IMG/VR virus record: IMGVR_UViG_3300029319_000001
Source of the DNA: a virus
Taxonomy: Duplodnaviria; Caudoviricetes
Length of the DNA: 64,000 nt
Direction: 5' to 3' (one strand)
The translations under genes were made by a program, and so were the position numbers. Under the pieces are notes generated by a model that was given only the letters and a program-made list of their open reading frames with translations, was not told the origin of the DNA and made no database searches. Shown here piece by piece: positions 1 to 64,000 of the stretch. The number at the start of each line of letters is the position of its first letter. The first letter of the stretch is position 1.

Positions 1-294
1 AGTGGTGAACTTTCTTCTATTATAATGATTGATGTTCCCAAAGAGATAGAAGAAGAATCTGATGCTGTTAAGGACAAAACTAATATGCCTTGTCCTGGTC
101 AGTTAGAATTTCTTGACGGTCCTTCTGGATACATGTATACTGGAAGTTATAAAGTAGTTCCTAGGACAGGTGACATATTTGTATTCCCTGCACAGTTAAA
201 ACATACTGTGTATCCATTTACAAGTGATGTTACTAGGATAACTATGAGTTATAATATATTCAACATACAAGTTGACTCAAATATTAGGGAGTGA
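1..294 (+). CDS. 2OG-Fe(II) oxygenase superfamily protein, C-terminal part (5' truncated by window)
   Basis: Frame is open from base 1; GDIFVFPAQLKHTV...RITMSYN tail typical of the TIGR02466-like oxygenases. Confidence 0.75.
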   Translation, partial: SGELSSIIMIDVPKEIEEESDAVKDKTNMPCPGQLEFLDGPSGYMYTGSYKVVPRTGDIFVFPAQLKHTVYPFTSDVTRITMSYNIFNIQVDSNIRE

Positions 295-300
295 TATAAT
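272..300 (+). promoter_or_regulatory. sigma70-type (early) promoter
   Basis: TTGACT-17nt-TATAAT; near-identical copy at 868-896. Confidence 0.8.
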
Positions 301-871
301 GTTGGTAGAAGGAGGAGGATTATTTTTATCTGAATTTTATTTAATTTTTCCTGCCCCTAATGCAGATGAGTTAATATCTACAATTGAAAATGTATGTAAC
401 ACTAAAGAAGTAAATAACGATTACTTTGAATGGGGAGAACATTGTACAGTTGATAGAATACCACTTGAAAATAACAATTTTGAATATCTGTTAGAACCAA
501 GTATAAAAATCTTTGGTAATAAATTAGAAAAAGATTTTGATTATACATTGTATGACCCTTGGTTAAATTTGTATAAGAAAGGTTATTTTCAAGAGATTCA
601 TGATCACTCAGGACATGATATTTCATGTGTATTTTTTGCAAATGATGGGATTGATTTTGGAAAATTATTTTTTATAGATAGAAATTCTTGTAACTTTTCA
701 GAAGAGTATGAAGATTTAATATCTTATTCAGATACTCATGAACCATCAGTTAGAAAAGGAGATATAATTTTTTTTCCTAGTCATGTTTTACATGGAGTTC
801 GTCCACATAAAAATAATGAAATAAGAAAAACTCTCTCTTTTAATTTTAACATTAAAGAAGTATATGGTTGA
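299..871 (+). CDS. 2OG-Fe(II) oxygenase (TIGR02466-like)
   Basis: QEIHDH...GDIIFFPSHVLHGV...RKTLSFN; ATG 299 preceded by GGAG. Confidence 0.8.
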   Translation: MLVEGGGLFLSEFYLIFPAPNADELISTIENVCNTKEVNNDYFEWGEHCTVDRIPLENNNFEYLLEPSIKIFGNKLEKDFDYTLYDPWLNLYKKGYFQEIHDHSGHDISCVFFANDGIDFGKLFFIDRNSCNFSEEYEDLISYSDTHEPSVRKGDIIFFPSHVLHGVRPHKNNEIRKTLSFNFNIKEVYG

Positions 872-896
872 CTCAAACACTTAGGAGTGATATAAT
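868..896 (+). promoter_or_regulatory. sigma70-type (early) promoter
   Basis: TTGACT-17nt-TATAAT. Confidence 0.8.
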
Positions 897-1380
897 GGTA
901 AATGCATGGAGTCTAGCAGCATCTATACTAGACGGAACCTTTGAGGAGGATTACCCACTTATGAATGATGATGATCTAGAATGGATCGAAAGAACTGGTG
1001 GGTTTGAATGGACTCCTGGTTCGCCATGGCCACCAGAAGAACCTGCAGATATAGATGACCAGTATATGCATCATTTTACTGAAGGGAAATCAACATACAC
1101 AATCGCTGAAGAATCTCCTGAGTACAAGTACAACGAAGATGAGATATTAGATAGTATGAAAGAGTATATTGGAAAAACATATTCCAAACATTACTCTAAT
1201 AAAATACAAACTCTAGATCTTATTGATTCTGTTGGGGATGCATCAGCATTCTGTCGTAGTAACATACTTAAGTATGCATCTCGATATGATAAAAAAGGAA
1301 CAGCAAAACTTGACATACAGAAGATAATACACTATGCTGTATTATTATACCACTTTGAAGAATTAGACAAGGACTCTTAA
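895..1380 (+). CDS. DUF3310-like protein
   Basis: C-terminal FCRSNILKYASRYDKKG...DIQKIIHY motif; start chosen at ATG after GGAG. Confidence 0.6.
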   Translation: MVNAWSLAASILDGTFEEDYPLMNDDDLEWIERTGGFEWTPGSPWPPEEPADIDDQYMHHFTEGKSTYTIAEESPEYKYNEDEILDSMKEYIGKTYSKHYSNKIQTLDLIDSVGDASAFCRSNILKYASRYDKKGTAKLDIQKIIHYAVLLYHFEELDKDS

Positions 1381-1383
1381 CCA

Positions 1384-2061
1384 ATGGATATGAAACTATC
1401 TGAAAAAACTATCGACCTCTTAGAAAACTTTTCTTCTATTAATCAATCTATTTTGGTTAAAAAAGGATCTAAACTTCGTACAATATCTGTGATGAAGAAC
1501 ATCCTTGCAGAGGCAGAAGTTGATGAAAACTTTGAAAAAGAATTTGGGATATATGATCTCCCACAGTTCTTAAATGGTGTCAATCTTATGAATGACCCAG
1601 ACATCGATCTTAGGAATGAGTCTTATATGATTCTTCGTGAAGGTGAAACAACCAAAGTAAAATTTGCTTTTGCTGATCCTGAGGTGATCATATCTCCACC
1701 AGAGAAAGGTATTGAATTAACTAACCCTGATGTATCATTCCAGTTGGATAGTATTCAACTTCAGAAGTTGCTTAAGGCATCTTCAATATATCAGTTGCCA
1801 GATCTTGCTGCTGTTGGTAATGGGAAGAATATTACTTTGACAGTTCGTGACAAGAAGAATGATAACTCTAATGAGTTTTCTCTTGTTGTTGGGGAGACCG
1901 ACAGTATATTTGAATTTAATTTCAAGATTGAAAATATCAAGTTGATTCCTGGTTCATATGAAGTTCAAATTTCTAGAAAGAATCTTGCTAAGTTTACCAA
2001 CAGCAAGTATAATTTAGATTACTTTATAGCATTGGAACCAGATTCAACATATGCGGATTGA
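1384..2061 (+). CDS. gp45: sliding clamp gp45
   Basis: MKLSEKTIDLLENFSSINQSIL...YFIALE; position upstream of gp44. Confidence 0.93.
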   Translation: MDMKLSEKTIDLLENFSSINQSILVKKGSKLRTISVMKNILAEAEVDENFEKEFGIYDLPQFLNGVNLMNDPDIDLRNESYMILREGETTKVKFAFADPEVIISPPEKGIELTNPDVSFQLDSIQLQKLLKASSIYQLPDLAAVGNGKNITLTVRDKKNDNSNEFSLVVGETDSIFEFNFKIENIKLIPGSYEVQISRKNLAKFTNSKYNLDYFIALEPDSTYAD

Positions 2062-2584
2062 GTCATTACCACTTTTTAGTGTTTATATCCATAAGGTTAA
2101 TATAACTGAATGGAAAAAAGAAGGGAACCGTATATTGTCTATGGTTCCCTTTAACAGCAGTACAAATTTTCAACACACGCATATTGATTACACAGACTAC
2201 TTTAATAAATCAGCACCTCCATATGCCGAAGATTTTTTAAAGATTACACAACCGTATCTAGATGAATTTTTAAAAATTTCTCAGTACAAATTTACTCATG
2301 TAAGTGGTCTTTGGTGTCAAAGATATAAGAGCAGAGATTATCATGTTCCTCATGATCATGGCACTGTTGGTTATTCTTGTGTATTTTATGCTAGAATAAA
2401 CCCAAAGGTACATAAAAGTACTTTGTTCTTTTCACCGTTTGCAGCAGAATCTGGTAGTCGTGATACTAATTCTATTGCAGTTGAAGAAGGTGACTTGGTA
2501 ATCTTCCCAAGTGGTTTGTTGCATATGGCACCACCACATGATAGTAACCAAGATCGTATTATTATTTCATTGAATCTTTTGTAA
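2051..2584 (+). CDS. 2OG-Fe(II) oxygenase (TIGR02466-like)
   Basis: VPHDH...EGDLVIFPSGLLH...RIIISLN. Confidence 0.8.
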   Translation: MRIESLPLFSVYIHKVNITEWKKEGNRILSMVPFNSSTNFQHTHIDYTDYFNKSAPPYAEDFLKITQPYLDEFLKISQYKFTHVSGLWCQRYKSRDYHVPHDHGTVGYSCVFYARINPKVHKSTLFFSPFAAESGSRDTNSIAVEEGDLVIFPSGLLHMAPPHDSNQDRIIISLNLL

Positions 2585-3528
2585 TGAAAACTGAATTTCT
2601 TTGGGTCGAAAAGTATAGACCCAAGACTATAGATGAGTGTATACTTCCTGATAGTATAAAGAATACTTTTCAGAAGTTTGTAGATAAAGGTGAGATACCT
2701 AATTTATTACTTGCTGGTCCTGCAGGATGTGGTAAGACAACTATTGCAAGAGCACTTTGTGAACAATTATCATGCGACTACATTATTATTAATGGATCTG
2801 ATGAAGGTAGGTTTCTTGATACTGTAAGAAATCAGGCAAAGAATTTTGCATCAACTGTTTCTCTATCACAAACTAGCACTCATAAGGTAATCATTATTGA
2901 TGAGGCAGACAATACAACACATGATGTACAGTTATTATTAAGAGCAAACATTGAGTCTTTTTATAACAACTGTAGATTTATTTTTACTTGTAACTACAAG
3001 AATAAAATTATAGAACCATTACATTCTAGATGTGCTGTTGTAGAGTTTGGTATCAAAGGTAAAGAGAAGCAGAAAATTGCAGCATCATTTTTCCAAAGAC
3101 TCAACGAAATATTAAATGTAGAAAAAATTAAATCTGATAAGAAGGTTATTGTTGAATTAATTAACAAGCACTTTCCAGACTGGAGAAGAGTCTTAAATGA
3201 ATGCCAAAGATACTCTGTTGGTGGTATAATAGACTCAGCAATCCTTGCAGAATTTTCAGATGTAAAAGTAAATGATCTCATTAAGAAACTCAAAGAGAAG
3301 GATTTCCCATCGGTTCGGAAGTGGACGGTTTCCAATTTGGATAATGATCCTAATCTTCTCTTCCGTCGTATCTACGATGCTTTATACACATCCCTTGACG
3401 GTCCTAGTATTGCTGCTGCTGTGCTTATTATTGCTAAGTATCAATATCAGATGGCATTCGTAGCAGATCAGGAAATTAACATGCTTGCATGTCTTACCGA
3501 AATTATGGTAGAATGTAAGTTCAAGTAA
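2584..3528 (+). CDS. gp44: clamp loader large subunit gp44
   Basis: LWVEKYRP, Walker A GPAGCGKT, IIDEAD, SRC motif. Confidence 0.96.
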   Translation: MKTEFLWVEKYRPKTIDECILPDSIKNTFQKFVDKGEIPNLLLAGPAGCGKTTIARALCEQLSCDYIIINGSDEGRFLDTVRNQAKNFASTVSLSQTSTHKVIIIDEADNTTHDVQLLLRANIESFYNNCRFIFTCNYKNKIIEPLHSRCAVVEFGIKGKEKQKIAASFFQRLNEILNVEKIKSDKKVIVELINKHFPDWRRVLNECQRYSVGGIIDSAILAEFSDVKVNDLIKKLKEKDFPSVRKWTVSNLDNDPNLLFRRIYDALYTSLDGPSIAAAVLIIAKYQYQMAFVADQEINMLACLTEIMVECKFK

Positions 3529-3533
3529 AAATT

Positions 3534-3851
3534 ATGACTATTAAATCAAACAAATTACGCAACCAAGTTAAGAGTGGATTTTATTATCTGTTCTGGGGTG
3601 TTGCTACATGTTCTGTAGTAGCAGGACAACTCTATGTTGGTACTTCACATAGAAAATTATCAACCTCATTAGATGCATGGTTTGATAAGACTATTGCTAT
3701 CATGATACAGAAGCGTTTGATGGAACCAAGAGGATTTTATGCACCTGTTCCTAAACCAGAGGATTATGAGAATGATGGAGTACAATTCTTAAAAGATCTT
3801 GATCCTGATGATTATGTCATTTGGGAAACAATTAGTCAGGAAACTTACTAA
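3534..3851 (+). CDS. hypothetical protein with N-terminal hydrophobic segment
   Basis: ORF track, 105 aa, FYYLFWGVATCSVVAGQLYV. Confidence 0.6.
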   Translation: MTIKSNKLRNQVKSGFYYLFWGVATCSVVAGQLYVGTSHRKLSTSLDAWFDKTIAIMIQKRLMEPRGFYAPVPKPEDYENDGVQFLKDLDPDDYVIWETISQETY

Positions 3852-3938
3852 ACCTGTATATATAATACAGTATTTGAAGTGTAAGAAATATCTTACATAC
3901 ACAGACACAAATACAGACTCAAATTACAATTAAAAACT

Positions 3939-4148
3939 ATGGCTCGTAATCCTTACGAACTCCGTATGGAGTGCCTTACAATGGCAGAAAACAGACTTCA
4001 GAATCGTTTTTCTGAAGCACAAAGAAGATACGAATATCTTTCTGATATGGGTATAGAACAGGATCCTGAGGACTATCCTGTCTTTCCAACTGATGAAGAG
4101 ATTGATGCTTTAGCAGACAAGTTAGTTGCTAAAATGTCTGGAGAATAA
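3939..4148 (+). CDS. hypothetical protein
   Basis: 69 aa ORF after an intergenic region with TATAAT. Confidence 0.6.
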   Translation: MARNPYELRMECLTMAENRLQNRFSEAQRRYEYLSDMGIEQDPEDYPVFPTDEEIDALADKLVAKMSGE

Positions 4149-4152
4149 TATT

Positions 4153-4761
4153 ATGTCTCGTATAGTTCCAGTAATGCCTCCTCTATTAGAAGGAGAAATA
4201 ATAAAAGATTTTAATGCTAAAAATTGTGATCACTCTTTTAATGGTGGGGCATGTGAAAAAGCAGTAGAGATGTATCTACTAAGAAACAAAATTAACTATT
4301 CCATACCTCATATAGATCAAGGAATTGATCTTGTAATTGAGGAAGAAGGATTAGAGAGAGCACAAGTAAAAAAAGTTGTATATAAACATAGTCTTGACTA
4401 CGGAATGAAAAAGCGTGGTATAATAAAGCATAGAGCAATCTTTGACTTTAGATTCCAAACTTCTGGTAATAACTCTCCTCCTCGTACAAAAGAAAACACT
4501 GATGTTTTCTATCATGTTTTAATGACATGTTGGAGGACTCTCATCTTTAAAGTTCCAACCATAGGATTAACAACTAATCCTGATGGTGCATTTGCAAAGA
4601 TGAAAAATCCATGTCTTGATAGAGCTTCTATACAACGAAGAAGACAAGAAGGAACTGATATTAGATCATGTTTAGTATCAGCAGAGTATAGTAAACAAGT
4701 CTATCAACATTATCCAGAATTTTTTCTTCATAGACCTACTTTATTTGAACTTGCAGCATGA
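4153..4761 (+). CDS. putative PD-(D/E)XK endonuclease
   Basis: GGACEKAV...PHIDQGIDLVIE...RAQVKK matches the E...D...QxK catalytic pattern. Confidence 0.55.
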   Translation: MSRIVPVMPPLLEGEIIKDFNAKNCDHSFNGGACEKAVEMYLLRNKINYSIPHIDQGIDLVIEEEGLERAQVKKVVYKHSLDYGMKKRGIIKHRAIFDFRFQTSGNNSPPRTKENTDVFYHVLMTCWRTLIFKVPTIGLTTNPDGAFAKMKNPCLDRASIQRRRQEGTDIRSCLVSAEYSKQVYQHYPEFFLHRPTLFELAA

Positions 4762-5588
4762 AGCAATTGAAAACTCCCCTTCGTTATCCTGGTGGAAAGT
4801 CTAGAGCAGTTAAGAAATTATTTGGTTATTATCCTTATAATAAATCTGATTACAAAGAATTTCGCGAACCATTTCTAGGAGGTGGTTCGTTTGCTTTAGA
4901 ATGGACTAAAAGATTTCCTGATACTAAAGTATGGGTTAATGACTTATACGAACCATTAGCAAACTTTTGGATGGAGTTGCAGCATGATGGTGAGGCATTG
5001 CAGAACTCAGTTTGGAAAATAAAAAACTTGCATCCAGATAGAGATACTGCTAGAGAATTATTTGAACAAGCAAAAGAAGATATAAACAATAAAGGATTAA
5101 CTAATAGAGAAAGAGCAGCAGCATTTTATGTTACCAATAAGTGTAGTTTTTCTGGTCTTACTGAGTCGAGTTCTTTTTCTCCACAGGCATCAGAATCTAA
5201 TTTTTCTTATAGAGGAATTGAAAAACTAGCAGAGTATGGAAAATTAATTCAGCATTGGAAGATAACTAATAGTACATATACAGATCTCTTAACTGATGAT
5301 CCTACAGTCTTCATATATTCTGATCCACCATATGAGATATCATCAAACCTGTATGGTAGAAAAGGTGCTATGCATAAAAAGTTTGATCATGATCAGTTTG
5401 CTTCAGATTGTGATGATGCATGTGCAGATCATATAATATCTTATAATTCATCACAGTTAATTCGTGATCGTTTTGTAAATTGGAATGCATCTGAATTTGA
5501 TCACACATATACCATGAGATCAGTGGGTAAATATATGTTAGAACAAATGGATCGTAAAGAATTAGTATTGACTAACTATACAGTATGA
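4758..5588 (+). CDS. dam: Dam-family DNA adenine methyltransferase
   Basis: LRYPGGKS, EPFLGGGS, VWVND, DPPY motif IV. Confidence 0.92.
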   Translation: MKQLKTPLRYPGGKSRAVKKLFGYYPYNKSDYKEFREPFLGGGSFALEWTKRFPDTKVWVNDLYEPLANFWMELQHDGEALQNSVWKIKNLHPDRDTARELFEQAKEDINNKGLTNRERAAAFYVTNKCSFSGLTESSSFSPQASESNFSYRGIEKLAEYGKLIQHWKITNSTYTDLLTDDPTVFIYSDPPYEISSNLYGRKGAMHKKFDHDQFASDCDDACADHIISYNSSQLIRDRFVNWNASEFDHTYTMRSVGKYMLEQMDRKELVLTNYTV

Positions 5589-7285
5589 AAATTATAGGAC
5601 TCTACGGTAAACTTGAATATTTAACTGAATCCAAGTTAGAAAAAGATATAGATTGTCATGATTCTGGTGCTACTTTATTTGTAGATGGTTATCATATTAG
5701 AAGTATTAATGAAGAGCGTTTGAATAGGGTAAAAGAATATGGTGGTTTTCCAGAGAAGTCTATTGATTATGTTCTAGGAGATTATTCTAAAGATGATGTA
5801 GATATAGTTTGTTATGTTCCAACATATCCTTGGAATAATATTTTCTTATACAATGAAGTTACTACTACAAGTAAAAAAATTTGGTATGAAGGTAAAGAAA
5901 AAGAAGCAAGTAATTTATTAAGAGATCTATTTCCACATGCAGAAGTATGGTATCTATCACATCATTTATGTCATGCAGCATCAACTGTTTTTACTTCTCC
6001 ATTTAATAGTGGAAGTTTTTTAACATTGGATGGTTTGGGTAGTGGACTATGGGATTTTGCTACTGGTAATATTCGTAGTGGAGAAAATAATAGTATAGGA
6101 TATTTCAATAAGAGAAAAAAGATTTTTAGATTCTTTCGTATGCCTGGCGATGTTGGTGAGAATTCTTTCGGAGAATTTTATTGTCAATGGTCTAAGATGA
6201 TATATGAGGGTAAGTGTAAAGAAATAGGTAAAGAATATGATGATGATAGGACACCAAAAGAAGGGAAGATAATGGGTCTTGCATCATATGGAAATAAAAT
6301 AGATGCACCTAAACCATATACACTTGCTAATGATTTTGCTAAAGAATTATTTGATATCGAAAAATATGACTTTGGACATAATGTAGCAAACTTCTATGAC
6401 TATCGTATGGTATTCAATTCTATCCAAGGAAGTTTAGAAGATAAGGCATATTATTTGCAAAGATCATTTGAAGATGCTTTACTTGGATTAGTTAAGTCTT
6501 TACAAAATGATGGTTACCTAGAAGATAATCATTGTTTTGCAGGTGGATCTTTCCTTAATGTATGTGCTAATAGTTTATTAAAACCATTGTTTAAAAATAT
6601 GCACATCCCACCATATACAAATGACTCTGGTATTCATTTTGGAGCAGCAGCATATGCTGCTTATAAAACTGGAAGTAATCCTCGTATGCCAAAAAATAAT
6701 ATTTCATACCTTGGAAAATCTTATGAAGATTTTGTTCCTGATGAGGAGAATATGGAATACTATGAAGACTTTGATTTGTTGTGTGAGACAGTTGCTTATG
6801 AACTTGAGAAGAATAAAATTGTAGGATGGTTCCAAGGTAGATCAGAACATGGTCCTCGTGCTCTTGGTAATCGTTCTATTCTTATGAGTCCTACTCAACC
6901 AGAAAATAAAGACATTTTAAATAAGAGAATAAAACATCGTGAGCATTGGAGACCGTATGCTGGTATAATGTTAGAAGAGAGAATAGATGATTATTTTCTT
7001 GAGGGTGAAATTACACCGTACATGTTGAGTTCTCAGCATGCTATAAGTGATAGGATACCTGCTATTGTTCATGAAGATAAAACTTGTAGGATTCAAACTG
7101 TTAATAAGAAACAGAATCCTAAGATGTGTCATCTACTATCTAAATTTGAAGATCCTATTCTTTTAAATACATCATTCAATAAGAGTGGAGAACCTATCAT
7201 AGAAACTCCAGAAGATGCTATTAGAGGATTTAAAAATATGGATCTTGATTTTCTTGTCATTGGGAATTACATACTATGGAATTAA
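5585..7285 (+). CDS. carbamoyltransferase (NodU/CmcH/TobZ family)
   Basis: HDSGA, EERLNRVK, HHLCHA, LDG, GKIMGLASYG, GWFQGRSEHGPRALGNRSIL, NTSFN. Confidence 0.92.
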   Translation: MKIIGLYGKLEYLTESKLEKDIDCHDSGATLFVDGYHIRSINEERLNRVKEYGGFPEKSIDYVLGDYSKDDVDIVCYVPTYPWNNIFLYNEVTTTSKKIWYEGKEKEASNLLRDLFPHAEVWYLSHHLCHAASTVFTSPFNSGSFLTLDGLGSGLWDFATGNIRSGENNSIGYFNKRKKIFRFFRMPGDVGENSFGEFYCQWSKMIYEGKCKEIGKEYDDDRTPKEGKIMGLASYGNKIDAPKPYTLANDFAKELFDIEKYDFGHNVANFYDYRMVFNSIQGSLEDKAYYLQRSFEDALLGLVKSLQNDGYLEDNHCFAGGSFLNVCANSLLKPLFKNMHIPPYTNDSGIHFGAAAYAAYKTGSNPRMPKNNISYLGKSYEDFVPDEENMEYYEDFDLLCETVAYELEKNKIVGWFQGRSEHGPRALGNRSILMSPTQPENKDILNKRIKHREHWRPYAGIMLEERIDDYFLEGEITPYMLSSQHAISDRIPAIVHEDKTCRIQTVNKKQNPKMCHLLSKFEDPILLNTSFNKSGEPIIETPEDAIRGFKNMDLDFLVIGNYILWN

Positions 7286-7650
7286 AAGACTGGTTGAATT
7301 CAATTAATATTAACAAGAAAGATATTCTTGAAGAAGATCCTGATGCAAAGTATCCTGCATATATTGTAAATCGTTGTTTATCTGGTCATCTTGATTGTGT
7401 CATGTATGCTAATGAGATGAATAGATTTCCTAATTTAGATAAGGATATGCAGTATAATTTTATGCTAAATGGAATTAGAAAGAGAAAGCGTTTTGCTCCT
7501 TGGTTAAAGCAAGAAAAGATTGAAGATCTAGAAGTTGTAAAAAAATACTATAACTATAATACTGAGAAAGCAAAACAAGCGTTGAGAATATTAACTCCTG
7601 ATCAATTAGAATATATAAAAAAGAAAATGGATGTAGGTGGTATCAAGTGA
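7276..7650 (+). CDS. gp62: clamp loader small subunit gp62
   Basis: ELKDWLNSIN...IVNRCLS...RKRKRFAPW; upstream of regA. Confidence 0.9.
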   Translation: MELKDWLNSININKKDILEEDPDAKYPAYIVNRCLSGHLDCVMYANEMNRFPNLDKDMQYNFMLNGIRKRKRFAPWLKQEKIEDLEVVKKYYNYNTEKAKQALRILTPDQLEYIKKKMDVGGIK

Positions 7651-8468
7651 AAAAGGTTTTAAGTATTGATATTGATTATTGTTTTCCTTCAGTAGATGAG
7701 TGGCCGAATGATAATAATGAACTATGGGAAGAGTGGCATCCTTATACAAAGTGGACTCAATACTTTACTAAGTATACTGATTTAAACGATAGATCAAAGA
7801 TAATTGATGAAGAGTGTTTGGATTATTTGTTAGAAACATATACTAGAGCACTTGCAGCATCTCCTAATGCTACAGTTTCTTTTGGATTTGATCATGATAT
7901 GATACTCAAAGATCTTCCTAAAGAAAAGATTGATCTAGTTAACATAGATCATCATGATGATTTTTTAGCAGGAACTTTTATCGGTGATGATAACGATGAA
8001 TTTAAAGAGTACCTTGCTTGTCATCTATTAGAATATCATTTTGCTCATACCTATGGTAAAGTTGATGAGGGTAGTTGGGGTGCATATCTACATCATCAAG
8101 GAAGACTGAATAGTATGACTTGGATTCGTAATGAAGGAATAAAAGAAGTTGATACTCGTAGTCCAGTTAATAAATTTATATGCGAGAATGTGGGTGAACC
8201 TACTAAATGGAGAGCTTGTCATGCTCATGAGTATGATCATGGAGACTATGTTTATGATCATATCTTCGTTTGTCTATCTCCAATGTATTTTCCATTACCA
8301 GTTTGGGATACCTTTAGTGTATTCCTTGGCATCTATGAAAAACAAAGTGGAAAAGACTGTAAGATGAATGAATGGTGGGATAAAAGATATATCAATAGGA
8401 TGGCTTATGGTAAGGCATATGAGGTAGTTTACGAAGGACTTCAGAATGTGAAGAAGTCCCTAAACTAA
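7647..8468 (+). CDS. hypothetical metal-binding protein, arginase/UPF0489-like motifs
   Basis: VLSIDIDY, FDHD, NIDHHDD, FVCLSPMY. Confidence 0.45.
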   Translation: MKKVLSIDIDYCFPSVDEWPNDNNELWEEWHPYTKWTQYFTKYTDLNDRSKIIDEECLDYLLETYTRALAASPNATVSFGFDHDMILKDLPKEKIDLVNIDHHDDFLAGTFIGDDNDEFKEYLACHLLEYHFAHTYGKVDEGSWGAYLHHQGRLNSMTWIRNEGIKEVDTRSPVNKFICENVGEPTKWRACHAHEYDHGDYVYDHIFVCLSPMYFPLPVWDTFSVFLGIYEKQSGKDCKMNEWWDKRYINRMAYGKAYEVVYEGLQNVKKSLN

Positions 8469-8471
8469 ATA
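8465..8471 (+). promoter_or_regulatory. late promoter-like motif
   Basis: CTAAATA upstream of regA. Confidence 0.45.
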
Positions 8472-8497
8472 AAAATACTGAATTTTATCTTAGTATA

Positions 8498-8935
8498 ATG
8501 AGCGTTGTTGTTGAACCGACCTATGATTGGTCGCCAGATAGTATGATTGAGGTGGCTTTAAGTGAGCCAGATGACTTTTTAAAAGTACGAGAAACATTGA
8601 CACGAATAGGTGTTGCTTCCCGTAAAGAAAAGAAATTGTATCAGTCGTGTCATATACTACATAAACAAGGAAGATATTATATCGTTCACTTTAAAGAATT
8701 ATTTGCACTTGATGGAAAAAGAGCTAACCTTACTATTAACGATGTGCAGCGTAGGAATCGTATTAGTCAGTTGCTTGCTGATTGGGGCTTGATTTCTATC
8801 AAAGAATCTGCTAAAATATCAGATATTGCACCTTTAAACCAGATAAAAGTATTGTCTTATAAAGACAAAGGTAACTGGATACTAGAAACTAAGTACAACA
8901 TTGGTCGTAAAACTAAAGAAGAGGAAGTGTCATGA
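8498..8935 (+). CDS. regA: translational repressor RegA
   Basis: DDFLKVRETLTRIG...LYQSCHILHKQGRYYIVHFKELF. Confidence 0.96.
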   Translation: MSVVVEPTYDWSPDSMIEVALSEPDDFLKVRETLTRIGVASRKEKKLYQSCHILHKQGRYYIVHFKELFALDGKRANLTINDVQRRNRISQLLADWGLISIKESAKISDIAPLNQIKVLSYKDKGNWILETKYNIGRKTKEEEVS

Positions 8936-9552
8936 ACTATAAAAGATGGATCGCAATAGGTTCAGCAAGTCTTATCGGATTAACTTATGTTGGTGCAATA
9001 GGAACAATTGCCAGAAGACAACCTGAGGAAAGTAAATTTCCTAGTCTTCCTGTTGGTCCTTACACATCATATAGAATTAAGACTAATGCAGATGGTTCAT
9101 ATGAAATGGCATATAGAGCAAATGATCCTTTAGTTATGTCTAATGTAAAAGATATACAGAAGAGTGGTGGATTCTTAGGAACGAAGAAGCAAAATATACA
9201 GACAACAGAAATGTATACAATGGATGGGGCAGTTCATCACGGAGGACCTGTTAGTAGCACAAGTGCTTGGATAGATCCATCTGCTAAAGGTAAAGGAGAT
9301 GACGCTCCAAAAATTAGTGCAAAGACTATCGAATGTATTGAAGCTGCAGGTTCTGGAAAAGGAACTGGTAGAATGGTAGGTGGTGCTGTTGGTGCCTCTG
9401 CTGCCCCTGCATTGTCAAATATACCATTTATAGGTTGGGTTGCTGCTGGATTTGTTACCATGTTTGGTGCAGATAAGGGTGGTGATATAGGTGCTGACTT
9501 GTCAACATCATACGCAGGATGCGATGATATAGATATTCCACATACTAAGTGA
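8932..9552 (+). CDS. membrane-associated glycine-zipper protein
   Basis: N-terminal hydrophobic helix; GRMVGGAVGASAA...GGDIG. Confidence 0.55.
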   Translation: MNYKRWIAIGSASLIGLTYVGAIGTIARRQPEESKFPSLPVGPYTSYRIKTNADGSYEMAYRANDPLVMSNVKDIQKSGGFLGTKKQNIQTTEMYTMDGAVHHGGPVSSTSAWIDPSAKGKGDDAPKISAKTIECIEAAGSGKGTGRMVGGAVGASAAPALSNIPFIGWVAAGFVTMFGADKGGDIGADLSTSYAGCDDIDIPHTK

Positions 9553-10286
9553 AGCATTATATATTTGATGTAGATGGCACTCTTACACCCAGTAGAGGTC
9601 AGATTGATAGTTCATTTAAAGCATTCTTTATAAAATTTTGCTGTACATATCCTGTATATCTGGTTACTGGTAGTGACAGACAGAAGACAGTTGACCAACT
9701 TGGTCTTGATATATGTTACAGAGCAAAGAGAGTTTATAATTGCTCTGGTAGTGATGTTTATGAAAGAGATGTTAATGTCTATAGGGATGATTGGGAGTTG
9801 CCAAGGGATGTAGAAAAGTTTTTAAAAGACGAGTTGGACTATAGTTGTTTTCCTATTCGTAACGGATTGCATATTGAAAGAAGACCAGGTGGAGTAAACT
9901 TTAGTATCTTAGGTAGAGGAAAAGATCCATCTGTAGGTAGAGAAGAATATATTAAGTGGGATAAAGAGAGATTAGAAAGAGAGGATATTGCAAATAGACT
10001 TAGAAATAATTTTCCGAATCTATCTGTAACACTAGGAGGACAGACTGGTCTTGACTTAGGACCTCTAGGTAGTGATAAGAGTCAGATTATTAAAGACTTT
10101 AGACTAGGAGAAGAGTTGCATTTCTTTGGTGATAGGATGGAAAAAGGAGGAAATGACTACAGTTTAGGGAAAGCAGTACAAGAAATGGGTGGTAAAGCGT
10201 ACCATGTTAAAGACTGGAAAGAGACACAAAGTGTTATAATTAGTAGTGTCGCCGAAAGGGACAACAAAAAACAACTCGCTTATTAA
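9549..10286 (+). CDS. eukaryote-type phosphomannomutase-like HAD-IIB protein
   Basis: FDVDGTLT, VTGSD, GGQTGLD, FFGDRMEKGGNDY. Confidence 0.8.
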   Translation: MKHYIFDVDGTLTPSRGQIDSSFKAFFIKFCCTYPVYLVTGSDRQKTVDQLGLDICYRAKRVYNCSGSDVYERDVNVYRDDWELPRDVEKFLKDELDYSCFPIRNGLHIERRPGGVNFSILGRGKDPSVGREEYIKWDKERLEREDIANRLRNNFPNLSVTLGGQTGLDLGPLGSDKSQIIKDFRLGEELHFFGDRMEKGGNDYSLGKAVQEMGGKAYHVKDWKETQSVIISSVAERDNKKQLAY

Positions 10287-10297
10287 GGAGAACTATT

Positions 10298-10726
10298 ATG
10301 ACTAACCTCGCAAGGTATCATGCTACTAATCTTCCAGAATTAATGAAGATTATTAGAGAAAACGGTATAGGGATGGATGACTATCTCAATCGTTTCTGGG
10401 ATGATACTACAACAAGTAATTACCCACCTTACAATCTTATCAATGTAAGTAATACTGAATCCAAACTAGAAATAGCACTAGCAGGATTTAAAAAAGATGA
10501 GATTAAAGTCTATACAGAATACGGTAGACTTAATGTGGAAGGAAACAAAGAAGAAAAAGAAGATAAAACTTACGCACATAGAGGACTCGCACAAAGATCC
10601 TTTAATAGATCATGGCATATTGCTGAAGACACTATTGTCAAAGACGCAACTATTGAAGATGGATTACTAACTGTCACACTTACTAAGGTAATTCCAGAAC
10701 ATCATCAGCGTAAGGATTGGATCTGA
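10298..10726 (+). CDS. hsp20: small heat shock protein Hsp20
   Basis: NYPPYNL, EIALAGF, HRGLAQRSF, DGLLTV; AAGGAG RBS. Confidence 0.95.
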   Translation: MTNLARYHATNLPELMKIIRENGIGMDDYLNRFWDDTTTSNYPPYNLINVSNTESKLEIALAGFKKDEIKVYTEYGRLNVEGNKEEKEDKTYAHRGLAQRSFNRSWHIAEDTIVKDATIEDGLLTVTLTKVIPEHHQRKDWI

Positions 10727-10775
10727 CTAGGCATAAATTTTTGTAACTAAAAGTAGGTTTGTTAGGATTTCCTAA

Positions 10776-10782
10776 CTAAATA
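10776..10782 (+). promoter_or_regulatory. late promoter-like motif
   Basis: CTAAATA upstream of GGAG RBS and ATG 10803. Confidence 0.5.
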
Positions 10783-10802
10783 AAGTACATATGGAGACAA
10801 CT

Positions 10803-10970
10803 ATGCACAACATAATGCCCCAGAACCAACTGTCTGGATGGACAATGACCGATCACTCTTATTCAAGTGATTCATGGGAACAAAAACTGGATGAGTATTA
10901 TGAATGCATTGTTGAATGCTCGCATGGTCAACCTATTTGCAAACGGTTATGTAATGAAATTCTAAGGTGA
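10803..10970 (+). CDS. small Cys-rich protein (55 aa, not in ORF track)
   Basis: MHNIMPQNQLSGW...DEYYECIVECSHGQPICKRLCNEILR; RBS upstream, terminator downstream. Confidence 0.75.
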   Translation: MHNIMPQNQLSGWTMTDHSYSSDSWEQKLDEYYECIVECSHGQPICKRLCNEILR

Positions 10971-10975
10971 TATAT

Positions 10976-11002
10976 AAGGGGGTCGTCAGACCCTCTTTTT
11001 TA
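10976..11002 (+). terminator. rho-independent terminator
   Basis: AAGGGGGTC-GTCA-GACCCTCTT followed by T run. Confidence 0.8.
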
Positions 11003-11032
11003 TGATATAATGACGAAAGGAATTTAAAACAC

Positions 11033-11341
11033 ATGTCGATAAAAGTAGCGTTGATTAACAGCGATCAGATAATCGCTGATATAAAGGAGGTAATTGATCC
11101 TGATAATGATAGCAGACAATACCTTTTCAATAATCCATTAAAGGTTATTTTACAACCAACAATGACTCTTCAAGAAGATGGAGGTCAAGTCGATCATAAT
11201 CAATCTCAAGTTTCATTAGCAACTTGGCAAGCATTAACAAATGATTCTACCTTTGTAGTTAATCCTAATTCAGTTCAATGTGTATTTGAACCTATTCCTG
11301 ATCTTAAGGCAATGTATTTGGAGTTGCAAAATGGCAATTAA
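11033..11341 (+). CDS. hypothetical protein upstream of gp43
   Basis: 102 aa; IKVALINSDQIIADIKE resembles the next gene. Confidence 0.7.
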   Translation: MSIKVALINSDQIIADIKEVIDPDNDSRQYLFNNPLKVILQPTMTLQEDGGQVDHNQSQVSLATWQALTNDSTFVVNPNSVQCVFEPIPDLKAMYLELQNGN

Positions 11342-11621
11342 GATAGTAGTATTTGATGACAGTTATAAATGTGTCATCGCAGATGTTCAAGAAGTAGTTG
11401 GTGCTGATATTGGTGAACCAGATTGTCAACTTACAGATCCATATGAGTTCATTGAGTTTGATGAGGGAGATGAACCAAAAAAATATATTGATCGTTTAAA
11501 ACCTTGGGAAGTTCTTAACAAATCATCAGATAATAAATGTCGTATTAGCAGTGATAAGATTCTGACTCTTGTAGATCCAGACAAATTTATTTTAGATGCA
11601 TACAATGAAATTATTAATTGA
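11331..11621 (+). CDS. hypothetical protein, probable paralogue of previous gene
   Basis: MAIKIVVFDDSYKCVIADVQE...LKPW...ILTLVDP. Confidence 0.7.
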   Translation: MAIKIVVFDDSYKCVIADVQEVVGADIGEPDCQLTDPYEFIEFDEGDEPKKYIDRLKPWEVLNKSSDNKCRISSDKILTLVDPDKFILDAYNEIIN

Positions 11622-14117
11622 ATGAAGTTTTACACTAATGTGCAAATGATCGGGGATAACTTCCTCGTTCGTGGTTATGATAATGGTGAGTACATTCAGT
11701 TCAGAGAAAAATATAATCCAACTCTGTTCGTTCCCTCAAATAAAAAAACTTTTTATAAAACTTTAGAAGGTGAATATGTTGCACCTATCAAACCAGGTTC
11801 GGTAAGAGACTGTAGAGATTTTTATAAAAAGTATGAAGAAATTGATGATTTTAAAATTTATGGCAACGAGAGGTATATCTACCAGTATATCTCAGATAAG
11901 TACCCCGAAGAAGAGATCAAGTTTGACATTGAAAAGGTACGGTTATTAACTGTTGATATTGAGACTCGTTCTGAGAATGGATTTCCTGATGTAGAAACTG
12001 CTGATCAGGAGATATTATTGATCTCTGTGCAAGATTATAATACTAAAGAGATCACAACATGGGGTGTTGGTTCGTTTAAAAACAGGCAGGAGAATGTTCG
12101 TTACATACAGTTCAATAATGAGCATGATCTTTTAAGTAGTTTCATTCAATGGTGGATGGATAATACTCCTGATGTTGTAACAGGATGGAATATCCAACTG
12201 TTCGATATGCCATACATTACTAAAAGGATTGATCGTCTTCTAGGTGAAAAACTTGCTAGAAGATTATCTCCTTGGGGATTGGTTAGTGAGAAGGAAGTAT
12301 ATATTAAAGGTCGTAGACAAGTCTATTATGATATTGGTGGTATCACACAGTTAGATTATCTTGATCTTTATAAGAAGTTTACTTACAAGGCACAAGAATC
12401 TTATCGATTAGATTATATTGCAGAGGTAGAATTAGGTCAGAAAAAACTTGACCACTCTGAGCATGATACCTTCAAAGATTTCTATACTAATGGTTGGCAG
12501 AAGTTTGTAGAATATAACATCAAGGATGTGGAACTTGTTGACCGTCTGGAAGACAAGATGAAACTTATTGAACTGGCACTTACTATGGCATATGATGCTA
12601 AAGTAAATTACAATGATGTCTTCTATCAGGTAAGGATGTGGGATACAATCATCTATAATTATTTGAAGAAAAAAGGAATAGTAATTCCACAAAAAGAACA
12701 ATCAGATAAATCTGACAAATACGCAGGTGCTTATGTCAAAGAACCAATTGCAGGACGCTATGATTGGGTGGTCTCTTTTGACCTTAATAGTCTCTATCCT
12801 CATCTTATTATGCAATATAATATCTCCCCAGAAACCATCAGGGAGACTCGTCATCCAGAAGCCAATGTTGATAGAATACTTAATGAAGAGATAGACTTCC
12901 AACTTTATAAAGATAGTGCTGTGTGTGCTAATGGAGCACAGTATAGAAAAGATAAGAGAGGTTTCTTGCCTGAGTTGATGGAAAAGATGTATAATGAGCG
13001 TGTAATTTTTAAGAAGAGGATGATCGATGCCAAGAAAAAATACGAGAAGACACCAACGGTTGCTCTGGAAAAAGAAATTGCAAGATGCAACAACATCCAA
13101 ATGGCGAAAAAGATATCTCTTAATTCTGCTTATGGTGCTATCGGCAATCAGTACTTCCGCTATTATAAATTAGCAAATGCAGAAGCAATCACATTGTCAG
13201 GACAAGTCTCTATCAGATGGATAGAGAACAAAATGAATAACTACTTAAACAAAATTCTTAAAACAGAGGATACTGATTATGTCATTGCTAGTGATACTGA
13301 TTCTATCTACCTCAACCTTGGTCCTCTTGTCGATGTTATCTACAAAGATAGAGAGAAGAATGCTGAGGGGATTGTCTCGTTTCTTGATAAGATTTGTGAG
13401 GAGAAATTTGAACCGTTCATCGACCAATCATACAAAGAATTAGCAGAATATCTCAATGCTTATGACCAGAAGATGTTCATGAAGAGAGAGAACATTGCTG
13501 ATCGTGGCATATGGACAGCAAAAAAAAGATACATCCTAAATGTATGGGATAGTGAAGGAGTTAGATACGAACAACCTAAACTAAAAGTTATGGGTATTGA
13601 ATCTGTTAAATCCTCTACTCCTTCTTCTTGTAGAAATATGTTAAAGGATGCATTCAAGATAATGATGAGTGGAACAGAGGATGATGTAATTAACTACATA
13701 GATGGATGTCGTCAGAAGTTTAAGACTTTACCTCCTGAGGAGATATCATTTCCTCGGTCAGTTAGTGATGTTCAAAAATATAAATCTCATTCTGACATTT
13801 ACATAAAAGGAACTCCCATTCATGTTAGAGGAGCACTATTGTTTAACCATTATATAAAAGAAAAGAAACTTACTAATAAGTATTCTCTTATTCAAAATGG
13901 CGAAAAGATTAAATTTTGTTATCTTAAAAAACCAAATACAATTCATGAAAATGTGCTATCCTTTATACAGGACTATCCTGTTGAATTAGGTCTTGACAAA
14001 TACATTGATTATGACTTACAATTTAACAAGGCATTCCTCGAACCATTAAAAATTATTCTTGATGCTATCGGATGGAGCGTTGAGAAAACTGCTAACCTAG
14101 AATCATTTTTTGTATAA
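11622..14117 (+). CDS. gp43: family B DNA polymerase gp43
   Basis: DIET exonuclease motif, SFDLNSLYPH, KISLNSAYG, ASDTDS. Confidence 0.98.
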   Translation: MKFYTNVQMIGDNFLVRGYDNGEYIQFREKYNPTLFVPSNKKTFYKTLEGEYVAPIKPGSVRDCRDFYKKYEEIDDFKIYGNERYIYQYISDKYPEEEIKFDIEKVRLLTVDIETRSENGFPDVETADQEILLISVQDYNTKEITTWGVGSFKNRQENVRYIQFNNEHDLLSSFIQWWMDNTPDVVTGWNIQLFDMPYITKRIDRLLGEKLARRLSPWGLVSEKEVYIKGRRQVYYDIGGITQLDYLDLYKKFTYKAQESYRLDYIAEVELGQKKLDHSEHDTFKDFYTNGWQKFVEYNIKDVELVDRLEDKMKLIELALTMAYDAKVNYNDVFYQVRMWDTIIYNYLKKKGIVIPQKEQSDKSDKYAGAYVKEPIAGRYDWVVSFDLNSLYPHLIMQYNISPETIRETRHPEANVDRILNEEIDFQLYKDSAVCANGAQYRKDKRGFLPELMEKMYNERVIFKKRMIDAKKKYEKTPTVALEKEIARCNNIQMAKKISLNSAYGAIGNQYFRYYKLANAEAITLSGQVSIRWIENKMNNYLNKILKTEDTDYVIASDTDSIYLNLGPLVDVIYKDREKNAEGIVSFLDKICEEKFEPFIDQSYKELAEYLNAYDQKMFMKRENIADRGIWTAKKRYILNVWDSEGVRYEQPKLKVMGIESVKSSTPSSCRNMLKDAFKIMMSGTEDDVINYIDGCRQKFKTLPPEEISFPRSVSDVQKYKSHSDIYIKGTPIHVRGALLFNHYIKEKKLTNKYSLIQNGEKIKFCYLKKPNTIHENVLSFIQDYPVELGLDKYIDYDLQFNKAFLEPLKIILDAIGWSVEKTANLESFFV

Positions 14118-14311
14118 TGAGAGATCAAAATTCTATAGATCATGAGGAGACAAATGAAGAGAAATGGAATCGTGGATTAGATTTGTTTATCGAGTCAGTT
14201 CAGAAACCAGATCATCAACTAAGAGGATGTGCTCACAACCAAAAATGTTATGACGAACTTATGCAAGTGCGTGATAATGTGCTAGAATACTTAAATACAT
14301 TGAGATTGTAA
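14117..14311 (+). CDS. hypothetical protein
   Basis: 64 aa ORF coupled to both neighbours by TAATG junctions. Confidence 0.65.
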   Translation: MRDQNSIDHEETNEEKWNRGLDLFIESVQKPDHQLRGCAHNQKCYDELMQVRDNVLEYLNTLRL

Positions 14312-15315
14312 TGGATTTTTTAAAGGACATAGTAAAAGAGATAGGAGATGACTACACGCAACTCGCTTCAGATATTCAAGAAAGCGAAAGATATGTGGAC
14401 ACAGGTTCGTACATTTTTAATGCCCTTGTATCAGGGTCTATATTTGGCGGTGTATCTAGTAACAAGATTACTGCAATTGCTGGTGAAAGCAGCACTGGAA
14501 AAACTTTCTTCTCCCTCGCAGTTGTCAAGAACTTTCTGGATAATAATCCTGACGCTTATGTTCTTTACTTCGATACTGAAAGTGCTATATCCAAGTCTTT
14601 ATTAGAAGCACACGGAGTAGATACTAATCGCTTAGTTGTTATTAATGTAGTAACGATTGAAGAGTTTAGATCAAAGGCACTAAAAGCAGTAGATAAATAC
14701 ATCAAAATGCCTGAGTCTTCTCGCAAACCATGTATGTTTGTGTTAGATTCTTTAGGTATGCTTTCCACAGAGAAAGAGATCAACGATGCATTGAACGATA
14801 AACAAGTTCGTGATATGACCAAATCACAATTGGTTAAGGGTGCGTTTAGAATGTTGACTTTGAAACTAGGACAAGCAAACATTCCCCTTATAGTCACAAA
14901 CCACACTTACGATGTTATCGGATCTTATGTCCCAACTAAAGAAATGGGAGGAGGCAGTGGCCTCAAGTATGCCTCGTCTACAATCATATATCTCAGCAAA
15001 AAAAAGGAAAAGGATTCGCAAGAAGTTGTTGGAAACATTATCAAAGCTAAGACAGCTAAAAGCAGATTATCGAAAGAAAACAAATCAGTAAGTATTCGTC
15101 TTTATTATGATGAGAGGGGTCTTGACAAATACTATGGACTACTAGAGTTAGGAGAACTTGGTGGTATGTGGAAGAATGTTGCAGGTAGATATGAAATTAA
15201 CGGTAAAAAAATATATGCTAAACAAATTCTTGCAAACCCAGAAGAATATTTTACAGATGATGTAATGGAGAAACTTGACGGTATCGCCAAGCAAGAATTT
15301 AGTTATGGTTCTTAA
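14311..15315 (+). CDS. uvsX: UvsX RecA-like recombinase
   Basis: AGESSTGKT, FDTE, LDSLG, MGGGSGLKY. Confidence 0.95.
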   Translation: MDFLKDIVKEIGDDYTQLASDIQESERYVDTGSYIFNALVSGSIFGGVSSNKITAIAGESSTGKTFFSLAVVKNFLDNNPDAYVLYFDTESAISKSLLEAHGVDTNRLVVINVVTIEEFRSKALKAVDKYIKMPESSRKPCMFVLDSLGMLSTEKEINDALNDKQVRDMTKSQLVKGAFRMLTLKLGQANIPLIVTNHTYDVIGSYVPTKEMGGGSGLKYASSTIIYLSKKKEKDSQEVVGNIIKAKTAKSRLSKENKSVSIRLYYDERGLDKYYGLLELGELGGMWKNVAGRYEINGKKIYAKQILANPEEYFTDDVMEKLDGIAKQEFSYGS

Positions 15316-16694
15316 TGAAAGATCGTATAGAGTTAACCATCTTAAGGACATTCATCCATGATGAAGAATACTTAAGAAAAGTTCTTCCTTTTATTGAGAG
15401 AGAATATTTTGAAGAGCGTATTGAAAAGATTATATTTGAGGAGATATCAGATTTTGCTCAAGTATATGATAAATGTTTATCAACTGAGATCCTTTCTATT
15501 GAAATACAAAAGAGAGATGATATTTCTGAGGAAGAATATAAGAATGCTTCACAACTATTAGAGACTCTTAGTGAACCTTCTAGTCATGATCAGTGGTTGT
15601 TAGATACCACAGAGGTTTGGTGTCGTGATCGTGCTATATATTTGGCACTCATGGAATCGATTTCTATTGCCGATGGAAAAGATGACAAAAAAGGAAGGGA
15701 TGCTATTCCTAGCATTCTCTCTGACGCTCTGGCTGTTTCTTTCGATAATCATATAGGTCATGATTACCTCGAAGACTATGAAGCAAGATACGAATCATAT
15801 CATAAAAAGGATGAAAAGATTCCTTTTGACTTAGAATTCTTTAATCGTATCACAAAGGGTGGTCTCCCTAACAAAACTCTTAATGTTGCTCTCGCAGGTA
15901 CTGGTGTGGGTAAGTCTTTGTTTATGTGTCATTTTGCTAGTAGTTGTTTATTACAAGGTAAGAATGTTCTTTACATAACCTTAGAGATGGCAGAAGAAAA
16001 GATTGCAGAAAGAATAGATGCTAACTTATTAGATGTTAATATAAAAGATATTACTGATCTTCCTCGTGTATTATTTGAGAATAAAGTAACTAAGTTAGCA
16101 GGAAGAACACAAGGACAACTTATTATCAAAGAATATCCTACAGCATCTGCACATTCTGGTCACTTTAAAGCGTTACTTAATGAACTAGCGTTGAAGAAAT
16201 CATTTAGACCTGATATAATATTTGTAGATTACCTAAACATATGTGCTTCATCCAGATACAGAGGAACAATAGGTGTTAATTCGTATTCATATATTAAAGC
16301 AATTGCTGAAGAACTTAGAGGTTTGGCAGTCGAAACAAATGTACCGATTGTCAGTGCTACTCAAACTACTCGTGCTGGTTTTGGCTCTAGCGATGTTGAC
16401 ATTACCGACACATCTGAGTCTTTCGGACTCCCTGCTACTGCTGATCTTATGTTCGCTCTCATTTCTACTGAGGAATTGGAACTAGTTAATCAGATAATGG
16501 TTAAGCAATTGAAGAATAGATACAATGATCCTACTCTTAACAAGAGATTCCTTGTAGGAATTGATCGTGCTAAGATGAGATTGTTTGATTGTGAGCAAGA
16601 TAATAATGGTGAATTAGTAGATGCTAATCAAGAAGTTCTAGAAAAACTTAAAGAAGATAGCACCTCTGATAAATTTGCTAAACTAAGATTCTAA
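15315..16694 (+). CDS. gp41: replicative helicase gp41
   Basis: AGTGVGKS, ITLEMAEE, VDYL, SATQTTR, KNRY. Confidence 0.96.
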   Translation: MKDRIELTILRTFIHDEEYLRKVLPFIEREYFEERIEKIIFEEISDFAQVYDKCLSTEILSIEIQKRDDISEEEYKNASQLLETLSEPSSHDQWLLDTTEVWCRDRAIYLALMESISIADGKDDKKGRDAIPSILSDALAVSFDNHIGHDYLEDYEARYESYHKKDEKIPFDLEFFNRITKGGLPNKTLNVALAGTGVGKSLFMCHFASSCLLQGKNVLYITLEMAEEKIAERIDANLLDVNIKDITDLPRVLFENKVTKLAGRTQGQLIIKEYPTASAHSGHFKALLNELALKKSFRPDIIFVDYLNICASSRYRGTIGVNSYSYIKAIAEELRGLAVETNVPIVSATQTTRAGFGSSDVDITDTSESFGLPATADLMFALISTEELELVNQIMVKQLKNRYNDPTLNKRFLVGIDRAKMRLFDCEQDNNGELVDANQEVLEKLKEDSTSDKFAKLRF

Positions 16695-17551
16695 TGATTA
16701 AATCTGCAGATAAAATCTGGGAAGAGGTTGGTGAGATAAACAATCTTGAGTTTGAATATCATTACCTAGGAGAAGATCAAGATATACCTGTGTTAATTGC
16801 TAAGGATGTCTTTAAATATCCTGATAAGGTAGTTGAATTTGCTAACACACTTCCTTTTTGGGAAACTAGAAACATGATTGGAGATGAGATAATCCGACCA
16901 GGATTGACTTATGAGGTATCTCCATTACTTTCTTATCAATTTACTCATAGATTATCAAGACGAGTTGGTAAAATATTTGGTGTTCCTAGACCTAAAATTT
17001 TTGATGTGTATGCATCTGCAACTGGTGGAAAAATGACACTCTGCCAAAGTGGGGGTCTTTGTTGCTATCCTCATACCGATGCTAACCCTGCTGATTCAGC
17101 ACAGGATACTCAAAATGTTGCGTTGAATATAAATTTAACAAATCATGGTGCAGTTAAGACTGGATTTTGGTCTTTTATGAACAAGAAAAGTTTGTTAGAT
17201 TTCAATATGGATGAGTTAAATGCCTTTAATAATTTTCAACATAGGCATACAGACATTGCTTCTTCATCATGGTTTCAAATGAAAGACTATGAAGACTTTA
17301 AATACGAAGATGCAGTAACCATGCCTTACAATAGTCTTGCAGCATACTCCGTTTATAATTTACACAACCCATACATAGAACCTGATTGGTTTAATATTTC
17401 TGATAGGTTGACTTTGACAGTTTTTTATGGTATACTACCAGAGGATCTGGATTTTCCTGACGGAGATCTTGAATTTGTCAAAGCGTCTTGGGATTTCTTT
17501 AGACTAACGACGCTACATAATTATAATCCCGAACATACAAGACCCTTATAG
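16694..17551 (+). CDS. 2OG-Fe(II) oxygenase-like protein (DUF6445-like)
   Basis: DVFKYPD, YPHTD, YNSL...LHNP, RLTLTVF. Confidence 0.65.
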   Translation: MIKSADKIWEEVGEINNLEFEYHYLGEDQDIPVLIAKDVFKYPDKVVEFANTLPFWETRNMIGDEIIRPGLTYEVSPLLSYQFTHRLSRRVGKIFGVPRPKIFDVYASATGGKMTLCQSGGLCCYPHTDANPADSAQDTQNVALNINLTNHGAVKTGFWSFMNKKSLLDFNMDELNAFNNFQHRHTDIASSSWFQMKDYEDFKYEDAVTMPYNSLAAYSVYNLHNPYIEPDWFNISDRLTLTVFYGILPEDLDFPDGDLEFVKASWDFFRLTTLHNYNPEHTRPL

Positions 17552-17553
17552 TC

Positions 17554-18240
17554 ATGCCAACACATTCTAGTGCTATTTCTGACAACGATTTTACACAAGG
17601 TCAGAAACCAGTAGCAACCCCTCCAAGAAAACCAAGACCAAAAGAATTTTGGGAAGCGGAACCAGAAGATGCAGAGGTACAAGGATGGAAAGATGATCCT
17701 AACGACCCTACTGGTCCACAGATAGGAAGTATTGCTAATCCTACAAACCCTGTGCCTAAAGCAACTCCACCAAAACCATTTGCAAAAACAAAAGCAAAGG
17801 TAACTATTACTCCTGACGCAGTAACAACAACAAAAACCAATGCTAAGTGGACAGAATATACTAACTTTGTAGACGCTGTTACTAGTGATGAGTCTAAAAT
17901 TGCATCACAATTTATTGCTCGCACTGCACAATTACAAGCAGAAGGATGTAAAATTGAGCGTTTATTAACTGCTGGTATCGGTATTAGTGCTGAAGGTGGT
18001 GAATTTTTAGAGATCGTTAAGAAGATTGCATTCCAAGGTAAACCTTATGATGCAGCAAGTATCAATCATCTAAAGGTAGAACTTGGTGATGTATTATGGT
18101 ATGTTGCTCAAGCATGTATGGCATTAGATGTATCTCTTGATGAAATCATAGGACAAAACATCGATAAATTGTCTGCTAGATATCCTGATGGACACTTTGA
18201 TTCATACTTTTCAGAGAACAGACGGATAGACGACCTCTAA
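17554..18240 (+). CDS. mazG: MazG nucleotide pyrophosphohydrolase with Pro-rich N-terminal extension
   Basis: GISAEGGEFLEIVKK, ELGDVLWY, NIDKLSARYP. Confidence 0.9.
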   Translation: MPTHSSAISDNDFTQGQKPVATPPRKPRPKEFWEAEPEDAEVQGWKDDPNDPTGPQIGSIANPTNPVPKATPPKPFAKTKAKVTITPDAVTTTKTNAKWTEYTNFVDAVTSDESKIASQFIARTAQLQAEGCKIERLLTAGIGISAEGGEFLEIVKKIAFQGKPYDAASINHLKVELGDVLWYVAQACMALDVSLDEIIGQNIDKLSARYPDGHFDSYFSENRRIDDL

Positions 18241-18243
18241 ATA
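18237..18243 (+). promoter_or_regulatory. late promoter-like motif
   Basis: CTAAATA 20 nt upstream of ATG 18264. Confidence 0.5.
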
Positions 18244-18263
18244 CTTAGAAAGTATTAGAAAAA

Positions 18264-19364
18264 ATGCCCACTTATTTACAAGGTGGCGAACAAACTACCG
18301 TCAACTCAACAATAACAGAATTATTTCCTGCAATCGCCTTCAATAGTAAGAAAAAAATTACTACTGCTGAGGAGATGCAGGATTTTATTACTGAAGCAAA
18401 GTTGACTTCTCAGAATGCTAAGAAATCTTTTGTTAATGATAGTAATATTAAATCTGCTGAAAAGTATATAACAATGATGGAAAGTATTAGACCATCAATG
18501 AGAACTACTAAGTTAGAAAATGCTGTTGGAATAAAAAAATGGTTAGATGAATATAGTCATCAAAGATTAATTGATAAAGTTGTCTGGGGATACAGAGAAA
18601 AACCACAAGGAGTTCCTGAGAATCATGCAGGAGATATATTTGTATATTTTAAAGACAAAACAACTCTTCCAAAAATTTTAGGAGTTAGTTTAAAAGCAGG
18701 AACTGAGAAATCTAAAGAACCAAAGATGAATTCCTATGTTGGTTCTAGTCTTAGAAAACCATGTTTTATGGATTACTTTCCAAAAGCATTACCACAATTA
18801 AAAGACGAGTTATGGGATAAAGTATACTCTAAAGTTCCTAATCTTCCTAAAGAAGTTACTAAACAAAACTACTTAACCTTAACAACTAACAGACAAACTC
18901 CTCATCCTATACTAAAAGAGAAAGTTTTATTGATGTTTAAGTATCAAAATAGGATGTTCGAGGAATTATATAAAGAGATGAATCTAGTTTGTAGAAATAA
19001 ATTTATCTCAATGATCAATAACAATACTTATGGTTTGAACTTAACTAAGCGATGGATAATGGAAGAGTTCAATTTACCAAAAGACAATGCAGAGGTGCCT
19101 CTAGTATTAGTCAAAGCAGTTGGTATAAAAGCAGAAGCTCAACTAGCATCTGTAAAAGATTTTCTCCCTGCAGTTAGTAAAGTTAAAGCATACTTGAAGA
19201 TAAATTCTGTTCAAGAGTGGTTTATTGATTTAATGGGAGATAATAACCACAAAATAACACTACTAATGACAATAAGAAGTGACTCAGAATATAGAGAACA
19301 GAAACAAAAAGGTAAACTTGGTGCATATACTATGCTAAAATTATTATATCGTGGTGCTAAGTGA
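18264..19364 (+). CDS. hypothetical protein, possible PD-(D/E)XK nuclease fold
   Basis: ITELFP...HAGDIFV...GVSLKAG. Confidence 0.45.
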   Translation: MPTYLQGGEQTTVNSTITELFPAIAFNSKKKITTAEEMQDFITEAKLTSQNAKKSFVNDSNIKSAEKYITMMESIRPSMRTTKLENAVGIKKWLDEYSHQRLIDKVVWGYREKPQGVPENHAGDIFVYFKDKTTLPKILGVSLKAGTEKSKEPKMNSYVGSSLRKPCFMDYFPKALPQLKDELWDKVYSKVPNLPKEVTKQNYLTLTTNRQTPHPILKEKVLLMFKYQNRMFEELYKEMNLVCRNKFISMINNNTYGLNLTKRWIMEEFNLPKDNAEVPLVLVKAVGIKAEAQLASVKDFLPAVSKVKAYLKINSVQEWFIDLMGDNNHKITLLMTIRSDSEYREQKQKGKLGAYTMLKLLYRGAK

Positions 19365-19370
19365 AATTAT

Positions 19371-19982
19371 ATGTCTTATCATGATATTTTTCCGACTAGA
19401 ATTTACAAATACAATCTAGATGTTACAGACTTGAAAGCATATATGCTTGATAGATATAATTCATACAAGGATCATTCTGTTAACGAGACTCCTAGTGGAT
19501 GGAATTGTAATGTAAGAACTGAATACGATAGTGCCTTCCCTAAACATTTGAAAGAGTATTATAATACTGTTTTACGACAATTTAAGGAGGATATTGGTTT
19601 AAAACATAGACCATTTATCGATGAGATCTGGATGAATGCCTACGAAGAATCTCATTTCCAAGAACCTCACTCTCATTTACCAGGATTTTTTTCTGCAGTG
19701 CATTATATTTGTTATGATTCTAAGGTTCATAGTCCTACAGTATTTCTAAATCCTCAGATGGATGTATATTCTTTTATGTTTGATGATAATTTTATGGATG
19801 TTCAAAAGAACCATCATTTAAAAGAGAGTGATCAATTTGATGTTGTAGAAGGAGATTTAATAATTTTTCCATCACATTTAAAACATTTTGTTAATAAAAA
19901 TAATACCAAAAATCTTCGTATGACTATATCATTCAATATAAATAAAATTGCAGAGGATACTAGAAGGGTGTTTGCTCAATAG
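19371..19982 (+). CDS. 2OG-Fe(II) oxygenase (TIGR02466-like)
   Basis: IWMNAY...QEPHSH...EGDLIIFPSHLKH...RMTISFN. Confidence 0.82.
   Translation: MSYHDIFPTRIYKYNLDVTDLKAYMLDRYNSYKDHSVNETPSGWNCNVRTEYDSAFPKHLKEYYNTVLRQFKEDIGLKHRPFIDEIWMNAYEESHFQEPHSHLPGFFSAVHYICYDSKVHSPTVFLNPQMDVYSFMFDDNFMDVQKNHHLKESDQFDVVEGDLIIFPSHLKHFVNKNNTKNLRMTISFNINKIAEDTRRVFAQ
19937..19944 (+). promoter_or_regulatory. T4-type late promoter
   Basis: exact TATAAATA, 39 nt upstream of ATG 19984. Confidence 0.65.
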
Positions 19983-19983
19983 C

Positions 19984-21195
19984 ATGAAGAATTTTGCTCA
20001 ATTTTTAACTGAAGCTCAGACTAACGCAGCAAAGCAAGCATCAAAGCTTGGTTTGACTGGGGATGGTCATGGTGCTTGGTTAGATCCTAACGGTAGAATC
20101 GTAGGTCGTACTATAGATGGTGAATTAGTTTTTAATAGTGGTCGCAAACCAGCACAAGAAACTGATCCTACTAGACCAGGTATGGCTGCTCGTGGTGTTG
20201 TTCCTGATCAAGGTCCACCTGCTGTACCACAAGCACAACCAGAAGAAGAACCAGCAGAGCAAGAACCAGTAGAAAAAACTCGTGGTACATTAACCATTGG
20301 TTTTGGAAGATTTAATCCACCTACTGCAGGTCATGAAAAACTTCTTAGCAAGATTGCAGACACAGCAGAAGAAGGAGAGTACACAATATATCCATCACAC
20401 TCAGTAGATCCGCAAAAGAATCCACTCGACACTGAGGAAAAGGTTCTTTTCATGAAAAAATTATTCCCAGATCATACCAATAATATTGTATATGATCCTT
20501 CAGTTCGTACTATATTCGATGCGTTATCACAAGCCGACACACAAGGGTACTCCAGCATTAATATCGTTGTTGGTGCTGACAGACAGAAAGAGTTTGAGGG
20601 GATCGCAAACAAATACAATGGGCAACTCTATAATTTTGACGCGATTAATGTTATTTCCGCAGGGGAAAGGGATCCCGATGCTGAAGGTGTCGAGGGCATG
20701 TCTGCTTCCAAACTACGAGCGTTAGCAGCAGATGGAGATTTTGAAGGATTTAAGAAAGGTTTACCTAAAGCTGCTAAAGGTATCGTAGCAAGAGAATTAT
20801 TTAATACTGTACAAAAATCTATGGGTACTGCTGCCAAGACTGAAGGTGTAGAAATGTGGCAGATTGCTCCTAAACTTTCAGGAAATACGCTAAGAGAAAT
20901 ATATCTTGATAGAAAATTATTTGACATAGGAAGTCTAGTAGAAAATTTAAACCATGGCTTAATTGGTAGAATAGTTCGCAGAGGTGCAAACTATGTCATA
21001 GCAGTGACTAATGAAGGAATAATGTTTAAATCTTGGATAAAAGATTTGAGTGAATATGTAACTAGAAGACCTGTCTCTGGTGTTCCTGCATCTAAGAGAG
21101 GAGTGGGTACAGACTCATATCGTGCCTATGTACAACAACTAACCCCATTAGAGAAGGTTAAGTCGTTTATAAATAACTCTAAGAAGACAGCGTAA
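19984..21195 (+). CDS. cytidylyltransferase-like (HxGH superfamily) nucleotidyltransferase
   Basis: GFGRFNPPTAGH, VVGADR, MSASKLR; N-terminus MKNFAQFLTE. Confidence 0.85.
   Translation: MKNFAQFLTEAQTNAAKQASKLGLTGDGHGAWLDPNGRIVGRTIDGELVFNSGRKPAQETDPTRPGMAARGVVPDQGPPAVPQAQPEEEPAEQEPVEKTRGTLTIGFGRFNPPTAGHEKLLSKIADTAEEGEYTIYPSHSVDPQKNPLDTEEKVLFMKKLFPDHTNNIVYDPSVRTIFDALSQADTQGYSSINIVVGADRQKEFEGIANKYNGQLYNFDAINVISAGERDPDAEGVEGMSASKLRALAADGDFEGFKKGLPKAAKGIVARELFNTVQKSMGTAAKTEGVEMWQIAPKLSGNTLREIYLDRKLFDIGSLVENLNHGLIGRIVRRGANYVIAVTNEGIMFKSWIKDLSEYVTRRPVSGVPASKRGVGTDSYRAYVQQLTPLEKVKSFINNSKKTA
21168..21175 (+). promoter_or_regulatory. T4-type late promoter
   Basis: exact TATAAATA upstream of ORF 21216. 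Confidence 0.65.
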
Positions 21196-21215
21196 ACTAC
21201 TTTGAGAAAGCTTCG

Positions 21216-21932
21216 ATGAGTAACATTGATGAAACCGCTAAGACATTAATACTGAATACTATTCAGAATGTCTTTACAGAATCCGCAATCGAGGAACCGA
21301 TTGTAGAGGAAACTCCTGCTGAAAAATTACGCAGAGAGGTTGCTGAAAAGATTGCTCATGATTTGCAAGAGAGAAAAGAAGCAACTAAGATGTATAAGTC
21401 TGGTGACGCTACAACTTCTGATGAAAAAGAATCAACAATTAAAGAAAAGAATATAAAGAATACTATTACAATCAATCCAACTATTGAAGAAGAGATTGCA
21501 CAGTTGTCAGAAAAGCAAATGGTTGTTACCAATGCAGACAAGGTTGGCAATACACCAGCATACAAGAATTTTAAGAAAGGTATAAAAGGTAAAGATGGTA
21601 AACCTTTATATGTAGCAGCAGATCATTTAAAAGATGAATATGAGCATCATCAGAAAGATAAAGATGGTAATACAATACCACATGAAGATGAGATAGCACA
21701 GGAAAACTACCGTGCAATGAGAAATCCTGAGTCACAGAAAGATCCAGATGAATCTGATAAACCATATCATAAGAGATCAAAGGCAGCAAGGATGAGAGAT
21801 CCTAAGAGAGGAATCAACTCTCCAGCATTCAAAGAATTCATGCGAAAACAAGGTTATGGGGAATCGTATAATCCTAAAGCAGCATTAACAGAGAGTACAT
21901 GGTTAATGTACGAAAAAAAAAAAATTAGCTGA
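21216..21932 (+). CDS. Lys/Glu-rich probable internal head protein, 5' part of a frameshifted gene
   Basis: highly charged modular sequence; ends just after an A12 run. Confidence 0.6.
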   Translation: MSNIDETAKTLILNTIQNVFTESAIEEPIVEETPAEKLRREVAEKIAHDLQERKEATKMYKSGDATTSDEKESTIKEKNIKNTITINPTIEEEIAQLSEKQMVVTNADKVGNTPAYKNFKKGIKGKDGKPLYVAADHLKDEYEHHQKDKDGNTIPHEDEIAQENYRAMRNPESQKDPDESDKPYHKRSKAARMRDPKRGINSPAFKEFMRKQGYGESYNPKAALTESTWLMYEKKKIS

Positions 21933-21993
21933 AGCAAAAGTAGATAAGGGTAGATCTGATTACGGTAAGGCATCTATAAGAAATTATAGAAGA

Positions 21994-22380
21994 ATGGGTC
22001 CTGGTCATGGTGATCCTGGTATGTTTGATCCCAGTGGTAAGAGAGGAAAAACTATTGAGAAGCGTAGAGAAGAACACAAAGCAAGGAGAGGTGTAAAAGG
22101 AGCAAAGGTTCCAGCATATAAGAGAGAAGAATATATTCCAGAAGAAGGATATGATCATATCAAAGATCGTATCGCAATGGCAGGTGGTGATCCTAGTTCA
22201 CCAAAGAAAAAAGATGCAACCAAGTATCCACCTCAAAGATCAAAATCAAAAGGTAAAACTGTTTATCAAAAAGAAGCAGAAAAAAAATACGGTAAGGGTG
22301 TAACTGCACTAGATATTGTAAAGAAAAACATCACCGCCAAGCACGGTAAAGGTGCAATCATGGATACAAAGAAAAAATGA
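21994..22380 (+). CDS. basic probable internal head protein, 3' part (frame open from at least 21925)
   Basis: the frame extends upstream as LAEAKVDKGRSDYGKASIRNYRR to the A12 run. Confidence 0.6.
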   Translation: MGPGHGDPGMFDPSGKRGKTIEKRREEHKARRGVKGAKVPAYKREEYIPEEGYDHIKDRIAMAGGDPSSPKKKDATKYPPQRSKSKGKTVYQKEAEKKYGKGVTALDIVKKNITAKHGKGAIMDTKKK

Positions 22381-23297
22381 AAAAATTATCCAACTGGCGA
22401 GAAGAAAAGAGAGATGAGTATGGAGATCTCATAGGTGGTCCTAAAATCTCAAAGAAACAACTCAAGAAAAATCTTTCAAGTAATGAGAAAGATGAAAAAA
22501 TTACAAGAAGTGAATCTACAAAATGTGGTAAAGGAGAATACTTCTGTAATGATAGTCAGAAGTGTAAACCAATACCAGAGGGTTATCATGTAATGCCAGA
22601 TGGTATGTTGATGAAAGGTAAGAAACATAGTGTTAATGAAGTAGCACCTCCTACTGCAAAGCATGAGAGAATGGTAAAGCACATTAAAAAATCCTATAAA
22701 AAAGATGGTAAGTTAAGTGATGATGAGAAATCAATTGCTTATGCTACTGCATGGAAAAACTATAATAAAGAAGAAGTAATTCATGAGATTGCAATGAAAA
22801 AAGATAAGAAGATTCCTCTTGGAAGAAAGAGTAATCCTTATGGAAAACGAGCAATCGCAAAAATGATTATAAAATCACTTGCTGAACCAGCAAGAGCAAA
22901 GGCAGGTGTAACAAAAGAAGACTACATTGATGAATTAAGTAAGTCTACATTGGCAAGTTACATTGAAAAAGGTGCTAGAGATATTGCAGGTAAAGCAAAT
23001 GATGCTAGTATTAAAGGTATGTCAGGAAAGAGAAAGGAAGCAGATAAAGGATACGAGAAGACAGCAAAGAGAGTTAGGGGTGTCAGTAAAGCAGGATACA
23101 AACTAGCTTTAAAAGAGATGACAAGTTATAAAGACTTCATAAAATCAGCACAAGCAGCGAGGGACAGAGTGAAAAAGAAACAAGAAGACAAGAAAAAGAA
23201 AGATGCTCAGTACTCAGATATGAAGAAGCGTGGCATCAAATTCTATGATAAAAAAGGATCAGGTAGATTGGTTGGTGGTAAGAAAAAATATGACTGA
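22377..23297 (+). CDS. Lys-rich modular probable internal head protein
   Basis: repeated (I/L/V)xE junctions; a small CxxGxYFC...CKP module. Confidence 0.55.
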   Translation: MKKLSNWREEKRDEYGDLIGGPKISKKQLKKNLSSNEKDEKITRSESTKCGKGEYFCNDSQKCKPIPEGYHVMPDGMLMKGKKHSVNEVAPPTAKHERMVKHIKKSYKKDGKLSDDEKSIAYATAWKNYNKEEVIHEIAMKKDKKIPLGRKSNPYGKRAIAKMIIKSLAEPARAKAGVTKEDYIDELSKSTLASYIEKGARDIAGKANDASIKGMSGKRKEADKGYEKTAKRVRGVSKAGYKLALKEMTSYKDFIKSAQAARDRVKKKQEDKKKKDAQYSDMKKRGIKFYDKKGSGRLVGGKKKYD

Positions 23298-23325
23298 TAT
23301 ATAGTAATAGCATATTACATTAATC

Positions 23326-23514
23326 ATGACTAAATTTTTACTACCTATTGCTATCAATATCATAGACAAAGCAGTAGACAAGATCCCAGAAGATCTAGAA
23401 GGCAAAATCAAGGAGTTTGTTATTGGACTTCTCAAGAAAGCTGCTGCTAAATCAGGCAACAAAGTAGATGATCAACTAGTAGAAGCACTAGAGAAAGCAC
23501 TATTAGGTTCTTGA
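23326..23514 (+). CDS. small helical hypothetical protein
   Basis: 62 aa ORF. Confidence 0.65.
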   Translation: MTKFLLPIAINIIDKAVDKIPEDLEGKIKEFVIGLLKKAAAKSGNKVDDQLVEALEKALLGS

Positions 23515-23517
23515 GTT

Positions 23518-23525
23518 TATAAATA
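23518..23525 (+). promoter_or_regulatory. T4-type late promoter
   Basis: exact TATAAATA, intergenic. Confidence 0.75.
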
Positions 23526-23558
23526 ATTGTAAGCAAATTGTAGTTCGGGTGTAAAAAC

Positions 23559-24062
23559 ATGGCTCTGTGGGGCAACAATGATAACATTGCTACTTTCGGT
23601 ACAGTAGCAGTTGACGGTACAACCGTCACAGGTACTGGTACTACCTTTACATCCGATGTGACTGTCGGACAGGTAATTCGAGTAGGAGCAAGAGGCGGAG
23701 TCGGTACTTATTACGGCGATGCAGTAATCACAGGTATAACCAGTGACAGAATATTGACAATTGATACAACCGCAGGGTTGAGTACAACATCAGTTGCAAC
23801 AACAAGTTACTATATCAGTGAACTTCCTAAGAGTTCAGTGCTAGATAGTGTATATCAAGAGGATCGTTCAGAATATGATTCACTTGTTTATGGTATATCA
23901 ACTGAGACATCAGGTTCCTATCATGTAGGACATCAGGGATGGGTTGGTGTACAAACATATATTGATATGCATGGTTCACTAAGAGTAAAATCAGAAACTC
24001 TAGTTGCTATGTCTGGTATTTCTACAGGTGCTAACGGTATTGCATATCCTACTGACGAATAA
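23559..24062 (+). CDS. probable virion structural protein
   Basis: MALWG start, Thr/Gly-rich beta character, late promoter. Confidence 0.6.
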   Translation: MALWGNNDNIATFGTVAVDGTTVTGTGTTFTSDVTVGQVIRVGARGGVGTYYGDAVITGITSDRILTIDTTAGLSTTSVATTSYYISELPKSSVLDSVYQEDRSEYDSLVYGISTETSGSYHVGHQGWVGVQTYIDMHGSLRVKSETLVAMSGISTGANGIAYPTDE

Positions 24063-24082
24063 ATAAATTATTTCATTTTATT

Positions 24083-24454
24083 ATGAGATTTGATGAACTG
24101 AATGATAGTAACTATCTCCTTTTCGCTATAAAAAATTATGAAAATCCTCAGGCAGTAACTGAGGATGATTTTTATGATGATTTAAAACGAATCAAATACA
24201 TTAAGAGACTACTGAAACGATACAAGAATAGTGGAGAGCTAAGAACTCATCTGATTCTTAATCATTTCATAGTCCTTTTTAATGTCTTTGGAGATGCAGG
24301 AGTGCCTTTACTATTTTTTAAGTTGGATAAGGAACTATGGTCTTGTACCAAGAGTTTCCTCTCTTATCTCGGTAGGATACCCGAATATCCCTCCACTGAA
24401 CTAAATAATATTGTTGATGATAATTATTGTCTAGAACAATTACGAGATATCTAA
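24083..24454 (+). CDS. conserved T4-like myovirus hypothetical protein
   Basis: FAIKNYENPQ...DLKRIKYIKRLL...LILNHFIVLFNVFG; AATAAATA at 24058. Confidence 0.75.
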   Translation: MRFDELNDSNYLLFAIKNYENPQAVTEDDFYDDLKRIKYIKRLLKRYKNSGELRTHLILNHFIVLFNVFGDAGVPLLFFKLDKELWSCTKSFLSYLGRIPEYPSTELNNIVDDNYCLEQLRDI

Positions 24455-24663
24455 TGGATCGTCGCCTTGCTAGGATCATTAAACTTATAAAAGAAGAGAT
24501 GGTCGGCAATGCAGTCGGGCAGAGTGGTGGATTTGGATCTAAAGCAGATGCAAAAGGACCAGTTGCTGGTTATGATAAAGGTCTCGGTAAAAAGAAAAAA
24601 GACAAAAAACCTTTGAAACGATATTTGTACGGTGGTGCAGGGTCTAGAAAACGATGGATGTAA
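24454..24663 (+). CDS. small basic Gly-rich protein
   Basis: LIKEE-MVGNAVG...PVAGYD; TAATG coupling. Confidence 0.6.
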   Translation: MDRRLARIIKLIKEEMVGNAVGQSGGFGSKADAKGPVAGYDKGLGKKKKDKKPLKRYLYGGAGSRKRWM

Positions 24664-25067
24664 ATTCTGCTATACTAGAAAGATTAGAAAAAGTAGTCTC
24701 AACCTTACAGGAAAATTCTGTAAAGATGGGGCAACTTCTTGCTGTACATAATGAGAAACTGGATAAACAAGATAGAATTGATGCTGTTTTATTTGAGAAA
24801 GTGGATAGTGTTCACAGAGAAGTAACTCGAAAAACAGATGAAATCAAAAAAGGATGCGAAAGAGACATCAGAAAAGTCGATGACCGTCTTAGAACGATGG
24901 AAAAGAAAATGTGGACTATCGCTGGTTCTATTGCTGTTATATCTTTCTTGGTTAGTCCAGTCGGACAAAGAATAATTAAGCCAGTCTTGACTAATGGACA
25001 AGAAGTAAGTATAATATCAGAAGAAACTGTACGAATTGATGGATCTGATAGACTCGAAATATATTAG
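24654..25067 (+). CDS. coiled-coil protein with C-terminal membrane anchor
   Basis: heptad-rich body; MWTIAGSIAVISFLV. Confidence 0.65.
   Translation: MDVNSAILERLEKVVSTLQENSVKMGQLLAVHNEKLDKQDRIDAVLFEKVDSVHREVTRKTDEIKKGCERDIRKVDDRLRTMEKKMWTIAGSIAVISFLVSPVGQRIIKPVLTNGQEVSIISEETVRIDGSDRLEIY
24987..25015 (+). promoter_or_regulatory. sigma70-type promoter for primase/nrd
   Basis: TTGACT-17nt-TATAAT. Confidence 0.75.
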
Positions 25068-26019
25068 TCTTCTATCAGCTCGTCTTGACAAGTTTAAAAA
25101 AGTAAAGACTGATCTTTACAATTTCCGTTGTCCTATATGTGGAGACTCTCAGAAGCATAAGAATAAAGCAAGAGGATATTTCTATTCAATAAAGAATAAT
25201 ACGAATTACAAGTGCCATAACTGTGGTGCTTCACTTTCTTTTGCTAATTTTCTTAAGCAATTAGATCCAACTCTCTATAAAAAATTTGTTATGGAGAAGT
25301 TTAAAGGTGGGTTTGCAGGTAGAAAAGGTGCCTCTGCTATTGCTGCACCAAAAGAAGTATTAGAATTTGAATCGCCAACATTCAATACACCGATAAATCT
25401 ACCTTTCTGCAAGGACAATGTTCATGGCCGTACATACCTTGAAAGTAGAAAAATTGATTCTAATAAATTCTATTACGCGGATAAATTTTGTGAGTTTACG
25501 AACTCATTGAAACAGACATTTGGATCAAATGTAAGAGAGGAACCTCGTATAGTCATACCACTTTTTTATAAGAAAAAACTGGTAGGATTTCAGGGCAGAA
25601 GTTTAGGTCCTAGTTCTGTAAAATATATTACTATAATGCTATATGATGATGCACCAAAAATTTATGGATTGGATCAAATCAAAGAACAAAACCCAGTCTA
25701 TATTACAGAAGGACCCTTCGATAGTTCATTCGTTACAAATAGCATTGCTATGTGCGGTGCAGACGGTGATGTTAGGAAGTGGGGTGTTAGCGATCCTATT
25801 TGGGTCTATGATAACGAGCCACGCAATCGTGAGATTTGTACAAGAATCGAGGACACCATTGATAGAGGAGAGAAGGTAGTGATATGGCCTTCTAATCTTG
25901 AGGAAAAGGACATAAATGATATGGTTCTTGCTGGACATAATATCATGCCTCTGCTAGAATCAAACACATATCAAAACTTAGAAGCAAAAGTCAAATTTAA
26001 CACTTGGAAAAAGGTATGA
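25039..26019 (+). CDS. gp61: DNA primase gp61
   Basis: RCPICGDS...KCHNC zinc finger, ITEGPFDS TOPRIM, DNEPRN, KDIND. Confidence 0.95.
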   Translation: MDLIDSKYISLLSARLDKFKKVKTDLYNFRCPICGDSQKHKNKARGYFYSIKNNTNYKCHNCGASLSFANFLKQLDPTLYKKFVMEKFKGGFAGRKGASAIAAPKEVLEFESPTFNTPINLPFCKDNVHGRTYLESRKIDSNKFYYADKFCEFTNSLKQTFGSNVREEPRIVIPLFYKKKLVGFQGRSLGPSSVKYITIMLYDDAPKIYGLDQIKEQNPVYITEGPFDSSFVTNSIAMCGADGDVRKWGVSDPIWVYDNEPRNREICTRIEDTIDRGEKVVIWPSNLEEKDINDMVLAGHNIMPLLESNTYQNLEAKVKFNTWKKV

Positions 26020-28313
26020 GTAACGGAACTAAGGTCAAGAAGAGGTCTGGAAGCATCGAACCTCTTGATCTTAATAAGATGCATGTCATGGTCGAAGAGG
26101 CATGCAAGGATCTTGCAGGTGTCTCTGCTAGTCAAATAGAAATTCAATCAGGATTACAATTTTACGATGGCATCACAACTGCGGAGATACAAGAGATCCT
26201 TATCAAATCTTCTAGTGATCTTATATCTCTTGATCATCCTAACTACCAGTTCGTTGCTGCTAGACTCTTACTCTTTAGTTTAAGAAAAAGTCTTTATGGT
26301 AGGATTAAAGAGCATCCTTCTCTAGGAGATCATATTACTGAATGTATAAAGAAGGGTATCTATGATCCTTGTATCACCACAAACTATAGTGATGATGAGA
26401 TAGACGAACTAGATAAGTGTATAGATCATGACCGTGACTTCCTGTTTACATACGCAGGACTTCGCCAAGTCGTTGATAAGTACTTAGTTCAAGACCGTAG
26501 TACTGGTCAAGTATATGAAACTCCACAGTTCATGTACATGATGATAGCGGCTACCATGTTCTCAAATTATCCAAAAGAAACGAGGCTCGATTATGTCAAA
26601 AGATACTACGAAGCAATCAGTAGACACAGAATCAACATCCCAACACCAGTCATGGGAGGAGTCAGAACACCCATTCGGCAGTATGCGTCTTGTGTTCTGG
26701 TTGATATTGACGACACCTTGGATAGTATTTTTAGTTCTGATATGGCCATTGGTAAGTATGTTGCACAAAGGGCGGGAATCGGCATCAACGCTGGTAGAAT
26801 CCGTGGGATCAACAGTAAAATCAGGGGTGGCGAAGTGCAGCACACAGGTGTTGTACCGTTCCTCAAGAAATTTGAGGCAACTGTCAGATGTTGTACTCAA
26901 AATGGCATTAGAGGGGGATCAGCGACTGTCCACTTTCCAATCTGGCACAAAGAAATAGAAGACATCCTTGTCCTCAAAAATAACAAAGGAACAGAGGACA
27001 ATAGAGTTCGTAAGTTAGACTACTCCATCCAATTAAGTGAATTATTTTACCAAAGGTTTATCGACAATAAGGAAATCACGCTTTTTTCCCCTCATGATTG
27101 TCCTAACTTGTTTGAGAGTTTTGGGACCGATAGGTTTGATGACTTATATCAGCGTTACGAAAATGATCCAACAATCCCCTCAAGAAAAGTTAGAGCACAA
27201 GAATTAATCTTAACTCTTCTTAAGGAGAGAGCAGAGACAGGTCGTATCTATATTATGAATATTGATCATGTCAATACTCATAGTTCATTTAAAGACAAAG
27301 TAGAGATGAGTAACCTCTGTCAGGAGATTACACTACCTACAAAACCGTTACAACACATAGATGATCTTGATGGAGAGATTGCTTTGTGTATATTATCTGC
27401 TATCAATGTAGGAACTCTAAGAAGTCTTGATAGTCTTGAAGAGTTATGTGATCTTGCTGTTCGTGGATTAGATGCTTTGATTGATTTCCAAGGTTATCCT
27501 GTCAAGGCAGCAGCGATTGGTACAAGAGCAAGAAGATCTCTTGGCATAGGTTATATTGGACTCGCACATTACCTTGCTAAGAATAAAGTATCTTATAATG
27601 ATGCAGAAGCACATAACATGGTTCATGACCTAACAGAAGCATTCCAATACTATCTTTTGAAGGCATCAAATCAACTTGCAAAGGAGCAAGGTGCTTGTAA
27701 ATATTTTGATAAGACAAAATATTCTGATGGAATATTGCCTATCGATACATATAAAAAGGATATAGATGAGATTGTACCAAACACATTAAAATATGATTGG
27801 GATTCTCTTAGGAATGACATCAAACAATATGGATTACGGAACTCAACTCTGTCGGCACAGATGCCATCGGAGAGCAGTTCCATTGTGTCTAATGCCACCA
27901 ACGGAATCGAACCACCAAGAGATTATTTGTCCACTAAAAAATCAAAGAAAGGACCTCTTAAGCAGATTGTTCCAGCGTATCAGTCTTTGAAACAACATTA
28001 CACATTGTTATGGGATATGAAGAGTAATGATGGTTATGTTAAAGTTGTTGCTGTTATGCAAAAGTTCTTTGATCAAGCCATTAGTGGTAATTGGTCGTAC
28101 AATCCAGACAACTACCCTGATAATGAAGTGCCTGTTTCAGTCATGGCAAATGACTTGTTAACAACCTATAAGTATGGTTGGAAAACATCTTACTATCAGA
28201 ATACATATGATAATAAGACAGACGAGGTTGAAGTTGAAGAAGTAAAACAGGGTTTAGAATCACTATTAGGTGAGATTGAATCCACATCAGAGTGTGACGC
28301 TTGTGCAATTTAA
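26016..28313 (+). CDS. nrdA: ribonucleotide reductase class Ia alpha
   Basis: ATP cone, ASCVL, SNLCQEI, MPSESSS, C-terminal ECDACAI. Confidence 0.97.
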   Translation: MSNGTKVKKRSGSIEPLDLNKMHVMVEEACKDLAGVSASQIEIQSGLQFYDGITTAEIQEILIKSSSDLISLDHPNYQFVAARLLLFSLRKSLYGRIKEHPSLGDHITECIKKGIYDPCITTNYSDDEIDELDKCIDHDRDFLFTYAGLRQVVDKYLVQDRSTGQVYETPQFMYMMIAATMFSNYPKETRLDYVKRYYEAISRHRINIPTPVMGGVRTPIRQYASCVLVDIDDTLDSIFSSDMAIGKYVAQRAGIGINAGRIRGINSKIRGGEVQHTGVVPFLKKFEATVRCCTQNGIRGGSATVHFPIWHKEIEDILVLKNNKGTEDNRVRKLDYSIQLSELFYQRFIDNKEITLFSPHDCPNLFESFGTDRFDDLYQRYENDPTIPSRKVRAQELILTLLKERAETGRIYIMNIDHVNTHSSFKDKVEMSNLCQEITLPTKPLQHIDDLDGEIALCILSAINVGTLRSLDSLEELCDLAVRGLDALIDFQGYPVKAAAIGTRARRSLGIGYIGLAHYLAKNKVSYNDAEAHNMVHDLTEAFQYYLLKASNQLAKEQGACKYFDKTKYSDGILPIDTYKKDIDEIVPNTLKYDWDSLRNDIKQYGLRNSTLSAQMPSESSSIVSNATNGIEPPRDYLSTKKSKKGPLKQIVPAYQSLKQHYTLLWDMKSNDGYVKVVAVMQKFFDQAISGNWSYNPDNYPDNEVPVSVMANDLLTTYKYGWKTSYYQNTYDNKTDEVEVEEVKQGLESLLGEIESTSECDACAI

Positions 28314-29475
28314 AACTAACAAAGAAATGTCAGAACCTAAAGGTATGACAGTATTCAATACTTCCGCTATTGATACTAAGAAACAACCAATGTTCTTTGG
28401 TGCTCCTTTAGGGGTGCAAAGATATGACTCATATAAGTATCCAGTATTTGATAAACTAACTCAACAACAGTTAGGATATTTCTGGAGACCAGAAGAGGTA
28501 TCTCTTCAGAAAGATCGTGCTGATTATCAAACACTAAGACCAGAACAAAAACATATCTTTACTTCTAACTTGAAGTATCAGGTTATGCTGGATTCTATAC
28601 AAGGTCGTGCACCTGGTATGGCTTTTTCTCCCTACTGTTCTATCCCAGAACTAGAAGCATGCATGAATGTATGGCAACTTATGGAGATGATTCATAGTCG
28701 TTCCTATACATATATTATAAAGAATGTATATAATGATCCAAGTGAAGTTTTTGACACTATAATAGAGGATGAAATGATCCTCAAAAGGGCAGCATCAATC
28801 ACTCATGCATACGATGAATTTATTAACTACGCTCAAGAATGGGGTTCAAGCAATTTCTGGAAAGAAGGTTGGAAAGGATCACCATCATCACAGTGGCAAC
28901 AAAGAGACCTTAAGAGATATCTCTATAGAGCAGTTGCTAATGTCAACATCCTCGAAGGTATACGATTCTATGTCTCGTTCGCTTGCTCGTTTGCGTTTGG
29001 CGAACTCAAGCTTATGGAAGGATCCGCTAAGATTATCTCTCTCATCGCACGAGACGAAAATCAGCATCTTGTCATCACGCAAACCATCCTAAATAATTGG
29101 TTGAAGGGGGATGACCCTGAGATGGTTCAGATTGCCAAGGAAGAAAAGGGATGGCTTGCTAATGCTTTTGAGGCAGCAGTTCTTCAAGAGAAAGAGTGGG
29201 CAGAGTATTTGTTTAAGAATGGCAGTATGATAGGATTGAATGAAAAATTACTATCACAGTATGTTGAGTGGATTGCTAACAAAAGAATGAGAGCAATCGG
29301 ATTAGATCCTATCTATGATATTGCAATGAGAAACAATCCATTACCTTGGACTACTCATTGGATCAGTTCTAAGGGTCTTCAAGTCGCACCACAAGAAACA
29401 GAGGTCGAATCCTATGTCGTTGGAGGAATCAAACAGGATGTTAAAAAAGACACATTCTCAGGTTTTAAATTATAA
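28303..29475 (+). CDS. nrdB: ribonucleotide reductase class Ia beta
   Basis: FWRPEEV, EMIHSRSY, LEGIRFY, RDENQH, APQETE; start GTG 28303 or ATG 28327. Confidence 0.96.
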   Translation: MQFKTNKEMSEPKGMTVFNTSAIDTKKQPMFFGAPLGVQRYDSYKYPVFDKLTQQQLGYFWRPEEVSLQKDRADYQTLRPEQKHIFTSNLKYQVMLDSIQGRAPGMAFSPYCSIPELEACMNVWQLMEMIHSRSYTYIIKNVYNDPSEVFDTIIEDEMILKRAASITHAYDEFINYAQEWGSSNFWKEGWKGSPSSQWQQRDLKRYLYRAVANVNILEGIRFYVSFACSFAFGELKLMEGSAKIISLIARDENQHLVITQTILNNWLKGDDPEMVQIAKEEKGWLANAFEAAVLQEKEWAEYLFKNGSMIGLNEKLLSQYVEWIANKRMRAIGLDPIYDIAMRNNPLPWTTHWISSKGLQVAPQETEVESYVVGGIKQDVKKDTFSGFKL

Positions 29476-29638
29476 TAAAACATATCATGTATATCTACAT
29501 GAGAAATGTTTATTTAAAAATTTAAGTCAAGAAGAGTTTGATGTTATTTGGGGAAGGTTGTATCATTCCTATTGGGATGGTCTTACCTATTCTGAAGTCG
29601 ATATAGATGAATCGACACTCATAGATTCATCTTACTAA
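29414..29638 (+). CDS. small hypothetical protein, start uncertain
   Basis: KTYHVYLHEKCLFKNL...; no ATG at the natural junction. Confidence 0.45.
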   Translation: MSLEESNRMLKKTHSQVLNYNKTYHVYLHEKCLFKNLSQEEFDVIWGRLYHSYWDGLTYSEVDIDESTLIDSSY

Positions 29639-29639
29639 A

Positions 29640-30050
29640 ATGAAAATAGAATTTGAAAAACAATTCGGTAAAGGTACAGATCCTTGGTATGCAAAGGCAG
29701 AGAGGTGGGTTAAGAAGAAATTTAGAAATCCATATCTACAACACCTTGCATTAGGATTTGTTGCATGGTTGAAAGAAATTTGGATTGAGGGTAAAATTAA
29801 AATGGAAATGTCTAGTGTAGATAAACAAGTTGAAGATCTTCATGAACTCTGGGATGAAGAAGAATCCAACAAGAGAATGGATGTCATAGGACAAAATGGC
29901 AATCTAGGAATACATTATTCAAAATCAGAAGTAGATGGTTTAAATGACATGAGTATAGGAAGAGTTGGAGAATTGCAATGGGACATTGAAGAAATGAAAA
30001 AAGCAATAGTAGATGCTGCTGACGACTATGATAAGTATGTCGGTGGATAA
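29640..30050 (+). CDS. hypothetical protein
   Basis: 136 aa ORF. Confidence 0.6.
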   Translation: MKIEFEKQFGKGTDPWYAKAERWVKKKFRNPYLQHLALGFVAWLKEIWIEGKIKMEMSSVDKQVEDLHELWDEEESNKRMDVIGQNGNLGIHYSKSEVDGLNDMSIGRVGELQWDIEEMKKAIVDAADDYDKYVGG

Positions 30051-30053
30051 ATA
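30046..30053 (+). promoter_or_regulatory. late promoter-like motif
   Basis: GATAAATA upstream of ORF 30078. Confidence 0.5.
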
Positions 30054-30077
30054 CCAATTAGGAAACTGTCACAAGGT

Positions 30078-30557
30078 ATGAAGACATTTGCAGAATTTAT
30101 GCTAGAATGTTCTCTAGTTAAGGAGAGTAGTCTAAGCCGAATAAAAAGTAAATCTGATAAGGGAGGCATGGCTGTCCTCTCAGCGACTCGTACTGGTAAA
30201 TCTTCCAAGGAAAATAGAGCAAGAAATAAACAATTAGATAAAGATATTCGTGGTCGTGGTCTTCCTGGTCCTACGAAAACGAAAGGTAAATGGGAAGGAG
30301 GAAGTGAACGCAGTCATGTTGTTTCTTCTGGGAAGAAAGGTAAGAGAAAGTTTAAGAAAGAAATTAAAAAGTTAGGTAAAAAGTATAATCAGGATGCAGT
30401 TATTGTTCAGACTAAAAAGAATGCTACACTAAGTGCAACCAGAAAGGGTGGATTGGGTAATAAGAAGAGAGTAGGTATAGGCAAATTTAAACCCCAAGGT
30501 AAATCACCAGAGGGTGTAACACAAATCAAAGGAAAAACATTTACTTATGAAAAATAA
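30078..30557 (+). CDS. basic protein with T4 internal-protein-like N-terminus
   Basis: MKTFAEFMLE; very Lys/Arg-rich. Confidence 0.7.
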   Translation: MKTFAEFMLECSLVKESSLSRIKSKSDKGGMAVLSATRTGKSSKENRARNKQLDKDIRGRGLPGPTKTKGKWEGGSERSHVVSSGKKGKRKFKKEIKKLGKKYNQDAVIVQTKKNATLSATRKGGLGNKKRVGIGKFKPQGKSPEGVTQIKGKTFTYEK

Positions 30558-30783
30558 ATCTTACGACGACTCTAATTGGAGAGAGGAGTACAAAAGTTAC
30601 ACAACCAATAAGAGATACCTAGAACTACTAGAGAATGGTCCTAAACAACTATCTCAGGCATGGGTATTGCAAGCATTACATAACGAGTGGAAGAAGATTA
30701 AGGGTTATTCAGACGATTATTCGGATGAAAATACAGGGCAACTTCAATCGTCATTTAAAGATTGGAATGCTAGAGTCGAATAA
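30547..30783 (+). CDS. hypothetical protein
   Basis: 78 aa ORF. Confidence 0.65.
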   Translation: MKNKSYDDSNWREEYKSYTTNKRYLELLENGPKQLSQAWVLQALHNEWKKIKGYSDDYSDENTGQLQSSFKDWNARVE

Positions 30784-30811
30784 ATATCCTTATAAGGATT
30801 AAAATTGTGTT

Positions 30812-33410
<2,599 letters not shown>

Positions 33411-33418
<8 letters not shown>

Positions 33419-34037
33419 ATTTAAAGACGATACTCTTTACGGTTCTTCTGATACTCACATGTATATGATGGAATGGGAGAAAGATTATATGGAAACTTGT
33501 ATCAATTTACTAGAACCAGCAGGTGATGTATTAGAAATTGGTTTTGGATATGGTTTTTCTGCAACACATATTCAACAGTTTGATATCAAATCTCATACTA
33601 TTCTTGAACCAGATGAAGAGGTATATAAAAATGCATTAGAGTGGGCAAAAGATTATCCTAAAGCAAAAATAATTAAACAGGCATGGCCGTGTACAGATAA
33701 CCTTGACAAGTATGATTGTTTCTTTCATGATCCTTACATTGAGGATGCTGATGAGGAATTATTAAAATATAATTGTACTAACATATACTTTTTAATTAAA
33801 TGTATAAAGGAATTAGCAAAAAAAGATTCTAAATTTTCATTCTTCTGCTCTGTTAATGGAGAGAATAATGATGTAGGACAATATTTTGATCGTCTTCAAC
33901 AGACAATTGTTACTGAGTGTCCAGACGCTGAATATAAAATCTCTGTATATCAATACGACAGTACAAATGTACCAGAACATTGTAATTATACAAGGGAGGG
34001 GTGGTTGTATACTCCGTTGATTCAAGTTCAGCAATGA
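33411..34037 (+). CDS. class I SAM methyltransferase, GAMT/Rmt2-like
   Basis: MMEWEKDYM, DVLEIGFGYG, HTILE. Confidence 0.75.
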
Positions 34038-34681
34038 TAGAATATCTTTTTCCTACTCCTTTCTATAAAAATAATATTCCCTGCCCTAAAAAAGAATGGG
34101 ATAGTATGATGGATGTCTGTGAAAGATTTTATAATAAAAATATACAAGAGATCAATGATTGTGGAAATTTTACAGGTGATCAAGACATACCAGAGTTCTT
34201 TTTGTTACATACCACAGAACAATTCTATTGGTTAAACTATCATATGGGTCAGGCAGTTAAAGAATATCTAAAAGAAATTACTGATGATGAAGACTATTCT
34301 GTTTTCTTCCAGAAATCATGGCCGAATGTGACTAGATTAGAGGATGGTGGTAATCCAAATCATTACCATAAAGGATCTCATTTTAGTGGAGTCTATTATC
34401 TTAGAACTGAGGGAAGTGGAGGAACTTTAAATCTTCAAAGCGGTAATGAGATGGATATGTTACCATTAAATTTAAAACCACACCTAGGAATATTTCAATT
34501 CAATCCTGTAGATGGTGATCTAATTGTATTTCCATCTAGTGTAATGCATAATGTTAGAGGTTTTTCTGGATCACATTATAGAGCATCTATAGTGTATGAT
34601 ATATTCATTACATCTTCAGAGACAGTTGATGATCGTTATGAAAACATTGTTACATCACCACATTTATGGGTAAGAGTATGA
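34034..34681 (+). CDS. 2OG-Fe(II) oxygenase (TIGR02466-like)
   Basis: KSWPN...HYH...FSGVYYL...DGDLIVFPSSVMH. Confidence 0.78.
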   Translation: MIEYLFPTPFYKNNIPCPKKEWDSMMDVCERFYNKNIQEINDCGNFTGDQDIPEFFLLHTTEQFYWLNYHMGQAVKEYLKEITDDEDYSVFFQKSWPNVTRLEDGGNPNHYHKGSHFSGVYYLRTEGSGGTLNLQSGNEMDMLPLNLKPHLGIFQFNPVDGDLIVFPSSVMHNVRGFSGSHYRASIVYDIFITSSETVDDRYENIVTSPHLWVRV

Positions 34682-35247
34682 TTGCTAAAGTATACGACAA
34701 CTTATTTTCTCCTGCATTTGTAGCAACTACAGATGAGATGGTGTTTAATCTACCTGTTTCATGTACCAATGAAGCAAATGGTAAACGCTATCCTGATGGT
34801 GGAGGTGGCACTCATAGATTATTTGGTGAAAATTTATTTGAAAGAATTAGTGTCAATACAATTACAAACTGGTCACCTAAAGCACCTGTGTTTTTTAATA
34901 TGCTGCGACATATTGAAGAGGTAACAGAGACAACATATTATTTGTCAAGGATAGATCTAAATTTACAGCATTCTTTTTGTGATGGTAGTGCCCATGTTGA
35001 TGGTGATGTTAGTAATTCAACCATTATGTACTTCTCAAATTGCCAATGGAAAAAAGAGTGGGGTGGTCAGTTCCAAATACTTGATGGACAACATGGTAAT
35101 GTTATAGAAGAGCATGAGTATGTGCCTGGTAGAGTTGTTATTTTTCCATCTAATTACTGGCATAGAGGTCTAGGACCTAGGCATCCATATGTGTATAGAT
35201 ACAGTATAGTATGGAGAGTAACTGCAGTTGACAGCATTGATTTATGA
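34678..35247 (+). CDS. 2OG-Fe(II) oxygenase
   Basis: AHVD, EWGG, PGRVVIFPSNYWHRG, RYSIVW. Confidence 0.8.
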   Translation: MIAKVYDNLFSPAFVATTDEMVFNLPVSCTNEANGKRYPDGGGGTHRLFGENLFERISVNTITNWSPKAPVFFNMLRHIEEVTETTYYLSRIDLNLQHSFCDGSAHVDGDVSNSTIMYFSNCQWKKEWGGQFQILDGQHGNVIEEHEYVPGRVVIFPSNYWHRGLGPRHPYVYRYSIVWRVTAVDSIDL

Positions 35248-35861
35248 TGGATTATAATTATACTACGGATCTTAAACCATCCATTGCAACAGTTCCTAAA
35301 TTTTTATCAGCAGAAGACTTTCGTTATGCTACAGAGTTTGCTAAAAAAGCACCTTACATATGGGGTGAGAGTGACGGACCTGGTAAATTAAAACCAACAG
35401 GAATGATCTATGATATCATGGATGAAATGATTGGGGTTGGTGAGTTAGATAATGGAGAGATCGTGCCTGAGGTTGAAAGAAATATATCAATAAGTGATAA
35501 GGATCAGTATATAATTGATATGATTGATAGTAATATATGTTCTAAGTTTCCAGAGATGGAAGATTATGATTTGTATAGAGCATATATTAATTGCTTTGCT
35601 CCTAGAGAGATAGCAAATTTTCATCAAGACTGTGCAGATGGTTACGATGCTATAACTTTTATATTTTATGGTAACGAACTGTATACTGGTCTAAATGATG
35701 GTGGGGCAACTGAGTTTTATCTTGATGATAGAATTATTGCTATACCACCAGTACCAAATACCCTACTAAAATTTACTGCATGGGTTTACCATAGAGCAAC
35801 TCCTCTTAAATCTGATCATCGTTTTACATATGCATTCAAATACTGTAGAAAGGATTATTAA
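35244..35861 (+). CDS. 2OG-Fe(II) oxygenase (prolyl-hydroxylase-like)
   Basis: RAYIN, FHQD, GGATEF, PNTLL...YHRA, RFTYAF. Confidence 0.8.
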   Translation: MMDYNYTTDLKPSIATVPKFLSAEDFRYATEFAKKAPYIWGESDGPGKLKPTGMIYDIMDEMIGVGELDNGEIVPEVERNISISDKDQYIIDMIDSNICSKFPEMEDYDLYRAYINCFAPREIANFHQDCADGYDAITFIFYGNELYTGLNDGGATEFYLDDRIIAIPPVPNTLLKFTAWVYHRATPLKSDHRFTYAFKYCRKDY

Positions 35862-36429
35862 AGATGATCGTTACTTCATAGAAGATAATTTATTTCTTCC
35901 TGAGGTCATAGATGAGTTGAGAGAGTTTGCATTGACTACAGATGTCAAGGATGATTCTTATAATGGATATCATTCTATAAATTTTACAAGAGATTCATTC
36001 CCACTTGATTTGTTAAAGGATATAGTTATCTCATTAAAATCAAAATATAAATTTCTAGGAGAATTTTCTAGGGGTTGGGCGTTCGTGCATGACAATAATG
36101 CTAACGGAGTAACACCTCATGCAGATCCAGCAAGATATAATATCAATCTATGGGTCAGTCCTAATGAGTCTGTTCAAGATCCAGAGAAGAATGGATTAAT
36201 TCTTTATGATATTCAACCACCACCAACTTGGACATGGGAAGAATATAATAATGATACAATAATGATAAGAAAATACCTAGAGTATACTAAATCTAAGAAG
36301 ACTGTCATACCATATGCATGCAACAGACTTTTGATTTTTAACTCTAAATATTTTCACGAAACCAACAAGGTTTCTATGATCGAGGGATCAGATAATAGAA
36401 GAGTTAACTACACATTCATGTTCGAGTGA
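35830..36429 (+). CDS. 2OG-Fe(II) oxygenase-like protein
   Basis: TPHAD, NINLW, NRLLIFNSKYFHET, RVNYTF. Confidence 0.72.
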   Translation: MHSNTVERIIKDDRYFIEDNLFLPEVIDELREFALTTDVKDDSYNGYHSINFTRDSFPLDLLKDIVISLKSKYKFLGEFSRGWAFVHDNNANGVTPHADPARYNINLWVSPNESVQDPEKNGLILYDIQPPPTWTWEEYNNDTIMIRKYLEYTKSKKTVIPYACNRLLIFNSKYFHETNKVSMIEGSDNRRVNYTFMFE

Positions 36430-37088
36430 CTAAATTTTTTAAATACAGCGATTTTGAATTCAATTCTACTTGGGCTATCAATGTTGAGTCTTGGAGGGAT
36501 TCTAAGATCATGTTTATTGATAATGTATATAAGTATCCAGATAGAGTCTATTCATATTTGGATTCTATTAGAGCAATTAGAACTCATAAATCTATTGGTG
36601 GATCTAAAAATGGTATAGATTTTATGGATGGTCAGATGGCCATAGATAATAGATGGGATCAGAATAGAAAATTTCTTATTGAAATGCTTGCTGATGCGTA
36701 TAGTGTTCCAGATGTAGATCCAAATGCTGTCCCGAATAGTACTAATACTTTTAGATTAATATCAGACTATCCTGGTGCTGGTAACTATTGGCATCCTCAT
36801 ATTGATGGACAATTAAACTTTATAATTTTTTTGAATCCAGAGCATCATATGAAGGCAGGTACTACTTTGTATAGAGCTGCAAATACAAAGTCAAAATCAT
36901 ATCTAATAAAGAAAGATACAGAACATAGTAATCCTTGGAGAACAGAAAAGCAATTTACTGAAGAGTTATGTATCTTGGATAGGTTCAATCAAGGGGTTGT
37001 TTTTCCTGGTCAGTGGTTTCACGGTCAAACAATAACAGATAATTTTTTTAAAACCACTACAAGATTTACTGAAGTTACTTTTATTTGA
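36426..37088 (+). CDS. 2OG-Fe(II) oxygenase-like protein (DUF6445-like)
   Basis: IDNVYKYPD, HPHID, AGTTLY, FNQGVVFPGQWFHG. Confidence 0.7.
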   Translation: MTKFFKYSDFEFNSTWAINVESWRDSKIMFIDNVYKYPDRVYSYLDSIRAIRTHKSIGGSKNGIDFMDGQMAIDNRWDQNRKFLIEMLADAYSVPDVDPNAVPNSTNTFRLISDYPGAGNYWHPHIDGQLNFIIFLNPEHHMKAGTTLYRAANTKSKSYLIKKDTEHSNPWRTEKQFTEELCILDRFNQGVVFPGQWFHGQTITDNFFKTTTRFTEVTFI

Positions 37089-37091
37089 GTT

Positions 37092-37340
37092 ATGTTAAGA
37101 GTTAAATGCAAGAGATGTAATACTGAATTGATCAGTAGCAACAAAGTTCAGAGTTGTGGGTGTACAAACCGAACAGTTTTGGAAGGAGATACTGTGTCTG
37201 CGGTCAACCTTTCGGAAGTCATATTAATAAATAATACATCAAATGTCAGGGAAGCTGGACATTTAACGAAAGATCAGTTAGAATGGCAGGAACAACGCCG
37301 AAAAAGACGGATCCGCAAACTTACCTACGAGGAACGATGA
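37092..37340 (+). CDS. small zinc-ribbon protein
   Basis: CKRC...CGC. Confidence 0.65.
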   Translation: MLRVKCKRCNTELISSNKVQSCGCTNRTVLEGDTVSAVNLSEVILINNTSNVREAGHLTKDQLEWQEQRRKRRIRKLTYEER

Positions 37341-37543
37341 TTGACTTAGATGCCAGATACCATGAATATTTAATAAGGGATAATAAAAATTTCAGACTTG
37401 ATGGCATTGATGAAAAAGTCAAAGCATATGGTTACACAGATAACGGACAAGAAATAGATGGTTACTATGTGACCACAGAGAATTATACTTTCTATTTTTG
37501 TAAGAACGGAGTCTTCAAAAGGAAGGAGGAGTTAGCAAAGTGA
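37337..37543 (+). CDS. hypothetical protein
   Basis: ATGA overlap with previous gene. Confidence 0.6.
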   Translation: MIDLDARYHEYLIRDNKNFRLDGIDEKVKAYGYTDNGQEIDGYYVTTENYTFYFCKNGVFKRKEELAK

Positions 37544-37686
37544 GTGGAGATTGTAAGGATCAACCCATCGTTTTTTATGCTAGAGAGATGACGGTTACAA
37601 AGAAAATTCTTTTATCAAAAGAAGGTGTTAAGTTTGCATATGATATTTTTAAAACAGAAAAAGAATTGACAAAGGATGATGACTAG
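37540..37686 (+). CDS. small hypothetical protein (48 aa, not in ORF track)
   Basis: GTG start after GGAGGAG; MSGDCKDQPIVFYAREMTVTKK... Confidence 0.6.
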   Translation: MSGDCKDQPIVFYAREMTVTKKILLSKEGVKFAYDIFKTEKELTKDDD

Positions 37687-37694
37687 TCTATAAT
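37666..37694 (+). promoter_or_regulatory. perfect consensus sigma70 promoter heading the glycosylation island
   Basis: TTGACA-17nt-TATAAT. Confidence 0.85.
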
Positions 37695-37723
37695 AGACCA
37701 GTACACAAATCCAAAGATCAATA

Positions 37724-38029
37724 ATGTCTTGTGGAAAAAATCATACCTATGACACCTATCAAACTGCTGCCGATGGGGTCAAACTTGCGGTTATAGAAGC
37801 TCTAAATATAGACGAAGAGACAGATACGCTAAAAGAACTCTGGAGCATTTACATTAGTCTCCGTTCTATAGCTGATAACTCTGCACAGCATTCCGAAGAA
37901 ATTACAGGTAATATAGATATCGATACTAGCATTTTTAATGTCGGGTTAACAACCGATATTATGACAGGTATTGATCTTGAAGATTTAAGTGAAGGTCTGG
38001 GTGCAGGTGACTCTATATCATTCGAGTAA
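37724..38029 (+). CDS. acidic hypothetical protein
   Basis: 101 aa ORF. Confidence 0.6.
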   Translation: MSCGKNHTYDTYQTAADGVKLAVIEALNIDEETDTLKELWSIYISLRSIADNSAQHSEEITGNIDIDTSIFNVGLTTDIMTGIDLEDLSEGLGAGDSISFE

Positions 38030-39022
38030 ATGAAAGCATTAATCACAGGTATTACAGGACAAGATGGATCGTACCTTGCTGAATTTCTCCTTGAGAAAGG
38101 ATATGAAGTTCATGGTATAGTCCGTCGTTCTTCTCTCATTAATACACATAGGATCGATCACATATATGATAAGATCCAACTCCATTATGGAGACTTGACC
38201 GACTCTGGTAGCATCATTAGTTTAGTTCAAAAAATTAAACCAACTGAGGTGTATAATCTTGCTGCTATGAGTCATGTTAAGGTGTCATTTGAAATACCTG
38301 AGTATACTGGTGAGGTAGATGCCCTTGGAACCCTTCGTCTTCTAGAAGCAATTCGTCTTCTAGATCATGAGTGTAAGTTCTATCAAGCATCTACTTCAGA
38401 GTTATATGGATTAGTGCAAGAAGTCCCACAAAAAGAAACTACACCTTTCTATCCTCGTAGTCCTTATGGGTGTGCTAAGTTGTATGCCTATTGGATAACA
38501 AAAAACTATCGTGAAGCATATGGAATCCATGCTAGTAATGGAATTCTATTCAACCACGAATCCCCTAGGAGAGGCGAAACTTTTGTAACTAGAAAGGTTA
38601 CAAGAGGTCTGTCTCGTATCTCCACAGGGATGGAGTCAGAACTGTTGTTAGGTAATCTAGATGCTAAGAGAGATTGGGGGCATGCCAAGGATTTTGTTCG
38701 TGGTATGTGGATGATCACTCAACATCATACACCTGACGAGTTTGTTCTTGCTACTGGTAAGATGCGTAGTGTTAGAGAATTTGTTGAGGAAGCAGCAACC
38801 TATTTTGGGTTGAATATTGAATGGAGAGGTGAGGGTATGGAAGAGGTTGGTTATTGTAAATCTCTCCGTAGAAACATCATCAAAGTTCACCCTAAATATT
38901 ACCGCCCAACAGAGGTCGAAGAACTTTTAGGTGATGCAACCAAGGCAAAAGAAGTTTTGGGGTGGGAACCTGAGTTATCATTTACTGATCTTGTAGAAGA
39001 CATGTGTATTTACGGACAATGA
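38030..39022 (+). CDS. gmd: GDP-mannose 4,6-dehydratase
   Basis: [41 protein letters not shown]. Confidence 0.96.
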
Positions 39023-40263
39023 ACTGTAGCAAATTTCACGAAATTAAAAAATGTAGGGTCTGTGGCAACGAACATTTAGATGTCGTCCTCGACCTAGGTG
39101 ATCAATATCTTTCTGGTATATTCCCTAAAGAAATTGATAAGGACATGTACAAAGGTCCCCTAACTCTTGTTAAATGTAACGAGAAGAAAGGTGGATGTGG
39201 TCATGTTCAATTACAACATACATTTGATCTCCCTACCATGTATGGAGACGAGTATGGATACCGTTCTGGACTAAACAAAAGTATGATTCGTCATCTCAAA
39301 GAGAAGGCATTAAAAATTCAAACTGATGTTGAACTTGAGTCAGGTGACATTGTATGTGACATCGCAGGAAACGATGGAACATTCTTAGGATTCTTTCCTA
39401 AGGATTGTCAGTTGATAAGTATTGATCCTACCTCTAAGAAATTTAAAGATTATATTCCTGAGAATGTAAGTTACATTGCTGACTTTTTCTCTGCTGATAC
39501 ATTCCATGAGAGATTTGGTAAACAAAAAGCAAAAGTTATCACATCATTCTCTATGTTTTATGACCTAGAAGATCCATGTGAGTTTGCTAGACAAGTTCGT
39601 GCTTGTTTAGAACCAAGTGGTATCTGGGTGCTAGAGCAGAGTTATATGCCTGAGATGTTAAGGCAAAATTCATTTGATACTGTATGTCATGAGCATCTAT
39701 CATACTATGGTATGAGACAGATCAAATATATTATGGACAAGGCAGGATTTAATATCATTGACTTTGAGTTTAATGATGTCAATGGTGGTAGTATATCTGT
39801 AGTTGTTTCACCTCTAGGAAAAGAATGTACTACAAAATTAACTGCTCTTCTTGCTAGTGAACTTGAACAGGGTTTAGATACTACTGTGCCTTGGGATGAG
39901 TTTGGTGATAGAATAAATTCATGCAAGGAACAGTTCTGGAAGATGATAGATTATTATAAGAAGAATAACGCAAAGATATGTGCGTTAGGTGCAAGCACTA
40001 AGGGTAATGTAACACTCCAAACATGGGAAGTTACTCCTAATGACATAGCAGTCATAGGTGATGTTAATCCAGACAAAGATGGTTCTTACACACCTGGTAC
40101 TTGGATTCCTATTAAGGATGAAGAGGATGTTTTATTATGGGATTATGATGTTCACATTGTATTACCTTGGCATTTTAGAGATTTCTTTTTGAAGAATCCT
40201 AAGTTCAAAGGTAAGAGATTTTTATTCCCCTTACCAGAACCAGAAGTTGTTATTGCTCAATGA
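39019..40263 (+). CDS. NDP-hexose C-methyltransferase
   Basis: CRVC zinc site, [27 protein letters not shown]. Confidence 0.85.
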
Positions 40264-41207
40264 AACTGAGGACAATGCATAAACAATCTAGAATCTTCGT
40301 TGCAGGTCACAAAGGACTAGTAGGATCTGCAATAGTCCGTCGTCTTAAAGAAGATGGATACGAGAATATTATTACTCGTACTCGCCAAGAAGTTGATCTT
40401 GTTGATCCTGTAGCAGTTGAGAATTTTTTTAGAGATAATCAAATAGATTTTGTCTTTGATGCTGCTGCTAGAGTCGGTGGCATTCATGCTAATGATGCGT
40501 ACTCTGCAGAGTTTATCTATCAGAATACACAGATTCAAATGAATCTTATTCATTATGCATACAAATGGCATGTCAAGAAATTTTTATTCCTAGGATCAGT
40601 TTGTATCTATCCTAAGTTTGCTGAGACTCCTGTGAAAGAAGAGTCATTAATGTCAGGTGAATTAGAACCTACTAATGAAGCATATGCCATTTCCAAGATA
40701 CATGGTATAGAGATGCTGAAGATGTATCACAAACAGTATGGATTTAAAGGTGTGTCATTAATGCCAGCAAATCTATATGGTCCTAATGATAACTTCCATC
40801 CTGAGAATGGACATGTGATACCTGCATTGATGACTAAGTTTAACAATGCTACTGAAGATGTTGTTACATGTTGGGGTGATGGTACACCCATGAGAGAGTT
40901 TCTTTATGTTGACGATCTAGCAGACGCATGTATGTTTGCTATGGAACATTATGAAAATGCTGAACTACTTAATGTTGGATCAGGTCAAGATGTTTCTATT
41001 TTTCATTTAGCACATAAGGTTGCTGCTGTTACTGGATATAAAGGTAAGATTGAGTGGGATACTAGTAGACCTAATGGAACACCTAAGAGACCATTAGATT
41101 ATAGTAAACTAACTGCTAAAGGATGGAAACCTAAGTATACATTAGAACAGGGTCTTGCTGAGGCATATAAATGGTTTATAGAACACACTTTTATACAGAC
41201 TAAATGA
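40260..41207 (+). CDS. fcl: GDP-L-fucose synthase
   Basis: VAGHKGLVGSA, AARVGGI, LGSVCIYPK, YAISK, PANLYGP. Confidence 0.95.
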   Translation: MKLRTMHKQSRIFVAGHKGLVGSAIVRRLKEDGYENIITRTRQEVDLVDPVAVENFFRDNQIDFVFDAAARVGGIHANDAYSAEFIYQNTQIQMNLIHYAYKWHVKKFLFLGSVCIYPKFAETPVKEESLMSGELEPTNEAYAISKIHGIEMLKMYHKQYGFKGVSLMPANLYGPNDNFHPENGHVIPALMTKFNNATEDVVTCWGDGTPMREFLYVDDLADACMFAMEHYENAELLNVGSGQDVSIFHLAHKVAAVTGYKGKIEWDTSRPNGTPKRPLDYSKLTAKGWKPKYTLEQGLAEAYKWFIEHTFIQTK

Positions 41208-42013
41208 TTGGTATTAATTATGTTGGCAAGCGTAAAGAGCGTCTAGCAAATCAGATGTTTCAATATGCTGCTGTGAAAGGTATAGCAAAGAACAGAGGGT
41301 ATAATTGGTGTGTGCCTCCATCTAAATGGAAATCTAGTAAGGATGATTGGCAAGAGCATCAACTGTTTCAACCATTCAAACTTACTTCAATGAATCCTTT
41401 ACAAGTACAAAGGATTGATGATAGTCGTCCTGTTGTAGAAGAAAAATCATTTCATTTTGACGAAGAGTTATATAATAATTGTCCAGATTTTGTATCACTT
41501 CTTGGATTTTTTCAATCAGAAAAATATTTTTTAAATGTTAGAGAAGAATTACTAGAAGACTTTACTTTTCTTGATGAGATTTCAGATCCATGTAAGGAAA
41601 TGATAAGAGGAGTTGATAATCCTATTGCACTTCATGTAAGAAGAACAGACTATATTCACTATAAACACCATCCTATTGTTGATATAAATTACTATAGGAA
41701 AGCACTGAGTAAGTTCGACTCAGATCGCACCGTCGTCATTTTTTCAGACGATCCTTCTTGGTGTATGGAGCAGGAGTTATTTTCTGATGATCGTTTCATA
41801 GTATCACAGGCAGACAATCAGTATGTTGATCTTTGTTTAATGAGTATGTGTGATGATTTTATTATTGCTAACTCATCATTCTCTTGGTGGGGTGCATGGT
41901 TGTCTACTAATAAAGACAAGAGAGTGATTGCACCATCTAAATGGTTCGGTCCTCCTTTGAATGTTCAAAATGATACCAAGGATTTATATTGTAAAGGTTG
42001 GGAATTGGTATGA
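41204..42013 (+). CDS. alpha-1,2-fucosyltransferase (GT11)
   Basis: LANQMFQYA, GFFQSEKYF, HVRRTDY, FSDD, IIANSSFSWWGA. Confidence 0.9.
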   Translation: MIGINYVGKRKERLANQMFQYAAVKGIAKNRGYNWCVPPSKWKSSKDDWQEHQLFQPFKLTSMNPLQVQRIDDSRPVVEEKSFHFDEELYNNCPDFVSLLGFFQSEKYFLNVREELLEDFTFLDEISDPCKEMIRGVDNPIALHVRRTDYIHYKHHPIVDINYYRKALSKFDSDRTVVIFSDDPSWCMEQELFSDDRFIVSQADNQYVDLCLMSMCDDFIIANSSFSWWGAWLSTNKDKRVIAPSKWFGPPLNVQNDTKDLYCKGWELV

Positions 42014-42729
42014 AAGTTGCATTACCTAGTGGAAAGTTAGCGGTTATATTCATTGGTACTAATAAGTATCTTGAATTTTTCCCTAGTTATTTTAATTCTT
42101 GTATGGATAATTTAGCTCCATCTAGTTTTGTTGAAAAACATTTCTTTGTTTTTAGTGACGGTAAAGTAGAAGGAGAACTTCCTAATAATATTACATTTAT
42201 TCCTACAGAACATAAACCTTGGCCAGCAATTACCTTAGAAAGATTTCATACTATCTTAACGATAGAGGATAGACTCAAGGACTTTGATTGGATTCTTTTC
42301 TTGGATGCTGATATGGAAGTCAGACAAAGAGTAGAGAGCAACGAATTGTTTACTGCTAAAGACTTTATTGGAGTTCATCATCCATGTCATTATAAAACTG
42401 GCACAGGAACCTATGAAAGGAACCCTAAGTCAGAAGCATGTGTGACAGGTGATCAAATTAATTACTATCAAGGATGTTTGTGGGGTGGTAAAACTTCTGC
42501 TGTTATTCCTATGATGAAGACTCTGAAAGATAGAGTTGACAAGGATTATGAGAATGATATAATAGCAGTATGGCATGATGAAAGTCATCTTAATAAATTC
42601 TTCATTGAGAATGAAGATAAATTACATGCTCTTTCACCTGACTATGCATTTCCAGAATGTTATCCTGACTATCCTTTTGAACAAAAAATTGTACATCTAG
42701 CAAAAGACAATAAATCTTATCAACAATGA
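42010..42729 (+). CDS. GT6 family glycosyltransferase
   Basis: IGTNKY, FLDADM (DxD), YYQGCLWGG, WHDESHLNK. Confidence 0.88.
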   Translation: MKVALPSGKLAVIFIGTNKYLEFFPSYFNSCMDNLAPSSFVEKHFFVFSDGKVEGELPNNITFIPTEHKPWPAITLERFHTILTIEDRLKDFDWILFLDADMEVRQRVESNELFTAKDFIGVHHPCHYKTGTGTYERNPKSEACVTGDQINYYQGCLWGGKTSAVIPMMKTLKDRVDKDYENDIIAVWHDESHLNKFFIENEDKLHALSPDYAFPECYPDYPFEQKIVHLAKDNKSYQQ

Positions 42730-43439
42730 CAGATCCTAATGCATGGCAAATGCCAACCTTCTATACTTCTGACAAAGCATCTAAACTCAGAAGAACTTTT
42801 CCTGGTTTACATCTAGTAGACAGGCAAAATTTTTCTCAGTGTTATCAGGACATGTTTGTTTTGTGTATGCTTGATGGAAAACCTCAAGGAACATTCGTAG
42901 AGATTGGGTCAGGACATCCTGTTATTTCTAACAATACTGCTCTTCTAGAGTCTAGATATGAATGGACAGGTATAGGTTTTGAAATTAAGGAGCACGAGGC
43001 AGACCTGTATAATGAGCACCGTAAATCACCAGTTGCTTTAGGTGATGCTACTACTGCAGACTTTGATGCTTTGTTTGAAGAGGTTAAATTAGGACCAGTA
43101 TTTGATTATCTACAGGTTGATTGTGAACCAGCACAGGTCACATTCGATGCCTTGAAAAAAATAGATCTATCCAAGTACAAATTCGCAGTTATTACATTTG
43201 AACATGACTCGTACAATGATGGCAACACTGTCAGGGATGCTTCAAGAGAGTATCTTAAGTCTTTTGGTTATAAGCTTATTGCTGATAACATCTCGGTAGA
43301 TGACTCCCATCCATTTGAGGATTGGTGGTGTCATCCAGATTTAGTTCCATCACATTGCATAGATGATATGCTCTGTGTTGATGGAGAGACGAAAAAAGCA
43401 GAGGACTATATGCTAATTCCACTAACCGTTATGAAATGA
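42726..43439 (+). CDS. FkbM-like methyltransferase
   Basis: SQCYQD, FVEIGS, YLQVDCEP, ITFEHD, FEDWW. Confidence 0.7.
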   Translation: MTDPNAWQMPTFYTSDKASKLRRTFPGLHLVDRQNFSQCYQDMFVLCMLDGKPQGTFVEIGSGHPVISNNTALLESRYEWTGIGFEIKEHEADLYNEHRKSPVALGDATTADFDALFEEVKLGPVFDYLQVDCEPAQVTFDALKKIDLSKYKFAVITFEHDSYNDGNTVRDASREYLKSFGYKLIADNISVDDSHPFEDWWCHPDLVPSHCIDDMLCVDGETKKAEDYMLIPLTVMK

Positions 43440-43684
43440 ATGATTCACTTGTTTTTATATACTTTCTTTGTTTCGCTGTTGTTGCAGGAATGACATTTGC
43501 ATACATGTATGCTATGATGACTTCTACTTTAAAAGATTTCAACAGACAACAAGAAAATATAAAACAAAATTTGCATCCCGAAATGAGGGATGTAAAATCT
43601 GGTGAGTCTCTTCTTGTATTCAATCCTCAACAAGAAGATGAAGATGACGATGACGAGGGTGATGTTATTATTGTACGAAAATGA
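43436..43684 (+). CDS. small membrane protein with acidic tail
   Basis: N-terminal TM helix; LHPEM motif. Confidence 0.6.
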   Translation: MNDSLVFIYFLCFAVVAGMTFAYMYAMMTSTLKDFNRQQENIKQNLHPEMRDVKSGESLLVFNPQQEDEDDDDEGDVIIVRK

Positions 43685-44604
43685 AATGTGTTCTTTGGGG
43701 TTACCCATTACATACTGATACTTATTCATATGTTCATGAGGGATTTAAAAAAGCATTAGAGCGTAGCGGTCATAAAGTTTACTGGTTTCATGATAAAGAA
43801 TATCCAGATGATTTTGATTACGATGATTGTGTTTTCTTTACTGAAGGTTATGCTGATAAAAACATACCTTTAAGATCATCATCTGTTTATTATGTGCATG
43901 TATGTGTTAATCCTCAGAAGTATCTTGGTAATGTAAGGAAACTAATTGATGTTCGTTATCATCAAGATAGTATGGACAATGATAACTATGAGTTTCATCA
44001 TGATCTTAATGATTTTGAGGAGTTAGAGACTGGAGTTTGTATTGATAGAAGAGAGTCACAGGTACAAGGATATGATATAACATATCTTGCTTGGGCAACT
44101 GATCTTATGCCAGAAGAATTTGATGAGGACTGGGTAAATATTGAAAGAGAAAAAATATATTATCATATCGGTAGTGTGTCAGCAGATGGTCGTTTTAAGA
44201 ACGCACACCTGATACAAGAATTTGGACAAATGTGTGCTAAAATAGATGTGAAGACTGCATGGTCTAATCCTTGGACTAATCCTCTTGAAGGTGATGTCAT
44301 GAGAGATCTTATGCAAAAGTCTTTCTTGTCTCCTGACTTGAGGAATGATACCCATAAGAGATGGGGTACTAAAACTTGTAGATTATTTAAGACTATGAGT
44401 TATGGTAATTTAGGATTAACTAACTCACCTAAACTTGCTGAGTTTGCTGGTCCTGAGGTCATCTGTAAAGAAAGCATTCCAGAATTATTTGAAGAAGGTC
44501 TTCGTCATATGAATGACAAGGAACTTATTCTTAGGCAGATGCGACACACAAAAAAGCATCATACATATGTTAATCGTATTAATGGACTCTTGAGATTGTT
44601 ATGA
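43681..44604 (+). CDS. putative glycosyltransferase (CgeB-like C-terminus)
   Basis: CRLFKTMSYG...HTYVNRI. Confidence 0.55.
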   Translation: MKCVLWGYPLHTDTYSYVHEGFKKALERSGHKVYWFHDKEYPDDFDYDDCVFFTEGYADKNIPLRSSSVYYVHVCVNPQKYLGNVRKLIDVRYHQDSMDNDNYEFHHDLNDFEELETGVCIDRRESQVQGYDITYLAWATDLMPEEFDEDWVNIEREKIYYHIGSVSADGRFKNAHLIQEFGQMCAKIDVKTAWSNPWTNPLEGDVMRDLMQKSFLSPDLRNDTHKRWGTKTCRLFKTMSYGNLGLTNSPKLAEFAGPEVICKESIPELFEEGLRHMNDKELILRQMRHTKKHHTYVNRINGLLRLL

Positions 44605-45440
44605 CAAAACTTAGTTTTGGTTTCATCGTTGGTGGTGGAGACAGTTATTATAAAAATTTGATGAGAGCTTGTGAATCTTTAGAAAGAATCAAACAAGATC
44701 ATGAGATTGTTATCATTGATATGGAAGATCGTCTTTCAATAGATGATCCTAAGGTCAAGATTGTAAAGGCAACTCGTGAAGAACTTAAGAATGAGGACTC
44801 TAGAAATTGGTTCCAACCTCACATATGGGCAGAGAGATATAATCTGTTTAAACATGTAGAAACTGAACATTGTTTTTATATGGATACCGACACTGTTGTT
44901 ATCAATGATAGAGTTGATGAACTGATTGAAGAAGCACAAGATAATTTTTTATGTACTCAGCATTGGTGGGTGCCTACTCTTGCTGACTACATGAATAAAG
45001 TAGAAGTAATGCATGCTGGATTGTCTAAGTATCTTCCTGATAATAGACACTCATATAATTATGCATCATCAGGTGCATTCTTATTCCAGAAGGACAAGCA
45101 TGATCATATCTTTAATCGTTATGGTGAAATCTTTGAAGATATATTTAAGGATGGTGGAGTCCATCCTGGTGTTACTGATGAGTTTGTTCTTTGTTTAACT
45201 TTGAATGAACTAGGAGGATATCATTTTACTAACGGTGCATTCAATCATTGTGCTGCTGCTGATCAGCAAGACATGAAACTTATTGATGGTGTATTCTATG
45301 GTAAGAATCCACAAGAAGATGAGTATGAAAAAGTATTTTTATTTCATAGTGCATATCAAAATGTATCATCATTAATAACACATAGTCCTGGTTTCCATGA
45401 GGACATTAAGAAAGTTATGTACTGGGAGGATTATCAATGA
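44601..45440 (+). CDS. putative GT-A glycosyltransferase
   Basis: YMDTD DxD motif, SSGAFLF. Confidence 0.6.
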   Translation: MTKLSFGFIVGGGDSYYKNLMRACESLERIKQDHEIVIIDMEDRLSIDDPKVKIVKATREELKNEDSRNWFQPHIWAERYNLFKHVETEHCFYMDTDTVVINDRVDELIEEAQDNFLCTQHWWVPTLADYMNKVEVMHAGLSKYLPDNRHSYNYASSGAFLFQKDKHDHIFNRYGEIFEDIFKDGGVHPGVTDEFVLCLTLNELGGYHFTNGAFNHCAAADQQDMKLIDGVFYGKNPQEDEYEKVFLFHSAYQNVSSLITHSPGFHEDIKKVMYWEDYQ

Positions 45441-46396
45441 AGATTGCTCTAATAGGTCCTGGTATTATGGAGATTCCCCCAGATGGTTGGGGTGCTGTAG
45501 AGATGTTGATATGGGATTACACAGTAATCCTTAGAGAACTTGGACACCGTGTTGAAATAATTAATACACCTGACAAAGAACTTATTAAATTTGAGGTTGA
45601 GCATGGTAAGTATGATATTGTACATTTACATTACGATGTCTTTACTGATATAATTCCTGATCTTATTCCCTTATGTAAGAGACTCATAGTTTCTAGTCAC
45701 TATCCATTTGTAAATACACCTCACATGTGGGGCAGAGATAACTATGGAATGATTGCTGATAAAATGATTCACAATAAGGATTTTACTATCTTTGCATCAA
45801 GTCAGAGAGATATTGATTCATGGGTTACATATGGTGCTAAGAGAGAGAACTGTTGGTTGAGTAAACTAGGTGTAAGACCTTACCCATATAAATTTGATGA
45901 GTTTGCTAGTTGGGATAGAACATTATGCTTCTCTCAAATTGTAGATCGTAAGCGTCAGTATCTTCTAGAAGATATAGACACTGTTGATTTCATGGGAAGG
46001 ATGGAGCGTGGTGGTAAATTTAAAAATACATCAAACTATAAGGGTGAGATAGCTAGAGAAAAATTGAATGAGTATATTACATGTTATTCTAATATTGCAT
46101 TGCTTAGTGAGGTAGAAAATACTACACCTCTAGTCATCAAAGAAGGATTAATATGTGGTCTAGGTGTTGTATGTTCAGAGACTGTTGCTGCTGAGTTAGA
46201 TACATCTAAACCTTGGATAGATGTCATTCCAGAGAAGGAAATAAATAATGTCGATACTGTTCTTGATACTATAGAAAAGAACAGACAAGTGGCTAAGCAA
46301 CATAGAAAAGAGATCAGAGAATACGGTATCAACGAATTCGGTCTTGAAAATATACTTGCTTATGAATATATTCCTAAACTTGAATCATTATTATGA
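45437..46396 (+). CDS. GT-B (GT4-like) glycosyltransferase
   Basis: IPPDGWGAVE, ENTTPLVIKEGLICG. Confidence 0.75.
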   Translation: MKIALIGPGIMEIPPDGWGAVEMLIWDYTVILRELGHRVEIINTPDKELIKFEVEHGKYDIVHLHYDVFTDIIPDLIPLCKRLIVSSHYPFVNTPHMWGRDNYGMIADKMIHNKDFTIFASSQRDIDSWVTYGAKRENCWLSKLGVRPYPYKFDEFASWDRTLCFSQIVDRKRQYLLEDIDTVDFMGRMERGGKFKNTSNYKGEIAREKLNEYITCYSNIALLSEVENTTPLVIKEGLICGLGVVCSETVAAELDTSKPWIDVIPEKEINNVDTVLDTIEKNRQVAKQHRKEIREYGINEFGLENILAYEYIPKLESLL

Positions 46397-47340
46397 AAAT
46401 TAGTATTGTAGGACCTGCTACACCAATTCCACCTGTGGGATGGGGAGCAGTTGAAAGTTTGATCTGGGATTACAAGGTAAACTTAGAAAGATTAAGCCAT
46501 GAAGTTGACATAATAAACATCAACAATCCCAAAGAAATCATTAAAAGAATCAATGATTTTAAACCAGACTTCGTACACATACAATATGATGATTGGATAG
46601 TATTATATCCTTACATACAGTATCCTTGTGCGTGTACAACACACTTTGCATATCTTGAGCAACCACAAAAGATGGATGCTTACAGTAGAATATTCGGACT
46701 CTTTCAAGATGTTAAACCAAATGTATTCTGTCTCTCAGATAGTATTAAAAAAGCCTATTCTATACTTGGTGGTATTACTGATGATAGGTTATTTGTTGTC
46801 CCTAACGGAGTTGATCTCACCAAGTTCCGTCATACAGATAATCCAGAATTCCCTGATCGTAGCATCTATCTAGCAAAGATAGATTACCGTAAGCGTCAGC
46901 ATAAGTTCCAGTCCATAGACAGTCTCTTCTTTGCTGGTAATATAGCAGACAAAAGATTTAATGAGAATCATAATTACCTTGGTGAATGGAAGAAAGAATA
47001 TCTACATGACTACCTAACAGACTATGGTAACCTTGTTCTACTATCAGATGGTGAAGCACACTCTCTGGTAATCATGGAAGCATTTGCTGCAGGGTTAGGT
47101 GTGGTTGTAAGTGAGTTTGCTACTGCTAATCTAGATCTTGATAAAGAATTTATTACTGTGGTTCCAGAAGATAAGATTGACGATCCACAATATGTGGAGT
47201 ATCTTATTAAAAAGAACAGAGAATATTCTGTTACACATAGAGATGAGATCTTAGAGTATGCTAAGAATTTTTGTTGGGCAAAAGTAATTAAAGATCATTA
47301 CTTACCTACCGTTCAAAAGGTGATAGACAATCATGGATAA
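46393..47340 (+). CDS. GT-B (GT4-like) glycosyltransferase
   Basis: IPPVGWGAVE, VPNGVD, EAHSLVIMEAFAAG. Confidence 0.8.
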   Translation: MKISIVGPATPIPPVGWGAVESLIWDYKVNLERLSHEVDIININNPKEIIKRINDFKPDFVHIQYDDWIVLYPYIQYPCACTTHFAYLEQPQKMDAYSRIFGLFQDVKPNVFCLSDSIKKAYSILGGITDDRLFVVPNGVDLTKFRHTDNPEFPDRSIYLAKIDYRKRQHKFQSIDSLFFAGNIADKRFNENHNYLGEWKKEYLHDYLTDYGNLVLLSDGEAHSLVIMEAFAAGLGVVVSEFATANLDLDKEFITVVPEDKIDDPQYVEYLIKKNREYSVTHRDEILEYAKNFCWAKVIKDHYLPTVQKVIDNHG

Positions 47341-48121
47341 AAATAAATCTGCATCAAAATTAAAAGATATTCCACACATTTATTGGATCAATCTAGATGG
47401 AAAGGAAGACCGTCGTGTTCGTACAGAACAGATGCTTTCTTATTGGGAAGTAGCAAACACTAGAATCTCTGCGTATGATGGTAGAGATGATGATCTTAGT
47501 GATATTGTTTATGGTAAGTATCCTGATAATATGACATCAGGTGAGATAGGTTGTGTTACATCTCATCTCAAAGCAATTCAATACTGGATGGAAAATTCAG
47601 ATGATGAGTATGCAATCATGATGGAAGATGATTGTGACATGGACTCTGTTAAACACTGGCCATTCACTTGGAAAGAATGGTTTAGATGGGCACCTGCTGC
47701 TTGGGATATACTACAGATAGCAGTTATCAATCCAGCGATACCTGTAATGCAAATTCATCATAGGTTTGTAAATGATTTCTCTACTGCTGCCTATGTTATC
47801 AATCGCACATATGCAAAAAAACTTCTAGGATTGTATGTGAAGAAGGGAAAATACAAATTAGATTGTAGAATTAAACCTAGGTCTGTAGCAGATGATTTAA
47901 TCTATAACAGTGGTTTGACCTTCTCCATGCCCATATTCATGTATAGATGTGACATGGGATCTGATATTCATAATCAACATGTGGATGTTTATCATCGTAA
48001 TTGTCACGATGCACTCTGGAACTTCTGGAGAAACGATGCTCCTCTAGTGGAGGACTGGAATCAGTACTTCGATTTGAATCCATATCTAGGCAAATTACCG
48101 CCAGGATTTGAAAACGCTTGA
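47333..48121 (+). CDS. GT25 family glycosyltransferase
   Basis: YWINL...RR, GEIGCVTSH, MEDD, STAAYVI. Confidence 0.82.
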   Translation: MDKNKSASKLKDIPHIYWINLDGKEDRRVRTEQMLSYWEVANTRISAYDGRDDDLSDIVYGKYPDNMTSGEIGCVTSHLKAIQYWMENSDDEYAIMMEDDCDMDSVKHWPFTWKEWFRWAPAAWDILQIAVINPAIPVMQIHHRFVNDFSTAAYVINRTYAKKLLGLYVKKGKYKLDCRIKPRSVADDLIYNSGLTFSMPIFMYRCDMGSDIHNQHVDVYHRNCHDALWNFWRNDAPLVEDWNQYFDLNPYLGKLPPGFENA

Positions 48122-48151
48122 CAAGATGATAGTAGTCTGCTATACTAAATA
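48118..48151 (+). promoter_or_regulatory. overlapping sigma70 and late promoters
   Basis: TTGACA-17nt-TATACT overlapping CTAAATA. Confidence 0.75.
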
Positions 48152-48260
48152 ACTTCATACAAAGGACTCGAAAGATCGTAACCCTGTGTGTATGCAAAGA
48201 CTCCCATGTCGGGGAGCCTAACATCCGCAGGATTTTTTTCTGCGAGAAACTAAAACAAAC
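48152..48260 (+). ncRNA. structured 5' leader, candidate cis-regulatory RNA
   Basis: CCTGTG/CGCAGG outer stem, CTCCC/GGGAG inner stem, alternative CGCAG/CTGCG stem. Confidence 0.5.
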
Positions 48261-48620
48261 ATGTCTATTAAATCAACAATCGCTGCAGTAGCAGCAACTC
48301 CTCTTCTAGTATCTGGTGCAGCTTTTGCTGGTCCATATGTTAATATAGAAGCAAGCGGATCATATCCTGATGGTGCTTATTCAACTGGTACAATCGAAAC
48401 AGTAGTTGGATACGAAGGAGAAACACCTGGTGGTCTTGGTTGGTATGTATCTGGTGGTCCTACAGTGACTCATACAGAAACAACTGATGACTTCGGTGAT
48501 GTAGAATTAGTTGGATACCTTGGTGGTTCTTACGATAAGTTCTACGGAGAGTTATCTGGAACAACTAACGAAGATGACATCGACTGGGGTGCTAAAGCAG
48601 GTGTTAAGTTCACTTTCTAA
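48261..48620 (+). CDS. secreted/outer-membrane beta-rich protein
   Basis: signal peptide ending AFA; C-terminal GAKAGVKFTF with terminal Phe. Confidence 0.7.
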   Translation: MSIKSTIAAVAATPLLVSGAAFAGPYVNIEASGSYPDGAYSTGTIETVVGYEGETPGGLGWYVSGGPTVTHTETTDDFGDVELVGYLGGSYDKFYGELSGTTNEDDIDWGAKAGVKFTF

Positions 48621-48642
48621 AGTGTAACACTTTTGATACAAT

Positions 48643-48677
48643 AAGACCTCCTTATGAGTAATATAAGGGGGTCTTTT
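48643..48677 (+). terminator. hairpin terminator
   Basis: AAGACCTCCTTAT/ATAAGGGGGTCTT 13-bp stem. Confidence 0.7.
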
Positions 48678-48707
48678 CCATGTGTGGGTACCCGAATGTG
48701 TAGATAT

Positions 48708-48757
48708 TTGACAAAATTTAATCTTTGCTATATAATTATGTTACATTACTTAACAAT
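48708..48757 (+). promoter_or_regulatory. sigma70 promoter of hli cluster with HLR1-like direct repeat
   Basis: TTGACA-17nt-TATAAT, then GTTACATT-AC-TTAACAAT. Confidence 0.75.
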
Positions 48758-48765
48758 TCAAGTTA

Positions 48766-48981
48766 ATGACTTCATCAAAACTAGTAACTGAATCAGGTGG
48801 AAGGCAAAACATTTATAGTGTTGAACCAAAACCTTACATAGATGAGAACATCTCTTATGAATCTTATGCAAAAAATGCAGAGAAAGTAAATGGTAGATGG
48901 GCAATGCTAGGTCTCGTAGCAGGAACTATTTCCTACATCGCTACAGGCAACTTCTTTTTCTTTGGACTCGCAGGATTCTAA
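48766..48981 (+). CDS. hli: high light inducible protein
   Basis: AEKVNGRWAMLG. Confidence 0.92.
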   Translation: MTSSKLVTESGGRQNIYSVEPKPYIDENISYESYAKNAEKVNGRWAMLGLVAGTISYIATGNFFFFGLAGF

Positions 48982-49031
48982 AGTTGAAGAATATCAAATC
49001 ACAATTCACAATTATTCAAGAGGAAAAACTC

Positions 49032-49139
49032 ATGACACCAGAAGCAGAAAAGTTTAACGGATGGATGGCAATGATCGGTTTCGTTGCAGCAGTTGGAGCA
49101 TATGCAACAACAGGTCAAATCATACCTGGCATATTCTAA
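49032..49139 (+). CDS. hli: high light inducible protein (35 aa)
   Basis: MTPEAEKFNGWMAMIGF...TGQIIPGIF. Confidence 0.92.
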   Translation: MTPEAEKFNGWMAMIGFVAAVGAYATTGQIIPGIF

Positions 49140-49253
49140 ATGAAATATTGGAAAGAAGCAGAGCAAACTAATGGTCGTCTTGCCATGATGGGTTTGCTTG
49201 CAGCCGTGGTGAACTACGGTTTTACAGGATGGATCATACCTGGTATATTTTAA
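49140..49253 (+). CDS. hli: high light inducible protein (37 aa, not in ORF track)
   Basis: AEQTNGRLAMMG...TGWIIPGIF. Confidence 0.9.
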   Translation: MKYWKEAEQTNGRLAMMGLLAAVVNYGFTGWIIPGIF

Positions 49254-49299
49254 TTACAAAAGGTCTCTTACAATTCTACCCCTATTAAATCTAAGAACA

Positions 49300-49422
49300 A
49301 TGAATGACAAGCAATCAAAAGCAATAGCAGAAAAATTAAATGGTAGACTAGCAATGCTAGGTATCATCGCAGGTATCGGAGCATACCTAACAACAGGTCA
49401 ACTGATACCAGGTTTCGTATAA
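49300..49422 (+). CDS. hli: high light inducible protein (40 aa, not in ORF track)
   Basis: AEKLNGRLAMLG...TGQLIPGFV. Confidence 0.9.
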   Translation: MNDKQSKAIAEKLNGRLAMLGIIAGIGAYLTTGQLIPGFV

Positions 49423-49511
49423 TGAGAAGCGTACCAGTGCCCTTAAAAGTTGTACCATACATCTTCATGGTAGCAGTTATCTCTGCTATTCCTATGGGTG
49501 TACTGGTATAA
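49422..49511 (+). CDS. 29-aa hydrophobic peptide
   Basis: TAATG coupling to the last hli; MRSVPVPLKVVPYIFMVAVISAIPMGVLV. Confidence 0.5.
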   Translation: MRSVPVPLKVVPYIFMVAVISAIPMGVLV

Positions 49512-49513
49512 AG

Positions 49514-49521
49514 TATAAATA
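49514..49521 (+). promoter_or_regulatory. T4-type late promoter
   Basis: exact TATAAATA, intergenic. Confidence 0.65.
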
Positions 49522-49554
49522 CTTATTCTTAACAAATCTTAATACAACCATTAT

Positions 49555-49743
49555 ATGACGGAACTTGCATCTGCAAACGACATAACATTCTTCCAAGCAA
49601 TTATCTGGTGCCTCTATCCTATAGGAGCGTTAGTATTTTTTGAATTACTTCTTCGTGCATTAAATGACGATGATGATGATGACTTTGAAGGTGGTAAAGG
49701 TATTAAGATCTCGGAACCAATTCGTGTTCCAGTAGGTGCTTGA
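49555..49743 (+). CDS. small membrane protein with poly-Asp tract
   Basis: TM helix followed by NDDDDDDFEGGKG. Confidence 0.65.
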   Translation: MTELASANDITFFQAIIWCLYPIGALVFFELLLRALNDDDDDDFEGGKGIKISEPIRVPVGA

Positions 49744-49839
49744 CATGAGTAAAAATACCTATATAATAATATAATTATTTTTACTCAGTCATGCAACAAT
49801 TATTTTTTCTAGCAGTAGTAGTTACCGTAGCGTCCACAA

Positions 49840-49941
49840 ATGTCTCTCAATTCGCTTTTGCATAGTCCATACAGAGAACTCTATGAGTTCGGTTTCTTCG
49901 TTTGTATTGGCATAACAGCAGGAAGTTTTGGTATAATATAA
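49840..49941 (+). CDS. 33-aa membrane peptide
   Basis: MSLNSLLHSPYRELYEFGFFVCIGITAGSFGII. Confidence 0.45.
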   Translation: MSLNSLLHSPYRELYEFGFFVCIGITAGSFGII

Positions 49942-49963
49942 TATAAGTCATAATAATTTTGGT

Positions 49964-50494
49964 ATGATCAGTAAGAAAAGAATACCTGATATGGATTTCA
50001 TTCTATCAGGAGAAGTAATAGACGATGGTGTTATAAAAGATACTTATTATTCTACCTCAGCATGGTTTGCTGATAAGAAAGTTATATTGTTTGCTGTACC
50101 TGGTGCATATACTCCGACATGCACTGAAGATATGCTTCCTAATTGGGAGGAATATTATGATAAATTTGAGAAAGATCTTGGTATAGATTCTATCTATTGT
50201 ACTGGTGTTAATGATGGATGGGTAATGAATGCATGGAAAGAATCATTAGGCATTGAGAAAATAGAAATGCTTCCCGATGGTAATGGAGAGTTAGCAGAAT
50301 CATTAGGTATGTTAGTTAGAAAAACTAATCGTGGATTTGGTAATAGGTCTTGGAGGTATGCAGCATATGTAGTTGGTGGTATAATAGAAGAGTTGTTTGA
50401 GGAACCAGGTAGAATGAATAATTGTCCTAACGATCCTTATTCTGTATCTGATCCTGCTCATGTCTATAAAGAACTGAGTAAAAAACTCCTCTAA
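49964..50494 (+). CDS. peroxiredoxin (Prx5-like)
   Basis: FAVPGAYTPTCT, VND, DGNGE, RSWRYA. Confidence 0.9.
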   Translation: MISKKRIPDMDFILSGEVIDDGVIKDTYYSTSAWFADKKVILFAVPGAYTPTCTEDMLPNWEEYYDKFEKDLGIDSIYCTGVNDGWVMNAWKESLGIEKIEMLPDGNGELAESLGMLVRKTNRGFGNRSWRYAAYVVGGIIEELFEEPGRMNNCPNDPYSVSDPAHVYKELSKKLL

Positions 50495-50517
50495 ATAATT
50501 CACTAATATAATTAATC

Positions 50518-50790
50518 ATGCAAAAAATTATTAATGTCATCGCAGTGTCGTCTGGTATTGTATCTCTTGCCATTGTTGTTGGTGGGGTATCTGTATATGT
50601 CAGCAGAGATGCCATCATTGATGGAATTAAATCACAAATTATGGGATCAGTTACTGAATCTCTTCCAGGCATTGGTGCATTGGAAGGAGCAACAGCTCCA
50701 TTAGGAGATTTCGCAGTACCTACTACACCTAAACCTACTGCAGCTGGTGGTGGATTTGGTGGTTTACCAACTCCTAGTAATCCATTATAA
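50518..50790 (+). CDS. membrane-anchored hypothetical protein
   Basis: N-terminal TM helix; CTAAATA at 50491. Confidence 0.65.
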   Translation: MQKIINVIAVSSGIVSLAIVVGGVSVYVSRDAIIDGIKSQIMGSVTESLPGIGALEGATAPLGDFAVPTTPKPTAAGGGFGGLPTPSNPL

Positions 50791-51900
50791 ATGAAGATAG
50801 CAATTGTTGGTGCAGGTAACGGTGGTTTAATCGTTGCTCTGCACCTTTTGCGTGAGCATCATAATACTGATGTAGAGATTGAGATATACTATGACCCATC
50901 TATTCCTATTGAAAAGGTTGGTCAAGGATCTCTTCCAAATTTTACTGGTATTGTTTCTGAAGTATTAGATATTGATTGGTATAATAATCCAATAGATGCC
51001 ACAATAAAATCTGGTATATTATATGAGGGATGGGGTCAGAAGAAAGATAAATTCTTCCACGCATTCCCTATGGATTTTGTTGCGACACATTATTCTCCTT
51101 ATAAACTGAGAGAATATATGATTGAAAAAAATATATGTAAGTTTATAGAACAGAATGTAGAAGATTGTAATGATATAGATGCTGATTATGTTTTTGATTG
51201 TAGAGGAACACCTAAGGATCTTTCAGAATATGATACTATAAAGAATCCTTTGAACTCTGTTGTTTTAGGACAGAAAAATGAGGTAGATCATAATCAACAA
51301 TGGACTAGGGCAGTAGCAACTCTTGATGGATGGACATTTGTTATTCCAAATAAAAATTATACTTCGTATGGTTATCTTTATAACAATAAGATAACTTCTG
51401 ACTATGATGCAAGGAAAAGTATGCACTTAGCATTTGGTGTTCTTCCAGATACCACAGTAAATTTTGATAACTATGTTGCTAAGGAACCCATTCAAAACGA
51501 TAAGGTTATTCTTAATGGTAATAGACTATTGTTTATTGAACCATTAGAAGCTAGTGCTGTAGAATGTTATTTAAGATGGACTACTTTAGTATCTCAATGG
51601 ATCTTTGATGGTAGGTCAAAGAGTTCAATTCTTGAACAATTTAGTAAAGATATTTTTGAGCATCAAAACTTTATTCTTTGGCACTATGCTAATGGTTCAA
51701 AGTATAATACAGACTTCTGGCAACATGCTATGGACATGAGTAGGAATCATGTTTACGATGATCGTTTCTTTGAATACATTGAGGTTGCTCAATCAAAATC
51801 TAGGATAGAATTAATCGACGAAACTGAAGAAGTCACCTACGGTCAATGGCATAATACTACCTTTAAAAACTGGATTGATAATGTCTTTCCAACTTCTTGA
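50791..51900 (+). CDS. flavin-dependent tryptophan halogenase-like protein
   Basis: IVGAGNGG, GWTFVIP, FIEPLEAS. Confidence 0.8.
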   Translation: MKIAIVGAGNGGLIVALHLLREHHNTDVEIEIYYDPSIPIEKVGQGSLPNFTGIVSEVLDIDWYNNPIDATIKSGILYEGWGQKKDKFFHAFPMDFVATHYSPYKLREYMIEKNICKFIEQNVEDCNDIDADYVFDCRGTPKDLSEYDTIKNPLNSVVLGQKNEVDHNQQWTRAVATLDGWTFVIPNKNYTSYGYLYNNKITSDYDARKSMHLAFGVLPDTTVNFDNYVAKEPIQNDKVILNGNRLLFIEPLEASAVECYLRWTTLVSQWIFDGRSKSSILEQFSKDIFEHQNFILWHYANGSKYNTDFWQHAMDMSRNHVYDDRFFEYIEVAQSKSRIELIDETEEVTYGQWHNTTFKNWIDNVFPTS

Positions 51901-51925
51901 CAAAACTTTACAATTCATATATAAT
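51897..51925 (+). promoter_or_regulatory. psbA sigma70 promoter with HLR1-like repeat over the -35 box
   Basis: TTGACA-17nt-TATAAT; TTGACAAA-AC-TTTACAAT. Confidence 0.8.
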
Positions 51926-51954
51926 AAGGATTGCGTGGGTTTCCTCACAAAATA

Positions 51955-52030
51955 AACTGCTCCCAACCAAGACCTCTGTAGGCAGTATAATACTTCGTCT
52001 TTTATCCAAGAGTAGAAGGGATTCTTGGAA
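51955..52030 (+). ncRNA. psbA leader RNA with pseudoknot, PhotoRC-II-like
   Basis: ACTGCT/GGCAGT stem whose loop AAGAC pairs with downstream GTCTT; TCCAAGA/TCTTGGA hairpin; located 5' of psbA. Confidence 0.55.
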
Positions 52031-52081
52031 ATATGTTTCGCATCTAACCCTTGATGCCCTACATACAAATCGTCTTTTTAA

Positions 52082-53170
52082 ATGACAACTCTTTCAAATA
52101 CACGCAGACAAGGTGGACTCCTACAGGGATGGCCTGAGTTCTGTGAGTGGGTAACTTCAACAAACAATAGAATCTATGTTGGTTGGTTCGGAGTACTCAT
52201 GATCCCATGCTTGCTAACAGCAGCAGCATGTTTCATCGTTGCATTCATTGCAGCACCTCCAGTCGATATCGACGGAATCAGAGAACCAGTTGCAGGTTCT
52301 TTCATGTATGGTAACAACATCATCTCTGGTGCAGTTGTTCCTTCATCAAATGCAATAGGTCTACACTTCTACCCAATCTGGGAAGCAGCAACAGTAGACG
52401 AATGGTTATACAATGGTGGTCCTTACCAACTTGTTATTTTCCACTTCCTTATTGGAATCTCTGCCTACATGGGTAGACAGTGGGAACTATCATATAGATT
52501 AGGTATGAGACCTTGGATATGTGTAGCATATTCTGCTCCTGTATCTGCAGCATTTGCTGTATTCTTAGTGTATCCTTTCGGTCAGGGATCTTTCTCAGAC
52601 GGAATGCCACTAGGTATCTCAGGTACATTTAACTTTATGTTCGTGTTCCAAGCAGAGCATAACATCCTAATGCATCCTTTCCATATGGCAGGGGTAGCAG
52701 GTATGTTCGGAGGATCTTTATTCTCAGCAATGCATGGTTCTCTTGTTACATCATCTCTAATCAGAGAAACAACTGAGCAAGAGTCACAGAACTACGGTTA
52801 TAAGTTCGGACAAGAAGAAGAAACATACAACATTGTAGCTGCACACGGTTACTTTGGTCGTCTTATCTTCCAGTATGCTTCATTCAACAACTCAAGAAGT
52901 TTACACTTCTTCCTAGCAGTTTTCCCTGTAGTCTGTGTATGGTTAACCTCAATGGGTATCTGTACTATGGCATTCAACCTTAACGGATTCAACTTCAACC
53001 AATCAGTTGTAGATGCTAACGGTAAGATTGTTCCTACATGGGGCGATGTTCTTAATAGAGCAAACCTAGGTATGGAAGTTATGCATGAGAGAAATGCACA
53101 TAACTTCCCACTTGACCTTGCATCTGCAGAGTCAACAACAGTTGCTTTAACAGCACCTTCAATCGGTTAA
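52082..53170 (+). CDS. psbA: photosystem II D1
   Basis: unambiguous D1 sequence, uninterrupted, Gln130 form (GRQWELS). Confidence 0.99.
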
Positions 53171-53192
53171 TAGATTAACTGATATTCAATCG

Positions 53193-53214
53193 AGGCACCT
53201 TCGGGTGCCTTTTT
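53193..53214 (+). terminator. rho-independent terminator
   Basis: AGGCACC-TTCG-GGTGCCT-TTTT. Confidence 0.9.
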
Positions 53215-53228
53215 CATAGGAAAAATTA

Positions 53229-54305
53229 ATGGTAGCATCTACTTTACAAGCACCTACAAGGGGTTGGTTTGATGTACTTGATGATTGGTTAAAGAGAGAC
53301 CGTTTTGTATTCATCGGATGGTCTGGTCTTTTACTTCTGCCTTGTGCTTACCTGTCAATCGGAGGATGGTTCGTTGGAACTACTTTCGTGACATCATGGT
53401 ATACACATGGTATTGCATCTTCATATCTTGAAGGAGCAAACTTTTTAACTGCAGCAGTATCCACACCTGGTGATGCGATGGGTCATAGTCTTATGTTCCT
53501 CTGGGGACCTGAGGCACAAGGTTCATTTGTTCGTTGGGTTCAACTCGGTGGACTCTGGAACTTCGTAGCATTACATGGAGTCTTTGGACTCATAGGTTTC
53601 ATGCTCCGTCAGTTTGAGATCGCAGGACTTGTAGGTATCAGACCTTACAATGCTCTAGCATTCTCTGCTGTTATTGCAGTATTCACAAGTATATTTTTGA
53701 TCTATCCTTTAGGTCAGCATAGTTGGTTCTTCGCACCATCATTCGGTGTCGCAGCAATCTTTCGTTATATTCTATTCATACAAGGTTTCCATAATATAAC
53801 TCTCAATCCATTTCATATGATGGGAGTGGCAGGAATACTAGGTGGAGCATTACTCTGTGCCATTCATGGTGCAACAGTACAGAACACATTGTATGAAGAC
53901 ACATCACAATACACAGAGGGTAAGATTCAATCTACAACCTTCCGTGCATTCGATCCTACACAGGAAGAAGAAACTTATAGTATGATTACAGCAAACAGAT
54001 TCTGGTCACAGATATTTGGTATCGCATTTTCAAACAAAAGATTCTTACACTTCCTTATGTTGTTCGTACCTGTGATGGGTATGTGGACATCATCCATAGG
54101 TATCGTAGGTCTTGCACTTAACCTCAGAGCATACGATTTTGTATCTCAAGAGATAAGAGCAGCAGAAGACCCAGAGTTCGAGACTTTCTATACAAAGAAC
54201 ATTCTTTTAAATGAGGGTATGAGAGCATGGATGTCATCTGTTGACCAACCACATGAGAACTTTGTGTTCCCAGAAGAAGTATTACCTCGTGGTAATGCCT
54301 TGTAA
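53229..54305 (+). CDS. psbD: photosystem II D2
   Basis: unambiguous D2 sequence with the Prochlorococcus-type insertion ([12 protein letters not shown]). Confidence 0.99.
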
Positions 54306-54327
54306 TTTATAAATTATATGTTATAAT

Positions 54328-54352
54328 GAGGGTATAACTACCCTCTTTTTTT
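54328..54352 (+). terminator. rho-independent terminator
   Basis: GAGGGTA-TAAC-TACCCTC-T7. Confidence 0.88.
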
Positions 54353-54595
54353 ATGCTTGAAGTGATTTGCCAGAACGACCCTTACAGGTATGTTGAAATG
54401 CCTGACCTCCTTCCCAATGGCAAAGGAGATTATCGTATCCAGAAGTGGAATAATTACAATGGTTACAAAGACATGTATCTTTGTGACAACTACATGCAGT
54501 TAGAAACTGCTATAAATGATTTTGAATATACTAAATGGTTAGATCCTGCAGGTGTTCCATGTTATGTAAAAGATCACGCAACAAGTAATGATTAG
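54353..54595 (+). CDS. hypothetical protein
   Basis: 80 aa ORF. Confidence 0.65.
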   Translation: MLEVICQNDPYRYVEMPDLLPNGKGDYRIQKWNNYNGYKDMYLCDNYMQLETAINDFEYTKWLDPAGVPCYVKDHATSND

Positions 54596-54887
54596 TCAAC
54601 ACATGTATCCATTTTATAGAGTGTATGATGAAAATGGTGATCAGTATTGTGATTGTAGTCACGAAGAGTATGCAATCAAAACTTTATGGTTACATAGAGA
54701 ATATCAAAATGAGATATTTACTTACCAAAAAATCAATGCACCTATCTTAGATCAAACAGTTGATGTAACAGCAACAAGAGAAAAAGAATTACCTGGTCAA
54801 CAAGGTCTTCCTAAAGCAAAAGAAAGACTTCCTTTTGAACCAGAAGATAAACAATTACAACACAGTATTTTGGAGGAAATTATTTAA
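54588..54887 (+). CDS. hypothetical protein
   Basis: 99 aa ORF. Confidence 0.6.
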   Translation: MISQHMYPFYRVYDENGDQYCDCSHEEYAIKTLWLHREYQNEIFTYQKINAPILDQTVDVTATREKELPGQQGLPKAKERLPFEPEDKQLQHSILEEII

Positions 54888-54976
54888 TGCCACTATTTTT
54901 AATCGTATTAGGTGCCTCATCAGTTGGTGCTCTCATCGCTCTTTATATTCTTAGAAAGTATGACCCCCACAATTAA
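54887..54976 (+). CDS. 29-aa membrane peptide
   Basis: GGAGG RBS, TAATG coupling; MPLFLIVLGASSVGALIALYILRKYDPHN. Confidence 0.55.
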   Translation: MPLFLIVLGASSVGALIALYILRKYDPHN

Positions 54977-55166
54977 TTTTAAACAAACAAGTGACGAACT
55001 ATATGATCGTCATCATTACAAAATAGTTTCTAAACACTATGCTACTTTTATTGTAAAATCTTGGGACGAAGTTCAAGAGTGGTGGTGGAATCATTGTAAT
55101 ATGTTTGGTTTTGATGCTATAATAGAAGTATTAGACATACCAAAAGAAAAACCTAAAGGATTTTAG
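54960..55166 (+). CDS. hypothetical protein
   Basis: YDRHHYKIV...VQEWWW. Confidence 0.55.
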   Translation: MTPTINFKQTSDELYDRHHYKIVSKHYATFIVKSWDEVQEWWWNHCNMFGFDAIIEVLDIPKEKPKGF

Positions 55167-55168
55167 TA

Positions 55169-55321
55169 ATGAATTGTTGGCACTGTGGAACTGAATTAAT
55201 CTGGGGATCAGATTTTGACATGGATGATATAAATGACGGAGAGGAGTCTGAGTATGATTTCTGGTCTAGTTTTACTTGTCCTAAATGTGAATCTTATGTG
55301 GAGGTATTTCATCACAAATGA
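55169..55321 (+). CDS. 50-aa zinc-ribbon protein (not in ORF track)
   Basis: MNCWHC...CPKC. Confidence 0.7.
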   Translation: MNCWHCGTELIWGSDFDMDDINDGEESEYDFWSSFTCPKCESYVEVFHHK

Positions 55322-55818
55322 ACATCTTTGTAACTGATCCTTCAGCAGTAAAATCTGCACAGGTATTGCCCGACAAACACATTGTCAAGATGCCATTAGA
55401 AACATGTCAAATGTTATCTATTGTTGCATCAGAAAAATGGGGTCATGGTTTTGGCACACTACCAAAGTTAGATGGCACACCATACAAGACAGACAAGGGT
55501 GCATTTCGTAATCATCCTTGTACTATCTGGGCACAAGATAATTGGACATGGTTAATTGTACATGGTCTTGCTCTATGCTATGAATATACGCATAGGTATG
55601 CTAAAATACATAGTTGTCAGCATACAATAGAACATGCTGTAAAAATATTTCCACCACAAGATCATGATCCTAAATCTTTTGCGTTCGCAGGACCCGACAG
55701 GTTTAAATTTGACACAAGCATTGACACTTTTACTGCTTACAAGCGTTATATATCGAGCAAACCTTGGGTTGCATCTAATTATCTTCGTGACCCATCCAGA
55801 AAACCGCATTGGTTATGA
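55318..55818 (+). CDS. pyrimidine dimer DNA glycosylase-like protein
   Basis: MNIF...DKHIVKMPLETCQML...HPCTIW...AYKRY. Confidence 0.7.
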   Translation: MNIFVTDPSAVKSAQVLPDKHIVKMPLETCQMLSIVASEKWGHGFGTLPKLDGTPYKTDKGAFRNHPCTIWAQDNWTWLIVHGLALCYEYTHRYAKIHSCQHTIEHAVKIFPPQDHDPKSFAFAGPDRFKFDTSIDTFTAYKRYISSKPWVASNYLRDPSRKPHWL

Positions 55819-56024
55819 ATAAAGTATGGAAGATCTGGAAGTATGCTCTAGGATCATTTAACGATGAAACAACTAAGAAGTATGATGATATTATATGCAT
55901 CATTAGATCTTTTATCTTTGTACAATTAGTAATTACTAACTGCTTTATTGTTGCAGGTAACATTAGACATTGGAACGACCATCATACCCCACCAACTTAT
56001 GAAATTAACTCAAGAAATAATTGA
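55815..56024 (+). CDS. small membrane protein
   Basis: WKYALGSF...NCFIVAGNIRHW. Confidence 0.6.
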   Translation: MNKVWKIWKYALGSFNDETTKKYDDIICIIRSFIFVQLVITNCFIVAGNIRHWNDHHTPPTYEINSRNN

Positions 56025-56223
56025 TAAGATACAAGAAGCAATGCTTCATACCAAGAAGGATGGTACTATCAATTGGAAAGATACTGATGAGATTGAGGTA
56101 AATCTAGCAGGAACATTTGCTGCTGATAAGTTTATTGTTATCAAGAACAAAACAAAAGACCCAGTAGTATCTGCTGCACCACACCCCAACTTTGATTATG
56201 AAAAGAAGGAGTTTAAAAAATGA
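55999..56223 (+). CDS. hypothetical protein
   Basis: MKLTQEIIDKIQEAM... Confidence 0.6.
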   Translation: MKLTQEIIDKIQEAMLHTKKDGTINWKDTDEIEVNLAGTFAADKFIVIKNKTKDPVVSAAPHPNFDYEKKEFKK

Positions 56224-56738
56224 TTAACACAGAGTTTCAACAAATTCTAGAAAAAAACAACATATTATATGGTGAGACTACCACTCAACCACCGTTCAGA
56301 GTTGTTTGTAGAAACTATGCTACTGATTCTATGGTCACAGATACTATAGGTATAGAAGATGGTCAGTATATTTTTCATACAAAAGAAACAGCACATGCTG
56401 ATGGTGGTAAAGGACACCATGCTCCTATCGTTGAGTTCTTTTTAGATACTGACAAAACTCCTTTGCTTACATTTGATAGAGTAAGACTAATGGGTTATGC
56501 AGTTGAACCATATGTCATGAGAATAATAGACCTTGATTATATACTGAAAGATTTGTTTCAACAGATTGGTTTTACTCTAGTTGATTTTGAAGCAGGGTTT
56601 GGTAGAGATGCTGATGGTCGTTTCCTTGTCAACAAATTGGATATTGATAACATGACAATTTGGAAAAATAATGTAGAAAATAAGTATCTAATTGGAGCAC
56701 ACAAATATATACTAAAACATCTATTGGAGGTATCTTAA
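56220..56738 (+). CDS. degenerate, N-terminally truncated SAICAR synthetase (PurC) homologue
   Basis: VVCRNYATDSM, PIVEFFL, LKDLFQQIGFTLVDFEAGFG align to the PurC core. Confidence 0.65.
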   Translation: MINTEFQQILEKNNILYGETTTQPPFRVVCRNYATDSMVTDTIGIEDGQYIFHTKETAHADGGKGHHAPIVEFFLDTDKTPLLTFDRVRLMGYAVEPYVMRIIDLDYILKDLFQQIGFTLVDFEAGFGRDADGRFLVNKLDIDNMTIWKNNVENKYLIGAHKYILKHLLEVS

Positions 56739-56739
56739 C

Positions 56740-56940
56740 ATGCATGGTAACTTAGAACCAGAAGAGGATTGGTTTAGACCAACACATAAAGATTCTGTTA
56801 ATGATCTATGGGAAGATATGGATCGCCTCAATGCTTTGTATGAAGAGATGATGTGGCCACATAATGATACTTTAGAATTTATACCAGACCATGCTAACGA
56901 TAGAATAATAATACAGAATAGATCTAGAAAAGGTTTATGA
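56740..56940 (+). CDS. hypothetical protein
   Basis: 66 aa, GGAGG RBS. Confidence 0.65.
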   Translation: MHGNLEPEEDWFRPTHKDSVNDLWEDMDRLNALYEEMMWPHNDTLEFIPDHANDRIIIQNRSRKGL

Positions 56941-57503
56941 CCACCCATACTATATTTCCTACAGTAATTGCGAAATCATATGATTCTCAATTTGAATTGG
57001 TTAAAGATGATCTCATAGCATGGATGACTAACTATGCTAAAACTTATCCAACCAATAGTAGGAGTAATGTAGATGGGTATCAAAGTCCTGATAATTTTTG
57101 GGAGATGGATGCCTTCGCACCATTTCTTAATTATATGAGTCCAAGGATCTTAGACTTGGTAGAGGAGTATCGTAATCATGATGAGACATGTATGGATTTT
57201 CAACCAGAATTATCTAACATGTGGTTCAATATAAATTACAAGCATAACTATAATGTAAGTCATACACATCCTGGTTGTGTGCTTGCTGGAGTTTTCTGGG
57301 TTAGTTGTCCAAAACAATCAGGAGAATTAGTTTTTCATCATCTAGATGAACATAACTTTGCTCCTATACAACATACCAATATTACTATACCACCTGTTGA
57401 GGGTGGTATGTATTTGTTTCCTGGTTCTTTATATCATCATGTTAGTATGAGTTATTCTGATGAACCTAGGATGTCAATTGCTTTTAATTTACTTGAACCA
57501 TGA
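56937..57503 (+). CDS. 2OG-Fe(II) oxygenase (TIGR02466-like)
   Basis: NMWFNIN...HTHPG...LAGVFWV...FPGSLYH...RMSIAFN. Confidence 0.85.
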   Translation: MTTHTIFPTVIAKSYDSQFELVKDDLIAWMTNYAKTYPTNSRSNVDGYQSPDNFWEMDAFAPFLNYMSPRILDLVEEYRNHDETCMDFQPELSNMWFNINYKHNYNVSHTHPGCVLAGVFWVSCPKQSGELVFHHLDEHNFAPIQHTNITIPPVEGGMYLFPGSLYHHVSMSYSDEPRMSIAFNLLEP

Positions 57504-57985
57504 GAATTACTGACGACACTCTTGAGAAAGAATATTTTACTATGCTACAAGGAGTTGTGATGGGTCATAACTTTCCTTGGGAGTATCAAGCAAGAGTAGC
57601 AAACCCTTGGGAAAATAATAACGAGCATTTTTATTTTGTGCATAGATTATATGAAAGATTCTCTCCAGTAAGTTCTTTCATGGATCCATTAGATGATTAT
57701 CTAATCAAAGTTTTAAATGTCAAGTCAATAATTAGAGCAAGAGTTTTATTGTATCCTAATCAAGGAAAATTTATTGAGCATGATCCTCATGTAGACTTTG
57801 AGTATAGTCACAAGGCATCACTATTATATTTTAATGACAACGATGGATATACCAAGATGGAAGACGGAACTAAGATAGAAAGTGTTGCTAATAGAAATGT
57901 AATTTTTGATGGATCTACACCACATAATAGTACGAACTGTACAAACGAAAAAGCACGGTTTGTATTAGCGGTTAATTACTTCTAA
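57500..57985 (+). CDS. 2OG-Fe(II) oxygenase
   Basis: PHVD, NDGYT, ANRNVIFDGSTPH, RFVLAVN. Confidence 0.8.
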   Translation: MRITDDTLEKEYFTMLQGVVMGHNFPWEYQARVANPWENNNEHFYFVHRLYERFSPVSSFMDPLDDYLIKVLNVKSIIRARVLLYPNQGKFIEHDPHVDFEYSHKASLLYFNDNDGYTKMEDGTKIESVANRNVIFDGSTPHNSTNCTNEKARFVLAVNYF

Positions 57986-57991
57986 TAAATA
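57984..57991 (+). promoter_or_regulatory. late promoter
   Basis: AATAAATA heading the tail module. Confidence 0.6.
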
Positions 57992-58019
57992 ACTAGAAGC
58001 AATACTATAAAATCTTGTA

Positions 58020-58490
58020 ATGCCGACTCGCATTAAACCAAAACGAAGTATTACGCAGGGACAGATTCCTGGTCTTAATGATCTGGAAGATGGAGAAATG
58101 GCTATTAATATTGTAGACCAAAAGATCTACATTAGAAGTGGCAACGCTGTTGAAACTGTAGCACAAGCTGCTACTGGTGCAACTCCTGTCTTCGCACAGT
58201 TAACTGGTCCTCTATCAACACAACTTGTTGTTAATAAGAGATACCTTGCCGACACTAACGCTGGTGTTATTAATGCCACTATGCCACAGGTCAACTTATC
58301 AGCTGGAGACAGCATTGAGATAGCAGACGGTGGCCAAAGTTGGAATATAAATAATGTTACATTGACTTCAGCGAGCCATCAATTTAAAGATGCGATAGGA
58401 AACATTGATGATGGACCTGTAAACTTAGATGTTTCAGGTGTAACCGTTATGTTTTTATGGACAGGTAGTTATTGGAGAATAGTTAGTTAA
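58020..58490 (+). CDS. tail fibre-associated protein
   Basis: IKPKRS...PGLNDLEDGEMAIN; C-terminal domain shared with the 58855 protein. Confidence 0.7.
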   Translation: MPTRIKPKRSITQGQIPGLNDLEDGEMAINIVDQKIYIRSGNAVETVAQAATGATPVFAQLTGPLSTQLVVNKRYLADTNAGVINATMPQVNLSAGDSIEIADGGQSWNINNVTLTSASHQFKDAIGNIDDGPVNLDVSGVTVMFLWTGSYWRIVS

Positions 58491-58841
58491 ATGGCATTAA
58501 CATTAAGCAACGCACATTTTCAACCTCAAGATTCTACAGGGCATTTTGTTTATGCTTTGAGAAGAGATGAGTACTCTATGCTCTATCTTACTAAGGTAAG
58601 TACTGCTTCTACTACTGAAAGCTTTGAACCATTCCGACTCGATGGAACGCAAGTTGAAGAGTTTGGAGATTATGAGGATTATGTTGAGGAAGTTACTGAG
58701 CAAAAGGCAACTGCCAATAATCCGCAAGATAAATATCAACAGATACGATTTGATCGTCGTAACTTAAATTATTTCCTAGATTCTGATGGATACTTAGTCC
58801 TTCAAGTCAATGGAACCCATTCATACACTGGACCTGTTTAA
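58491..58841 (+). CDS. probable structural protein
   Basis: within late tail module. Confidence 0.55.
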   Translation: MALTLSNAHFQPQDSTGHFVYALRRDEYSMLYLTKVSTASTTESFEPFRLDGTQVEEFGDYEDYVEEVTEQKATANNPQDKYQQIRFDRRNLNYFLDSDGYLVLQVNGTHSYTGPV

Positions 58842-58854
58842 CGAGTAACTAACA

Positions 58855-61800
58855 ATGGCAGAATTTAGACTTGGCAGACTGAAGTTCAACTGGCGTGGAG
58901 CATGGGTAGCATCTACTGCATATGTAATTGATGACATCGTTAAATACGGTGCTAGTTCATATGTGTGTACTGTTAACCATACTTCTGACAGTAGTTCTAC
59001 AGGCTTCCCTAACGACTCAGCATACTGGAGTCTGCACCTTACAGGTCAGAACTTCGCTGGAGATCTAACGGTGAGTACTGGATATGTTGTCCAGGATATC
59101 GTTAAAGAAGGTGGTAACCTATACATTTGTACAGCTCAGAATACTTCAACAGGTATTCAAAGTAACTGGTACGCAAACGACTACCCACAGTATTGGGATA
59201 TCTATGCAGAGGGCGTAAACTTCAGAGGTGCCTTTGCTACTGATACTTACTATGGTATTAATGATGTAGTTGAATATGGTCCTCAACTATATCGTGTTAC
59301 ATCACCATTCCAAACACCATCAGACCAGACTGCCACTGGTGTATCAACATCCCCACATGATACTACAGGTGTTGGATCAGACGGATTCTTCCCTCCTGCA
59401 TCAAACTTTGCTCCATTCTCTAACGGAATAGAGGGTAGAGGAGAGTATGATTCTAATGCAAGGTATGAGAGAGGAGACCTCGTAGAATTTAGTGGTTCTG
59501 CTTATGTTGCCATAGGTACTAACCCAAGAGGAGATCAGCCAAACCAAAACCCAGCTCTATGGTCTAACTTAGTTCAAGGTATTGGTACTGGTGCTGGTGC
59601 GACATACGATAAGACAAGACAATATGGTAAAGGTCAGATTGTTACCTACGGTGGTAACTCTTACATTGCTGACCAATTAATAATTAATAACGACACACCA
59701 CCAATCGGTGCTGGTATTACTGATAGTGATGCAGGACAAAATGGTTGGTCTCTACTTGTTAGAGGACAAAAATGGAGAGGTACTTGGAGTAACTCTAATT
59801 ACTATGAGCAAGGTGACTTAGTTGAGTACTCAAGTTCTGCATATGTTTCTGTTGCATCTTCTAACTTAAATGTTCAACCTGGTACTGCTGTTACCATGTG
59901 GCAAGCATTTGCTATAGGTGATAGTGCAGCACTCTTAACAACTAAAGGTGACATTTTAACTAGAGATGGTACTGGTCCTTCAAGACAGGGTATTGGTACC
60001 CAAGGTACATTCCTAAGAGTATCAAGTACTGATGAAGTTGAATGGCAGTATGCTGGACAAAGAACAAAAATATATTTCATTGACGCACAGCAAGGTTCAA
60101 ACGATAACTCTGGTTTAACTCCTGACGATGCATGGCAGAATATTTCCTACGCATCTACTGCAGCACAGAAAGTATCTAACATTACTAACTTTGTTTACGA
60201 TAATACTTCTGGTATTGCAACTGTTACTGCTGCTAACCACGGTTTATTCCCAAGAGGGGACATCAGACTTGCTGGTATATCATTCACTTGTGCTCCTGGT
60301 TTCTCTGGTTTAACAACTACTGTCTTCCCTGATGGTACACAAGGTTTCTACTTCAAAGTTGATAGTGTTATTGACTCTGATACTTTCGTAACCAATGTCA
60401 GTATCTCAACTATTGCACACACATATGTAAGTGGTGGTACTGTTACTGACTCTTCACCTGTTATTATCAAACTATCTGCTGGTGTATTCTCAGAAGAGTT
60501 ACCAATTACTCTACCTAAGAACTTCTCAATTGCTGGTGATGTTTTAAGAGGTTCAACAATTCAACCTGCTCCTGGCATATCAACTGAGGGTGTTATTCCT
60601 AACTCTCGTCAGACTATGTTCTTTGTGTCTGACTCTACTACAGTTCAGGCGATCACAATGCGTGGTCTCCAAGGTTTCGATTACGATACTAACGATCCTT
60701 TCAATACTGATAAGTGGCAAGTCAAGACTGGTGTAGGTACTACTGCTTGTGGTGTATACTTCAGATTAAACCCAACCGATCCTATTCTAAACCGTTCACC
60801 ATACATTAAAGACTGTACTGCATTCTCTGATGTTTGTCTTGATGGTACAGGACATCAAGGTGCTATTGGTATCTTTATTGAGGGTGGTGTTCACAACCTA
60901 GCACCTGAAGGTGCAGGTGGTAAATCGATGGTGTTCGATGCCTTTACGAATATTCATTCGGGTGGTGTAGGATTCTTCCTAGAAGATGATGCTCTCGCTG
61001 AGATTGTGTCTTCCTTCACATACTATTGTGCATTCGGATATGTATCTGATGATGGATCAGAGATTAGATCTCTATCAGGTAACAACTCCTACGGTACTTA
61101 CGGTGCTGTTGCTGCAGGATTCTCTACACTAGAGACTCCTAGATTTGGTAGGATGTTCGGTGATAAGATGACAACTGTTGTTGGAACTTATGCTGGAACT
61201 CTTGCTGTTGGTGCAACAATGCGTGGTACTGTCTCAGGTGCTCGTGGTACACTAACTAACGACCAGTCTGCATCAGATGCAATCTACTTCAAGTATAAGA
61301 CTGGATTTGGTAACACATTTATGGATGCAGCTGATATCAACCCTGCGGTTGGTATTGGTACTACAGTCTTCACACCTGGTGAGTACATCGAAGTTGATTC
61401 CGTTGGTGCTGGTGCTACTGGATACTTTAGACTCGGTAGTGGTTCTAACGCAGTAAACGGACAGCAAGATATCCTCTTTGAGGTTGCTGGACTTTCGACA
61501 ACACCTATTGTTGGTGACGCATTAGGATTTACTACTGTTGGTATGGGATTCTCCGATACTAATACTTACATCTTAAGAGCTGTAACAAACTATGTTGCTG
61601 GTAATAACTTCACTCCAACTGCAGGTTCTTACAACCCATCAACAGGTATCGTACAGTTGACATCTAACGGTCACGGTATGATGGTTGGAGATAAGATTCA
61701 ATTAACACCTAATTCATTAACATTTACTTGTTCTCTTGATGGTAATGTTTCTCAGAAAACTTATCCTCGTGCTACAGGTACAGGTGTTAACGCTGGTAAA

Positions 61801-62868
61801 GCTGACCCATTATTCAGAACATTAGTTTCTATCTCGGCAACGACTGTTAACACATTCTCCTTCCAGTCACTAGAAAATATTCCTTCTACAAATACAAGTG
61901 CTCATACATTTGTAAGTGCAGATACGAATGCTGTTCAGCAAGCGAATGGTCGTGCAACAATTAATGTGGCACCTGGTAAGGGATCTGCTCCTAAGTCATT
62001 CGACAATCAAGAGTTTGCAATGAGAAGTAAGTTCTCTAAACTAAGACTTACTGGTCATGACTTCCTATTAATCGGTACAGGTAACACTGCACAAACAAAC
62101 TATCCTAACACTGATGAGAACACAGCATCACAGGGTAACGAAACTAATGTAGTTAACTCTGGTAAGATCTTCTTCGTATCAACTGACCAAGGAGGTAACT
62201 TCAGAGTTGGAGAATACTTCTCTGTTAACCAGTTAACTGGTGCTGCTACCTTGGATGCTTCCGCTTTCAACTTATCTGGTTTGACAGAACTAAGATTGGG
62301 TGCTATCGGTGGACAGATTGGTGAAGCGATCAACGAATTCTCCTCTGATGAACTCATGTCTGGTGATTCTAACCAAGCATGTCCAACTGAGAAAGCAGTT
62401 CGTGGATTCTTAACAAGAGGTAAGATGGATGCCACATCAGGAATCTTAGTTCCACCTAGAGGATCTCAAGCAGGAAGACCTACTGGTAACGCACTACTTA
62501 ATGGTGGACTTCGCTACGATACTGATACAAACAGTTATGAATACTACAACGGTTCAAACTGGTTACCTGTAGGTGCATACCAGAATATCGATGCTACCTC
62601 TGGAGTTACTGCTGCTAACAAACAGCAAATCTTCTGTAACACAACATCAGGTGGATTCACTGTTACTCTACCTGCTAACCCAATCAAAGGTGATAGCATT
62701 AGAATCTTTGATGTCGCCAAGACATTTGATTCAAACTCACTAACAGTTGGTAGAAACGGTAACCCAATCATGGGTGACTCTTCCGACCTAACAGTTAATA
62801 CTGAGGGTGCTGCATTTGAACTTGTGTTCTATGATGGCACACAAGGATGGAGAATCATTACCATCTAA
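58855..62868 (+). CDS. large tail fibre/virion structural protein
   Basis: 1337 aa, Gly/Thr/Ser-rich; repeated W/F-RG-x8-9-DxVxY units. Confidence 0.8.
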   Translation: MAEFRLGRLKFNWRGAWVASTAYVIDDIVKYGASSYVCTVNHTSDSSSTGFPNDSAYWSLHLTGQNFAGDLTVSTGYVVQDIVKEGGNLYICTAQNTSTGIQSNWYANDYPQYWDIYAEGVNFRGAFATDTYYGINDVVEYGPQLYRVTSPFQTPSDQTATGVSTSPHDTTGVGSDGFFPPASNFAPFSNGIEGRGEYDSNARYERGDLVEFSGSAYVAIGTNPRGDQPNQNPALWSNLVQGIGTGAGATYDKTRQYGKGQIVTYGGNSYIADQLIINNDTPPIGAGITDSDAGQNGWSLLVRGQKWRGTWSNSNYYEQGDLVEYSSSAYVSVASSNLNVQPGTAVTMWQAFAIGDSAALLTTKGDILTRDGTGPSRQGIGTQGTFLRVSSTDEVEWQYAGQRTKIYFIDAQQGSNDNSGLTPDDAWQNISYASTAAQKVSNITNFVYDNTSGIATVTAANHGLFPRGDIRLAGISFTCAPGFSGLTTTVFPDGTQGFYFKVDSVIDSDTFVTNVSISTIAHTYVSGGTVTDSSPVIIKLSAGVFSEELPITLPKNFSIAGDVLRGSTIQPAPGISTEGVIPNSRQTMFFVSDSTTVQAITMRGLQGFDYDTNDPFNTDKWQVKTGVGTTACGVYFRLNPTDPILNRSPYIKDCTAFSDVCLDGTGHQGAIGIFIEGGVHNLAPEGAGGKSMVFDAFTNIHSGGVGFFLEDDALAEIVSSFTYYCAFGYVSDDGSEIRSLSGNNSYGTYGAVAAGFSTLETPRFGRMFGDKMTTVVGTYAGTLAVGATMRGTVSGARGTLTNDQSASDAIYFKYKTGFGNTFMDAADINPAVGIGTTVFTPGEYIEVDSVGAGATGYFRLGSGSNAVNGQQDILFEVAGLSTTPIVGDALGFTTVGMGFSDTNTYILRAVTNYVAGNNFTPTAGSYNPSTGIVQLTSNGHGMMVGDKIQLTPNSLTFTCSLDGNVSQKTYPRATGTGVNAGKADPLFRTLVSISATTVNTFSFQSLENIPSTNTSAHTFVSADTNAVQQANGRATINVAPGKGSAPKSFDNQEFAMRSKFSKLRLTGHDFLLIGTGNTAQTNYPNTDENTASQGNETNVVNSGKIFFVSTDQGGNFRVGEYFSVNQLTGAATLDASAFNLSGLTELRLGAIGGQIGEAINEFSSDELMSGDSNQACPTEKAVRGFLTRGKMDATSGILVPPRGSQAGRPTGNALLNGGLRYDTDTNSYEYYNGSNWLPVGAYQNIDATSGVTAANKQQIFCNTTSGGFTVTLPANPIKGDSIRIFDVAKTFDSNSLTVGRNGNPIMGDSSDLTVNTEGAAFELVFYDGTQGWRIITI

Positions 62869-62877
62869 TAGATTCAT

Positions 62878-62900
62878 GGGGGTTAAATACCCCCTTCTTT
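62878..62900 (+). terminator. hairpin terminator followed by late promoter CATAAATA (62901-62908)
   Basis: GGGGGT-TAAAT-ACCCCC-TTCTTT. Confidence 0.6.
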
Positions 62901-62938
62901 CATAAATACAACTAACGAACCACCATTCGGCTTAAACA

Positions 62939-63817
62939 ATGGCTAATTATCAAACATATAAAAAGATACAGGGGGATCAGGCAGTCATACCAGACTCGCT
63001 AGGTCCAGGACAGATTACTGGTCTATCGACTGGTATCCAATGCCGAAGTTTCTACTTCAACTGTTGTAATAACAACCCATGTAACGGAGGATGTTGTTAT
63101 CAGTGGACTGTACCTTCTAAAGTTCAAACAATTCAATTTGAAATTATATCTGGTGGAGGATCTGGTGGTCCTGCTAGATGCTGTGGTGGTGGACCTGGTA
63201 CTGGTGGTGGCGGTGGTGGTTACGCTACTAAGACAGTCTATGCAAACTGCGGTCACTTTACTGCAGGTGCTACACAATATACTATCTGTGCTGGTTCGAG
63301 TAGTAGGTGTTCATGTTGCGGATGCTGTAACGGTAGACGAGGTTGTGGATTTTACGGATGTCCTTCTTATGTTCAGGGTGGTGGACTAGGAACTTTCTGT
63401 ATGCAAGGTGGAACATATGGTGTTAAGCGTTGTACAAACAGTTGCTATACTTGTCTTAAGCAAGCACAAAGGAACAACTGCTTCAACGGTTGCTCTGCAT
63501 CATGGCCTGATTCACAAGATACAGCATCAGGAATGAACAATGAGAACGAATTCTATATTTGTGGTGTTTCTGGTGGAGAATTAAAGCATGTTAACTGTCA
63601 CTCTGGTGCATGGTCAATTGCTTCTACACCTCCAGGTCCTTGGTCTGCTAATAGAAACTTTGGAACAAACCGTTGTTCATATGGTAATGCTAGAGGATGT
63701 TGCTCATCACCATCTATCTGGCCTGGTGGAGGAGGACACTCTGGATCTACTCAAGGTGGACAATGTTGGGGAGATCACGGTAACGGCGGTTTAGTTGTTG
63801 TGACTTCATGGTCTTAA
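62939..63817 (+). CDS. Cys/Gly-rich late protein, tail-associated
   Basis: 29 Cys in 292 aa; GGGSGG/GGGGGG tracts. Confidence 0.7.
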   Translation: MANYQTYKKIQGDQAVIPDSLGPGQITGLSTGIQCRSFYFNCCNNNPCNGGCCYQWTVPSKVQTIQFEIISGGGSGGPARCCGGGPGTGGGGGGYATKTVYANCGHFTAGATQYTICAGSSSRCSCCGCCNGRRGCGFYGCPSYVQGGGLGTFCMQGGTYGVKRCTNSCYTCLKQAQRNNCFNGCSASWPDSQDTASGMNNENEFYICGVSGGELKHVNCHSGAWSIASTPPGPWSANRNFGTNRCSYGNARGCCSSPSIWPGGGGHSGSTQGGQCWGDHGNGGLVVVTSWS

Positions 63818-63818
63818 T

Positions 63819-63826
63819 TATAAATA
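63819..63826 (+). promoter_or_regulatory. T4-type late promoter
   Basis: exact TATAAATA. Confidence 0.7.
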
Positions 63827-63857
63827 ACAAATGAGGGAGTACACCTGAACAAAACCA

Positions 63858-64000
63858 ATGGCAAACATTACTAAGACAGTATTATTTCCTGTTCCTACAG
63901 TATGGATGGGACAGGAACAAGACACAACAAGGACAGGAATCTGTACTTATGTCGGACCACAGCATATAACATTCTGGTACGAGAATAAAGGAACAGATGC
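63858..64000 (+). CDS. late hypothetical protein (3' truncated by window)
   Basis: MANITKTVLFPVPTVW..., open to window end. Confidence 0.6.
   Translation, partial: MANITKTVLFPVPTVWMGQEQDTTRTGICTYVGPQHITFWYENKGTD

Follow-up and report, generated by a model that had tools for sequence, protein, structure and literature searches.

The capsid-targeting sequence (CTS) of bacteriophage T4 is the decapeptide MKTYQEFIAE (PMC8442874). It suffices to direct a protein into the capsid, and gp21 cleaves it off at L/I-x-E (PMC8442874, PMC9026906). A different kind of cargo is represented by the polyvalent proteins of phages and conjugative elements, for which packaging and delivery are predicted, and which have a multi-effector architecture (Iyer et al. 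2017, PMC5512222); a search of that paper did not find HIGH-type nucleotidyltransferases among its domains.

The T4-like cyanophages count among the ocean's most abundant viruses, and a nucleotidyltransferase gene belongs to their core set. Homologues of this enzyme have been detected in virions of S-SM1 by mass spectrometry (PMC3037559), in those of S-SCSM1 as ORF91 (PMC9602691), in those of S-SZBM1 as S-SZBM1_140 at low level (emPAI 0.26, 2 peptides; PMC9146016), and in those of S-CREM2 as gp154, one of 52 virion proteins revealed by MS (PMC10665884). The published virion proteome of S-CBWM1 reports the enzyme as well. It was not reported in the shallower proteomes of S-PM2 (2008), S-SCSM2R (23 proteins) and S-CREM1 (14 proteins). 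As the proteome papers themselves point out, a late protein made in abundance could follow the particles through CsCl, and the repeated detection of the enzyme has so far been viewed as a curiosity or ascribed to possible contamination. Targeting, N-terminal features and cleavage are not mentioned in the text of PMC10665884, and a search of the literature joining the capsid targeting sequence with cyanophages retrieved nothing treating this enzyme. The virion association of the family is therefore already published; a mechanism of targeting appears to be unreported.

The enzyme gene of an uncultured tailed phage (IMG/VR record IMGVR_UViG_3300029319_000001) has been analyzed here; the window denotes the whole stretch of 64,000 nucleotides examined. 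As anticipated in an earlier note made from the sequence alone, the window contains an open reading frame that starts with MKNFAQFLTE followed by alanine; its translation measures 403 aa, opens MKNFAQFLTE-AQTNAAK, and includes all the motifs listed in the note, GRFNPPTAGH (aa 108–117, with TAGH at aa 114–117), GADR (aa 197–200) and SASKLR (aa 240–245). Features are collected in Table 1. Sequence comparison identifies the gene as T4-GC190, the ‘cytitidyltransferase’ belonging to the core set of T4-like cyanophages. The protein matches PHROG 395 (E 9e-96), is 47% identical over the full length to the virion protein ORF91 of S-SCSM1, and reaches 22.5 bits (cut-off 21) with Pfam model PF01467, which spans the whole superfamily. 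The longest open reading frame is opened by a TTG at 19948. This codon was rejected as start because all homologues begin with MK, and because it lies only 4 nt past the promoter motif; were transcription to begin just past the motif, the TTG would fall at, or upstream of, the 5' end of the transcript.

Table 1. Features of the enzyme gene and of related loci in the window
Feature	Position	Strand	Remarks
Late-promoter-like motif, T4 type	19937–19944	+	TATAAATA; 39 nt upstream of ATG 19984
Coding region, 403 aa plus stop	19984–21195	+	Cyanophage core ‘cytitidyltransferase’ (T4-GC190), by sequence; HIGH-superfamily nucleotidyltransferase
Leader MKNFAQFLTE, aa 1–10	19984–20013	+	T4-CTS-like; ends L-T-E/A, putative gp21-type (L/I)-x-E site
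N-terminal module, aa 11–55	20014–20148	+	One helix and three-stranded sheet; basic, pI 9.7
Disordered linker, aa 56–99	20149–20280	+	Pro/Glu-rich; pI 4.1; pLDDT 45–66
Rossmann-type HIGH nucleotidyltransferase domain, aa 100–288	20281–20847	+	pLDDT >90; PPTAGH at nt 20317–20334, SASKLR at nt 20701–20718
SH3-like beta-barrel, aa 300–357	20881–21054	+	KOW/Tudor-like; conserved jointly with the enzyme domain
C-terminal tail, aa 358–403	21055–21192	+	Follows a possible second (L/I)xE site, KDLSE357/Y
Downstream late-gene cluster	21168–24663	+	ORFs 21216, 21994, 22377, 23559, 24427; homologues are virion proteins
Second leader-bearing gene	30046–30557	+	GATAAATA at 30046–30053, then ORF 30078–30557

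The predicted structure is modular. The leader region is modelled as a helix (aa 4–11), and is followed by an N-terminal module modelled with pLDDT 89–95. This module matches PHROG 3561, and aligns to S-CREM2 gp12 (E 1e-12) and twice to the gp14 kinase of the same phage (E 6e-11 and 3e-9); judging from these alignments, it recurs on other virion-packaged cyanophage proteins. The linker is weakly conserved among homologues. In the catalytic domain, residues P112, P113, H117, P147, K153 and R245 are invariant across the family. In the SH3-like barrel N336 is invariant and W351 nearly so; the barrel superimposes on Spt5/NusG KOW domains (Z 6.0–6.7, rmsd 1.3 A over 47–50 residues), a likeness at fold level only. 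In the C-terminal tail pLDDT is low at aa 362–364, and processing at KDLSE357/Y, after the example of T4 Alt (PMC9026906), is speculation. Once deprived of the leader, the protein has a computed mass of 42.8 kDa and a pI of 6.65.

The late-promoter motif claimed by the earlier note, 39 nt ahead of the start codon, was found in place. Copies of TATAAATA also occur at 21168 and 23518, in the cluster located downstream. The octamer alone is not enriched in the window (6 copies vs 8.75 expected). The ATAAATA core is depleted, with 15 copies vs 31.8 expected, at least 15 being counted in all shuffles; the 15 copies are all on the sense strand, none on the antisense, and 9 of them lie 17–49 nt upstream of a start codon, those of tail-fibre genes included. 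This distribution is the pattern of a signal in use and elsewhere avoided. At the level of the motif, the enzyme gene would thus be transcribed late. Metatranscriptome contigs from two runs match the gene perfectly; they were set aside as proof of expression, because DNA may have been carried over, and the start of a transcript is not readable from contigs.

The leader matches the T4 CTS at 4 of 10 positions, with F/Y and L/I as additional conservative pairs. The earlier note had staked its proposal on the N-termini of homologues, and these bore it out: M1, K2, F4, F7 and E10 are invariant among 12 homologues with 67–95% identity. In the top 150 family representatives (50% clustering), the pattern [KR]x[FYLIMW]xx[FYLIMWV]xxE was found within the first 20 residues of 64, and a looser one in 75, vs about 1% of background ORFs. 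In 57 of the 64 leader-bearing proteins P3, two residues ahead of the leader Glu, is L or I, in keeping with cleavage of L/I-x-E by T4 gp21; at P1' the commonest residue is A. In the window protein L8-T9-E10/A11 likewise conforms, in sequence, to (L/I)-x-E plus small residue (motif from PMC9026906). Leader and enzyme domain are not bound to each other. The leader stays at residue 1 in the window protein, where the N-terminal module intervenes, lies directly before the catalytic domain in S-CREM2 gp154 and in Melnitz-1, and opens a kinase-first fusion as well (MKFKEFLLQE). The view that it is part of the catalytic domain was discarded, since it is still N-terminal when other domains intervene; being at residue 1 whatever domain comes next, it follows the N-terminus of the protein, not the enzyme. 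From these comparisons, it looks like a real, portable signal. P-HM2 encodes an enzyme devoid of any leader (MKKVYVTFGRLNPPT), with the barrel domain split off, which indicates that packaging is not obligatory for the function of the enzyme.

Leaders are rare outside this gene. All ORFs of at least 50 aa in the six frames of the window were scanned, at every possible start, for M[KR]x[FYWLIM]xx[FLIMVY][LIVMF]xE; the only real genes retrieved were those at 19984 and 30078, together with one 51-aa antisense ORF. A DNA pattern for M-[KR]-x-[FY]-x-x-[FY]-[LIVMF]-x-E was searched on both strands of 5 cultured cyanophage genomes (about 950 kb). Seven matches were found, of which 5 correspond to the start of the enzyme gene, one in each genome, and 2 to S-CREM2 gp6 and S-SCSM1 ORF30; the reversed control of the same scan gave no match. 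S-SCSM1 ORF30 has the leader, yet carries no virion-protein flag. In a six-frame scan of S-CREM2, the leader was found on gp6, gp13, gp14 and gp154 only. All four are among the MS-detected virion proteins, vs 52 of 221 proteins overall (detections from PMC10665884). Another MS-detected protein, gp12, features ..LRFASFMAE near its annotated start. Leader-bearing genes thus number 2 in the window, 4 or 5 in S-CREM2 and 2 in S-SCSM1, and the leader is common to unrelated proteins: a basic 159-aa protein, a kinase, gp13, a Cas9-annotated protein.

The basic protein is encoded by ORF 30078 (159 aa, pI 10.6), opens MKTFAEFMLE (6 of 10 residues identical to the T4 CTS), and resembles in sequence a T4-type basic internal protein. 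With the first 172 aa of the virion protein gp6 of S-CREM2, which opens MKDFDSFLEE, it shares 52% identity; its P-TIM68 homologue opens MKTYKEFIQD, identical to the T4 CTS at 7 of 10 positions. Genes next to the enzyme gene are also of the virion type. ORF 21216 matches ORF89 and ORF92 of S-SCSM1, ORF 23559 matches ORF95, and ORF 24427 matches S-CREM2 gp160 and S-SCSM1 ORF97, all annotated as virion proteins. S-SCSM1 encodes gp21, gp22 and gp23, the latter featuring FLAE/APT. No match to gp21 was found in the record nearest to the window phage, a 40.7-kb fragment.

We regard as probable that the gene encodes a late-expressed nucleotidyltransferase, targeted into the head by its leader, processed by gp21 and most likely ejected with the DNA. 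Transcription would be driven by the late promoter NATAAATA, and translation would start at ATG 19984. MKNFAQFLTE would act like the T4 CTS, binding to the scaffolding core of the forming prohead, so that the protein is enclosed; a gp21-type prohead protease would cut after E10 (L-T-E/A), and a product of about 43 kDa would remain in the mature head. By analogy with T4 internal proteins and Alt, this would most likely exit with the DNA and act at the very onset of infection. The mature protein would be made by the basic N-terminal module, the HIGH-superfamily nucleotidyltransferase and the SH3/KOW-like barrel, which is always paired with the catalytic domain. Scaffold binding, cleavage at E10, ejection into the host, the acceptor substrate and a role in NAD+ metabolism are steps that we infer. 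Packaging through a T4-type leader, as suggested in the earlier note, is supported by the conservation of the leader in homologues, by its occurrence on unrelated proteins detected in cyanophage virions, and by MS, which has revealed homologues of the enzyme in purified virions from five or more cyanophages. Packaging is known for relatives from the published virion proteomes, and presence in virions is extended to the window phage from homologues with 37–50% identity.

What the enzyme does is less evident than where it may reside. In the predicted structure the fold is that of HIGH-type nucleotidyltransferases, and an adenylyltransferase activity of NMNAT/PPAT type is the most likely one for the catalytic domain. 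In VIA-align the six best structures are NMN/NaMN adenylyltransferases (Z 13.2–12.3, rmsd 2.9–3.5 A, 150–170 residues), and the best structural matches include Synechocystis NadM, Francisella NadM and M. jannaschii NMNAT. PPAT follows within 1 unit (Z 12.1), and has the best E-values in Foldseek, where matches of the catalytic domain range from 1e-5 to 1e-7. GCT-type cytidylyltransferase structures give Z 10.6–11.8 over 111–118 residues, both figures being below those of adenylyltransferases, and the name ‘cytidyltransferase’ is without specific support. Other searches were less informative. Neither phmmer, which gave no match, nor the family profile, with nothing below E 0.05, identified a relative in the PDB; in AFDB clusters and BFVD, only further members of this phage family and entries with generic ‘cytidyltransferase-like’ names came up. 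The N- and C-terminal parts matched only unnamed viral clusters in the ESM Atlas, with scores of 0.81–0.87, a range in which chance first matches are common.

A true NMN/NaMN adenylyltransferase, remaking NAD+ at the start of infection, for instance to counter NAD+-depleting defences or to feed an NAD+-dependent ligase, is compatible with packaging, and we consider it a tentative and rather doubtful identification. It is favoured by the six top structures, by the NMNAT name which homologues bear in some databases, and by GRFNPPTAGH and SASKLR, which resemble the NMNAT motifs GRFQPxHxGH and ISSTxxR, a lead only. Against it, PPAT is tied with the NMNATs, identity to the latter is just 13–17%, and scores with equivalog models fall between 12 and 16 bits, at cut-offs of 112 to 341 (TIGR00482, 16.1 vs 112; PRK01153, 14.4 vs 127; TIGR01526, 13.9 vs 341; TIGR01527, 12.4 vs 181). 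The lack of significant PDB matches by phmmer or profile weighs on the same side, as does the fact that neither Nampt nor another NMN-supplying gene was seen adjoining the enzyme gene. The likeness to NMN/NaMN adenylyltransferases pointed out by the earlier note thus holds at the level of the fold, and loses its specificity beyond it. Furthermore, NMNATs have nothing equivalent to the invariant SH3-like barrel, which hints at a larger acceptor.

A wider reading, which we deem unlikely, starts from this barrel and from the spread of the leader. M-K-x-F-x-x-(F/Y)-(L/I)-x-E would be a general encapsidation address in marine T4-like phages (Kyanoviridae and relatives) and beyond, defining previously unrecognised injected effectors, and the enzyme would nucleotidylylate a host macromolecule rather than take part in NAD+ synthesis. 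If so, effectors would range from small basic proteins to polyvalent fusions of 1000 aa, the nucleotidyltransferase would be a near-universal member among cyanomyoviruses, and the barrel would imply such a target, for instance a part of the machinery of transcription or translation, or the end of a nucleic acid.

That the protein is packaged by its leader, but works within the prohead or the head and is not delivered to the host, either as a core or assembly part or by acting on the packaged DNA or its ends, seems improbable. T4 core proteins which never act in the host also carry CTS-type propeptides (PMC9026906), the SH3/KOW-like barrel and the basic N-terminal module could bind nucleic acid, and the charged neighbour proteins look head-internal. 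Nonetheless, a nucleotidyltransferase requires NTP and Mg2+, scarce inside a sealed head; fusions of the family with glucosaminidase, PAP2 and kinase domains are sensible only outside the capsid; and T4 proteins of similar size, such as Alt, are ejected (PMC9026906, PMC5512222). Likewise improbable is an ordinary cytoplasmic auxiliary metabolic enzyme, made late, the N-terminal helix of which would be self-serving (in folding, oligomerisation or regulation) and the detection of which in virions would be carry-over. This caveat is voiced by the proteome papers themselves, P-HM2 retains the enzyme without leader, the S-SZBM1 protein is of low abundance and several proteomes do not list the enzyme, but unrelated proteins bear the same decapeptide, which in S-CREM2 marks MS-detected virion proteins only, is set at the extreme N-terminus regardless of the next domain and ends with a match to the gp21 cleavage motif, and the gene sits amid virion-protein genes, behind a late-promoter motif.

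Packaging through the leader, the reading preferred here, would explain the recurrence of relatives of the enzyme in purified virus particles, for which the T4-type leader offers a concrete mechanism. The leader amounts to a one-line sequence rule by which marine phages, whether cultured or not, can be screened for candidates for packaging and, probably, injection; besides kinases and nuclease-like proteins, it would pick out large multi-enzyme fusions and a protein with a SAM hydrolase annotation. The T4 CTS/gp21 system would thereby reach far past the T-even coliphages, and the leader could serve to load cargo into cyanophage heads. As to nomenclature, the names cytidyltransferase and NMNAT currently found in databases are not secured by evidence.

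The closest described systems can be compared by what they share with the window protein. Direct orthologues are the T4-GC190 virion proteins (S-SM1, S-SCSM1 ORF91, S-SZBM1_140, S-CREM2 gp154), which have the same neighbours and the same place between gp41/MazG and gp61/NrdA. In the papers describing them, virion association was not tied to an N-terminal targeting leader, and contamination was left possible. The window phage, moreover, is uncultured, and at most about 50% identical to cultured relatives. NadD, NadM, NadR and archaeal NMNAT, along with CoaD, share with the catalytic domain the Rossmann-type HIGH fold, the (T/H)xGH and SxSxxR motifs and Z values of 12–13 over 150–170 residues. 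They differ because identity is 12–20%, with none of these families giving a significant match by sequence or HMM, and because the phage family has invariants of its own (R109, K153, R200, R229, D230, D232), an obligatory SH3-like barrel and N-terminal packaging elements. With polyvalent proteins, many members of the enzyme family share the fusion habit, as they measure 500–1100 aa and include glucosaminidase, PAP2 phosphatase, zeta-toxin-like kinase, Pol-beta NTase or DUF5824 domains; the window protein, in contrast, has one enzymatic domain, and would use a T4-type leader rather than MuF/portal-associated modules.

T4 CTS proteins provide the model for targeting. Features in common are a ten-residue N-terminal leader, M-K-x-aromatic-x-x-F-(L/I/M)-x-E, with a gp21-type (L/I)-x-E end; late expression, indicated by the motif in the window gene; a phage of the T4 head-assembly lineage, with gp21, gp22 and gp23; one leader on several unrelated cargo proteins per genome; and a small, very basic member resembling internal proteins, ORF 30078. 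Targeting by the T4 CTS is experimentally established, whereas targeting, cleavage and ejection in cyanophages are read from sequence and analogy. The window leader is identical to the T4 CTS at 4 of 10 residues only, and is followed by an extra module of 45 aa. T4 internal proteins are small and basic, as is ORF 30078, whereas the enzyme is a 44-kDa three-domain cargo of near-neutral pI; in size and charge its closer counterpart is the packaged T4 enzyme Alt.

The longest ORF over the P0001 locus opens at a TTG (19948). The ATG at 19984 is the biologically sensible start of the gene, and gives a nucleotidyltransferase of 403 aa with the N-terminus MKNFAQFLTE-AQTNAAK. The features from which the earlier note had set out (GRFNPPTAGH, GADR, SASKLR, the MKNFAQFLTE leader and an upstream late-promoter motif) were all found at the locus, and are listed in the table. 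The window has a GC content of 36%, and carries psbA, psbD, gp43, UvsX, gp41, MazG, gp61, NrdA/B and tail-fibre genes. The genes psbA and psbD (photosystem II D1 and D2) lie side by side on the plus strand at 52082-54305, and this pair confirms a cyanophage as the origin of the window; the phage is T4-like.

Features of the P0001 locus and of late genes in the window (nucleotide positions, or residues of P0001 where marked aa)
Feature	Position	Strand	Remark
TATAAATA promoter motif	19937-19944		39 nt between motif and ATG 19984
P0001 gene	19984-21195	+	
Helix corresponding to the leader	aa 4-11		AlphaFold model
Compact basic N-module	aa 11-55		AlphaFold model
Disordered Pro/Glu-rich linker	aa 56-99		AlphaFold model
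Rossmann nucleotidyltransferase domain	aa 100-288		AlphaFold model
GRFNPPTAGH	aa 108-117		
VVGADR	aa 195-200		
SASKLR	aa 240-245		
Five-stranded barrel	aa 300-357		AlphaFold model
C-terminal tail	after barrel		AlphaFold model
Lys/Glu-rich ORFs 21216, 21994, 22377, 24427, 30812, and ORF 23559	21168-24663, 30780-32404	+	behind NATAAATA motifs
Second leader gene	30046-30557 (ORF 30078-30557)	+	MKTFAEFMLE behind GATAAATA
Starts marked by ATAAATA (among others)	19984 (P0001), 21216 (downstream neighbour), 23559 (structural), 30078, 30812, 58020 (tail-related), 62939		

Tried on all potential starts of the six reading frames, the leader decapeptide pattern matches two real genes in the window, P0001 and ORF 30078-30557. 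Residues M1, K2, F4, F7 and E10 are invariant in 12 P0001 homologues of 67–95% identity. A back-translated DNA pattern of the leader, run on five complete cyanophage genomes (S-CREM2, S-SCSM1, S-SM1, Syn9, P-TIM68; ~950 kb), gave 7 matches, 5 of which are start codons of P0001 orthologues, and 0 in the reversed control. The long form of the leader is found in 64 of the 150 best family representatives, the long or the one-residue-shorter form in 75; the match rate among background ORFs is ~1%. The earlier note had likened the leader to the T4 capsid-targeting sequence (CTS).

Judged from its placement, the leader behaves like an N-terminal signal that can be carried from protein to protein. It stands at residue 1 in P0001, where the 45-aa N-module follows, at residue 1 in S-CREM2 gp154 and Melnitz-1, where the catalytic domain follows directly, and, as MKFKEFLLQE, at residue 1 of kinase-first fusions, in which a different domain precedes the catalytic one. 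In a six-frame scan of S-CREM2 the leader was found on four ORFs only (gp6, gp13, gp14 and gp154), and all four are in the virion proteome, in which 52 of 221 annotated features were detected (PMC10665884). A fifth virion protein, gp12, called Cas9-like, features leader-like ..LRFASFMAE near its annotated start, which lies ~15 codons upstream of this motif and may be wrong. The N-module is also present in gp12 and, in two copies, in the kinase gp14 (region OR473000.1 7704-12846), each of them a virion protein; in gp14, ..ALME|G is found ahead of the second copy. The S-SCSM1 major capsid protein (54627-56024 of that sequence) carries ..GSFLAE|APTNAV ~58 residues from its N-terminus, a likely maturation site whose F-L-x-E|A context is that of the leader.

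Mass spectrometry on purified virions has revealed homologues of P0001 in S-SM1 (PMC3037559), S-SCSM1 (ORF91, 47% identical to P0001 over the full length; PMC9602691), S-SZBM1 (PMC9146016) and S-CREM2 (PMC10665884), and, according to PMC9602691, in S-CBWM1 too. The authors of the proteomes remarked on this "frequent detection" and proposed possible carriage in the virion, with contamination as the alternative; their papers make no link to a targeting leader. The enzyme is not reported in shallow virion proteomes, and S-SCSM1 ORF30 has the leader and no virion-protein flag. Comparative data and the published proteomics on homologues together support the earlier suggestion of leader-directed packaging, and P0001 as a putative T4-type CTS-directed head cargo. 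That members of this enzyme family are packaged has been published before; what appears to be new, within the literature searchable, is the proposed mechanism of targeting and cleavage, together with the leader as a predictive rule. In P-HM2 the orthologue is split (NC_015284.1 146351-148246): PHM2_163 is the catalytic domain only, without leader (MKKVYVTFGR...), and PHM2_164, a separate gene, the barrel and tail. P-HM2 is a natural leader-less variant, usable as a control.

The P0001 gene is assigned by homology to a small late virion-protein cluster within the replication module, because other window ORFs have virion-protein homologues (21216, 23559 and 24427 downstream, as well as 30812); among the six ORFs behind NATAAATA motifs, several have S-SCSM1 and S-CREM2 homologues with a virion-protein annotation. 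The promoter octamer alone is not enriched in the window (6 copies, 8.75 expected). Its core, ATAAATA, is depleted (15 copies versus 31.8 expected, all shuffles having at least 15); all 15 copies are on the plus, coding strand, none on the minus strand, and 9 lie 17–49 nt upstream of a start codon. Since the core occurs at half the shuffle expectation and on the plus strand only, it appears to be avoided except where able to act as a late promoter. A working late promoter of the T4 type (NATAAATA) would be distributed in this way.

P0001 matches PHROG 395 "cytidyltransferase" (E 9e-96), and barely passes the Pfam CTP_transf_like cut-off (22.5 bits, cut-off 21). It is the "cytitidyltransferase" T4-GC190, which Sullivan et al. 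2010 list in their supplement among the core genes of cyanophages. By tblastn the gene was found in 564 phage records, most of them from myoviruses of Synechococcus and Prochlorococcus; the closest cultured relatives (S-T4, S-SM2, P-TIM68, S-SCSM1) are ~50% identical. The family counts 7816 matches among 90%-identity clusters, and 4241 representatives at 50% clustering. The DNA is present in marine metagenomes of 12 studies; marine metatranscriptome contigs from two studies match the gene at window 20103-20600 with zero mismatches, but cannot prove transcription.

Sequence searches of the catalytic domain linked no characterised family. The AlphaFold model (mean pLDDT 84.6) retrieved PPAT, NadD, NMNAT and NadM by Foldseek at E 1e-5 to 1e-7 and 12–20% identity. 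In an all-against-representatives structural alignment six NMN/NaMN adenylyltransferases ranked on top (Z 13.2–12.3), followed by PPAT (Z 12.1) and, with shorter alignments, cytidylyltransferases (Z 10.6–11.8). Because of these rankings the best description of P0001, at the level of the model, is a nucleotidyltransferase of the HIGH superfamily that probably acts as an adenylyltransferase; neither "cytidyltransferase" nor "NMNAT" is an established name for the family. When modelled by itself, the barrel takes an SH3-like form, with KOW/Tudor domains as its nearest matches (Z 6.0–6.7), a similarity at fold level only. Its residue N336 is invariant, and since the barrel is conserved jointly with the catalytic domain it is probably part of the enzyme function.

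The T4 CTS reads MKTYQEFIAE (PMC8442874). The leader of ORF 30078 is identical to it at 6/10 positions, and the product (159 aa, pI 10.6) is small and basic, like a T4-type internal protein; it is 52% identical to the N-terminal third (172 residues) of gp6, an S-CREM2 virion protein that bears the annotation SAM hydrolase. The P-TIM68 homologue features MKTYKEFIQD (7/10). The annotated start of this protein, AIR93461 (MIMPQTMKTYKEFIQD..., with GATAAATATAAATG directly ahead; KM359505.1 118752-119267), probably lies 6 codons upstream of the true one; read from an internal Met, the protein has the leader. L or I precedes the leader Glu by two residues in 57 of the 64 long forms, Ala being the commonest residue after it; at the sequence level, leader ends agree with the L/I-x-E specificity of the T4 prohead protease gp21 (PMC9026906). 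Long relatives of 890–1002 aa (P0151, P0163, P0184, P0225, P0243), most with a leader-like N-terminus, carry glucosaminidase, PAP2 phosphatase, zeta-toxin-like kinase plus Pol-beta NTase, or DUF5824 as fusion partners, and recall the packaged polyvalent proteins of Iyer et al. (PMC5512222).

Follow-up and report, generated by a model that had tools for sequence, protein, structure and literature searches.

What do three adjacent lysine-rich genes of a cyanophage encode, and are their products made to be cut into pieces? The window (the whole stretch of 64,000 nucleotides that was analysed) belongs to a T4-like Prochlorococcus/Synechococcus myovirus. Its three lysine-rich mosaic ORFs, A (21216-21932), B (21925-22380) and C (22377-23297), are all real. 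Lysine makes up 13-22% of their residues; B carries a net charge of +22 and C one of +38, with segments of C at +3 to +13.

The locus and its neighbours

The three genes are located between gp41/MazG and gp61/nrdA, in the region of the genome devoted to replication and nucleotide metabolism. They follow a cytidylyltransferase gene, a placement also found in P-SSM4. The interval from the cytidylyltransferase to DUF7207 is different in every cyanophage examined, and the locus shows the trait of T4 IP-type genes, which are small, basic and encoded in a variable locus. In other cyanophages the same pool of modules is found next to the gene for the small terminase, where small ORFs with leaders also occur. 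The features around A, B and C are as follows (in peptide strings a hyphen after Glu marks the candidate joint).

19937-19944: late-promoter-like box TATAAATA before the cytidylyltransferase
19984..21195, + strand: cytidylyltransferase/NMNAT-like gene (Pfam PF01467, phrog_395)
21168..21175, + strand: late-promoter-like box TATAAATA, 48 nt upstream of the ORF A start
23326..23514, + strand: ORF D, 62 aa, conserved small protein (phrog_402; T4-GC424 position)
23559..24062, + strand: ORF E, 167 aa, Gly/Thr-rich (phrog_3086), with a TATAAATA box ahead at 23518-23525
24083..24454, + strand: ORF F, DUF7207, with box AATAAATA ahead at 24058
24454..24663, + strand: ORF G, 69 aa from the ATG at 24454, MDRRLARIIKLIKEE-MVGN...GPVAGYD...KKKKDKK

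The cytidylyltransferase begins with MKNFAQFLTE-A, a T4-type capsid-targeting leader (compare MKTYQEFIAE-A of T4 IPII/IPIII). This N-terminus is kept as MK[NSK][FL]xxF[LF]xE[AT] in 10/10 cyanophage homologues, and orthologues have been detected in virions of relatives (PMC3037559, PMC9602691, PMC9146016). On the other side, ORF D is not lysine-modular. The slot of ORF E is occupied in relatives by virion proteins (Syn19_178, a 'virion structural protein'; T4-GC425), and BLAST gave no direct link between ORF E and T4-GC425. ORF F has a conserved N-terminus, M[RIK]F[DN]E-LN. ORF G, whose I[KR]EE is kept in the related sequences L007 and L008, resembles the N-terminus of Syn19_180 (T4-GC426, marked as virion-detected in the table of Sullivan 2010, PMC3037559); it matches the N-terminus of phrog_696 'major head protein' at E=7.8e-6, and BLASTP found no match to the N-terminus of P-HM2 gp23.

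The sequence NATAAATA, which is the cyanomyovirus late-promoter consensus (PMC2984593), is found 15 times in the window, always on the coding strand and never on the other; copies stand 24-48 nt ahead of the starts of the cytidylyltransferase gene, A, E and F. The initial annotation had called the genes late-transcribed; the promoter motif ahead of A suggests that they would be expressed late.

Modules and their exchange

The segments of ORFs A and C are these.

21216..21932, + strand: ORF A, 238 aa, conserved in many marine metagenome contigs
21216..21512, + strand: ORF A aa 1-99, acidic, net charge -9, starting MSNIDE-T
21513..21638, + strand: ORF A module VTNADKxGNTPAYxNFKKG...AADHLKDE (TNADK), aa 100-141, with QLSE ahead
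21705..21854, + strand: ORF A module NYRAMRNPE...GINSPAFKEFMRKQG, aa 164-213, with IAQE ahead
22377..23297, + strand: ORF C, 306 aa (22% Lys); start codon and B stop overlap as ATGA
22521..22622, + strand: ORF C Cys-containing beta module, aa 49-82, CGKGEYFCNDSQKCKPIPEGYHVMPDGMLMKG
22632..22775, + strand: ORF C module VNE-VAPPTAKHERMVKHIKKSY...WKNYNK (VAPP), aa 86-133, including the hydrophobic-x-E edge
22779..22925, + strand: ORF C module IHE-IAMKK...NPYGKRAIAKMIIKS, aa 135-183
22926..23108, + strand: ORF C module IDE-LSKSTLASYIEKGARDIAGKANDASIKG..., aa 184-244
23109..23294, + strand: ORF C module LKE-MTSYKDFIKSAQAARDR...FYDKKGSGRLVGGKKKYD, aa 245-306

Matches to A, B and C (tblastn, HMMER) are piecewise, fall in different proteins and loci, and permute the order of the modules. 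Across many cyanophages, modules of 20-65 aa turn up again in a different order, within other proteins and as genes of their own, and isolated patches share 83-94% nucleotide identity with distant cyanophages. For instance, the TNADK module has piecewise matches in P-TIM68, P-RSM4, Syn19 and S-SCSM1 ORF89, the last a virion protein by mass spectrometry; the NYRAMRNPE module is the stand-alone gene PSSM4_157 in P-SSM4; and the IDE-LSKSTLASYIEKGARDIAGKANDASIKG module is a 94% nucleotide-identical patch in P-RSM6, placed there directly after the B module. Many stand-alone genes start with MINE, MNLNE or MTELSE followed by VAPP, and in one relative (P0123) the VAPP module is missing exactly between SVNE and IAM. 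Because the modules recur reordered, in other proteins and alone, shuffling between genes, which had been proposed for this locus, is borne out by the module-by-module search of cyanophages.

The same search gave no support to a second proposal, that the internal MTSYKDFIK is a captured capsid-targeting leader. It is part of a widespread module, [ST][YF][KRQ]x[FY][MI]...QAARDR...FYDKKGSG, which is internal in all family members examined and N-terminal in none, and some relatives have TSLKNEII in its place.

Hydrophobic-x-Glu at module edges

Is the tripeptide more frequent than chance, or is it rather its position that is distinctive? By count, the motif is unexceptional for this window. The observed/expected ratio of [ILV]xE is 2.5 in A (10 vs 4.0; shuffle p=0.002), 2.05 in C (p=0.06) and 1.1 in B, while over the 69 ORFs of the window the median is 1.27 (sd 0.69), with values of up to 3.1 in ordinary enzymes; among these ORFs A comes 4th and C comes 9th, with B at expectation. 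In ORF A, moreover, 9/10 of the sites fall within aa 1-99.

By position the picture is more specific. Hydrophobic-x-Glu stands immediately ahead of five unrelated module types in 65/66 (VAPP, as [ILVMF]xE), 25/25 (the IDE-LSKSTLASYIEKGARDIAGKANDASIKG module), 8/9, 16/20 (NYRAMRNPE, with Glu at P1 in 20/20) and 4/4 (IAMKK) distinct contexts, and ten module-internal control anchors had a motif score of 0, the module start anchors having been picked after inspection of the data. It occurs there regardless of the upstream sequence, N-terminal leaders such as MINE-VAPP included. The boundary Glu, mostly with the hydrophobic P3 as well, is kept in relatives with unrelated upstream sequence, the motif is retained in stand-alone module genes (MINE-VAPP, MNLNE-VAPP), and one MNLNE/MTLNE leader heads three unrelated modules. 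For other modules the edge is looser: TNADK has hydrophobic-x-E within 5 residues upstream in 17/27 contexts, and the LKE-MTSYKDFIKSAQAARDR module has a Glu just upstream in 14/14 contexts and hydrophobic-x-E at most 5 residues upstream in 9/15.

Family N-termini were informative too. Where a position aligns with another member's start Met, the motif (Glu 1-7 residues after) is present in 48% of cases vs 14% at random, and in 22% vs 14±3% after clusters are collapsed. A motif Glu at residues 4-7 is found in 26% of family N-termini vs 8% of background ORFs (p=3e-6), and the positive background ORFs include gp21 and gp22. The BLAST breakpoint profile shows an enrichment of about 1.5-fold at the motif, although BLAST ends favour identical residues.

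It is of note that hydrophobic-x-Glu could simply belong to each module's own conserved sequence.

All eleven strings that had been quoted as (I/L/V)xE joints are present in the sequence. VFTE and IAQE do not have the strict form, since their hydrophobic residue is at P4, not P3; KLAE-A appears only when the reading switches, at the A12 run (21913-21924), from the frame of ORF A to the +1 frame; and LIKEE-M lies in the separate small gene at 24454-24663. Conservation at comparative boundaries was found for QLSE, IAQE, KLAE, SVNE, VIHE, YIDE and ALKE, whereas VFTE and ALTE are kept in close relatives only. The view that modules are joined at such sites thus holds for several modules and does not extend to the Cys, HHQKD and INPK modules, where a hydrophobic-x-Glu edge is absent. 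The Cys module of ORF C, which has no conserved hydrophobic-x-E ahead, is predicted by AlphaFold with pLDDT 84-91, and the C-terminal beta hairpins of ORF C with pLDDT 95. Most candidate sites lie inside helices predicted by AlphaFold; only E88, in ORF C, is in predicted coil.

T4 gp21 cuts after L/I-x-E (PMC9026906). In P-HM2, gp23 keeps LTE-A, gp21 starts MKLITE and gp22 holds 20 such sites. Judged from sequence comparison, the conserved hydrophobic-x-Glu N-edges of several unrelated modules, together with the LTE-A of cyanophage gp23, are consistent with cleavage at module joints.

The A12 run and ORF B

Where does ORF B begin? Two features meet at its 5' end.

21913..21924, + strand: A12 run; the A frame closes at TGA 21930-21932 and the conserved +1 frame runs into B
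21925..22380, + strand: ORF B, conserved coding sequence LAE-AKVDKGRSDYG..., in the +1 frame behind A12

The earliest ATG of ORF B is at 21994, and its frame holds no ATG, GTG or TTG between the stop at 21904 and 21993. Upstream of 21994 the +1 frame differs between the window and the related sequence L014 by synonymous changes only, and in P-RSM6, P-RSM1, AG-345-O18 and AG-345-E15 homology to ORF B sets in at the LAE-AKVD junction. Of 19 sequences compared (the window plus 18 metagenome contigs), 17, representing three lineages, have A and B out of frame, with A12 or A11. A12 itself is present in 11/11 sequences of the window's own lineage (the W lineage: the window and 10 independent Tara contigs), and two further lineages keep the out-of-frame layout with different flanking bases. 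The slippery run, then, stands at the meeting point of two purifying-selected frames and is kept across lineages. In-frame run variants of A11 and A10 also occur (P0004, P0019) and fuse both frames. A B-frame start codon upstream of the first ATG is absent in two lineages; one lineage has its own B ATG just ahead of the run, so an A-B fusion may not be obligatory. Elsewhere the B module is carried by proteins with leaders: in L008 the protein starts with the leader MKTFEQFTE-G, and in AG-345-E15 a leader-bearing protein of 454 aa contains it.

Head cargo or uncut mosaic?

Since many of their modules stand behind the motif of the T4 head protease, A, B and C may well be bead-string proteins of a late operon, head cargo that a gp21-type protease cuts into small basic pieces; this is the reading we prefer, and we hold it tentatively. 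The region 21216-23297 would then be a late operon encoding two or three lysine-rich bead-string proteins, with B made largely as an A-B fusion via a +1 shift at the A12 run. The proteins consist of at least 10 short modules (20-65 aa), which pass between genes and phages by recombination, and many of the modules have at their N-edge a hydrophobic-x-Glu of the form that the prohead protease gp21 of T4-type phages cuts. Made late, A, B and C would enter the prohead core together with the leader-bearing cytidylyltransferase; the protease would cut after Glu at some joints and trim short N-terminal leaders; and the small basic pieces would remain with the packaged DNA, perhaps passing into the host along with it. 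The setting agrees with head cargo, given the late boxes, the leader of the cytidylyltransferase and the leader-borne B module of a relative. Packaging we infer from the virion neighbours and mosaic relatives (PMC3037559, PMC9602691, PMC9146016).

A bolder version, which we regard as speculative, is a combinatorial cassette system, in which a shared pool of mini-modules with protease edges and a poly-A tract that sets the length of the string would yield phage-specific small basic proteins delivered with the DNA. If true, viruses that rank among the most abundant in the ocean would possess a set of DNA-condensing or anti-defence factors that is quickly reshuffled.

Could the proteins instead stay uncut between modules? 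They might be mosaic basic virion or DNA-associated proteins, the tripeptide being a structural or linker element (a helix start, for example) and processing at most N-terminal trimming. The motif is short and over-represented proteome-wide (median 1.27, enzymes to 3.1), most sites are in predicted helices, the boundary enrichment after cluster collapse is modest (22% vs 14%), and several modules are without the motif, all of which would agree with an uncut mosaic. However, one tripeptide pattern, with an invariant Glu, a variable middle and I/L/V/M at P3, stands in front of five unrelated modules. It is retained even where only a start Met precedes it and a linker is unnecessary, and module-internal anchors never show it. 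We consider an uncut mosaic possible but rather doubtful.

It is unlikely that the proteins are late, unpackaged and intracellular (coating or condensing phage or host DNA, for example, or binding RNA), with modules exchanged under host pressure. The genes next to A, B and C and the mosaic relatives encode virion proteins, the B module of a relative lies behind a T4-type targeting leader, and elsewhere the module pool adjoins the small terminase gene and leader-bearing small ORFs. These observations have to be set against the strongly positive charge (+22 in B, +3 to +13 in the segments of C), the missing canonical targeting leader of A, B and C, their site in the replication/nucleotide-metabolism region from gp41/MazG to gp61/nrdA, and the fact that S-SZBM1_194 was undetected in virions. 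Very improbable, and already disfavoured, is that the motifs are coincidental in Glu/Lys-rich, low-complexity, fast-evolving sequence and the A/B split an assembly error: weak count statistics and a breakpoint enrichment of only about 1.5-fold, with ends biased to identical residues, would suit coincidence, but the anchor counts and N-terminus statistics (p=3e-6) argue against it, as do, for the split, the A12 run in 11/11 W-lineage sequences, the out-of-frame layout in two further lineages and the fact that all changes in the +1 frame ahead of the first ATG are synonymous.

Comparison with known systems

With T4 IPI, IPII, IPIII and Alt the bead-string genes share small basic products, a hypervariable locus and L/I-x-E candidate cut sites, as well as a near-textbook leader on a neighbouring gene and, in relatives, modules behind such leaders. 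The T4 IPs have a targeting leader that gp21 removes in a single N-terminal cut, whereas in A, B and C the candidate sites lie at joints within a multi-module chain; these proteins have no canonical leader of their own and no sequence homology to IPs. Among ATG ORFs of at least 40 aa on both strands of the whole window, the strict leader pattern M..[FYWL]..[FYW][ILMFVT].E was matched only by the ORFs at 19984 and 30078. A canonical capsid-targeting leader, of the form M-K-T-[YF]-x-E-F-[IT]-x-E or close to it, is absent from the N-termini of A, B and C (A starts MSNIDE, C MKKLSNWREE).

The T4 core proteins gp22, gp67 and gp68 are cut by gp21 at many sites, and here too several hydrophobic-x-Glu sites lie along one chain. 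Cyanophage gp22 starts MSSIDE; the acidic aa 1-99 of ORF A, with 9 sites, start MSNIDE and show a weak collinear resemblance to the N-terminus of the P-HM2 scaffold gp22 (two short matches, E about 0.02 in a 4-sequence database). A search of ORF A against the phage collection at E≤5 for homology to gp22, gp67 or gp68 gave chance hits only. The core genes are acidic and conserved, in contrast to A, B and C, which are mostly strongly basic and hypervariable.

T4-GC119 is a hypothetical virion protein usually encoded beside the small terminase gp16 (Sullivan et al. 2010, PMC3037559). The cluster is marked as virion-detected, and two of its members, PHM2_112 and PSSM4_160, have Cys, VAPP-like and RDEYGD modules in common with C: aa 21-90 and 88-133 of C match PHM2_112 at 60-63% identity, and C matches PSSM4_160 over 275 aa at 28%, with aa 11-54 at 65%. 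In P-RSM6 the protein in the T4-GC119 slot, CPXG_00114, carries the B and LSKSTL modules. The likeness is local and mosaic, with changed order, and does not run end to end. A, B and C had no BLASTP match at E≤0.01 to SSM1_115 of S-SM1, the T4-GC119 member seen by mass spectrometry. S-SZBM1_194, which has a B-like module, is not in the S-SZBM1 virion list, and lysine-rich proteins are poorly seen after trypsin.

In the giant phages phiKZ and SPN3US the prohead protease processes many proteins of the head interior, ejection proteins among them, and its cut site is a short motif of the x-x-Glu type (PMC5694885, PMC7411985). Those proteins are unrelated in sequence, belong to another phage group and are not described in these reports as strings of interchangeable mini-modules. 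With slippage-prone homopolymer tracts, which act through transcriptional slippage, ribosome sliding on poly-A or phase variation, the locus shares, at the level of DNA sequence, an A11-A12 run exactly at the junction of two conserved frames and natural run-length variants that fuse them; in one lineage B has its own ATG. Bead-string A, B and C would be a variant of the T4 internal or core proteins, with the motif at internal module joints.

Genome setting of the variable block

The gene order of the window (DNA polymerase-size ORF, uvsX, gp41, MazG, 2OG oxygenase, cytidylyltransferase, variable block, DUF7207, DUF7201, gp61 primase, nrdA) is collinear with that of the T4-like cyanomyoviruses P-SSM4, P-SSM2, S-SM2, Syn19, P-RSM4 and S-SM1 and of several Tara Oceans contigs. 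The Lys-rich mosaic genes A, B and C and the small genes that follow them are:

21216-21932, +, ORF A, 238 aa
21994-22380 as listed, +, ORF B; conserved coding starts at 21925 in the +1 frame
22377-23297, +, ORF C, 306 aa, 22% Lys
23326-23514, +, ORF D
23559-24062, +, ORF E, Gly/Thr-rich
24083-24454, +, ORF F, DUF7207
24454-24663, +, ORF G, small and basic, just 5' of the DUF7201 gene and gp61 primase

No Pfam family was found for A, B or C, searched as whole proteins and as single modules, and their PHROG matches were piecewise and to unnamed families only. Residues 1-100 of A gave only chance matches in the phage collection (tblastn, E≤5). Two genes 5' of the cytidylyltransferase gene is a 366-aa ORF (18264-19364); mass spectrometry places a 444-457 aa protein adjoining the cytidylyltransferase in the virions of S-SCSM1 and S-SZBM1.

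In ORF G a conserved I[KR]EE stands ahead of GPVAG[YF]D, which resembles the start of mature gp23 (GAVDGFDP in P-HM2). ORF G has a PHROG match to the N-terminus of a 'major head protein' and is similar to the beginning of T4-GC426, known from virions of relatives. We rejected a 'capsid-protein mimic' role for it: the sole basis was the PHROG match and the short GxVxG[FY]DP motif, and BLASTP did not align ORF G with the N-terminus of P-HM2 gp23.

Exchange of modules between genes

Do the 20-65 aa modules of these genes move independently? In a tblastn search of 50,697 phage records C matched 37, each covering at most 28% of it; the matches fell in four separate parts of C and belonged to proteins at differing genome positions. 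A and B gave the same piecewise pattern, and a full HMMER scan of 1.84 billion representatives returned 1027 relatives of C, piecewise again. The S-SCSM1 genome had no match to C. Module order, which in C is RDEYGD, Cys, VAPP, also varies: PHM2_112 has a VAPP-like module ahead of the Cys module, and in PSSM4_160 the Cys module comes first, with RDEYGD some 270 residues further on. A 538-aa protein of P-RSM6, adjoining the small terminase, has the B module and, right behind it, the LSKSTL module of C, and single modules stand alone as genes (PSSM4_157, P0121, P0137 and P0140). At the nucleotide level, the window shares patches of 140-200 bp with P-RSM6, P-HM2 and P-RSM1 (83-94% identity) while the DNA around them is unmatched, and two of their ends coincide with the SVNE and LAE joints. 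The piecewise matches, changed order, stand-alone modules and nucleotide patches together show that modules are exchanged between genes, as the initial annotation had proposed.

A second Lys-rich modular protein from the same module pool (530 aa) is encoded at 30812-32404. Two of its stretches, one ending PNCV, recur in P-RSM6, P-RSM4 and P-HM2 proteins, and it has 18 [ILV]xE sites against 9.4 expected.

The A/B junction

The stop codon of ORF A, a TGA (21930-21932), comes right after a run of twelve A residues (A12, 21913-21924). Open from 21907, the +1 frame encodes KKKKLAE followed by AKVDKGRSDYGKASIRNYRR ahead of the first ATG of B (21994). Matches to other phages begin at this junction, and relative to an approximately 80% identical relative the +1 stretch ahead of the ATG has synonymous changes only. 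The window and 10 independent Tara contigs of its lineage all have the out-of-frame layout with A12, and it recurs in two more lineages, three contigs each, where TCTAGG or TCTAGC follows an A11 run, so it is not a one-off sequencing error. In all, 17 of the 19 sequences (window and contigs), from three lineages, have this layout. The rare in-frame variants have A11 (L021; P0004, a 380-aa fused protein) or A10 (L022; P0019, 339 aa), and in one lineage a +1-frame ATG just before the run gives MKKKNLAE/A (a slash marks the candidate cut after Glu). To judge from these sequences, both A and an A-B fusion are probably made, through slippage or a variable tract.

The joint motif: frequency and position

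The eleven strings quoted in the initial annotation as joints all exist in the window, several of them at conserved module edges; VFTE and IAQE, however, have the hydrophobic residue at P4, not P3, and KLAE-A is seen only when A is read into the +1 frame at the A12 run. [ILV]xE occurs 10 times in A against 4.0 expected (shuffle p=0.002), 6 times in C against 2.9 (p=0.06), and once or twice in B against about one. Across the 69 window ORFs of at least 100 aa, observed/expected has a median of 1.27 (sd 0.69); A comes 4th, C comes 9th, and an enzyme, a 2OG oxygenase, reaches 3.1. Motif frequency is therefore by itself no distinguishing mark of A, B and C, an outcome that the initial annotation had listed among those counting against its proposal.

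Position was examined by collecting the residues upstream of recognisable module starts from about 290 family proteins. Immediately in front of the VAPP-type module, hydrophobic-x-Glu is present in 65 of 66 distinct contexts; the figures are 25/25 for LSKSTL, 8/9 for AKVDKG, 4/4 for IAMKK and 16/20 for NYRAMRNP (Glu in 20/20), against 0 for ten module-internal control motifs. The Cys, HHQKD and INPK modules have no edge motif. Modules that are separate genes keep the tripeptide (MINE/VAPP, MNLNE/VAPP, MTELSE/VAPP), and one short leader, MNLNE or MTLNE, stands in front of three unrelated modules.

In a less hand-picked test, the position matching the start Met of each family member was located inside larger members. 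Of these mapped positions 48% had the motif, its Glu lying 1-7 residues downstream, against 14% of random ones; collapsed to about 140 context clusters the figure was 22% against 14±3%, and the edge effect is therefore real but limited to a subset of modules. Of the N-termini in the family, 26% have the motif placed so that its Glu is among residues 4-7, against 8% of other ORFs in the same genomes (Fisher p=3e-6), the latter positives including gp21 (MKLITE) and gp22 (MSSIDE). A generic BLAST-breakpoint profile, with only about 1.5-fold enrichment, was given no weight because it is biased by alignment ends.

The supported sites in the window are QLSE/K (at a module boundary, weakly conserved), IAQE/N, LAE/A, SVNE/V, VIHE/I, YIDE/L and ALKE/M. 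The earlier reading of the module start MTSYKDFIK as resembling a captured capsid-targeting leader was rejected: the family members examined have it in their interior, and there is no Glu at leader position 10, the residue needed for processing in T4.

Late-promoter-like boxes, leaders and protease

NATAAATA is the cyanomyovirus late-promoter consensus (PMC2984593). The window has 15 copies of this ATAAATA box on the coding strand and 0 on the other; six lie 24-48 nt 5' of the cytidylyltransferase gene, A, E, F, ORF 30078 and ORF 30812. Ten of the 15 are within 80 nt 5' of an ORF start.

The cytidylyltransferase begins MKNFAQFLTE/A, kept in 10/10 homologues and close to the T4 IPII/IPIII leader MKTYQEFIAE/A, and virions of S-SM1, S-SCSM1 and S-SZBM1 contain its orthologues (PMC3037559, PMC9602691, PMC9146016). 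In AG-345-E15 a 454-aa Lys-rich protein starting MKTFEQFTE/G holds the B module (...VQVDE/AKVDKGRSDYG...). A shares its TNADK module with S-SCSM1 ORF89, a virion protein. Three findings speak against this: the 'virion' label of cluster T4-GC119 rests on an S-SM1 protein with no detectable module in common with A, B and C; S-SZBM1_194, which has a B-like module, is absent from the virion list of that phage; and A, B and C have no canonical leader at their own N-termini.

In other cyanophages, small ORFs whose leaders are of canonical T4 type (MKTFKQYITE/A, MKSFKSFLSE/S, MLSFKAYLAE/K) adjoin Lys-rich modular genes, at 4821-5635 of L037 (S-SZBM1) and 4201-4791 of L003 (P-SSM4); the first two of these leaders belong to ORFs next to the equivalent Lys-rich gene of S-SZBM1. 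The arrangement suggests two internal-protein loci in cyanomyoviruses, one adjoining the small terminase gene gp16 and one downstream of the cytidylyltransferase.

ORF 30078 (30078-30557, 159 aa, 21% Lys) has box GATAAATA at 30046 and a near-textbook T4 capsid-targeting leader, MKTFAEFMLE/C. It matches Pfam PF23780, an S-adenosylmethionine lyase family (61.8 bits, cut-off 28), and may be a packaged, injected SAM-degrading anti-restriction enzyme. The box of ORF 30812 is AATAAATA at 30779.

T4 gp21 cleaves after Glu in L/I-x-E (PMC9026906). P-HM2 gp23 keeps ...AVLTE/APTN where T4 has LTE/A; in the same phage gp21 begins with MKLITE, and there are 20 hydrophobic-x-Glu sites in the scaffold protein gp22. 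The head genes of the present phage lie outside the window; by homology it would have its own protease of gp21 specificity.

Cleaved precursors or uncut mosaics

We tentatively read A, B and C as hypervariable, late, basic head-cargo precursors processed at some joints by a gp21-type protease, and put this slightly short of an even chance. The main rival holds that the same mosaic proteins are made and not cleaved between modules. The AlphaFold2 model of C (mean pLDDT 75) has helices at 94-107, 115-142, 157-175, 180-211 and 219-285, preceded by a small beta module at residues 54-80 and followed by a beta unit at the C-terminus (287-305) that is predicted with confidence; among the candidate sites E88 lies in coil and all others within helices. 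Foldseek found no PDB match to the model (E≤0.001), and in BFVD cyanophage relatives only.

If the joints are real cut sites, a hydrophobic-x-Glu edge plus a T4-type leader on neighbours would be a simple rule for recognising capsid cargo of T4-like cyanophages, and many 'hypothetical' Lys-rich genes of two hypervariable loci would be explained. There would be concrete peptides to seek in existing virion mass-spectrometry data, and proteins would be evolving by swapping units far below ordinary domain size.

To our knowledge, internal head proteins with protease-removed leaders are known in detail from coliphage T4 only, and our literature search found no description of them in cyanophages. 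Protease-processed head-internal proteins are a kind of system already known from T4; what appears to be undescribed in the literature searched is the cyanophage bead-string architecture, in which the candidate sites are borne by the modules.
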